From: Trichodesmium erythraeum IMS101
GTDB taxonomy: Bacteria; Cyanobacteriota; Cyanobacteriia; Cyanobacteriales; Microcoleaceae
DNA: 32,000 nucleotides
Direction of reading: 5' to 3'
Assembly (NCBI RefSeq): GCF_000014265.1
Contig: NC_008312.1
Location: 3,390,001 to 3,422,000 of the forward strand
Below are positions 1-32,000 of the stretch, one piece after another. Under the pieces are notes generated by a model. It ran no database searches, was not told the DNA's origin, and worked only from the letters and a program-made list of their open reading frames with translations. Both the position numbers and the translations under genes were made by a program. The first letter of the stretch is position 1. The number at the start of each line of letters is the position of its first letter.

Positions 1-1242
1 ATAGTCTGCACAGGTAGCGGTGTCACCCTAGCTAACGAATACAGACAATATGCCTCTGGCAGTGTCGTACATTCACTCATACTCAGCGATGAAGAATTGA
101 AAGTTGCTTATTCTGGTGCAATAGCTTTAGTTTATCCTTCTTTATACGAAGGTTTTGGAATGCCTGTTGCCGAAGCATTAGCTTGTGCTTGCCCGGTGAT
201 TACTTGTGCCAATGCTTCTATTCCTGAAGTTGTCGGGGAAGCTGCTATATATGTTGATGGCAATGACGTAGATGGTTTGACGGATGCCCTGTGTGAAGTG
301 CAAAAGCCAAAAGTGCGTAATTCTTTAATTGCTACTGGTTTAGAACAAGCGAAGAAATTCTCTTGGGGTAAAATGGCTGATATTATGAGTATTGCTTTAA
401 TGAAAGCAACTTTAGGGCATTTAAATCTCAGGGATATTAATTTAATTATTTTCCCAGACTGGACGCAACCAGAAGAAACAGTGGGATGGGAATTCCAAGA
501 GGTAATCAAAAATCTGGTGACTCATCCAGATAGAGCTAAGATGACTTTATTAATAGATAACAGCAATATTATTGCTGAAGATGCAGATTTAATTTTATCT
601 AGCGTGGCAATGAACTTGTTAATGGAGGAAGAATTAGAGGTAGATGAGGGACCAGAAATTGTTTTAGTTGGGGAGTTGAGTCAAGTGCAGTGGTCTGCTT
701 TAATACCTCAGTTACAAGGTAGGATTAAATTGGAACATGAGAATGGGGAAGCGATCGCTGTTGTTGATAAAGATCTCCCTGTTTATGAGATTCAAGGTAT
801 AGAGCGATCGCGATCTCTTAGGCTAGAAACTGGTAGATGGGAACTTTTTAAACTAAGCGAAATTAATTTTGTTATATTCCCAGACTGGTCCCAACCAGAA
901 GAAACAGTGGGATTGGAATTAAAAGAGGTAATCAAAAATCTGGTGACTCATCCAGATAGAGGTAAGATGACTTTATTAGTAGATAACAGCAATATTACTG
1001 CTGAAGATGCAGATTTAATTTTATCTAGCGTGGCAATGAACTTGTTAATGGAGGAAGAATTAGAGGTAGATGAGGGACCAGAAATTGTTTTAGTTGGGGA
1101 GTTGAGTCAAGTGCAGTGGTCTGCTTTAATACCTCAGTTGCAAGGTAGGATTAAATTGGAACATGAGAATGGGGAAGCGATCGCTTCTGCAAAAGCAAGT
1201 CATATTACTGCTCTAAGTCTGAATGATTTAGCTAATAGTTAA
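1..1242 (+). CDS. Glycosyltransferase (GT-B fold, family 4-like), 5'-truncated by the window edge, with two tandem C-terminal FPDW modules
   Basis: Frame 1 is open from nt 1, so the TTG at 97 picked by the ORF caller is probably internal. ALVYPSLYEGFGMPVAEALACACPVITCANASIPEVVGEAAIYVD matches the E-x7-E C-terminal Rossmann signature of GT4-type enzymes. It is followed by two near-identical ~103-aa modules starting (I/V)IFPDW(T/S)QPEE. Confidence 0.8.
   Translation: MVCTGSGVTLANEYRQYASGSVVHSLILSDEELKVAYSGAIALVYPSLYEGFGMPVAEALACACPVITCANASIPEVVGEAAIYVDGNDVDGLTDALCEVQKPKVRNSLIATGLEQAKKFSWGKMADIMSIALMKATLGHLNLRDINLIIFPDWTQPEETVGWEFQEVIKNLVTHPDRAKMTLLIDNSNIIAEDADLILSSVAMNLLMEEELEVDEGPEIVLVGELSQVQWSALIPQLQGRIKLEHENGEAIAVVDKDLPVYEIQGIERSRSLRLETGRWELFKLSEINFVIFPDWSQPEETVGLELKEVIKNLVTHPDRGKMTLLVDNSNITAEDADLILSSVAMNLLMEEELEVDEGPEIVLVGELSQVQWSALIPQLQGRIKLEHENGEAIASAKASHITALSLNDLANS
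451..759 (+). repeat. FPDW module copy 1 (309-bp coding repeat)
   Basis: Runs from ttcccagactgg to gaagcgatcgct. My manual alignment gives 9 mismatches to copy 2 over 309 nt. The copy ends on a HIP1 site (GCGATCGC, 751-758). Confidence 0.9.
877..1185 (+). repeat. FPDW module copy 2 (309-bp coding repeat)
   Basis: Same 309-bp unit, 426 bp downstream of copy 1 in the same ORF and the same frame. It ends on a HIP1 site. Confidence 0.9.
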
Positions 1243-1277
1243 AGTAAAAAAACTGAACAAAAGAGGAAATTTTAAGG

Positions 1278-2735
1278 ATGCCAATATTTGTTGATAACTT
1301 AAAGAAAAATAGAAAAATAGATGATATTCATTTAACCATAGCCATTGTAGGTTCTAGAAAGCTTGAACAGTTTGAAGAAGAATATATCAATCAAGGATGG
1401 GGTTTAATGTCCCCCAATCTGACCATATACGGTTTTGATGCTGATCAAGACGCGTGCAAGAAAATGAACACAAAGCTGCAAGAACAACAAATCAGCCATC
1501 AAGAAAAACACATACCCTTGGCTCTTTGGGATTCTGTAGAAACTGCTACTTTGCACATTACTAAATTCCCTGCTTGTAGTTCTTTGTACCCTCCAAGTCA
1601 GTCATATATTGATCGCTTTATTGGAAATTCCCCACTTATGGAATTAGCATCCACCCAAGAGATTCAAACAACAACTTTAGATGATTTTTGTCATTCTGAG
1701 GAAATCAGTGAAATTGATTTTATACAAATTGATACTCAAGGAGCAGAACTCAAAATTTTAGAAGGTGCTAAGGAAATTTTAAAAAGTGTTTTGTCACTAA
1801 ATGTAGAGGTAGAATTTACGAGTCTCTATGATAATCAACCTTTGTTTGGGGATGTTGACTTGTATCTGAGGAAAAAAGGCTTTACCCTATTTGATTTTGG
1901 AACTTTGTATCGAGATTCCCGTCGCAGAAGTTCCATATGTTCTCAAGAGCATCCCGGTCAATTAATATGGACAGATGCTTTTTACTTTCAGGATTTGATC
2001 CAAAAGTCATCCGCTCAGGAATCGTGTAATAAGACTCCAGAAAAGCTGTTAAAGTTAGCTTGTATTGCCGATATCCTAAAATTTCCTGACGTAGCAATGG
2101 AAGCCCTGGAGTGCTTAACTTGGAAGTATGGTGATAATCCTAAGTACAATTTTGCCAACAACATAGCAGAGGTTTTATCCCAATTCCACAATTTGGCTAA
2201 GGAGGGAGTGGGCGCTTTACCAGCGATGGAAAGAATCAAAGGTTATCTCAATAGTAAGTATTTTTTAAATCAGCCAGTGGTTAAAGAAGACGAGCTACAT
2301 TCAAGGTTAAAATTCAGACAATTTAATCTGATAATTTTCCCAGACTGGACGCAACCAGAAGAAACAGTGGGATTAGAATTACAAAAAGTAATTAAAAGTC
2401 TAGTGACTCATCCAGATAGAGCTAAGATGACTTTATTAATAGATAACAGCAATATTACTGCTGAAGATGCAGATTTAATTTTATCTAGCGTGGCAATGAA
2501 CTTGTTAATGGAGGAAGAATTAGAGGTAGATGAGGGACCAGAAATTGTTTTAGTTGGGGAGTTGAGTCAAGTGCAGTGGTCTGCTTTAATACCTCAGTTG
2601 CAAAGTAGGATTAAATTGGAACATGAGAATGGGGAAGCGATCGCTCAAATTAAAGCAGAAAATATTCCTATTATTGAACTCAATAACTTGGCAAGAAAAA
2701 GTTTTTGTATTCATAAAACCGTTGATTTCACCTGA
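1278..2735 (+). CDS. FkbM-family SAM-dependent methyltransferase with a C-terminal FPDW module
   Basis: 485-aa ORF with a GAGGA ribosome-binding site ~10 nt upstream of the ATG. IDFIQIDTQGAELKILEGAKEIL matches the FkbM (Methyltransf_21) core I recall (IDxxKIDxEGxExxVLxG). It lies 35 nt after the glycosyltransferase stop, so the two are probably co-transcribed. Confidence 0.85.
   Translation: MPIFVDNLKKNRKIDDIHLTIAIVGSRKLEQFEEEYINQGWGLMSPNLTIYGFDADQDACKKMNTKLQEQQISHQEKHIPLALWDSVETATLHITKFPACSSLYPPSQSYIDRFIGNSPLMELASTQEIQTTTLDDFCHSEEISEIDFIQIDTQGAELKILEGAKEILKSVLSLNVEVEFTSLYDNQPLFGDVDLYLRKKGFTLFDFGTLYRDSRRRSSICSQEHPGQLIWTDAFYFQDLIQKSSAQESCNKTPEKLLKLACIADILKFPDVAMEALECLTWKYGDNPKYNFANNIAEVLSQFHNLAKEGVGALPAMERIKGYLNSKYFLNQPVVKEDELHSRLKFRQFNLIIFPDWTQPEETVGLELQKVIKSLVTHPDRAKMTLLIDNSNITAEDADLILSSVAMNLLMEEELEVDEGPEIVLVGELSQVQWSALIPQLQSRIKLEHENGEAIAQIKAENIPIIELNNLARKSFCIHKTVDFT
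2337..2645 (+). repeat. FPDW module copy 3 (309-bp coding repeat, in the neighbouring gene)
   Basis: Same unit at the C-terminus of the FkbM methyltransferase ORF. The last 186 nt differ from copies 1 and 2 at only 1-2 positions; differences cluster in the first ~120 nt. It ends on a HIP1 site. Confidence 0.9.
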
Positions 2736-2797
2736 CAAAATGCTCAATTGTCGACCGTCTCGTAAATAGCGATCGAGTATTTAAGAATTTAGTCAAA

Positions 2798-4133
2798 ATT
2801 AGTCCTGACCAACTTTTGTCTAAAAGATACTTCCTCTGTTAGCTGTTGTGTTAGTAAAACTATCTCTTCACTCAGATAACCATTAGAGGGTAAGGTACGA
2901 AACTAACAGGGGAAATACTTCCATACATTCATAGGCATCTCTAAACTAAGCAATTGTAAAACACCTAGAGCTAAGTGTTGATGAAAAACCGTTCCATTGC
3001 CTCTGCCTCAACTTTTCTCTGAAACTGTTGTTATTGTTTTTTCGGATATTGACTGAGAATTAAGTCTTTCGGCCACCCCTGAGTCCGAGTCATATCTTTC
3101 ATCCAAAACTGATAGCTAAAAACCGACAATAGTTGAATAAGTTCCGGAAAGTAACTTCAACCTTGAAACGCCAACTGTAAGCGGTTAAAATTTATGCTGC
3201 TGATCAAGTGACATCAGTTGAAAGCAGGATTATTTATTTCCCCGACCGCCACACAGCTAGTACAAAGCGAACTTTTTGAACAGAAGAGTCCTAATGCAAA
3301 TCTATACTGTGACTGTGGTATTTGAGCTTCACCATGTTGCCATAAAGTAGTAGAGTTTCTGTAGTAAAGCAGTCTTTCTCGTCAAACAAGTTCCGTAATT
3401 TGACTGATTCACCCCAGATGCGAGGCATGTCCCGACTGTATTTGAGTGGTGGTGGCAGTAAAGGATATTTATCTACTGCATTGATGCGTACTCTGGTAAT
3501 TAAGTGTATCTAATAATTCCTAAAATCTTCAATCAAGTGTTTAGAAGCATAATAAGCATCCAGAATGATATCGCTACCAGCATAGATAAGTTCGATACAC
3601 AAAGTAGACATTCACTCTACTATTATAGTTTCATCATCCTCAGCCATCTTGATACCATCTTGTAACCCCAAAGTCACAGGAACTGCTTTTAAACAAGAGC
3701 CTGTAACTGAAAGTAAGGCGAGAGCTCCAAAGTAATGACCTCGTATCCACTCTGGTTTGGTGACATTTTCTGATTCATTATGCAGTTTTTTCACCGCCGG
3801 CATTTTTCTTCCTTCCTTACCGACTTTAATACCATCACCTAGATAAACTAGTTGACCTCTGAGACGGTAGACTTTTGGGTGAGTGATTAACCACTTGTGC
3901 CACATGGTGGATAATTTTTAGACACTAATTCCCTTTGAATGAAATCAGTGTAAAGCTTGGGTGTAGTAATTTTGTGTTACTCCCACTGGGTTTACATAGC
4001 TGGTAACTGCCCGATGTTGGCTACATAAAAGAATGCCCCAAATCAGGATAACAAAACATTCATAAGTGGCATGAAGACTAAACACTGGACTTAAGTTGGT
4101 CAATATTTGCTCTAGACAACGTATTATGTGCAT
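2798..4133 (-). pseudogene. Degraded IS4-type DDE transposase gene (multiple stops and frameshifts)
   Basis: Minus-strand fragments read MHIIRCLEQILTNLSPVFSLHATYECFVILIWGILLC (4133-3945), MWHKWLITHPKVYRLRGQLVYLGDGIKVGKEGRKMPAVKKLHNESEN (3905-3612), then MSTLCIELIYAGSDIILDAYYASKHL and LLSTDVT..AYSWRFKVEVTFRNL. These are split over several frames by stops. The Y-x2-RW-x-VE motif is typical of IS4-type transposases. Element boundaries are uncertain. Confidence 0.65.
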
Positions 4134-4356
4134 AATAAAGATTAGCTAGTCAAATTTAAGAATCATTAACTAGTATGCACCATTCCCCGACTTTTAGTGG
4201 GAAATGTTTTTTTTTACTCAGAACTTTGTACTGTCCAGTTAGTAGGTATGAGTGAAAAATTAACCCTCATACCAAACTCAGGATACCAGGTAAAAGTCAC
4301 CGTACGAAAAAAACTGTAGAAAATCGTAACAGCTTTTATCTTGATATTGGATTAAG

Positions 4357-4640
4357 CTATACAGGCTCTACCGCACAGCTCACTATTCCCTCGGCAGTAA
4401 ATGCCTCTGGGAATTTCTTGTCTTAAATTTGAATACTGCCATTGATATCGGCATTAATGACTATACCAGTTGCACTCCTGAATAAACCACGTTTGACTCA
4501 TTTACCCCCATAAGTTTCATGTTTAATTGGTAGCTCTTGCTCAAGTGCAGAAGTTTTACTGGTGTAACAATATCCGTTTCAATTGAACCAGTGGGGTTAA
4601 ATTCCTAATCTGTCTCCAGCCCTCGGAGCACAGTTATGAA
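4357..4640 (-). pseudogene. TnpB-like (IS200/IS605 OrfB family) C-terminal remnant
   Basis: The minus-strand translation contains KRGLFRSATGIVINADINGSIQI*DKKFPEAFTAEGIVSCAVEPV*. This resembles the C-terminal RuvC-III/tail region of cyanobacterial TnpB proteins (..NADVNG..NI.RK..P..F). The upstream part is badly decayed and has stops. Confidence 0.5.
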
Positions 4641-4860
4641 TATCACTCAATCAATAGGACAATAATAATAATCCGTGAGAAAGATAGTTTAAACGTTCTA
4701 CTTTTACCCTTCGATTTAATCAGTTTCCTTGGAATGTTCTACAAGATTTGTATAATCTAGTTTATCGCTCTATTGATAAGATCAGCTTATAGGTTTTCAT
4801 TACAAGAAACATAAGAGAACCTACTTATAAGCGGCTCTACATAAGGGTTTTAAAATTCGA

Positions 4861-4903
4861 TAGTCATCATATATGATGAGTCAGTAATCATATATGATGA
4901 CTA
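4861..4903. repeat. Perfect 17-bp inverted repeat with a 9-nt loop; possible terminator of the monooxygenase gene
   Basis: tagtcatcatatatgat (4861-4877) is the exact reverse complement of atcatatatgatgacta (4887-4903). Each arm also carries an internal palindrome (atcatatatgat). It lies 46 nt downstream of the minus-strand stop at 4949. Confidence 0.6.
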
Positions 4904-4948
4904 TTTCTTCGAGAGCGTGATGAAACGTAAAAATATAGCCTCAGTAGA

Positions 4949-6190
4949 TCAAGACACAGCTGTTTTTACATCAAAATCATAAATCCAAGCTGTTTTTTTA
5001 TTCAGTAGACTAGGAACAGTCGTCGATACTACACCCAAAGCAAAATTTCTGATCGCTGCTTTCACTCCTGAAGCATGGAAGATATTAGCGTTATTTATCG
5101 ATACTTGCTGTACTTTTGTCGTGCGTTTGATTCGGGCTTGTTGATACTTGATAAAGGCTTTTTCTATATCCCTTTCACTAGCTAGATACTTAGCTAAGAC
5201 ATAAGCATCTTCTATTGCCATAGCTGCTCCTTGCGCCTGAAACGGAAGCATAGGGTGGGCTGCATCCCCTAATAGTGTTACCTTACCTCGCGACCAATAA
5301 GGTAGTGGTTTATGGATAAATAAGCCCCATTTGAAGCAAGGTTCGGGACTTGCTGCCATATCTTCTAAAATCTCATTAAGTTCCTCAGATTGGTTGGCAA
5401 AATCCCTAGCTACAGCTTTTTTATCCGCAGGAATTGTCCAACCCTGCGGATTCCAGTTTTTATCTTTGACAACTAATACTAAGTTGAGCCAAGATGTTGA
5501 GTTCTGTTCGTTACCATTAGGATAGACTACAACGTGATGATTTTTTCCCATCCAAACAGTTGCTTTACCCCATAAAGGAAGATATTTGTCTTGAAAAGGT
5601 AAAATTGCCCTGTATGCAGCATAGCCAGCGTATTGAGCTTGATTTTGGGAAAAGACAGATGTAGCGCTATCTTGCGGGTTTTCCCCATGGGCGACAGCAT
5701 TAAAAAGCGATCGCCTGACGAGCGAACGAACCCCATCTGCTGCCACCAATGCTTTTGCTGTTGTGGATGGGAGGTTGTGCCAGGAAAGCAATAGTTGGTC
5801 ATCCTTTTCTTCATAAGACTCCAAACATCGCGAGAAATGAATTCTACTTTTATCTTGGATCGAATTAAATACTAAGGAGTGTAAATCTGCCCGTCGGCAT
5901 TGATAATAAGGTGTATCGTTGTCAAGTTGCCATGTCGCTAAAACTCTGTTGGAGTTAAAAGAGCGCAATTCAAAACCCAGACAAAGATGAGATACTTCCT
6001 CTAGCTGTTGTTCTAAACCTAATTCCCTCAACACCCGAACCACATTAGGGCTTACTTGAATCCCGTATCCTAAAGCTTCAAAAGAATCTGCTTGCTCGTA
6101 TAGTTGAAAATCAATGCCTTTTTGTTCTAAAGCACAAGCTAAAGTTAAACCACCAATACCAGCACCAACTATGATAATTTCTTCTTCCAT
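4949..6190 (-). CDS. FAD-dependent (group A flavin) monooxygenase, UbiH/salicylate-hydroxylase-like
   Basis: Three motifs are present: the N-terminal dinucleotide fold IIIVGAGIGGLTLACALEQKGIDFQLYEQ, the DG motif AADGVRSLVRR, and the C-terminal LLGDAAHPMLPFQAQGAAMAIEDAYVLA. The ORF caller's start at 6205 is a TTG; the ATG at 6190 (MEEEIIIVGAG) is more plausible. Confidence 0.9.
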   Translation of the reverse strand: MEEEIIIVGAGIGGLTLACALEQKGIDFQLYEQADSFEALGYGIQVSPNVVRVLRELGLEQQLEEVSHLCLGFELRSFNSNRVLATWQLDNDTPYYQCRRADLHSLVFNSIQDKSRIHFSRCLESYEEKDDQLLLSWHNLPSTTAKALVAADGVRSLVRRSLFNAVAHGENPQDSATSVFSQNQAQYAGYAAYRAILPFQDKYLPLWGKATVWMGKNHHVVVYPNGNEQNSTSWLNLVLVVKDKNWNPQGWTIPADKKAVARDFANQSEELNEILEDMAASPEPCFKWGLFIHKPLPYWSRGKVTLLGDAAHPMLPFQAQGAAMAIEDAYVLAKYLASERDIEKAFIKYQQARIKRTTKVQQVSINNANIFHASGVKAAIRNFALGVVSTTVPSLLNKKTAWIYDFDVKTAVS

Positions 6191-6278
6191 TTGGTTTTTT
6201 CTCAATAAAGAATGCTACAGATTATTAGCTTTGCTTTTCATCTGTAGCAAATATTTGCTGAAATCAGTATTTAATCTC

Positions 6279-7265
6279 TTAAGCGTTAGCTACTTCAGTG
6301 GTAGCAGTCTCTGTTGAGACAGGTACTGAGTTAGACTTAACAGCGCGGAACATTCCAAATCTGCACAGCCCAGCACCAAATCCCAATCGCATCAATAACA
6401 TAGTAGGTACTTCTCTGAGAGATTTAATAAACCCTGAAAAGCCAAACTTAATCAATCCTTTGGGTCTAACAATTCCTTGCCAAATTGATTCGAACCAAGA
6501 AGGGAGAGTTTCTTGAGTCCAATCTGCGGTGGCTACTTCTCCTTCGACTAACCCAGTTTCCGCTATTTGTTCCGAAAAGCCTTCGATACTAGAAAAGGCA
6601 GGATGTGACCACTGGTCCAATAATTGACGCATTACGGGTTTTTCCCAATAATTCAGGGGTTTTTGACGGTCATCGCGCTGATTCCAATCAGCTACGACCA
6701 AAATACCGCCAGGTTTTAAGACACGCATCATTTCTGAACCATACTTGACCTTATCCGGCATATGAGGTCCAGCTTCAATCGACCAAACCACATCAAAACT
6801 ATTGTCTGGGAAAGATAGTGCCAACGCATCATCTACCTGGAATTTAGCCGTAACTCCTTGAGGGGTTAATTCTGTTGCCCGTTGTACCTGTTTGGGGCTA
6901 ATGGTAACCCCCGTAACTTCAAACTCGTATTCTTTGGCTAAGATACGGCTGCTGCCACCAATTCCACAACCGACATCTAAAACAGTAGTACCACGAGGTA
7001 ATTTGTCTAAACCACCCCACTTGACCATTTCGTGAACGAAGTCAGCTTTGGCTTGCAAAAAATCTTTGCGTCGTGGTGGTGAACCATAGTGACCTAAATG
7101 AATATGTTCGCCCCAGTAAAATTCTAAAATACCGTCTTGAGTCCAGTCGTCATAGGAATTGGCTACCGTATTAGAGGATTCATAGCTACGGGGAGTGATT
7201 AAATAGATAACTATGCCGAGGGCTACGAGTAATAATATAAATCCAAGAGCGTAATATAAGTACAT
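6279..7265 (-). CDS. SAM-dependent methyltransferase of the cyanobacterial MPBQ/MSBQ (2-methyl-6-prenyl-benzoquinol) type, sll0418-like
   Basis: It has an N-terminal TM helix, then YDDWTQDGILEFYWGEHIHLGHYG, SAM motif I VLDVGCGIGGSSRILAKEY, then SFDVVWSIEAGPHMPDK and GGILVVADWNQRDDRQKPLNYWEKPVMRQLLDQWSHPAF. I recognise this from memory as very close to Synechocystis sll0418; BLAST confirmation is needed. Confidence 0.8.
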   Translation of the reverse strand: MYLYYALGFILLLVALGIVIYLITPRSYESSNTVANSYDDWTQDGILEFYWGEHIHLGHYGSPPRRKDFLQAKADFVHEMVKWGGLDKLPRGTTVLDVGCGIGGSSRILAKEYEFEVTGVTISPKQVQRATELTPQGVTAKFQVDDALALSFPDNSFDVVWSIEAGPHMPDKVKYGSEMMRVLKPGGILVVADWNQRDDRQKPLNYWEKPVMRQLLDQWSHPAFSSIEGFSEQIAETGLVEGEVATADWTQETLPSWFESIWQGIVRPKGLIKFGFSGFIKSLREVPTMLLMRLGFGAGLCRFGMFRAVKSNSVPVSTETATTEVANA

Positions 7266-7308
7266 GAAGAAAACCGTAATATTTATTTATAATGTTCTGT
7301 ATATAATA

Positions 7309-8085
7309 TCAACTTTCGGCAGTGCACAGCTTCTTGCTTGTGAGCAAGTTTTTTGTGTAGCTAACCTTTTCGTCCACAACCAGGGGGACGATAGCCTGAG
7401 TAAGAGGTAAAGAAGGATAAGAGTAGTTTGGTATAGTCTGTATTAACAGCCAGACAAAACTAGAGTGAATTGCTGATAAGACAACAGCCCAGACAGTATC
7501 TTTTAGGAAAATACCCCTAAAAATTGTGGAACTAAACCCATGTCCACCCGTTAACAGAGCAATCAACACGATACTGCCCTGATAAATAGCATAACCACCG
7601 ACAACAGCGATCGCTAACCACAGTAAATAACCCCGAAAACTACGAGGGCTAAATTTTAGTCGTAGGGTAATTAGCCAAGTAATCAGCAGTGTTCCCAAAC
7701 CCATTACTAGCCCACAACTAAAAGACTCAAAAGTACAGGGATATTGGCGAATGGTGAAACCATAAAGCTGATTGGCAAACCAGATACTTGTAACAGTAAT
7801 AAGCGCTTTTTTGCGAGTCAAAGTGTTACCATATACCGCAGCAAAACCGACTAAAGGCACATGGGGATAGATAATACTGCTAGCACTACCAATAGCAATT
7901 AGAGATAGCTGCCACTTATTGCCACTACTCACCATTTCTCCTACTGTTTGCCATAAATTAAGCTTACTCAAAGCAGCCAATGAAAATTTTTTAGATGGTA
8001 CTTTGAATGAGAATACGTAAGGATTCAGAGCAGGTTGTGAATCAACTAATCTCGAACTATCCAGTTTTTTGATCTGGGAATTCAT
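7309..8085 (-). CDS. Polytopic membrane protein of unknown function
   Basis: 258-aa ORF with an ATG start and about 6 hydrophobic segments. It is on the same strand as the methyltransferase and 43 nt upstream of it. I recognise no family motif. Confidence 0.6.
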   Translation of the reverse strand: MNSQIKKLDSSRLVDSQPALNPYVFSFKVPSKKFSLAALSKLNLWQTVGEMVSSGNKWQLSLIAIGSASSIIYPHVPLVGFAAVYGNTLTRKKALITVTSIWFANQLYGFTIRQYPCTFESFSCGLVMGLGTLLITWLITLRLKFSPRSFRGYLLWLAIAVVGGYAIYQGSIVLIALLTGGHGFSSTIFRGIFLKDTVWAVVLSAIHSSFVWLLIQTIPNYSYPSLPLTQAIVPLVVDEKVSYTKNLLTSKKLCTAES

Positions 8086-8754
8086 CTTTGAGTTCTTTTG
8101 CTACGAACATCACTTAGTAGTATTATAGCAATTTTTAAGTAGTCTAGCATAGGACTGAGCCAATAATACCCAATTGTCTTGACAACTCCCGTTGCTCAAA
8201 GCAAGGGATTTTTCCTTCATCATTCAATACCTTGCAAAAGCAGTACCTTTGCTTGGTATTACTCGAACTCCAGAAGCGTTAGAGAGATGCCCTCCCGCCT
8301 AAATTCTTAATCCTTCATACATGATATAATTCAAGCTAAAAATTAACGTTTAGTATCACAATCTCTATTCTAAAAATTTACCCCTTCAGACTGCAATCGG
8401 AAGAGGGCAGAAAAAAACAAACACTAAAAACATAAACAAATAAAATTTATAAACAGAGTCCATACCGAAATATGGTTTGATGCTGAATAGGGACCTAAAG
8501 GTCATCCAATATCAGTTACTCTAGTCACAATGAATAAAGTATATCACATCATCGACAATAAATACAAGAACTCTCACAATTACAAAAGGCACAAATTCGA
8601 CAGAAAATACAAAAGAATAATAAGATTTTGTGATCTAAAAAAGACGGAAATTATACCTAAACTTTGTATTAAAATAGGCATACATCCTTATCACAATAGC
8701 AATGTTGATATAGCAATCGAAGGAAAGGTTAGGACGTTAACTTAATAGCATAAT

Positions 8755-9582
8755 CAACTCTCAATGCGAAAATTTTCTCTTGTTCCAACGGACTTTCTGA
8801 GGAGGTTTTTAATTGGAAACCAATAATGTTCTATTTTATTTAAGTCAGGAAAATATGGTGGTAAATATTCAATTTCACTTTGGCACTGATTCTATTAATT
8901 CTCTCATTTTTGGGAATTTATGAAAACTTCCATTGTCTAATATTACTAATTGTCCTATCTTTAATTATGGCCACAATTTTTTTGCCAACCATTTTTCAAA
9001 AACTACACGGTTACAAGAGCCTTCAAATTGTGTTATGGGGCAACTAATTTTCCCTGACACAAACCACTTATAACACTTACCCTTAGACTTCTTTTTCCTG
9101 ACTTTAAATCGTAATATCTTTTTCCCAATTTATTCCATCCATAACCATAATCTTCTCTATTGTCCATACCTGATTCATCTATATACACCAACTTTTCCGG
9201 CCTTTCCATGGGAATTTTGGCCAGATTTTTTTTCTTTTGTCTTCATCTATTTCCCTGTAACCGTCAGTTTTTTTTCTTGTATAACCAATTTTTTTTAACG
9301 CTTTACTTATAGCGCGAGCGCTTACTGATTCTGGCCATTCAGAAGCTATTTAGGAATAAGTTTTACTGCCATTAATCTGGACAAATGCTCGCTTATTGTT
9401 CTAAGTCTGATTTGATAACCTGTTAATGCTACTATATCCCCAGTTTTTCTTATTCTATGTAACCAAGTCTTGATGGTATTACGACTAATCTTAAATATAG
9501 AACTTACTTGAGTTTTACTCATCCCACCATCAATGGCCTTTTAAACTTTTTGTCTTAAGTCATAGCTATAAGGAGAAGGCAT
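8755..9582 (-). pseudogene. Degraded IS630-family transposase gene
   Basis: The minus strand from the ATG at 9582 reads MPSPYSYDLRQKV*KAIDGGMSKTQVSSIFKISRNTIKTWLHRIRKTGD, a typical IS630 N-terminal HTH. Downstream pieces (..VYIDESG.., ..LVILDNGSFHK..) are scattered over three frames with many stops. Confidence 0.75.
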
Positions 9583-9658
9583 AATCTTTCCTAGATGATT
9601 TTTCGAGCATTACATCCTAATCTTTGCCTCAACTACTATATCTCAATATTCAATTTAC

Positions 9659-9967
9659 TTAGAGGACAGGACAAGGTAGTGTAATCTGGTACTGGTAGTT
9701 CTAACCCAATTAAGGCAAATATAGATTCCAAAAATCACTCGGTTTGTCGTCCTGCCAAGCTAAACAGAGATTGTAGGGTAGCCATTGATTCAATATTTTT
9801 CGTTACTGTAGGTATTAAATGCCCCCCGATGTCCAGTTTTCTCTTGGTTGAGCCACTGCTCTATGATGTCATCACAAGCACCAAAATGTTAGATTCCCCC
9901 TTTGTTTCAAGGAAGCATTGTATTCAGACCAGTTACTGACTCTGTATTTGGACTTGGACTTACTCAT
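9659..9967 (-). pseudogene. N-terminal fragment of an IS5-family (IS903-like) transposase
   Basis: The minus strand reads MSKSKSKYRVSNWSEYNASLKQRGNLTFW followed by stops, then ..LQSLFSLAGRQTE-like and LELPVPDYTTLS-like pieces in other frames. This matches the conserved N-terminus of IS903-group transposases. Confidence 0.65.
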
Positions 9968-10075
9968 ATCTAAAATAGGTGCAGATTTTTTGTACTATAA
10001 CTATATTTTTAGTCCATTTTCATCTTTTGTGCAACAAAGCAGCAAAAAAATCCCGAAAATTACTGTCAAAATTGT

Positions 10076-11407
10076 TTAGGCAATTTCCGAAAAAATCAAA
10101 GCTCGACCCCGAACTTCAGAATTAAATTCACCACGATTAAAAGCAACCTCTCCCCCAACAATAGTAACAACAGGCCAACCAGTTAAACTCCATCCTTCAA
10201 AAGGACTCCACCTACATTTTGTCATCAATTCCTCTCTTAAAACAGGGCGATAATTATTTAAATCAACTAACACTAAATCTGCATCAAAACCAGGAGCGAT
10301 CGCACCCTTTTTCAGAATTCCATAACCCTTAGCCACAGCAGTAGACATCCAATTCGAAACCTGAGCAACAGAACATCTTCCCTCAATAGCTTGAGTCAAC
10401 ATCAAAGGCAAAGAAGTTTCCACCCCAGGCATTCCCGAAGGAGTATTCGGATAACCTTTACCCTTTTCTGCCAAAGTATGAGGTGCATGATCCGTTGCAA
10501 TAAAATCAATTACTCCATCCAACAAAGCTCGCCATAAAATATCATTATCACCAGCAGATTTTAAAGGAGGATTCATCTGAGCTAAAGTACCAATTTTTTC
10601 ATAAGCACTTGTATTTAAGAACAAATGTTGAGGCGTAACTTCAGCAGTTACCCAACTAGGCTTATCCTGACGCAACAATTCAGCCTCATCTCCAGTCGAA
10701 GTATGCAAAATATGTAACCTCCGCTCATACTTCTTAGATAATTTCAAAGCCATCTTAGTTGCCAACAAAGCAGCTTCATTATCCTGAATTTGTGAATGAA
10801 TAGCAGGATCAGAAATACCAGCAAACTGTTTTTTCCTTTCATCAATTCGAGCTTGATTTTCAGCATGAACAGCAATTAATCTTTTTCCCCTAGCAAAAAT
10901 TGGCTCTAACTTTTCCTCAGTATCCACCAACAAAGGTCCGTGCATAGAACCCATAAAAATTTTAATTCCAGGAGTAGGATTAGCTGTTAATAAATCAGGT
11001 AAATTCTCTGCCGTTGCCCCAATAAAAAAACCAAAATTAGCCACGCATTTTTGCTCTGCCCGTCGTAACTTATCATCCAATGCTCCTTGAGTTGTAGTCA
11101 AAGGTTTAGTATTAGGCATTTCTAGAAAAGAAGTAACACCACCCTTCACACAAGCCCGACTAGCAGTAAATAAGTCCTCCTTATGTTCCAACCCAGGTTC
11201 CCGAAAATGTACTTGAGGATCAATTACTCCCGGTAATAAAGTTAAACCTTCAGCATCTATGATTTTTTCTGGAGCTTCAGAAGATGAAATCTCTGGAGCA
11301 ACCTGAATAATTTCTCGGCCTTGAGTTTGCACATCACCAATCAAAAATGTCCCATCCGGTAAAAGGATGCGGGCACGACGAATCAACAAAGAAGAGATAG
11401 GAGCCAT
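10076..11407 (-). CDS. pyrC: Dihydroorotase-family amidohydrolase (long, ~440-aa type)
   Basis: Motifs seen: GVIDPQVHFREPGLEHKEDL, GIKIFMGS (candidate carbamylated Lys), IAVHAEN, LHILHTST, FIATDHAPH. Most metal-ligand positions are present, but the first His of the HxH motif is Gln. Confidence 0.8.
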   Translation of the reverse strand: MAPISSLLIRRARILLPDGTFLIGDVQTQGREIIQVAPEISSSEAPEKIIDAEGLTLLPGVIDPQVHFREPGLEHKEDLFTASRACVKGGVTSFLEMPNTKPLTTTQGALDDKLRRAEQKCVANFGFFIGATAENLPDLLTANPTPGIKIFMGSMHGPLLVDTEEKLEPIFARGKRLIAVHAENQARIDERKKQFAGISDPAIHSQIQDNEAALLATKMALKLSKKYERRLHILHTSTGDEAELLRQDKPSWVTAEVTPQHLFLNTSAYEKIGTLAQMNPPLKSAGDNDILWRALLDGVIDFIATDHAPHTLAEKGKGYPNTPSGMPGVETSLPLMLTQAIEGRCSVAQVSNWMSTAVAKGYGILKKGAIAPGFDADLVLVDLNNYRPVLREELMTKCRWSPFEGWSLTGWPVVTIVGGEVAFNRGEFNSEVRGRALIFSEIA

Positions 11408-11987
11408 AATAAAAATTTGGTTTGAAAACTAGAGAAAGAAAATTTGGTTTGAAACTTATTATATTATTTTAGGAATTAAAGATAAAGGACTAGGAGCTAG
11501 TAATTCAGTAAACAGAAATATAGAAAATACGAAAAAACCATACCTCAATAACTAGAGAAACCGTATAATATTATTTTTATTAAGACTATGGTAATATTTT
11601 AAATTATAAGCACTACAAAAACTAAGACGTTATAGTTTTTATTCACAATCTCTACTAAAGTATTCCAACCATAGGTTGTAGTATTTTATTGTAGGGCTTT
11701 GGTCTGCAAGCCGAGGACAAAAAAATGGCATGAAAAGACTAAACTCAATTCCGTTTTTTTCACAATTTTTTTAGGATTGTTATAATTATCCCTATTATGA
11801 CTATCAACTCAAAAACATAAAAAATCAAAATATCACTATAATACAACATGAACTTAAGATGATTGAAATTCTCGGCTATTTTCAATGCTTAGACAGGGTA
11901 CTTAAAAAAAATCCTGAATCATTAAGGGTTAAAAAACTGTTAAATAAAACCAGTATTTTCAGATTAATTCTGTGATTGATATAGATA

Positions 11988-12638
11988 ATGAATAAAGAAG
12001 AAAAATCAACACATAAAGAAAATCAAAATGAAGAAAATCCTTTGATTGAGTCAATAAAAACTATTGGACTTAGCGTGATTTTAGCTATAGGAATTCGTCA
12101 ATTTGTTGCCGAAGCACGTTTTATTCCCTCTGGTTCGATGCTACCAACATTACAAATTAATGACCGCTTGATTATAGATAAATTGGGTTATCAATTCCAA
12201 GAACCGAAAAGAGGAGATATTGTGGTTTTCAACCCAACAAATGAACTAAAAACTCAGTATAAAGATGCTTTTATTAAACGGATAGTTGGATTACCTGGAG
12301 AGCGAGTAGAATTGAAAGATGGAAAGGTATATATAGATAATCAGATAGTAGAAGAAACTTATGTTGCTTCAGATTCTAATCCAGCAGAACTTGAAGCTAG
12401 AAAAACTAATCACCAACAAACAAGAATAGATGTCTGCCCTCCTGATAAAAGATTTCTTTCTCAACCTGTGGAAGTGCCTCCAAATTCTTATTTGGTTATG
12501 GGGGATAATCGTAATCATAGTTATGATGGCCGATGTTGGGGTTTTGTACCTTATGAAAATATTATTGGTCGAGCTATATTTCGCTTTTGGCCTTTTACTA
12601 GTCTTGGTACAATAGATGAACTACCATTATACGAGTAA
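11988..12638 (+). CDS. lepB: Signal peptidase I
   Basis: Motifs seen: SGSMLPTL (catalytic Ser box), [30 protein letters not shown] (Lys box), [21 protein letters not shown] (box E). An N-terminal TM anchor is present. Confidence 0.9.
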
Positions 12639-12943
12639 GAAGCATTTTAGTTATTAGTATCAGTACTGAGCCCTCTAAGGCAAAGGCAAGAAAAGTGTAT
12701 GGCGAATATTTTTTTTATCCTCTGTCTCAGGGAATGCTTGCAGACCCTATTTTTTTTATCAAAATTTGAAATTTAAAGCTCAAGATTAAGGTTTAATTAC
12801 AGTCGGGGGAATTAAGGGATTAAACTTGAATACCTCTAAATCTGAAAAACTTTTAAAATATCAAAAGTTTTTATCAATTTCAAGGTAATGAATTCCTTAA
12901 TTCATATCTTCATGTCTAGGTGCTTCATAACAAATAATATCCT

Positions 12944-14242
12944 TTAAAACTCCCACTCTAGGACACGACCTTGAATTTGTTTTCCTAACCAAGGTGTATT
13001 AAAAGAACGAGATTTCAAAGTTTGTTTTTCTACTACCCAAGTTTCTTGAGGAGCAAATAAAGTCACTTCTGCTGACTTTTGGGGTCTGATATCTCCAGGA
13101 ATTAATCCTAAACATTTGCTAGGAGACGTACTTAATAATCTCCATAACTCTAAAGCCGACATCTGTCCTGTGTTGACAAAACTCTGCCATAATAAAGGTA
13201 ATGCTATTTGTAGTCCTATTGCTCCTGTGGGTGCTTCAGAAAAAGCAACAGTTTTCTCTTCATAAGTATAAGGAGCATGGTCAATAGCAATAGCATCTAA
13301 AACCCCATCCCTAATACCTTCAAGTAAAGTTAAGCGATCGCTCTGACTTCCTAGAGGAGGTTCCAAACGTAAATTCGGGTCATAAGGAAAAAAATAATTA
13401 TCCAGAAGAGACTTACCCTCAATAGCCAGACTATCCAACAACAAATGCATCCAAGTCGTACTAGCAGTAATAGGCAAACCCCTACTTTTAGCATTTGCAA
13501 TTAACTCTACACTCCGAGCAGTAGAGACCCGCATAATATGAACCGGAGTACCAATAGCATCTACTAACTCTAAAACAGCAGCCAAAGCAGAAGTTTCAGC
13601 CATAGTCGAAACCCCAGGCAAACCCAAACGAATAGAATCATACCCCTCTCGCATCACCCCATTACCTGCTAACCCAGAATTTTTGCAAAATAAAGCAACA
13701 GATTTATTCAGAGGTTTCAAATATTCCAAAACTCGTCGTAACAAACCAAGATTTTCTAGAGCCAAACCATCAGCAAACCCTATAACACCTGATGCAGCTA
13801 ATTCCCCCAACTCAGTCATTTCCTTACCTTTTACACCCTGAGTAATAGCACCCCAATAATAAAAGAGAGGAAAAGTAGAATTATTATTTACCTGAGTTGC
13901 CAAATTTTGTAATCTTGCCAAACCAGACAAATTATCCACAGGAGGAAAAGTATCCGGCAAAATTGCTAACCTGGTAAAACCACCTGCCTTAGAAGCTTGC
14001 ATTAGAGATTCTATAGTTTCCCGTTCCTCAAACCCAGGTTCTCCGCTATGACAATATAAATCTACTAAACCAGGACCTAAAATTAATCCCTGACAGTCTT
14101 GAATATCTGTTTTAGTTGGAAACTCGGAAATATTTTCCTCAACTGTGGCTATTTTTCCATCAATAATTAAAACATCAGCAACTCTGTCTGTGTCGTAAAC
14201 AGGGTCTAATATTCGGACTTTTTGAAGTAATTTGCTATTCAT
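12944..14242 (-). CDS. Dihydroorotase-like protein with a degenerate metal-binding site (possible non-catalytic PyrC'-type paralog)
   Basis: The overall architecture is dihydroorotase-like (GLVDLYCHSGEPGFEERETIESL, PVHIMRVST, AIAIDHAPY). Canonical ligands are replaced: HxH becomes YCH, xHAE becomes LFCKN, HxSt becomes MRVST, DHAPH becomes DHAPY. Confidence 0.75.
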   Translation of the reverse strand: MNSKLLQKVRILDPVYDTDRVADVLIIDGKIATVEENISEFPTKTDIQDCQGLILGPGLVDLYCHSGEPGFEERETIESLMQASKAGGFTRLAILPDTFPPVDNLSGLARLQNLATQVNNNSTFPLFYYWGAITQGVKGKEMTELGELAASGVIGFADGLALENLGLLRRVLEYLKPLNKSVALFCKNSGLAGNGVMREGYDSIRLGLPGVSTMAETSALAAVLELVDAIGTPVHIMRVSTARSVELIANAKSRGLPITASTTWMHLLLDSLAIEGKSLLDNYFFPYDPNLRLEPPLGSQSDRLTLLEGIRDGVLDAIAIDHAPYTYEEKTVAFSEAPTGAIGLQIALPLLWQSFVNTGQMSALELWRLLSTSPSKCLGLIPGDIRPQKSAEVTLFAPQETWVVEKQTLKSRSFNTPWLGKQIQGRVLEWEF

Positions 14243-14492
14243 TTCTATAGAAGTCAGAAGAATGTAGGTTGGTTAGAACGATAGTGAAACCCAACAAAAC
14301 CTTGTTATGCTAATTTTGGGTTTCCATACCTCAACCAAACCTATACCTAATATTCGGATTTGTTGAAGTAGTTTGCTGTTTATTAATTATATACAAGTCA
14401 GAATAATGTAGAATGTAGATTAAGTAGAACGACAGTGAAACCCAATAAAACCTTGCTAATGTTGGGTTTCGATACCTCAACCCAACCTATAC
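14206..14492. repeat. Two-unit tandem duplication (141 + 146 bp), each unit holding the 5' end or a pseudo-5' end of the DHOase-like gene plus an ~85-bp palindromic MITE-like element
   Basis: Unit 1 is 14206-14346 and unit 2 is 14347-14492. Both begin ctaatattcgg and end acctatac, at roughly 80-85% identity by eye. Each holds an internal hairpin gaaacccaa..ttgggtttc. In unit 2 the position of the gene's ATG reads ATA. Confidence 0.8.
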
Positions 14493-14592
14493 TTATCTCT
14501 TAGCCGAAACATGTCCCATTAGCGAAACAACCTAACCTAGTTCTGGACTTTGCGTCAGCAAAAATGTAACTTACAGGACTTTTTCATAATTG

Positions 14593-14985
14593 TCAATCAA
14601 AGTAAAATTTTGATGTAGGAAAAAATCCATGATATTTTTTTCCATTGCGCTCTAATACTCCACCATCACCGCTGAACCTCAATTTTGTGGGATGATTAGG
14701 GTCTAAGTGTTGAAAATCTTGACCACAAGGACGCCATTTTTCTTTACTTCGGTCCCAGTAAAAACATTTTCTACTGGTAACTGGGACAAAACAGGTTGCC
14801 ATTTTTATTCCGGGATTAAAGAACCCTCCATAAGAACCAGAAATATCTGGCACTACGTGATAAAAAATGTCTGGCAACTCCTTAAAATAATCTACGTCGG
14901 TTCTAAAATCTTCTTCGCAACGATGAATTGTTTGAGCGCTAGCAGGTTTATATGTTATGAGATTAGGAACACTACTCCAAAGCAA
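14593..14985 (-). CDS. Small Cys-containing hypothetical protein, probably secreted; start codon unresolved
   Basis: 130-aa ORF from a TTG. The frame stays open upstream to 15072 and encodes a signal-peptide-like HKRKELYFSKATIFLCFFFFCLLWSSVPNLITYKPASA/QT, but that stretch has no ATG, GTG or TTG. Confidence 0.5.
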   Translation of the reverse strand: MLWSSVPNLITYKPASAQTIHRCEEDFRTDVDYFKELPDIFYHVVPDISGSYGGFFNPGIKMATCFVPVTSRKCFYWDRSKEKWRPCGQDFQHLDPNHPTKLRFSGDGGVLERNGKKYHGFFPTSKFYFD

Positions 14986-15253
14986 ACAGAAGAAAAAGAA
15001 ACATAAAAAGATAGTGGCTTTTGAAAAGTATAATTCTTTTCTCTTATGATATGGGAAAATATAAACCTCATTTTAGTATATGCAAAGTATAGCAATCAAT
15101 TAAAATGGTGCATTACCACAGATTGTTAAATCATTAGAAAAATTAGTCATTCCAGTAGCATCGAAATATATTAAATGATAGGTGCGTTACATTTCATTTT
15201 CATGTCACGCAGTGAAACGCACCCTACTCTCCTTCGGTTTGGAGACCAAACTC

Positions 15254-16612
15254 CTACAAAGCTCCAGCAGCAGTTTTATCCAAAATACCCCCAGACAAAT
15301 GAGAAGTAATATTCATCACCTCCAATACTGGAAGTCCATCTGGACCTTCAGGATAATCAATCACACTAACTGCCCCATTACCCTGCTTAAAATTCCAGAA
15401 ATGTTCCGGTTCCAAAGCAAATAATTGACAAAGGATAGCCTTATTAATAGCATCATGGGCAACTACAATACCAACACCAGAAACCGACCTAATAATCTCA
15501 TTCCAAGAAACCAGCGCTCTTTTCCAAACTTGCTGTAAATTTTCTCCCTCTGGCATTTGAACCGATGCCGGAAATTCCTTCCACTGTTTCAACAACCCAG
15601 GAAAACCCTCTTCAATTTCTGACTCAAACTTTCCTTCCCAGAGACCGTGGCTAATTTCCCATAAACCATCCAATAATTTTAACTCTACATCTGGATGATG
15701 CTGCAAAATAATCTCAGCCGTTTCTTTGGGACGTAACATCGAACTACTCACAGCAAAATCTAGATGTACATCCTTAAGAAACTCCCTAGCTTGATTAGCT
15801 TGCACTCGACCATTATCATTAAGTGGTACATCAATTTGTCCCTGAAATTTACCATCTCGGTTCCAGTCAGTCTCGCCGTGACGCACCAGTAACAACCGGG
15901 GACCTTGATGGTTACTTCTAGGTTGAGGAAACTTTTCACCAAGCTGAGTAGTGAGATTCATTGATTCTAATTGTACAGGTCCTCCTGGTTCATTCTCTCC
16001 AGAAAAAGAAGAATAAGGAGGAGTAAAGTTTAGTATATTAATACCACAATTGGACTGTTGAATAGAGTGGTAATAAGATGGCTTTATTCCTAAAGCTGTA
16101 GAAATGAGGCAGCGATTAATACCGTTGTGGGCTACAAGTAGAATAGTTTTATGATCATTATTATTCAAAGTCTCTGACCAAAATTTCTTAGCTTGCTCAA
16201 ACAGAGATAATATAGGAAAGTGCTTGATTTGACCCTCTGGTTTGGAAACCTCCATACAAAGTTCCTGGGGACTGCTTTTCCATAAACTATAATCTTCTCC
16301 ATATTTCTCTATCACTTCTTCGCGCATCATTCCTTCCCACAAAGGTAAATCAATTTCTCTTAAATTTTCTTTGATTTGGACCGGGGGTGGAGAGTCTAAA
16401 TAGGAATGAATAATTTCAGCAGTTTGTTTTGCTCTTTGTAGGGGACTGCTATAAATAGCGTCAAATTTTAGGCTTTGAAGAGCTTCACCTACTTGACGAG
16501 CGGTATTTTGGCCTGTCTCAGTCAGAACTGAAGCATCAAGGCGACCTTGAATTCGGCTTTCTATATTATAGGTGCTCTGGCCATGACGCACAAGGATAAC
16601 ACGGGTACTCAT
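15254..16612 (-). CDS. Tandem histidine-phosphatase (phosphoglycerate-mutase superfamily) fusion protein
   Basis: Both halves carry the two histidine-phosphatase motifs: RHG (VILVRHGQSTYN and LLLVRHGETDWN) and the downstream His (LLVAHNGINR and IVVAHDAINK). Confidence 0.85.
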   Translation of the reverse strand: MSTRVILVRHGQSTYNIESRIQGRLDASVLTETGQNTARQVGEALQSLKFDAIYSSPLQRAKQTAEIIHSYLDSPPPVQIKENLREIDLPLWEGMMREEVIEKYGEDYSLWKSSPQELCMEVSKPEGQIKHFPILSLFEQAKKFWSETLNNNDHKTILLVAHNGINRCLISTALGIKPSYYHSIQQSNCGINILNFTPPYSSFSGENEPGGPVQLESMNLTTQLGEKFPQPRSNHQGPRLLLVRHGETDWNRDGKFQGQIDVPLNDNGRVQANQAREFLKDVHLDFAVSSSMLRPKETAEIILQHHPDVELKLLDGLWEISHGLWEGKFESEIEEGFPGLLKQWKEFPASVQMPEGENLQQVWKRALVSWNEIIRSVSGVGIVVAHDAINKAILCQLFALEPEHFWNFKQGNGAVSVIDYPEGPDGLPVLEVMNITSHLSGGILDKTAAGAL

Positions 16613-17335
16613 CGATAATTTATATTATAGATTGATTTGGAACTGTGAGACAGAGTGCATTTTACACTGTTTTAGGTCTTAATAGCTGAACTTAAAAGTC
16701 AAACCTCCCTGAGCTATCTCTAATCAGGAACTTCTAACACCCTTTTCTGATAGGGAGGTGGGGAAGTGGGGGGTTTTACAAGTGTATGTTTTTTAGAATT
16801 ATGCCCTTGAGTGTGGGGAGTGTAGGAAAAGAGGTAAGTATGGGAGGATTTTTTGACCATTTTTTTGTATAAAAAAAAGTACTCTTTTCGGATTGATTTG
16901 ATACTGAATAAAGGTAGTTACTCTACCCATTTGTTAAAAACATACCCCTATAAGAGTGGGAGATGTGGGAAAAAAGCGATCGCTCAATTACATACGGCAG
17001 AAAAAAAACGTATTTTTAAATACATTTACTGTTCCGAAATATTCACTTAATAGTAGATCCATAACTTTTTTCTTTTGTCAAGTTTTATGTTAAGAAAGAT
17101 GTTTATAAAGGATAGTCCTCTAAAGGGGAAGTCGGTAGGGGTTAATGGCCATTCGTCCCTTGACAGTATGGACTATATTTGAGAATGTTCGCCCCGTACA
17201 TCAGTAGGTGGAGTTATCACCGATGTTAAGTCTTTGGAGAGAATAAGGTTACAGACTTTGCTCAGTGATGATTCACAGAAGCAGGAAACTAGCTCTAAAA
17301 AGCTGTTGAATAAGTTTAGTAGAACGGAGATATTA

Positions 17336-18871
17336 ATGAAAATTAAAAAGTTAATTTTAAGTATTCTGACTATTGTAGCGATCGCTTATATTAGTTTTTC
17401 TTTAATTAGTAGTGTAACTCAGCCACAAATTCAAAGTCGTCTGGAGTTATATCAGACAAATTTATTGTTGCAGGCTGGGGAATGGAAACCTCAAGATTTA
17501 GATAGTAAAAATTTTTATTTAGCTAGTAAAACTTTGATTGGTAATGACTCTAAGCAAATTGGATTAATACAATACAAAAATGCTCGTGATTCGGCTCAAA
17601 AGCAATTGGAAAAACAAGAAAAAGATTTACAAATTTTATCTTTAGAGGAAGGAATAACAGCACAAAGTAAAAAGTTAAATGATGATATTAATCAGTTAAA
17701 AAAGTTAATTAATGAATTTGATCTTAATATTGGTATTTTGCAAATAGAAAAAAATCAAATAAATACAGCTCAGCAAAGTTGGCAAAATTTAACTGAGTCA
17801 GAAACTGCAAATAAACCTTTAGGAAAAACGGCAAAAGTTTTAGCAGAAATCTGGAGTACACCAGCCAAAATTTTACCTAATGCAGAATATTTAATCGAAC
17901 AAAATTTAGATGGATGGTTTCGTTATAGTGCTTTTAAAAAACTATATAAATTACAGGAAAGAGAAGAAGATTTAGCTCAACTGCAAAAACAGGAACAAGA
18001 GATAGCAGAACAAGCAGTATTAAAGTTAGCTATTATTGCCGGTGTGCCGGGAATAGGATTAACATTTGGAGTAGGATTACTAATATTTTTAGGAGTGCAA
18101 TGGTTAATTTTAGGAAAGGAATCTTTATTGTTAAAAAATGCTGATTTACCTTGGGAAGTCAATTGGAATGGTGAAACAATTTTACAAGTATTTGTTGTCG
18201 GTTTTTTCTTGGTCGGGCAAATTATTGTTCCTTTTGGATTAGAGGTTTTTAAAAGTTTCACAAATTTGCAACCTGCAATGATGGGAGTGCGAGTACAAGC
18301 AGGGTATATTCTTAGTGCTTATATTTTGTTTTCTCTAGGTGGTTTATTAGTATTGTATTTATCATTAAAGTCGTTTTTTCCCTTACCGAAAGGTTGGTTT
18401 AAATTTGATTTACGTGGTGGTTGGTTTTTCTGGGGTTTAGGTGGTTATTTTTTAGCTTTACCAATGGTCATTTTAATATCTCTAATTAATCAACAATTAT
18501 GGCAAGGTCAAGGTGGTAGTAATCCCATTTTACCTATTGCTTTAAACGGGCAAGATGGTTTAGCTTTAGGTCTATTTTTTGTTACTGCTTCTATTGCAGC
18601 ACCAGTTTTTGAGGAAGTTATGTTTCGCGGATTTTTGTTACCTTCTTTGACAAAATATATGCCTATTTGGGGAGCAATTATTGTCAGTGGTTTTTTATTT
18701 GCGATCGCACATTTGAATATTTCTGAAGTCTTACCTTTGGCAGTTTTGGGAATAATTTTAGGAGCAGTTTATACCAGGTCTCGTAATCTTTTGTCTTCTA
18801 TATTGTTACATAGTTTATGGAATAGTGGAACCTTGTTAAGTTTGTTTATTTTGGGAAGTGGAAATTCCTAA
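17336..18871 (+). CDS. CPBP-family (CAAX/Abi) intramembrane metalloprotease with a long N-terminal coiled-coil/TM extension
   Basis: C-terminal motifs EEVMFRGFL, FAIAHL and HSLWN lie in a multi-TM region. The ORF caller's start at 17234 is a TTG; the in-frame ATG at 17336 (MKIKKLILSILTIVAIAY) is the more likely start. Confidence 0.85.
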   Translation: MKIKKLILSILTIVAIAYISFSLISSVTQPQIQSRLELYQTNLLLQAGEWKPQDLDSKNFYLASKTLIGNDSKQIGLIQYKNARDSAQKQLEKQEKDLQILSLEEGITAQSKKLNDDINQLKKLINEFDLNIGILQIEKNQINTAQQSWQNLTESETANKPLGKTAKVLAEIWSTPAKILPNAEYLIEQNLDGWFRYSAFKKLYKLQEREEDLAQLQKQEQEIAEQAVLKLAIIAGVPGIGLTFGVGLLIFLGVQWLILGKESLLLKNADLPWEVNWNGETILQVFVVGFFLVGQIIVPFGLEVFKSFTNLQPAMMGVRVQAGYILSAYILFSLGGLLVLYLSLKSFFPLPKGWFKFDLRGGWFFWGLGGYFLALPMVILISLINQQLWQGQGGSNPILPIALNGQDGLALGLFFVTASIAAPVFEEVMFRGFLLPSLTKYMPIWGAIIVSGFLFAIAHLNISEVLPLAVLGIILGAVYTRSRNLLSSILLHSLWNSGTLLSLFILGSGNS

Positions 18872-19176
18872 TATTTATCAAGAATATAGCCGGACCCAAA
18901 AATATCAAAAACAGGCAAGATAGGAGCAAGAGAGCAAAATATTGCCACTGTTCCCTTGACCAAAATAATTATAATAATGGGATTTAGCCATAACCAACAT
19001 ATATATTAAGAATTTTCATTTTTTCAGCACTCAAAACTTAATATAAATAAAGTATGATTTAATACTTTGGGTAAGTCCTGAATAAATCTATCAATGGTAA
19101 TTTCTGCTCTAAAGGCAATGAATTACAGCACTTTTAGGACTCACCCTCTTTCTTAACTTATCCAAAGTCAAAAATT

Positions 19177-20082
19177 ATGCAACAATGGGTTACTAATTTT
19201 CAAGGAGAACTAGCTGCCTTAAGTGGTGCATTTTTGTGGGCAGTATCTTCAGCAGCTTATAGCTTACTTGGTCAAAAAATATCTGCCTTAAAATTAAATT
19301 TATTCAAAGGTTTAATAGCGATCGCTCTGATTTTTCTAACTTTAATTATTAGTGGCAAACTTCAGACAGAACTAAACTTATTTACAATAAATTTACTTTT
19401 AATAAGCGGTATTATTGGCATTGGTTTAGGAGATACTGCATTTTTTTATGCCCTCAAAAATATGGGTGCAAGAAGAACTCTTTTAGTGGGAACTTTGTCT
19501 CCCCCAATAACCGCTTTACTAAGTTTAATTTTTTTAGAAGAACAATTAACCTTTGGTGCTTGGTGCGGAATTTTTATTACAGGAATAGGTGTAGCTTGGG
19601 TAATTTCAGAAAGAACTCCTGGTGTAGTAATTAGTAATATTAATATCAAACAAGGAATAGTTTGGGCAATATTAGCAGCAATAGCTAATTCTACTGGTAT
19701 AATTCTTTCCCGTTTTGCTTTACTTTTCTCAGAGATTATTCCTTTATGGAGCACTTTATTCAGATTAATAGGAGGCATAATTATTGTTGTCTTTTTGTTA
19801 CTTCTCCAGAGAACCAGACAGGAAAAATCAGAAAAAATTAATTGGTCAATAAAACTTAGAATAGACATTTTTATTGTAACTTTTGGTGGTACTTATTTAG
19901 GTATTTGGTTACAACAAACTTCTCTCAAATATGCTTCCGCAGGTATCGCCCAAACTCTTTTAGCTACAAGTCCAATATTTATCATTCCTATTGCTGTTAA
20001 AATGGGAGAAAAAATAAGTATTAGGTCAATTTTTGGAGTCTTAGTAGCAGTAATAGGAATTAGCTTTTTATTTACTTTTTAG
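19177..20082 (+). CDS. EamA/DMT-superfamily transporter
   Basis: 301 aa with about 10 TM segments arranged as two EamA-like halves. GDTAFFYALKNMGARRTLLVGTLSPPITALLS is typical of the family. Confidence 0.8.
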   Translation: MQQWVTNFQGELAALSGAFLWAVSSAAYSLLGQKISALKLNLFKGLIAIALIFLTLIISGKLQTELNLFTINLLLISGIIGIGLGDTAFFYALKNMGARRTLLVGTLSPPITALLSLIFLEEQLTFGAWCGIFITGIGVAWVISERTPGVVISNINIKQGIVWAILAAIANSTGIILSRFALLFSEIIPLWSTLFRLIGGIIIVVFLLLLQRTRQEKSEKINWSIKLRIDIFIVTFGGTYLGIWLQQTSLKYASAGIAQTLLATSPIFIIPIAVKMGEKISIRSIFGVLVAVIGISFLFTF

Positions 20083-20363
20083 TAACAAATTGAGATAGAA
20101 TATTAGTATGATAAATATTACCTATAAGAACCAAAAAAAAACTTGATTTTACCATATTTTTGAACCGATGTATCCCTTACTTCTAAATCCAAAATCATAG
20201 TATCAAGACTAACCCATAACCACCATAATATAGTAGGATTTTTCATACTTTAAATGTCAAATAATTTTCTGAAATTACTGGGGCCGTCAAAGTTGTAAGC
20301 TGATAAAATCTTAATGCACGACTTCCGTTAAGCTTACAGCAGTTTTCATGCCACCATATCACA

Positions 20364-20392
20364 GTAGGGACGTTACATAAAAGCGTCCCTAC
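20364..20392. repeat. Short hairpin repeat (9-bp stem) of the dispersed cyanobacterial type
   Basis: gtagggacg (20364-20372) pairs with cgtccctac (20384-20392) across an 11-nt loop. Confidence 0.6.
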
Positions 20393-20665
20393 AAGATTGT
20401 AGTTATAGCGATGCAGTTCATCAATTTGAAAAGCCTTGTAACGAGACATTGACGTTCTTCAATTAAGTTAGTAATCTGCTTATTTCCTTTCTATATATAA
20501 CTTTTACAGGACTTATCCATGACTTCTAGATAATACCCTATCTGTAGAGGGCAAATGCAATTCATTCCCTATTTGTAGAGAGTTAATGATCATTAAAACC
20601 TACTAGATGTGGCGGTTCTGGGTAAGTCGGTTTCAACTAGCTGATAACCCCGTCAGAGCATTATC

Positions 20666-21400
20666 TCATGCCTTACACATTTTCTGATACTCCCGCTGAA
20701 TTCCTTGTAAAATATGTTCCATCGTTACCGCACTATCAGCTTCGGCAGCTAGGCAAGCAGCAGCTAAGGCAATATTTTGAATATTCCCATCACTGTGAAA
20801 ACAAGCTTCACGAAATAATAATTTGAGCAGTTAGTCAAAATCTTGCTTAATTGCTAAAGCTTGAGCTAAGTCGGTAATTAATAACTACCTGTTAAGTTGA
20901 GCTGCAAGAGCGATCGCTCCACAGCGTTTCTCAGGAAGGTGCAAGCTAGAGAAATAGATAAGTAGATACTGGTGTATATTTTGAGCTTGGGTGATTAATT
21001 TAGGAAGTATCTGCTTGATTTCATCCCGAATGGGAAATTTTTCCTCAATAGCAGGATGAGTTAATAATTTATACCATAATATAATCCTAAGCTGTTTTCA
21101 AGTCCCTTTTGGTTTAAGAGAAAATGGATCATCTGGTCGTCTAGTTTCAAATAATAGGATAATATTGGTGGCTTAACCTGATGATGTTCAGGAATTAAGA
21201 GAAGTAAGCCGTATTTGATTAAGAGTACATCAGGAGCAAAATTGATTCGTTGCAGCAGTTTCGCTTCAGGAGAGGGACAGAGTCAGTTTAGAGCTAAATC
21301 AACACTGGACCCCTTGGAAGTGAAATCATCCTGAAGATAAGCGTATAAGCGATCGTAACGCAAATCAATTTCTGGAGCTAGGGCAATGAGCATCAAGCAT
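20666..21400 (-). pseudogene. Decayed fragment of an AAA+ ATPase gene (N-terminal regulatory domain and extreme C-terminus; ATPase core missing)
   Basis: Minus-strand pieces spread over three frames read ..ALAPEIDLRYDRLYAYLQDD.., ..PDVLLIKYGLLLLIPEHHQ.., LTHPAIEEKFPIRDEIKQILPKLITQAQNIHQYLLIYFSSLHLPEKRCGAIALAAQL, LLFREACFHSDGNIQNI and TMEHILQGIQREYQKMCKA*. Stops and frameshifts interrupt them. Confidence 0.55.
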
Positions 21401-21559
21401 CAAAAGAAAACTCCACTATTTTACTAACTAGAGTTTTCAATTAATATGCATTAACCCAAGGGGTGGGGGAGGGAATTTAATGCTCAGTATCTTCAAATTG
21501 AGGATTAGATTTCACTTCGTTCTACAAAAGCAGACATTTTTAGGTCTGTTATGCTACTA

Positions 21560-21961
21560 CTACAATTTTTGCTGTAAATATTTGTACCAATTAACAGCTA
21601 AATCAATATCTGTAAAGGGAACTTGGATATTTTTAGAATCAGAAAAAATAAACTCCAAAACTACCTTACCCCGAGTAGGAAGATTTTCTAGATCTACTAG
21701 CTTATTATTAACTAATAATTGTAGCGATCGCACATCTGACAAAGAAAATGTCTCCAAATTTACAGGTTCCTTGCGTTTAGGTTTTCCCCAAGTTATACTT
21801 TCACCATTCTGACCCAATACCGCATAAATATCATATTTAGCTTTCTCAAAAGGTTTTGCCCAAACACGGTAAGCTTCCAACTTTTGATACTCATTCCAAC
21901 CTGCCCAACTGAGCCAAATAAACACACCCAATAAGGGCAACCATAATAAACCTCTTTCCAT
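21560..21961 (-). CDS. Hypothetical protein with an N-terminal TM anchor
   Basis: 133-aa ORF with an ATG start and a hydrophobic N-terminus (LLWLPLLGVFIWLSWAGW). Codon composition looks like that of neighbouring genes. The overlapping plus-strand ORF 21480-21812 is judged spurious. Confidence 0.6.
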   Translation of the reverse strand: MERGLLWLPLLGVFIWLSWAGWNEYQKLEAYRVWAKPFEKAKYDIYAVLGQNGESITWGKPKRKEPVNLETFSLSDVRSLQLLVNNKLVDLENLPTRGKVVLEFIFSDSKNIQVPFTDIDLAVNWYKYLQQKL

Positions 21962-22475
21962 TTTAGTTCTCAGATTTTCTACTTATAATAATAACTGAAT
22001 ATTTGAGTAAGCAATAACTTAAAGTAAAACGAAAAATTCTGTTTCCAGTCTTATTTTTACATAAAAAAAACAGATTGTAACATTATTTAATTAAATAATA
22101 ACTTTAATTGTAATTGCCTTATTGCCAGATTGAAGTTTATTCGTAGATATTATGATAGAAGTTAAACATCTTCATAAAAAATTCTCTTATCTCCTGCTTC
22201 TTTCCAAATCAGCATTTTAGAGAAGTCGATTTATGTTTTTTTTAATCTGATAAATATATTACCCAGCCATTACTGTTATATATAACTTATAACTTTGTCA
22301 TTTTCAAGACATGCTCACTATAATTAGTGCCATTGCGTAAGTCATAAATAGTTTTTTCTCAAGTATGAGCCCAACTTTTGATATGGTTTTTTACCTAGTG
22401 TCTAGTTGCAAAAGTTAATATATTTATTATACCAATTCAAGTGATAGTTTCCTTGTGAATAACTAAGATAAAAAA

Positions 22476-22800
22476 ATGCCCCATCGAGCTCTACTGGTAA
22501 ATCTGAAAGCAGAAGAAAGATCCCATCTTATATCTTTTGTCTGGGCCGATAAATCACAAGCTTAAGATGCACTTCGTGCACAAATCATACTTCTGTGCCC
22601 TCAAAGATATACTAATCAGGCAATCACCTCATTAGCTCTCAATGAATGTTTTGAGTATTAAGTATCGGGACCAAACCTTTGGTCAAAAAAAAAGCCAGTT
22701 TATCTAGTTTACTTTGGAGTGGGAAACCAAAAAAGTATCAAATACATGAAGGCATCCCATGACTCAAACTTCTAAAAACTCCTCCACCTCAAGGTTGAAA
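22476..22800 (+). pseudogene. IS630-type transposase N-terminal remnant
   Basis: Reads MPHRALLVNLKAEERSHLISFVWADKSQA*DALRAQIILLCPQRYTNQAITSLAL (an HTH-like RAxIILL..G.TNxxI pattern). A frame-shifted ..SGKPKKY.. piece follows, then decay. Confidence 0.45.
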
Positions 22801-23124
22801 TACCCGGGTTCTTGAAATATAGGAGATGTTTAGGGTTTTGATTTAGCTGTTTTTAAAGTCAATAATACATCTTCATCTCCATCTTTAAACTTAATGACTT
22901 TATATGGAGAGAAAGAAAAAAAATTAGGTGTTAAAATTCATGCTTATTATCTTTTTTGGAGGAATAAAATACGTCTTAGTCAAACAATAACAGGAAAAAA
23001 TATAGTGAAATTGGATATATAAAGAGCATCTCAAATAAGATAAAAATTACTATAGCAAGTAGGATTTATAAAGTTAGAAATAGAAAGAGTAAGTCTTCAT
23101 TAATTAGGTAGTTTATTCCAGGAA

Positions 23125-23337
23125 AAAGATGATTTATAAGTAGCTGCTAATGTCTAATGGAAGTTTTTAATCATTTATTACCTATATAAAAAAATAGTAT
23201 GACAATTAATTTAACTAAAAAAATTTTTTTTTAAAGATAATTTATAAGTATCTGCTAATGTCTAATGGAAGTTTTTAATCATTTATTACCCATATAAAAA
23301 AATAGTATGACAATTAATTTAACTAAAAAAATTTTTT
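23125..23337. repeat. Two-copy tandem direct repeat, period 108 bp
   Basis: Copy 1 is 23125-23232 and copy 2 is 23233-23337. My alignment finds 3 mismatches (G/A, G/T, T/C). The repeat lies in an ORF-free, very AT-rich region. Confidence 0.9.
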
Positions 23338-24060
23338 GAGAAGATTTAAGACAAAGTTTTAATTTATATTTATGTTGAAACTTATAATAATTTTTAATAA
23401 TTATAAAAGAGATATTTGACAGAAAAAAATCATCTAAACCCTTATTGAATTGATATTAAATTTTAGATAATATGTTAGATAATTCAATGAAAATCAAGTG
23501 ATACTTTTGACTATATTATTGGCTTTAATATCCCTTAATGTAAATTATTAATACAGAAAGAATATTCTTTTAAACATTAATTAATCAAGCTATAAAACCA
23601 ATTTTTTGTAAAATATAAAATGTTTAATTTATGATTTAAACCAGCACTATTAAAGTCAAATTATAGCCATGCATTAGACGGTATCTGTAAAAAAAAGATT
23701 AAAATCAAACAACGGGAAAGTAAAACAGAGAAAATGGAACTAGTCAACCAGGTGTCAAACATTGAGTACATAACTCCCAAAGCCTATTTCACATATCTCA
23801 AGTATCGCTACTTGGGAAACGATAGCTCCCATACTACCTGTGGCCAAATCTGAAACATCCAAAGGAAGGAAAAAAACAGTGGAGTTACCAGAAATTGTTA
23901 GTATTATTTTCTGGACTGGTATTAGTAGTGTTAATTCATAGTGCCAATTGTAATTATGCTCAGAATTGTTTTACTCTAGCGCTATAGTTTTTTTGAATTT
24001 TCAAAATATCAACAAATATACTAAAATATAGCAAATACCAGTTTAAATTTATTTTCGCAA

Positions 24061-24966
24061 ATGATTACAAGTAAAACAAAATTATTAGGAGTCATTGGTT
24101 ATCCTCTTGAACATTCTCTGTCTCCTTTAATGCACAATGCTGCAATTCAAGCAATAAATGCTCAACAAGCTCAACAAAATTTAATTGATTATATATATCT
24201 ACCTTTCCCTATTAAACCAGAAAATTTAAACGCAGCTATTACGGGATTTTCTGCTATTGGCGTTCAGGGTTTTAATATTACTATCCCTCATAAACAAACA
24301 ATAATGCCACTATTATCAGAAGTTTCCGATATCGCTCAGGCGGTGGGAGCAGTTAATACTGTTTATAAAACACATTCTCATAGAACACATCAAGGATGGA
24401 CGGGGACAAATACAGATGTGGCAGGATTTCTGGCCCCACTACAAACCTATCGTTGGGATATGCATCAAAAAGTAGCAGTAATTTTAGGTAACGGTGGTGC
24501 TTCTCGTGCAGTTGTTGCGGGTTGCATTCAGTTAGGTTTTGCAGAAATTCATATTATTGGTCGGTCAATAGAAAAATTAACTGCTTTTCAGCAAAGTTGG
24601 CTTAATTCTCCTCTAGCCATAAGTTTGAAAATACATAAATGGGATAAACTGTCAAGCTTAATTTCACAGGCAGATTTGTTAGTTAACACAACTCCTATAG
24701 GAATGTACCCAAACATTCAGGAGTCTCCAGTAGATGAGAAGGTTTTTGACAAATTGTCGCCAGGGGCGATCGTCTATGACTTAATTTATATTCCTAACCC
24801 TACTAAGTTTCTTCAGCAAGCTCAGGAGAGGGGAGCGATCGCTATTGACGGTTTAGAAATGTTAGTTCAACAAGGAGCTGCTGCCTTAGAACTATGGTTA
24901 CAACAGTCTGTACCAGTGGATGTTATGCGCTATTCTTTGCATAAACATTTAGGATTAAATAAATAA
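24061..24966 (+). CDS. aroE: Shikimate 5-dehydrogenase
   Basis: Motifs seen: LLGVIGYPLEHSLSPLMHNAA, GFNITIPHKQ, GTNTDVAGF, and the NADP fold VAVILGNGGASRAV. Confidence 0.9.
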   Translation: MITSKTKLLGVIGYPLEHSLSPLMHNAAIQAINAQQAQQNLIDYIYLPFPIKPENLNAAITGFSAIGVQGFNITIPHKQTIMPLLSEVSDIAQAVGAVNTVYKTHSHRTHQGWTGTNTDVAGFLAPLQTYRWDMHQKVAVILGNGGASRAVVAGCIQLGFAEIHIIGRSIEKLTAFQQSWLNSPLAISLKIHKWDKLSSLISQADLLVNTTPIGMYPNIQESPVDEKVFDKLSPGAIVYDLIYIPNPTKFLQQAQERGAIAIDGLEMLVQQGAAALELWLQQSVPVDVMRYSLHKHLGLNK

Positions 24967-25392
24967 TTAGGACTGGTTCAAAAAAACTATAAGTGGACAT
25001 ATAAATTTCTATTTATACCAGTTTCAGAGGGGCGTAAAGTAAAAAAAACTTGATGACTTTAGACTTAGAGCAAAGAGAGATTAGTGTTTAACTGTAATTT
25101 ACCATCCCCGCCAAATGCTCTAATATTCCTGATATTTTAATCAAAACCCTTGAAATTTAATTTTTAACAAGAGACAATACACACTATAGATTTCCTGATT
25201 TTTATTATATACGCCAAACAGCTTACTGAACTCAGGTACTAGCCTCAACGCTTCTTCCACCCTAATATTTCACCCACTGCTCCAGACTTTGCTCCCCACA
25301 GTTGCTCTTGTAGGGTGCGTACATTTCATTAACTTCCCCCTTATTTTATAGTGTTTCCCGATAGCTACGAATCATGCTAAACTCTTTTTCTC

Positions 25393-25422
25393 TTGACAAA
25401 TTTCGTAATCAGGTGTTATAAT
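25393..25422 (+). promoter_or_regulatory. Consensus sigma-70-type promoter candidate with no adjacent ORF
   Basis: TTGACA (25393-25398), an 18-nt spacer, then TATAAT (25417-25422). The next ORF on this strand starts 575 nt downstream, at 26005. Confidence 0.35.
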
Positions 25423-26004
25423 AATCCGGTATAGAAAAAATTCAAATGATAGAAAGTTTACTATATAAGACTTTCAAGATATCAGGCATCAAACAAATAC
25501 CATAAAGCTAAACTATAAGGGTTTTAGCCATTTTTTTCTTAATTGCTAATAACTATAATGAGTATAGTGATATTGATATAGCACCATTGAGTAACTAGTG
25601 CGATCGCTATATCTAAGTTTATATGCGCTCTCTACTGATGGTATGAGCGGTACAATTCCTGAAAAAATTATTCAGGTTAGGTTTTTTCTCAGAGGGAAAT
25701 CAAATAATAATGCATACACATATACTAAAAATTAATATTTATAACTTTAGCATTACAGGACTATACAAAAAATGTTAAACAAACAGCCATAGTATTTAGT
25801 AAACACTTATTACCTCTAAAGAATTTTAATTTTATCAAAATCCTAACACTTTTTTATAATGCTATAATATTATATCTGAAGCAAAGCGTGATTCATATTC
25901 CTTTGAAGAAAGGCTAGCAAAATCATGTTTTTGTCCACTAATATAGCTAAGTTTTTTGATATAAGCTAAAATTATTATGCTCAGTCTAAATATTAATTAA
26001 TGAT

Positions 26005-26469
26005 ATGCGATCGCGATTCCTGCCTAATATTATTATCTCCGGCTTAATTACAATAGCTATTTGGTTGTGGAGTAGCCCTGCGTGGGCATTAATTCAACTT
26101 AAAGTTTCCGATCTAAACTATAAAGATTGCCCTACAGAAATAGGAAAAGGGGCAATTACCAGTGGTTCTAGTCTGGCAGCTAATTGTTTTATTATTAGTG
26201 GGAAAGCCAAAAATACTTCTAATAAAACTGTGTATGATGCTGATGTTTATGGCCGTATCTATGACGCTAACAACAATAACGTCATGCAAAATCGTACCAG
26301 ACTTGGAGCAATTGAAGAAGTGCCTGCACTTAGTACTACCGATTTTGAAATTAGAGTTTCAGTACCAGCAAATCTACCTACTCCCTTGAAACTTAAGCAG
26401 TTTAAATCATCTGGTTTTCCTAGTAAAGCTCGTTGGGATCAAACTATTGAAGAATTTGATGGATTTTAA
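26005..26469 (+). CDS. Hypothetical exported protein
   Basis: 154-aa ORF with an ATG start and a signal-peptide-like N-terminus (IIISGLITIAIWLWSSPAWA/L). I recognise no family motif. Confidence 0.6.
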   Translation: MRSRFLPNIIISGLITIAIWLWSSPAWALIQLKVSDLNYKDCPTEIGKGAITSGSSLAANCFIISGKAKNTSNKTVYDADVYGRIYDANNNNVMQNRTRLGAIEEVPALSTTDFEIRVSVPANLPTPLKLKQFKSSGFPSKARWDQTIEEFDGF

Positions 26470-26552
26470 TGATTAAAGGCAGATAGAATTATAGGAATAA
26501 ATACCTTTTGATCATCTGCCCCAAAGTTTTTTCTCATGAAAGATTGTAGATA

Positions 26553-26843
26553 TTAATAAACTGGCAAAATCAAGCTATTAAGTAATCCAGTTAAAAATTG
26601 AGCTCCAAATTGGAGAGCAAATATAGCAATTATTGGAGAAAAGTCAATACCTCCCAAGGGTGGAATAACAGAACGAAATACATTTAGATAAGGGTCTGTC
26701 AACTGACTCAATACAGAAAATGGTGGATCATACCAGTTAACATTAGGGAACCAACTTAACAAAATCCGAATGAACATCAGAACCAAATAGATGTTTATAA
26801 ATGTTGTTAACGTCCCGACTAATATTCCTATGGAAGCACTCAT
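26553..26843 (-). CDS. YggT/Ycf19-family membrane protein
   Basis: YLVLMFIRILLSWFPNVNWYDPPFSVLSQLTDPYLNVFRSVIPPLGGIDFSPIIA matches the YggT signature. The ORF caller's start at 26888 is a TTG; the ATG at 26843 (MSASIGILVG) is preferred. Confidence 0.8.
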   Translation of the reverse strand: MSASIGILVGTLTTFINIYLVLMFIRILLSWFPNVNWYDPPFSVLSQLTDPYLNVFRSVIPPLGGIDFSPIIAIFALQFGAQFLTGLLNSLILPVY

Positions 26844-27554
26844 AAGTATTTTTATTTTTCGTGAAACTACAAATACATAATTATACAATAGATATTAGCA
26901 TAGCTTTACCAATACTATGAGTACTAACAATTGTTAACAATTCACAGTAAGATATACCTTGCATTGGTAGTATCTCCCAATACCTAATTTAGAAAACCTG
27001 TAGACGCTTTTAAGTACTTACATCGCCTTGTTGGATCGGCGCTCACAGACAGAAGTTTAATTAGTTGGCCAGGTGATTGGGCAACAGAGAGTATTAATTC
27101 AATTCGGTTACTTAATGCTTAGTAAATTATTTCATACTACAAAAGTACCCCTAATAGTATAATTATACCACAATTAATTAAGTTTGATAACCCTAGCTAT
27201 ATCAGCATATATAAATTTATATCAATAAATATCAGCAAATCAGTAATAGTTAAATAGGTGTATTAAGCTCTGATATAGAATATGCTTGATTCGGAGTGTT
27301 ATAATAAATTTTGTTTATACTATACGAATATCAGTATGGTAAGACACTTAATACTTTCCTAAAATGGAATATATTTTATCTATACTAGAAATACTGGATT
27401 TAATATAAAGTCTATACATATAGATATATTAAAAATATCAAATAATTCAATTCAAATGATTTTTCGCTTTAGATGGCTATAAAATCAGTATATTACGAAC
27501 AATTTTATATATTCTAAAATTTAGATATTTATTAGATATTTAGTGGAAATTTCT

Positions 27555-27857
27555 TCAGAGCGATCGATCAGTATTTATCAAATTTCCATTAACATTGTCT
27601 ATTTGTTGACGCACTTCATCAATTGCTTGATTCAACTGTGCTATTTGAGCTTCTAAACTCTGATGAGCTACTTCTGTACTGTCTAATTCTGTTATTGATT
27701 TTTGTTTTTCTGTATCTTGACTATCTAATAGATTTTCTACTAATTCAGGATCATCAGATATACTTGTTCCAATTAAAATTCCTAATAATCCACCAGCCAA
27801 GCTACCAAATGCTGCCCCCGCAATTAAACCACTCACAAAACTATCTTTATTACTCAT
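27555..27857 (-). CDS. YtxH-like small protein (glycine-zipper TM helix plus coiled coil)
   Basis: GLIAGAAFGSLAGGLLGILIG is followed by an acidic/coiled-coil tail (LEAQIAQLNQAIDEVRQQIDN). The ATG at 27857 is preferred over the TTG at 27866. Confidence 0.6.
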   Translation of the reverse strand: MSNKDSFVSGLIAGAAFGSLAGGLLGILIGTSISDDPELVENLLDSQDTEKQKSITELDSTEVAHQSLEAQIAQLNQAIDEVRQQIDNVNGNLINTDRSL

Positions 27858-27969
27858 ATTTAGCAAATAGCTAATTACTTATATTACATGTTTATATATC
27901 TAGAATAACAGATTATGAAATTTAATGTCAAAATTTAATTAAGATTAGGTAAGTCTTAGTGGCCAATCA

Positions 27970-28620
27970 CTAAGTACCAAAAAATCGATCCCCCGCATCA
28001 CCAAGGCCCGGCACAATATAACCAACATCATTTACAATCTCATCAATAGTTGCCGTATAGATAGCCAAGCTAGGATAAGTGCTACCCAGTTTTTGTAGAG
28101 CAGGTTTAGCAGCTACTACAGAAATAATTCTTATAGCAGCAGGGTCAACTCCACGATGAGTTAATTCCGCCATTGCCTGCATAATTGTGCCACCAGTAGC
28201 TAACATTGGGTCGCAAATCAAAACCCGAACATTCGAGTCAAATTGGGAGGGAAGCTTATTGAAATAACAATTAGCTTCGAGAGTTTCTTCATTCCTGACC
28301 ATTCCCAAATGATAGATAGATGCCAAGGGCAAGACAGTTTGAGCGCCTTCTAGTAATCCTAGACCGGCTCGGAGGATAGGTATTACTACCATGGGAGCTT
28401 GAGGATGGACAAAAGTAGCCGAACATTCAGCTAAAGGAGTCTGTACATTTGTTTCTACGACAGGTAACCAATCTCGAATTGCTTCATAAGTTAACCATTT
28501 ACCTAACTCTGTTATGGCAGAACGAAATAGAGGAGAAGGCGTATTAAGGTCACGAGCTACTCCTAACCAATGTTTGACTAATGGATGGGGTGGGACATAA
28601 ACACGAAGTTGCAAAGCCAT
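27970..28620 (-). CDS. upp: Uracil phosphoribosyltransferase
   Basis: Motifs seen: VVIPILRAGLGLLEGA, the PRPP loop VLICDPMLATGGT, and the C-terminal YIVPGLGDAGDRFFGT. Confidence 0.9.
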   Translation of the reverse strand: MALQLRVYVPPHPLVKHWLGVARDLNTPSPLFRSAITELGKWLTYEAIRDWLPVVETNVQTPLAECSATFVHPQAPMVVIPILRAGLGLLEGAQTVLPLASIYHLGMVRNEETLEANCYFNKLPSQFDSNVRVLICDPMLATGGTIMQAMAELTHRGVDPAAIRIISVVAAKPALQKLGSTYPSLAIYTATIDEIVNDVGYIVPGLGDAGDRFFGT

Positions 28621-29069
28621 GATTACAAAAGTAAAAAAAATTAGTTTTAGGACTTATGTAGAAACTTAATCTACAAAACTTTCTGAGTTGAACAAAAAGT
28701 CAATATAGAGCAATAAATCCAGTTTTTTGTTGGGTGGGTAAGTCCTGAGTTAATTAGAATGTTAGCTTTTTAAGCCTATCTCTCTGGTTACAGGAGTGCC
28801 TAATAATAATAACAATCAATGTTGATTATCTCACACAAAAGAATAGGTTAAAATTAAAGAAAGTGAAAGTATTGATAAATTTAATAAATCTTAAGGTATA
28901 ATTAAGAGTTAAGTATTGGTGGATTATGGCAAATTTTAGTATTTTACTATTGAGTTTAACTAACATGAGTTTTTTAATTATTAGTTAATACTTAACCAAG
29001 TTTACACTTCAAATTAAACACTATTATAACCACTAGACTAAAATCAAGAAAAGTATCAAAGGTTTTACT

Positions 29070-30668
29070 ATGACAGTCTCTAAGCAATCTACCTCATTAA
29101 CTGATAAATTATCAGCAATACCTGAATATGATGCAGTTATAATTGGCTCTGGCATTGGTGGCTTAGTTACAGCCACTCAACTTGTAGCTAAAGGAGCAAA
29201 AGTTATAGTCTTAGAAAGCTATATTATTCCTGGTGGTAGTTCTGGTTACTTTGAAAGAGAAGGATACACATTTGATGTTGGTGCATCAATGATATTTGGT
29301 TTTGGCAAGAAAGGTACAACAAATTTACTTACTCGTGCTTTAGATGCTGTCAATGTGAGCCTAGAAACAATTCCTGACCCGGTACAAATACATTATCATT
29401 TACCAGATAATTTAGAATTAAAAGTTTACCAACACTATGAGAAGTTTATAGAAGAATTAACTAAAATATTTCCCCATGAAAAGAAAGGAATTAGACAATT
29501 TTATGATGAATGTTGGGCAGTATTTAATTGTCTCAATTCAATGGAATTATTATCTTTAGAAGAACTGCGATATCTTTCCAAATCATTTTTTCAAAATCCT
29601 GGTTCTTGTTTAGGGCTATTGAAGTATTTGCCTCAAAATGTTGGTGATGTTGCACGTCGATATATTAATGATTCTAAGTTATTAAAATTTATTGATATGG
29701 AATGTTATTGTTGGTCAGTAGTTCCGGCCAACTTAACTCCAATGATTAATGCTGGTATGGTATTTTCTGACCGACATTATGGTGGTATTAATTATCCCAA
29801 AGGTGGGGTGGGAAAAATTTCCCAGAAATTAGTGGAAGGTTTGGAGAAAAATGGAGGAAAAATTAAATATCAAGCCCGTGTAAAAAAAATTATTATCGAA
29901 AACAAAAAAGCGGTAGGAGTGGAATTAACTAATGGTGAAATTTATCGAGGTAAACGAATTATTTCTAATGCTACAAGATGGGATACTTTTGGCAAGTTAG
30001 TCCCTGAGAAAAATATGCCCCCAAGTGAGATGAAATGGCGGAGTAATTATCAAAAATCACCAAGTTTTTTAAGCTTGCATTTAGGAGTCGAAGCAACTGT
30101 ATTTCCCCAGGGTACAGAATGTCATCATATTCTCTTAGAAAATTGGGAAAAAATGGAAGCAGTAGAAGGTACAATTTTTGTTTCTATTCCTACATTATTA
30201 GACCCAAGTTTGGCGCCAAAAGGATATCATATAGTTCATACTTTTACACCTAGTTATATAAAAGATTGGCAAGGACTAAGTATAAAGGAATATGAAGCTA
30301 AAAAAGAGGCAGCAGCAGGGCGAGTTATTGAGAGATTAGAAAATATTTTTCCCGGTTTAGATGCAGGTTTAGACTATGTGGAAGTTGGCACTGCGCGATC
30401 GCATCAAAGATTTTTAAATCGTGCAGATGGAACTTATGGACCTATTCCTCAACGTAAATTAAAAGGTTTATTAGGAATGCCATTTAATCGTACTGCAATA
30501 CCTGGTTTATATTGTGTTGGAGATAGTACATTTCCTGGTCAAGGTTTAAATGCTGTAGCATTTTCTGGTTTTGCTTGTGCTCATAGAGTTGCTGCTGATT
30601 TGGGTTATAACTCTAAGGGCAAGTCAAAAGTCAATATAAACTTTACAAAAGTCAAAAATAATCTTTGA
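29070..30668 (+). CDS. crtH: Carotenoid cis-trans isomerase (CRTISO/CrtH type), FAD-dependent phytoene-desaturase superfamily
   Basis: Motifs seen: N-terminal [37 protein letters not shown], then [60 protein letters not shown], and the C-terminal [22 protein letters not shown]. From memory this resembles Synechocystis sll0033. Confidence 0.75.
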
Positions 30669-31089
30669 CTGAGTTTTTTGTCCCTTATGTGGAGCAAACA
30701 GTATTTATAAATTTCCCAGCCTTAAATGCCTAGTACTAAAAAAATTATATTTTATACTACATTTTATCCTATAAAATATATAAGTCAAAAATCATGCATT
30801 TAGGCCTCCCCTTTTTATTATTTCCCAAGGGGAAAAGTCACCCCAATTTGAAGAAAATTATAGTCGTCAATAGGATTCAATGATTTAGTTTAACCAAGCT
30901 ACGGATTTTATACGAGTTTTTATGTTACAAATTGAAGTACGGAATGTGGGATAAAAAAAATTGACTTCTCCTGTGGCTAAAGGCAAAAGTCTGGTGTTGC
31001 TGAAATAGAGGATGAATTACAAGAGATTATACTAATTTCATAAACTTAAGCTACACTTTTAGAAGTAACCTATTATAGAAAATGTCCCC

Positions 31090-31593
31090 ATGTCAGGAGT
31101 AGTAAAAATTGAGATAAATGAATCGGTAGAAACTCTCAAAAAACTTTTAAAAAGTGCGAGTACAGCTCAAGAAAAGGAAAGACTTCAAACTATTTACTGG
31201 TTGAAAACTCAAACAGTAGAAACAGTAAAAGAAATTGCGATAATGTTAGGACGCAATCGAGTCACAGTACAAAAATGGTTAGGGAAATATCGTACAGGTG
31301 GACTGAATCTTTTACTAGAACCAAAGAAAAATCTAGGAGGGAGGCCAAGTTCAATTCCACCAAATGTAATCGAGAAATTAGAAGCAGAATTGCAAAACCC
31401 GGAAGGTTTCCAAAGCTATGGTGAAATTCAACAGTGGTTAACGACTTGTTTTGACATCGAGCTGTCTTATCGAACAGTTCATCAATTAGTCAGATATAAA
31501 TTAAAAAGTAAATTAAAAGTTCCACGTCCAAATCACATAAAACAAAATAAAGAAGCTCAAGAAAACTTTAAAAAAAACTCTCATCTCAACTAG
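31090..31593 (+). CDS. IS630 transposase orfA (DNA-binding part)
   Basis: 167 aa. ERLQTIYWLKTQTVETVKEIAIMLGRNRVTVQKWLGKYRTGGLNLL is a helix-turn-helix typical of IS630/Tc1-like transposases. Confidence 0.8.
   Translation: MSGVVKIEINESVETLKKLLKSASTAQEKERLQTIYWLKTQTVETVKEIAIMLGRNRVTVQKWLGKYRTGGLNLLLEPKKNLGGRPSSIPPNVIEKLEAELQNPEGFQSYGEIQQWLTTCFDIELSYRTVHQLVRYKLKSKLKVPRPNHIKQNKEAQENFKKNSHLN
31567..31578 (+). promoter_or_regulatory. Candidate programmed -1 ribosomal frameshift site (TTT AAA AAA AAC)
   Basis: An A8 run (31570-31577) lies 5 codons before the orfA stop. The -1 frame opens at 31572 just after a TAA and continues into the DDE domain. Confidence 0.55.
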
Positions 31594-32000
31594 AAGAGAA
31601 AATTAAGTTAATTAATAAATATTCGGAAAATCAACTGCCAATTCGCTATTGGTGTCAAGACGAGACTAGAATTGGATTAAAAACTATAACAGGTAAAGTC
31701 ATTACTGCTTGCGGTGTTAAGCCCATTGGTTTATATCAATGGCTATTTAAATATCTATGGCTTTATGGTTTAGTAGAACCAAAAACAGGAGATTCCTTTT
31801 TTTATGAATTTAGTCATCTAGATACTCCTTGCGTTGAAAGATTTTTAGAGCTTTTTTCTCAAACATATCCTGAAGAGATTCATATTATTCAACTAGATAA
31901 CGGGCGAGGGCATCTAGGGAATGATTTATCTATCCCTGATCACATCATTTTATTATTTCAACCTCCTTATTGTCCCGAAGTTAATCCCATTGAAAGACTG
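31575..32000 (+). CDS. IS630 transposase orfB (DDE catalytic part), 3'-truncated by the window
   Basis: Frame 3 reads KLSSQLEEKIKLINKYSENQLPIRYWCQDETRIGLKT...IHIIQLDNGRGHLGNDLSIPDHIILLFQPPYCPEVNPIERL. It carries the D (QDE), D (LDN) and E (NPIE) triad and is open to nt 32000. Confidence 0.8.

Follow-up and report, generated by a model that had tools for sequence, protein, structure and literature searches.

A conserved, unannotated domain shared by glycan-modifying enzymes of filamentous cyanobacteria, with sequence support for gene conversion and a possible role in docking

Two adjacent glycan-modifying genes at the start of a 32,000-nucleotide stretch of Trichodesmium erythraeum IMS101 DNA (NC_008312.1, positions 3,390,001 to 3,422,000; here called the window) carry three near-identical copies of a 309-bp repeat. 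We found that the repeat covers most of the coding sequence of a domain of ~120 residues, here called the module, that is conserved, looks non-catalytic, and has a Rossmann-like alpha/beta fold. The module represents a cyanobacterial family annotated in no database. The best explanation of the data, which we favor tentatively and at somewhat below even confidence, is that the module is an unannotated shared domain, homogenized by gene conversion, that serves as a tethering or docking tag for the enzymes of one glycan pathway.

The window edge cuts the first gene, a larger one of which the window contains the 3' end. This end encodes the C-terminal half of a GT4 domain at about 106-300 (PF00534/PF13692 match aa 4-68 of the open reading frame [ORF] beginning at 97), followed by two tandem modules, copies A and B, which share the reading frame of the gene up to its stop codon at 1240-1242. 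Orthologues in Okeania and Dapis encode proteins of 1817-2301 aa with the order methyltransferase (MT), GT2 (matched in locus L004 only), GT4, module, module; the orthologue in L003 has an additional GT41 domain after its tandem modules. The second gene encodes an FkbM domain (~1494-1886), a region of ~150 aa without a Pfam match, and a C-terminal module, copy C; its orthologues are found in L001, L003, L004, L005, L008, and L015. A look-up of the window's FkbM protein by exact sequence, aimed at the left flank of the cluster, matched no record. The reading frames and Pfam matches agree with the placement given in a preliminary description of this DNA, with two tandem copies on the GT4 gene and one at the end of the FkbM gene. 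Further downstream, the small ORFs at 3612-4133 had no Pfam match, and a transposase-remnant label for them was dropped on that account. The features are listed in Table 1.

Table 1. Features of the module-bearing region, in window coordinates
Feature	Position	Strand	Basis
Multi-domain glycosyltransferase gene, 3' end	1..1242	+	Frame open from base 1; translation
Module copy A	Envelope 421..771; high-identity nucleotide core 437-759	+	hmmsearch, aa 141-257 of frame-1 translation; alignment; AlphaFold2
Inter-module linker motif LRLETGRWELFKL	817..855	+	Conserved; predicted beta-hairpin of low confidence
Module copy B	Envelope 850..1203; core 877-1185	+	hmmsearch, aa 284-401
FkbM-family methyltransferase gene	1278..2735	+	PF05050, E=2.3e-18 over aa 73-203; TIGR01444
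Module copy C	Envelope 2307..2666; core 2337-2645	+	hmmsearch, aa 351-470, stop-to-stop frame
Putative gene-conversion tract in copy C	2458..2600; minimum 2540-2591; outer bounds 2440 and 2603	+	Comparison with L001
HIP1 octamer GCGATCGC	751..758, also 1177-1184 and 2637-2644	.	3' end of high-identity core

A repeat search placed window positions 421-720, 847-1146, and 2307-2606 in one three-copy direct-repeat family, and a MAFFT alignment of the three copies showed an uninterrupted block of similarity running from ~421, ~847, and ~2307 to 759, 1185, and 2645, respectively. For comparison we used cores of 309 nt that all begin at the FPDW codons (451-759 in copy A; in copies B and C, the cores of Table 1). 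Copies A and B differ at 9 positions (97.1% identity), A and C at 11 (96.4%), and B and C at 12 (96.1%), with the copies in register, as expected from the ~96-97% reported earlier for a triplicated 309-bp module. Identity at this level over three 309-nt copies rules out a chance origin. Recounting also reproduced the 1-2 differences per pair in the last 186 nt, where variation is confined to core positions 264 and 268. Synonymous sites in this 3' segment are near-identical as well (dS 0-0.027). The sequences 5' of the copies are unrelated to one another, as are the GT4 and FkbM parts of the two genes, again as described before. The earlier extent of the module stood for the triplicated core, but not for the start: the first beta-strand, INLIIF, precedes FPDW, and the domain therefore begins ~10 codons further upstream.

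The linker between the tandem modules has counterparts elsewhere, an L(E/K)xGxWEL(F/W)KL motif also preceding the second modules of proteins P0199, P0200, P0201, P0013, and P0247; in the AlphaFold2 model of the tandem modules its pLDDT was 55-58. HIP1 octamers are numerous in the window (18 sites, against 0.03 expected in a motif search), and their abundance is a genome-wide feature rather than one specific to the module.

A collapsed or duplicated repeat, or another assembly artefact, would be a conceivable source of the three copies, given how metagenome assemblies break or collapse at this repeat. The Trichodesmium contig L001 begins inside copy B, L075 (Trichodesmium ALOHA_ZT_67) starts inside the repeat and runs from the 5' half of copy A into the 3' half of copy C, and many database matches are "partial" proteins at contig ends. 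Module clusters are consequently fragmented, in a systematic way, in metagenome-assembled genomes (MAGs). However, the copies in the window differ at 9-12 sites and have unique flanks and continuous reading frames, L001 independently shows the order copy B, intergenic region, FkbM, copy C, and the same architecture occurs in Okeania and Dapis isolates and MAGs. On these grounds, we consider an artefact extremely improbable.

The preliminary description had attributed the near-identity of the copies to ongoing gene conversion or very recent module shuffling. The second of these no longer holds, since the enzyme-plus-module layout is conserved across Oscillatoriales and Nostocales. The first gained support from L001, which is colinear with the window from inside copy B through copy C and 99.3% identical to it upstream of the FkbM module. 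The two sequences differ at 8 positions in 2458-2604 and at none in 2306-2457 or 1066-1907, a significant clustering (8 differences in 147 nt versus 8 in 1392 nt; Fisher test, p=3.8e-5), although L001 is a metagenome-assembled contig starting inside the repeat, and misrecruited reads could mimic such a conversion patch. At 2571, 2573, and 2591, the window has the same base in copies A, B, and C, whereas the FkbM module of L001 keeps the base found in the Okeania and Dapis modules. All variable sites in module nt 152-294 agree between copies B and C, and L001 and the window have identical 3' ends of copy B. These patterns suggest that a tract of about 143-164 nt was converted, with copy B of the GT4 gene as the probable donor. 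Overwriting, in the window lineage, of ~150 nt of the FkbM module from the second GT4 module explains why the 3' 186 nt are near-identical in all three copies.

Similar patches were seen in other strain pairs. Among near-identical orthologues, the module differs more than the rest of the gene: dS is 0.056 in the module versus 0.014 in the rest of the FkbM gene for the window and L001, and 0.139 versus 0.006 for L005 and L003, while L004 and L008 are 98.1% identical in the module and 100% identical in the rest of the gene. L004/L008 and L005/L003 also show such clusters, and across these comparisons paralogous copies carry the alternative bases. On longer time scales, nucleotide identity is 79-94% for paralogues within a clade, compared with 66-72% for orthologues between clades. 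Taken together, these comparisons support ongoing gene conversion between module copies.

It is highly improbable, in our estimation, that the near-identity is due instead to a very recent duplication that brought the module into both genes, or to strong purifying selection at the protein level, in the absence of continuing conversion. The protein is strongly conserved across the family, and orthology dominates over short times, the nearest neighbor being a paralogue from the same locus in 5 of 79 modules; this count also led us to reject strict concerted evolution, in which paralogues are always nearest neighbors. Nevertheless, the orthologue comparison largely refutes the alternative. In the 3' 186 nt, synonymous sites are near-identical too, the bases of the FkbM tract match the GT4 modules of the window and not the 99.3%-identical orthologue, and clustered patches recur in the two further strain pairs. 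Moreover, the three-module layout is also present in Okeania and Dapis, so that the duplication is older than these genera. Across genera, synonymous divergence is lower in the module (0.18-0.34) than in the catalytic part (0.44-0.57), which unbiased conversion alone does not account for.

Searches of the module against Pfam-A (24,736 models) and NCBIfam (18,950 models) returned no family at E<=1, and a sequence-profile search of the PDB gave 0 matches at E<=10, in keeping with the earlier view that the module belongs to no named family. None of the top Pfam families of 55 module-bearing proteins covers the module, and we found no description of the domain in the literature. In the family alignment, two Trp residues, a Phe, an Asp, a Glu, an Asn, and a Gln are invariant or nearly so, and the motifs FPDW, LSSVAMNLLMEE, and QW are unique to the module. 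AlphaFold2 modeled copy A with a pLDDT of 86.7 and a pTM of 0.80 as a beta-alpha-beta-alpha-beta-alpha fold, in which the conserved residues (FPDW, DxSN..ED, and the adjacent QW) fall in the loops after strands 1-3, at the C-terminal edge of the sheet. The model of the tandem modules (pTM 0.62) has an uncertain interdomain arrangement and neither shows nor excludes packing of one module on the other.

With a single module as the query, Foldseek found no PDB match at E<=1e-3. The best match was Asp1 (5vaf_C; E=1.8e-3, query-normalized TM-score [TMq] 0.62, target-normalized [TMt] 0.17, 9% identity), followed by further weak matches that include the glycogen synthase C domain (2bfw), OtsA, and LpxB; TMq was 0.41-0.50 for PGS, OtsA, and LpxB. 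The 50 best matches were mostly halves of two-lobed glycosyltransferase-type folds, HisD, and other Rossmann-like domains. Lobes of this type and universal stress proteins resemble the module in being three-layer alpha/beta sandwiches of beta-alpha-beta-alpha-beta-alpha order; a full glycosyltransferase lobe, as in Asp1, 2bfw, OtsA, or LpxB, differs in that the module is much smaller and has no sequence similarity to it. The tandem pair resembled two-lobed Rossmann proteins, including tandem universal stress proteins (Rv2623, 3cis), only loosely (TM 0.25-0.33). As the matches of both the single module and the tandem pair are weak and generically Rossmann-like, we assigned the module to no superfamily.

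The presence of glycosyltransferases among these structural neighbors bears on the notion of the module as a degenerate or truncated half of a catalytic glycosyltransferase, either the nucleotide-binding half of a GT-A enzyme or a lone GT-B-type lobe, that retains some catalytic or donor-binding activity. The strand/helix periodicity and the pattern hhhhFPDW ... hLLhDxSN...EDAD also loosely recall the VSIIIPTYN ... IIVVDDGS..D of GT2 enzymes, and a resemblance to the GT-A half had been proposed on this basis. It did not survive profile comparison. Alignment of the module profile with the GT2 domain of the same giant enzymes by hhalign gave a probability of 0.2% (E=0.27), and no GT Pfam model matched the module at E<=1, although PF00535, PF13641, and PF10111 matched other regions of module-bearing proteins. 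Target-normalized TM-scores of the single module were 0.14-0.34, and no GT-A structure was recognized among the 50 best Foldseek matches. A complete donor site would not fit in the module, which has 120 residues and 3-4 strands. No DxD metal- or donor-binding motif follows the last strand, where the sequence reads RIKLEHENGEA, and the sole D-x-D of the module (EDAD), which opens helix 2, is not fully conserved. A glycosyltransferase half is accordingly very unlikely.

A profile search with the module retrieved 551 representative proteins at E<=1e-3 (471 at E<=1e-10); these proteins, like the genomic matches (n=141), came almost entirely from filamentous cyanobacteria. As the preliminary description had anticipated from two genes, the module is fused to unrelated catalytic domains: in 55 representatives, the partners were GT1/GT4 (28), GT2 (17), GT41 (10), class-I MT (9), tetratricopeptide repeats (TPR; 6), and FkbM (5), and all of them act on glycans. 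In 112 of 126 long proteins, no more than 40 aa separate the end of the last module from the C terminus. Two or more modules were present in 19 of 147 proteins, some of them arranged as enzyme-module-enzyme-module, and at many loci neighboring genes each terminate in a module. The enzyme units that carry modules are encoded separately in some species but joined in others: L003 combines them in a single MT-GT4-module-module-GT41 protein, and in L004 GT41 is a separate ORF. Fusion of this kind is a classical hint of interaction between the separate proteins.

A pilin gene was found within 6 kb in 39 of 74 module loci. The GFTLIE prepilin motif was present in 37 of these 39 pilin genes, and every one of the 39 loci has a GT41 ORF on the same strand within 700 nt. 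In many filamentous cyanobacteria, the module genes are convergent to an operon of class-I methyltransferase, type IV pilin, and GT41/TPR genes. This is the pilA-ogt arrangement, in which Ogt, encoded beside pilA, glycosylates PilA (PMC9306852, PMC12288463). The window itself contains no pilin or GT41 gene, and the nearest syntenic loci (L003-L005 and L008, from Okeania and Dapis) have GT41 but no pilin within 6 kb, so the link between the window cluster and pilin glycosylation rests on the wider family. The product of the pathway served is likely to be the pilin O-glycan or another, related surface glycan. The filamentous distribution and pilin neighbors led us to consider the hormogonium-polysaccharide (hps) glycosyltransferase families, which were rejected: the NCBIfam models HpsE/N/O/P match few members, with E no better than 1e-19 to 1e-28, and the window gene scored 26.7 and 24.5 bits against cutoffs of 550-575 bits.

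The distribution of the module among these enzymes suggests that its function is most likely that of a common tethering or docking domain. Docking domains as a class are small, non-catalytic modules common to several enzymes of a pathway and located terminally or between units, and this is how the module occurs. Each enzyme unit of a glycan-building cluster (GT4, GT2, GT41, FkbM, or class-I methyltransferase domains, or TPR repeats) ends in one or two modules, and in giant fused proteins the modules sit between the enzyme units. In a docking scheme, binding of the modules to one shared partner would gather successive pathway enzymes on the same acceptor; the partner might be a second module, the acceptor, or a scaffold, for example the TPR arm of the GT41 enzyme. 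As every copy would need to match that partner, conversion events that preserve the likeness of the copies may be tolerated or favored. A more specific form of the idea, which we regard as unlikely, makes the module a cytoplasmic, dockerin-like address tag on every enzyme unit of pilin or surface-glycan tailoring. The tags would bind each other or a TPR/GT41 scaffold to form an assembly line, and conversion would keep the tags of one genome compatible while lineages diversify.

The modeled position of the conserved residues, in what would be a classical ligand site of alpha/beta proteins, fits small-ligand or sugar binding equally well. The module could then be a domain that holds the enzyme on its substrate by binding a ligand or acceptor (a glycan, glycosylated pilin, a nucleotide sugar, or a lipid carrier), with tandem copies adding avidity. 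Loops after strands 1-3 are the usual ligand site of Rossmann-like domains, aromatic plus acidic or amide residues are typical of sugar-binding sites, the weak structural neighbors are mostly Rossmann-type halves that bind sugars or nucleotides, and the uniformly glycan-directed fusion partners point the same way. Against this, the module has no glycine-rich or other recognizable nucleotide-binding motif, the PDB profile search found no sequence similarity to any solved ligand-binding domain, and all Foldseek E-values exceeded 1e-3. To our knowledge, the known glycan-binding modules of polysaccharide machineries are beta-sandwiches. We therefore consider a ligand-binding role somewhat unlikely and prefer tethering or docking.

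The surface and pilin glycans of filamentous cyanobacteria control motility and the formation of biofilms, and probably also resistance to phages and grazers. The organisms concerned include the bloom- and mat-forming genera Trichodesmium, Microcoleus, Okeania, and Planktothrix, and the enzymes that build such glycans are, Ogt apart, uncharacterized. One unannotated domain that marks hundreds of glycan enzymes provides a simple genomic handle for finding the pathway. It also leads to a concrete hypothesis on the coordination of numerous separate glycosyltransferases and methyltransferases, and the module is a candidate portable interaction tag. Were the address-tag reading true, it would constitute a previously unrecognized, portable organizing principle of bacterial protein-glycosylation machinery.

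Three known systems invite comparison with a docking role. In ABC-transporter-dependent O-antigen assembly (Klebsiella O4/O7, E. coli O9a WbdA/WbdD), GT and MT proteins that polymerize and terminate the glycan form complexes, and, as in the module loci, GT and methyltransferase modules are variably split among single- and multimodule proteins (PMC11231755). Those complexes differ in that they include a terminator protein bearing a coiled-coil ruler and have no globular domain common to all enzymes; in the cyanobacterial loci examined, we saw no ABC transporter, and the conserved neighbors are GT41 and pilin genes. In the pilA-ogt pair, a TPR+GT41 enzyme is encoded beside the major pilin gene; the same pair adjoins module genes in the 39 pilin-bearing loci, and some proteins have a GT41 domain fused to modules. 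The characterized Ogt of Synechococcus elongatus, however, is a single enzyme adding GlcNAc, and the window has neither pilA nor ogt. Dockerins are small, non-catalytic, usually C-terminal modules on cellulosomal enzymes whose unrelated catalytic domains act on one polymer, and their copies within one genome are very similar to each other. They are extracellular, calcium-binding, duplicated-loop modules of ~70 residues with a cohesin partner, whereas the module is cytoplasmic, has ~120 residues and a Rossmann-like fold, and is unrelated to them in sequence or fold. What the module and dockerins would share is the logic of one common address tag.

A repeat search of the window returned a single family of direct repeats with three members. 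Alignment showed that the copies, designated A, B and C, are alike without a break from about 421, 847 and 2307 to 759, 1185 and 2645, respectively, and unrelated beyond. Over 309-nt cores (451-759, 877-1185 and 2337-2645) there were 9, 11 and 12 differences (97.1, 96.4 and 96.1% identity), in agreement with the preliminary description of a triplicated coding module at about 96 to 97% identity with unrelated flanks. The near identity it reported for the last 186 nt also was confirmed, variation there being confined to core positions 264 and 268. The repeat itself stands, but its start was placed too far downstream, as the true domain begins about 10 codons earlier, at the strand INLIIF. Similarly, gene 1 was correctly identified as a GT4 glycosyltransferase, but only its 3' end lies in the window, whose edge cuts off the rest of this larger gene. 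Over the first 123 nt of the core, copies A (451-573) and B (877-999) differ by seven nonsynonymous changes and one synonymous change, all located in the loop between strand 1 and helix 1, in helix 1, and around strand 2. These could be specificity-determining positions, although so few changes do not permit a test. The window contains 18 sites of the HIP1 palindrome GCGATCGC, compared with 0.03 expected; 15 of them lie outside the modules' 3' ends (see the table).

Features of the window and predicted secondary structure of the module
Feature	Position	Remark
Direct-repeat family	421-720; 847-1146; 2307-2606	three copies
End of gene 1	open from base 1; stop 1240-1242	C-terminal half of GT4 domain, then copies A and B
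Linker L(E/K)xGxWEL(F/W)KL	817-855	conserved, between tandem modules
FkbM methyltransferase gene	1278-2735	copy C at its end
HIP1 sites	751-758; 1177-1184; 2637-2644	exact 3' end of each module's high-identity core
Small ORFs just past the glycan genes	3612-3905(-); 3945-4133(-)	no Pfam match
Downstream housekeeping genes		FAD monooxygenase, methyltransferase, amidohydrolases, signal peptidase, shikimate dehydrogenase
49-nt direct repeat	14259-14307; 14410-14458	86% identity, 151 nt apart, between ORFs 12944-14242(-) and 14593-14985(-)
108-nt tandem unit, AT-rich	23125-23337	two copies, 97% identical; no ORF of at least 100 aa listed there
167-aa ORF	31090-31593	HTH_32/HTH_23/HTH_33 domains
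Module, first part (AlphaFold2)	residues 6-10; 18-33; 41-46; 52-70	strand; helix; strand; helix
Module, second part (AlphaFold2)	residues 79-83; 88-97; ~100-107; 109-115	strand; helix; short strand residues; helix

The module had been described as not assignable to a named family, and profile searches agreed: no family was found in Pfam-A or NCBIfam at E≤1, and a profile built from 26 homologues matched no PDB chain at E≤10. A confident AlphaFold2 model from the same alignment (pLDDT, 86.7; pTM, 0.80) predicts that the module is a small Rossmann-like alpha/beta sandwich. Foldseek comparison of this model with the PDB gave no match at E≤1e-3. The top matches, all with E>1e-3, were Asp1 (5vaf; query-normalized TM-score, 0.62), the C domain of glycogen synthase (matched directly and as a fusion partner in GPCR crystal constructs), OtsA, LpxB and HisD. 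These weak matches were mostly single lobes of two-lobed Rossmann proteins. By fold, the module is closest to a generic Rossmann-like lobe. Its conserved signature reads L-x-L-R-x-INLIIFPDW-x-QPEE ... THPD ... (M/I)TLL(I/V)DxSN..ED(A/E) ... LSSVAMNLLMEE ... EI.L.G.LS..QW..L ... RI.LE.EN, with the invariant F-P-D-W, D-x-S-N and Q-W elements in the loops after strands 1, 2 and 3. The resemblance previously noted to the nucleotide-binding half of GT-A glycosyltransferases was not upheld; hhalign comparison of the module profile with GT2 domains from giant enzymes that themselves carry the module gave a probability of 0.2%. The module lies outside GT-A, and membership in any described family could not be shown. 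A literature search found no description of the domain, which is widespread in cyanobacteria yet unannotated.

Among 1.84 billion representative proteins searched exhaustively with a profile, 551 matched the module at E≤1e-3, of which 471 reached E≤1e-10 and 256 reached E≤1e-30, and a scan of one genome per species gave 141 genomic matches. The 74 loci fetched for context came almost entirely from filamentous cyanobacteria (Microcoleus, Okeania, Trichodesmium, Dapis, Tychonema, Arthrospira, Coleofasciculus, Lyngbya, Roseofilum, Nostoc and Amazonocrinis). Two contigs of metagenome-assembled genomes (MAGs) labeled Bacteroidota were 63% similar to the query, compared with 58 to 68% for Microcoleus loci, and may be mis-binned. 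Among 55 diverse module-bearing proteins, the partner domains were GT1/GT4 (28), GT2 (17), GT41 (10), class-I methyltransferase (9), TPR (6) and FkbM (5). The last module ended within 40 residues of the C terminus in 112 of 126 long representatives. Two or more modules were present in 19 of 147 proteins, either in tandem, where the tabulated linker is common to the pairs, or as enzyme-module-enzyme-module. Okeania and Dapis share the layout of the window, with a giant protein of 1,817 to 2,301 aa (methyltransferase, GT2, GT4, module, module) and, 3' of its gene, an FkbM-plus-module gene. GT2 was matched in the giant protein of one of these loci only (L004), where GT41 is separate; GT41 is fused to the giant protein in L003. 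In L004 and L008, a protein of ~550 aa follows, again with a module at its end. The architecture is therefore old, and the suggestion of very recent module shuffling is not borne out.

The other explanation offered for the similarity of the copies, gene conversion, was supported. FkbM orthologues were split into 356 upstream codons and 107 module codons, and in near-identical strains the module diverged more than the upstream part. Between the window and L001, a contig from Trichodesmium MAG_R03, identity was 99.3% upstream (dS, 0.014) and 97.5% in the module (dS, 0.056); between loci L005 and L003, it was 99.8% (dS, 0.006) and 94.7% (dS, 0.139), and between L004 and L008, it was 100% and 98.1%. 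L001 is gapless and colinear with the window from 1066 to ~2700. The two do not differ in 1066-1907 or 2306-2457, whereas 1908-2305 and 2458-2604 contain 8 differences each, an excess for the latter stretch of 147 nt (p=3.8e-5). At 2540, 2553, 2571, 2573 and 2591, copies A, B and C have one base in common and the L001 FkbM module has another, which at 2571, 2573 and 2591 is that of the aligned Okeania/Dapis modules. Copy C equals copy B at all variable tract sites and equals L001 upstream of the tract. Because the last 120 nt of L001's own copy B are identical to the window's and already carry the window-type bases, the simplest history is that, in the window lineage, copy B sequence replaced a tract of 143 to 164 nt (2440/2458 to 2600/2603) in the FkbM module. 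The one difference left over, at 2604 (Gly to Ser), is shared by neither of the other two copies; P0003, a related Trichodesmium MAG protein, has it as well. The other two strain pairs showed clustered differences as well (6 sites in module nt 291-330 and 17 in 79-255), and the alternative bases at both clusters were found in paralogues. All eight window/L001 differences upstream of the module are confined to 1908-2305 (398 nt, coding for the part between the FkbM domain and the module) and follow 842 identical nt; this region may be a second recombination patch.

Within clades, paralogues were 84 to 94% identical in Trichodesmium/Okeania/Dapis and 79 to 84% identical in UBA2566/Roseofilum, higher than orthologues between the two clades (66 to 72%). 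Homogenization nevertheless is slow, since a same-locus paralogue was the nearest neighbor for only 5 of 79 modules. Across genera, dS was lower in the module (0.18 to 0.34) than in the catalytic part (0.44 to 0.57), which is not predicted by unbiased conversion. Exchange between species is possible. Dapis sp. BLCC M229 (L004, 8742-10157) and Okeania hirsuta PAB10Feb10-1 (L008, 1948-3363), both listed as species representatives, share 100% identity over the 354 FkbM codons that precede the module, which suggests recent cluster transfer or inconsistent naming. Two metagenome-assembled contigs begin inside the repeat (L075, 1-543, and L001, 1-120). L075 (Trichodesmium sp. ALOHA_ZT_67, JAKVCZ010000059.1) encodes a chimera in which the GT4 end and the 5' half of module A run directly into the 3' half of module C and the FkbM gene tail, followed by the same downstream genes as in the window. 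The chimera reflects either collapse of the assembly within the repeat or, with lower probability, a genuine A/C recombination deletion.

The window covers only the right end of a glycan cluster. In related loci, the commonest neighbors of module genes encode GT41, class-I methyltransferases, TPR proteins and type IV pilin-like proteins. When all ORFs of the loci were searched iteratively, a pilin gene was found in 39 of 74 loci; 37 of these had the prepilin motif GFTLIELLVV, and all 39 had a same-strand GT41 ORF within 700 nt. In the recurrent map, module genes on one strand converge on GT41/TPR, pilin and class-I methyltransferase genes, in that order, on the other; it was seen in Okeania (L012, L074), UBA2566 (L015), Roseofilum (L017), Coleofasciculus (L036) and many Microcoleus loci. 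The loci nearest to the window (L003 to L005 and L008) have no pilin gene within 6 kb, although GT41 is present, and the window itself contains neither gene. In a Nostoc locus (L073), a module-bearing gene adjoins a GT41 gene. A conserved protein of 184 to 192 aa (MAKTVELN.YGVWQSGY...) adjoins a GT41 gene in one Okeania locus [L009, 11035-11610(-)] and one Trichodesmium locus [L018, 4812-5363(-)]; it lacks the prepilin motif and is not a pilin. The ogt gene, encoding a TPR and GT41 enzyme, adjoins pilA in many cyanobacteria and is needed for GlcNAc glycosylation of PilA, and Ogt is thought to be cytoplasmic since it has no secretion signal (PMC12288463, PMC9306852). Given this role and the pilin and GT41 neighbors, the module-bearing enzymes are good candidates for building or decorating a pilin glycan or a linked surface glycan.

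Taken together, these analyses show that each enzyme unit of a glycan pathway is closed by the module, a conserved accessory domain that folds independently; that the units may be fused or separate, depending on the species; and that recurrent short conversion tracts keep the copies similar. Fusion elsewhere, with a module at every junction, is a classical hint that the separate proteins interact. We tentatively infer, as a plausible reading, that the module acts as a tether. The domain would recognize one common partner, which would hold successive enzymes to one another, to the acceptor or to a scaffold (e.g., the TPR arm of the GT41 enzyme), and sharing this partner would account for conversion being tolerated or favored. 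The main rival, that the module binds a ligand or acceptor, draws support from the loops with conserved Trp/Asp/Glu/Asn/Gln residues at the ligand edge of the sheet, and we regard it as rather unlikely. When the tandem pair was modeled as it occurs naturally (AlphaFold; pLDDT, 85.7; pTM, 0.62; linker pLDDT, ~55), inter-module packing stayed uncertain, and the Foldseek matches of this model were two-lobed Rossmann proteins with TM scores of only 0.25 to 0.33. The module family is sizeable, its association with a pathway is clear and its mode of evolution is of interest, but the fold is a common one and the function inferred. Judged by genomic association, the known system closest to it is the pilA-ogt glycosylation pair of cyanobacteria. 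Among analogies of function, the closest are dockerins, the tags on cellulosomal enzymes, and the multiprotein glycosyltransferase/methyltransferase complexes used in O-antigen assembly (PMC11231755).
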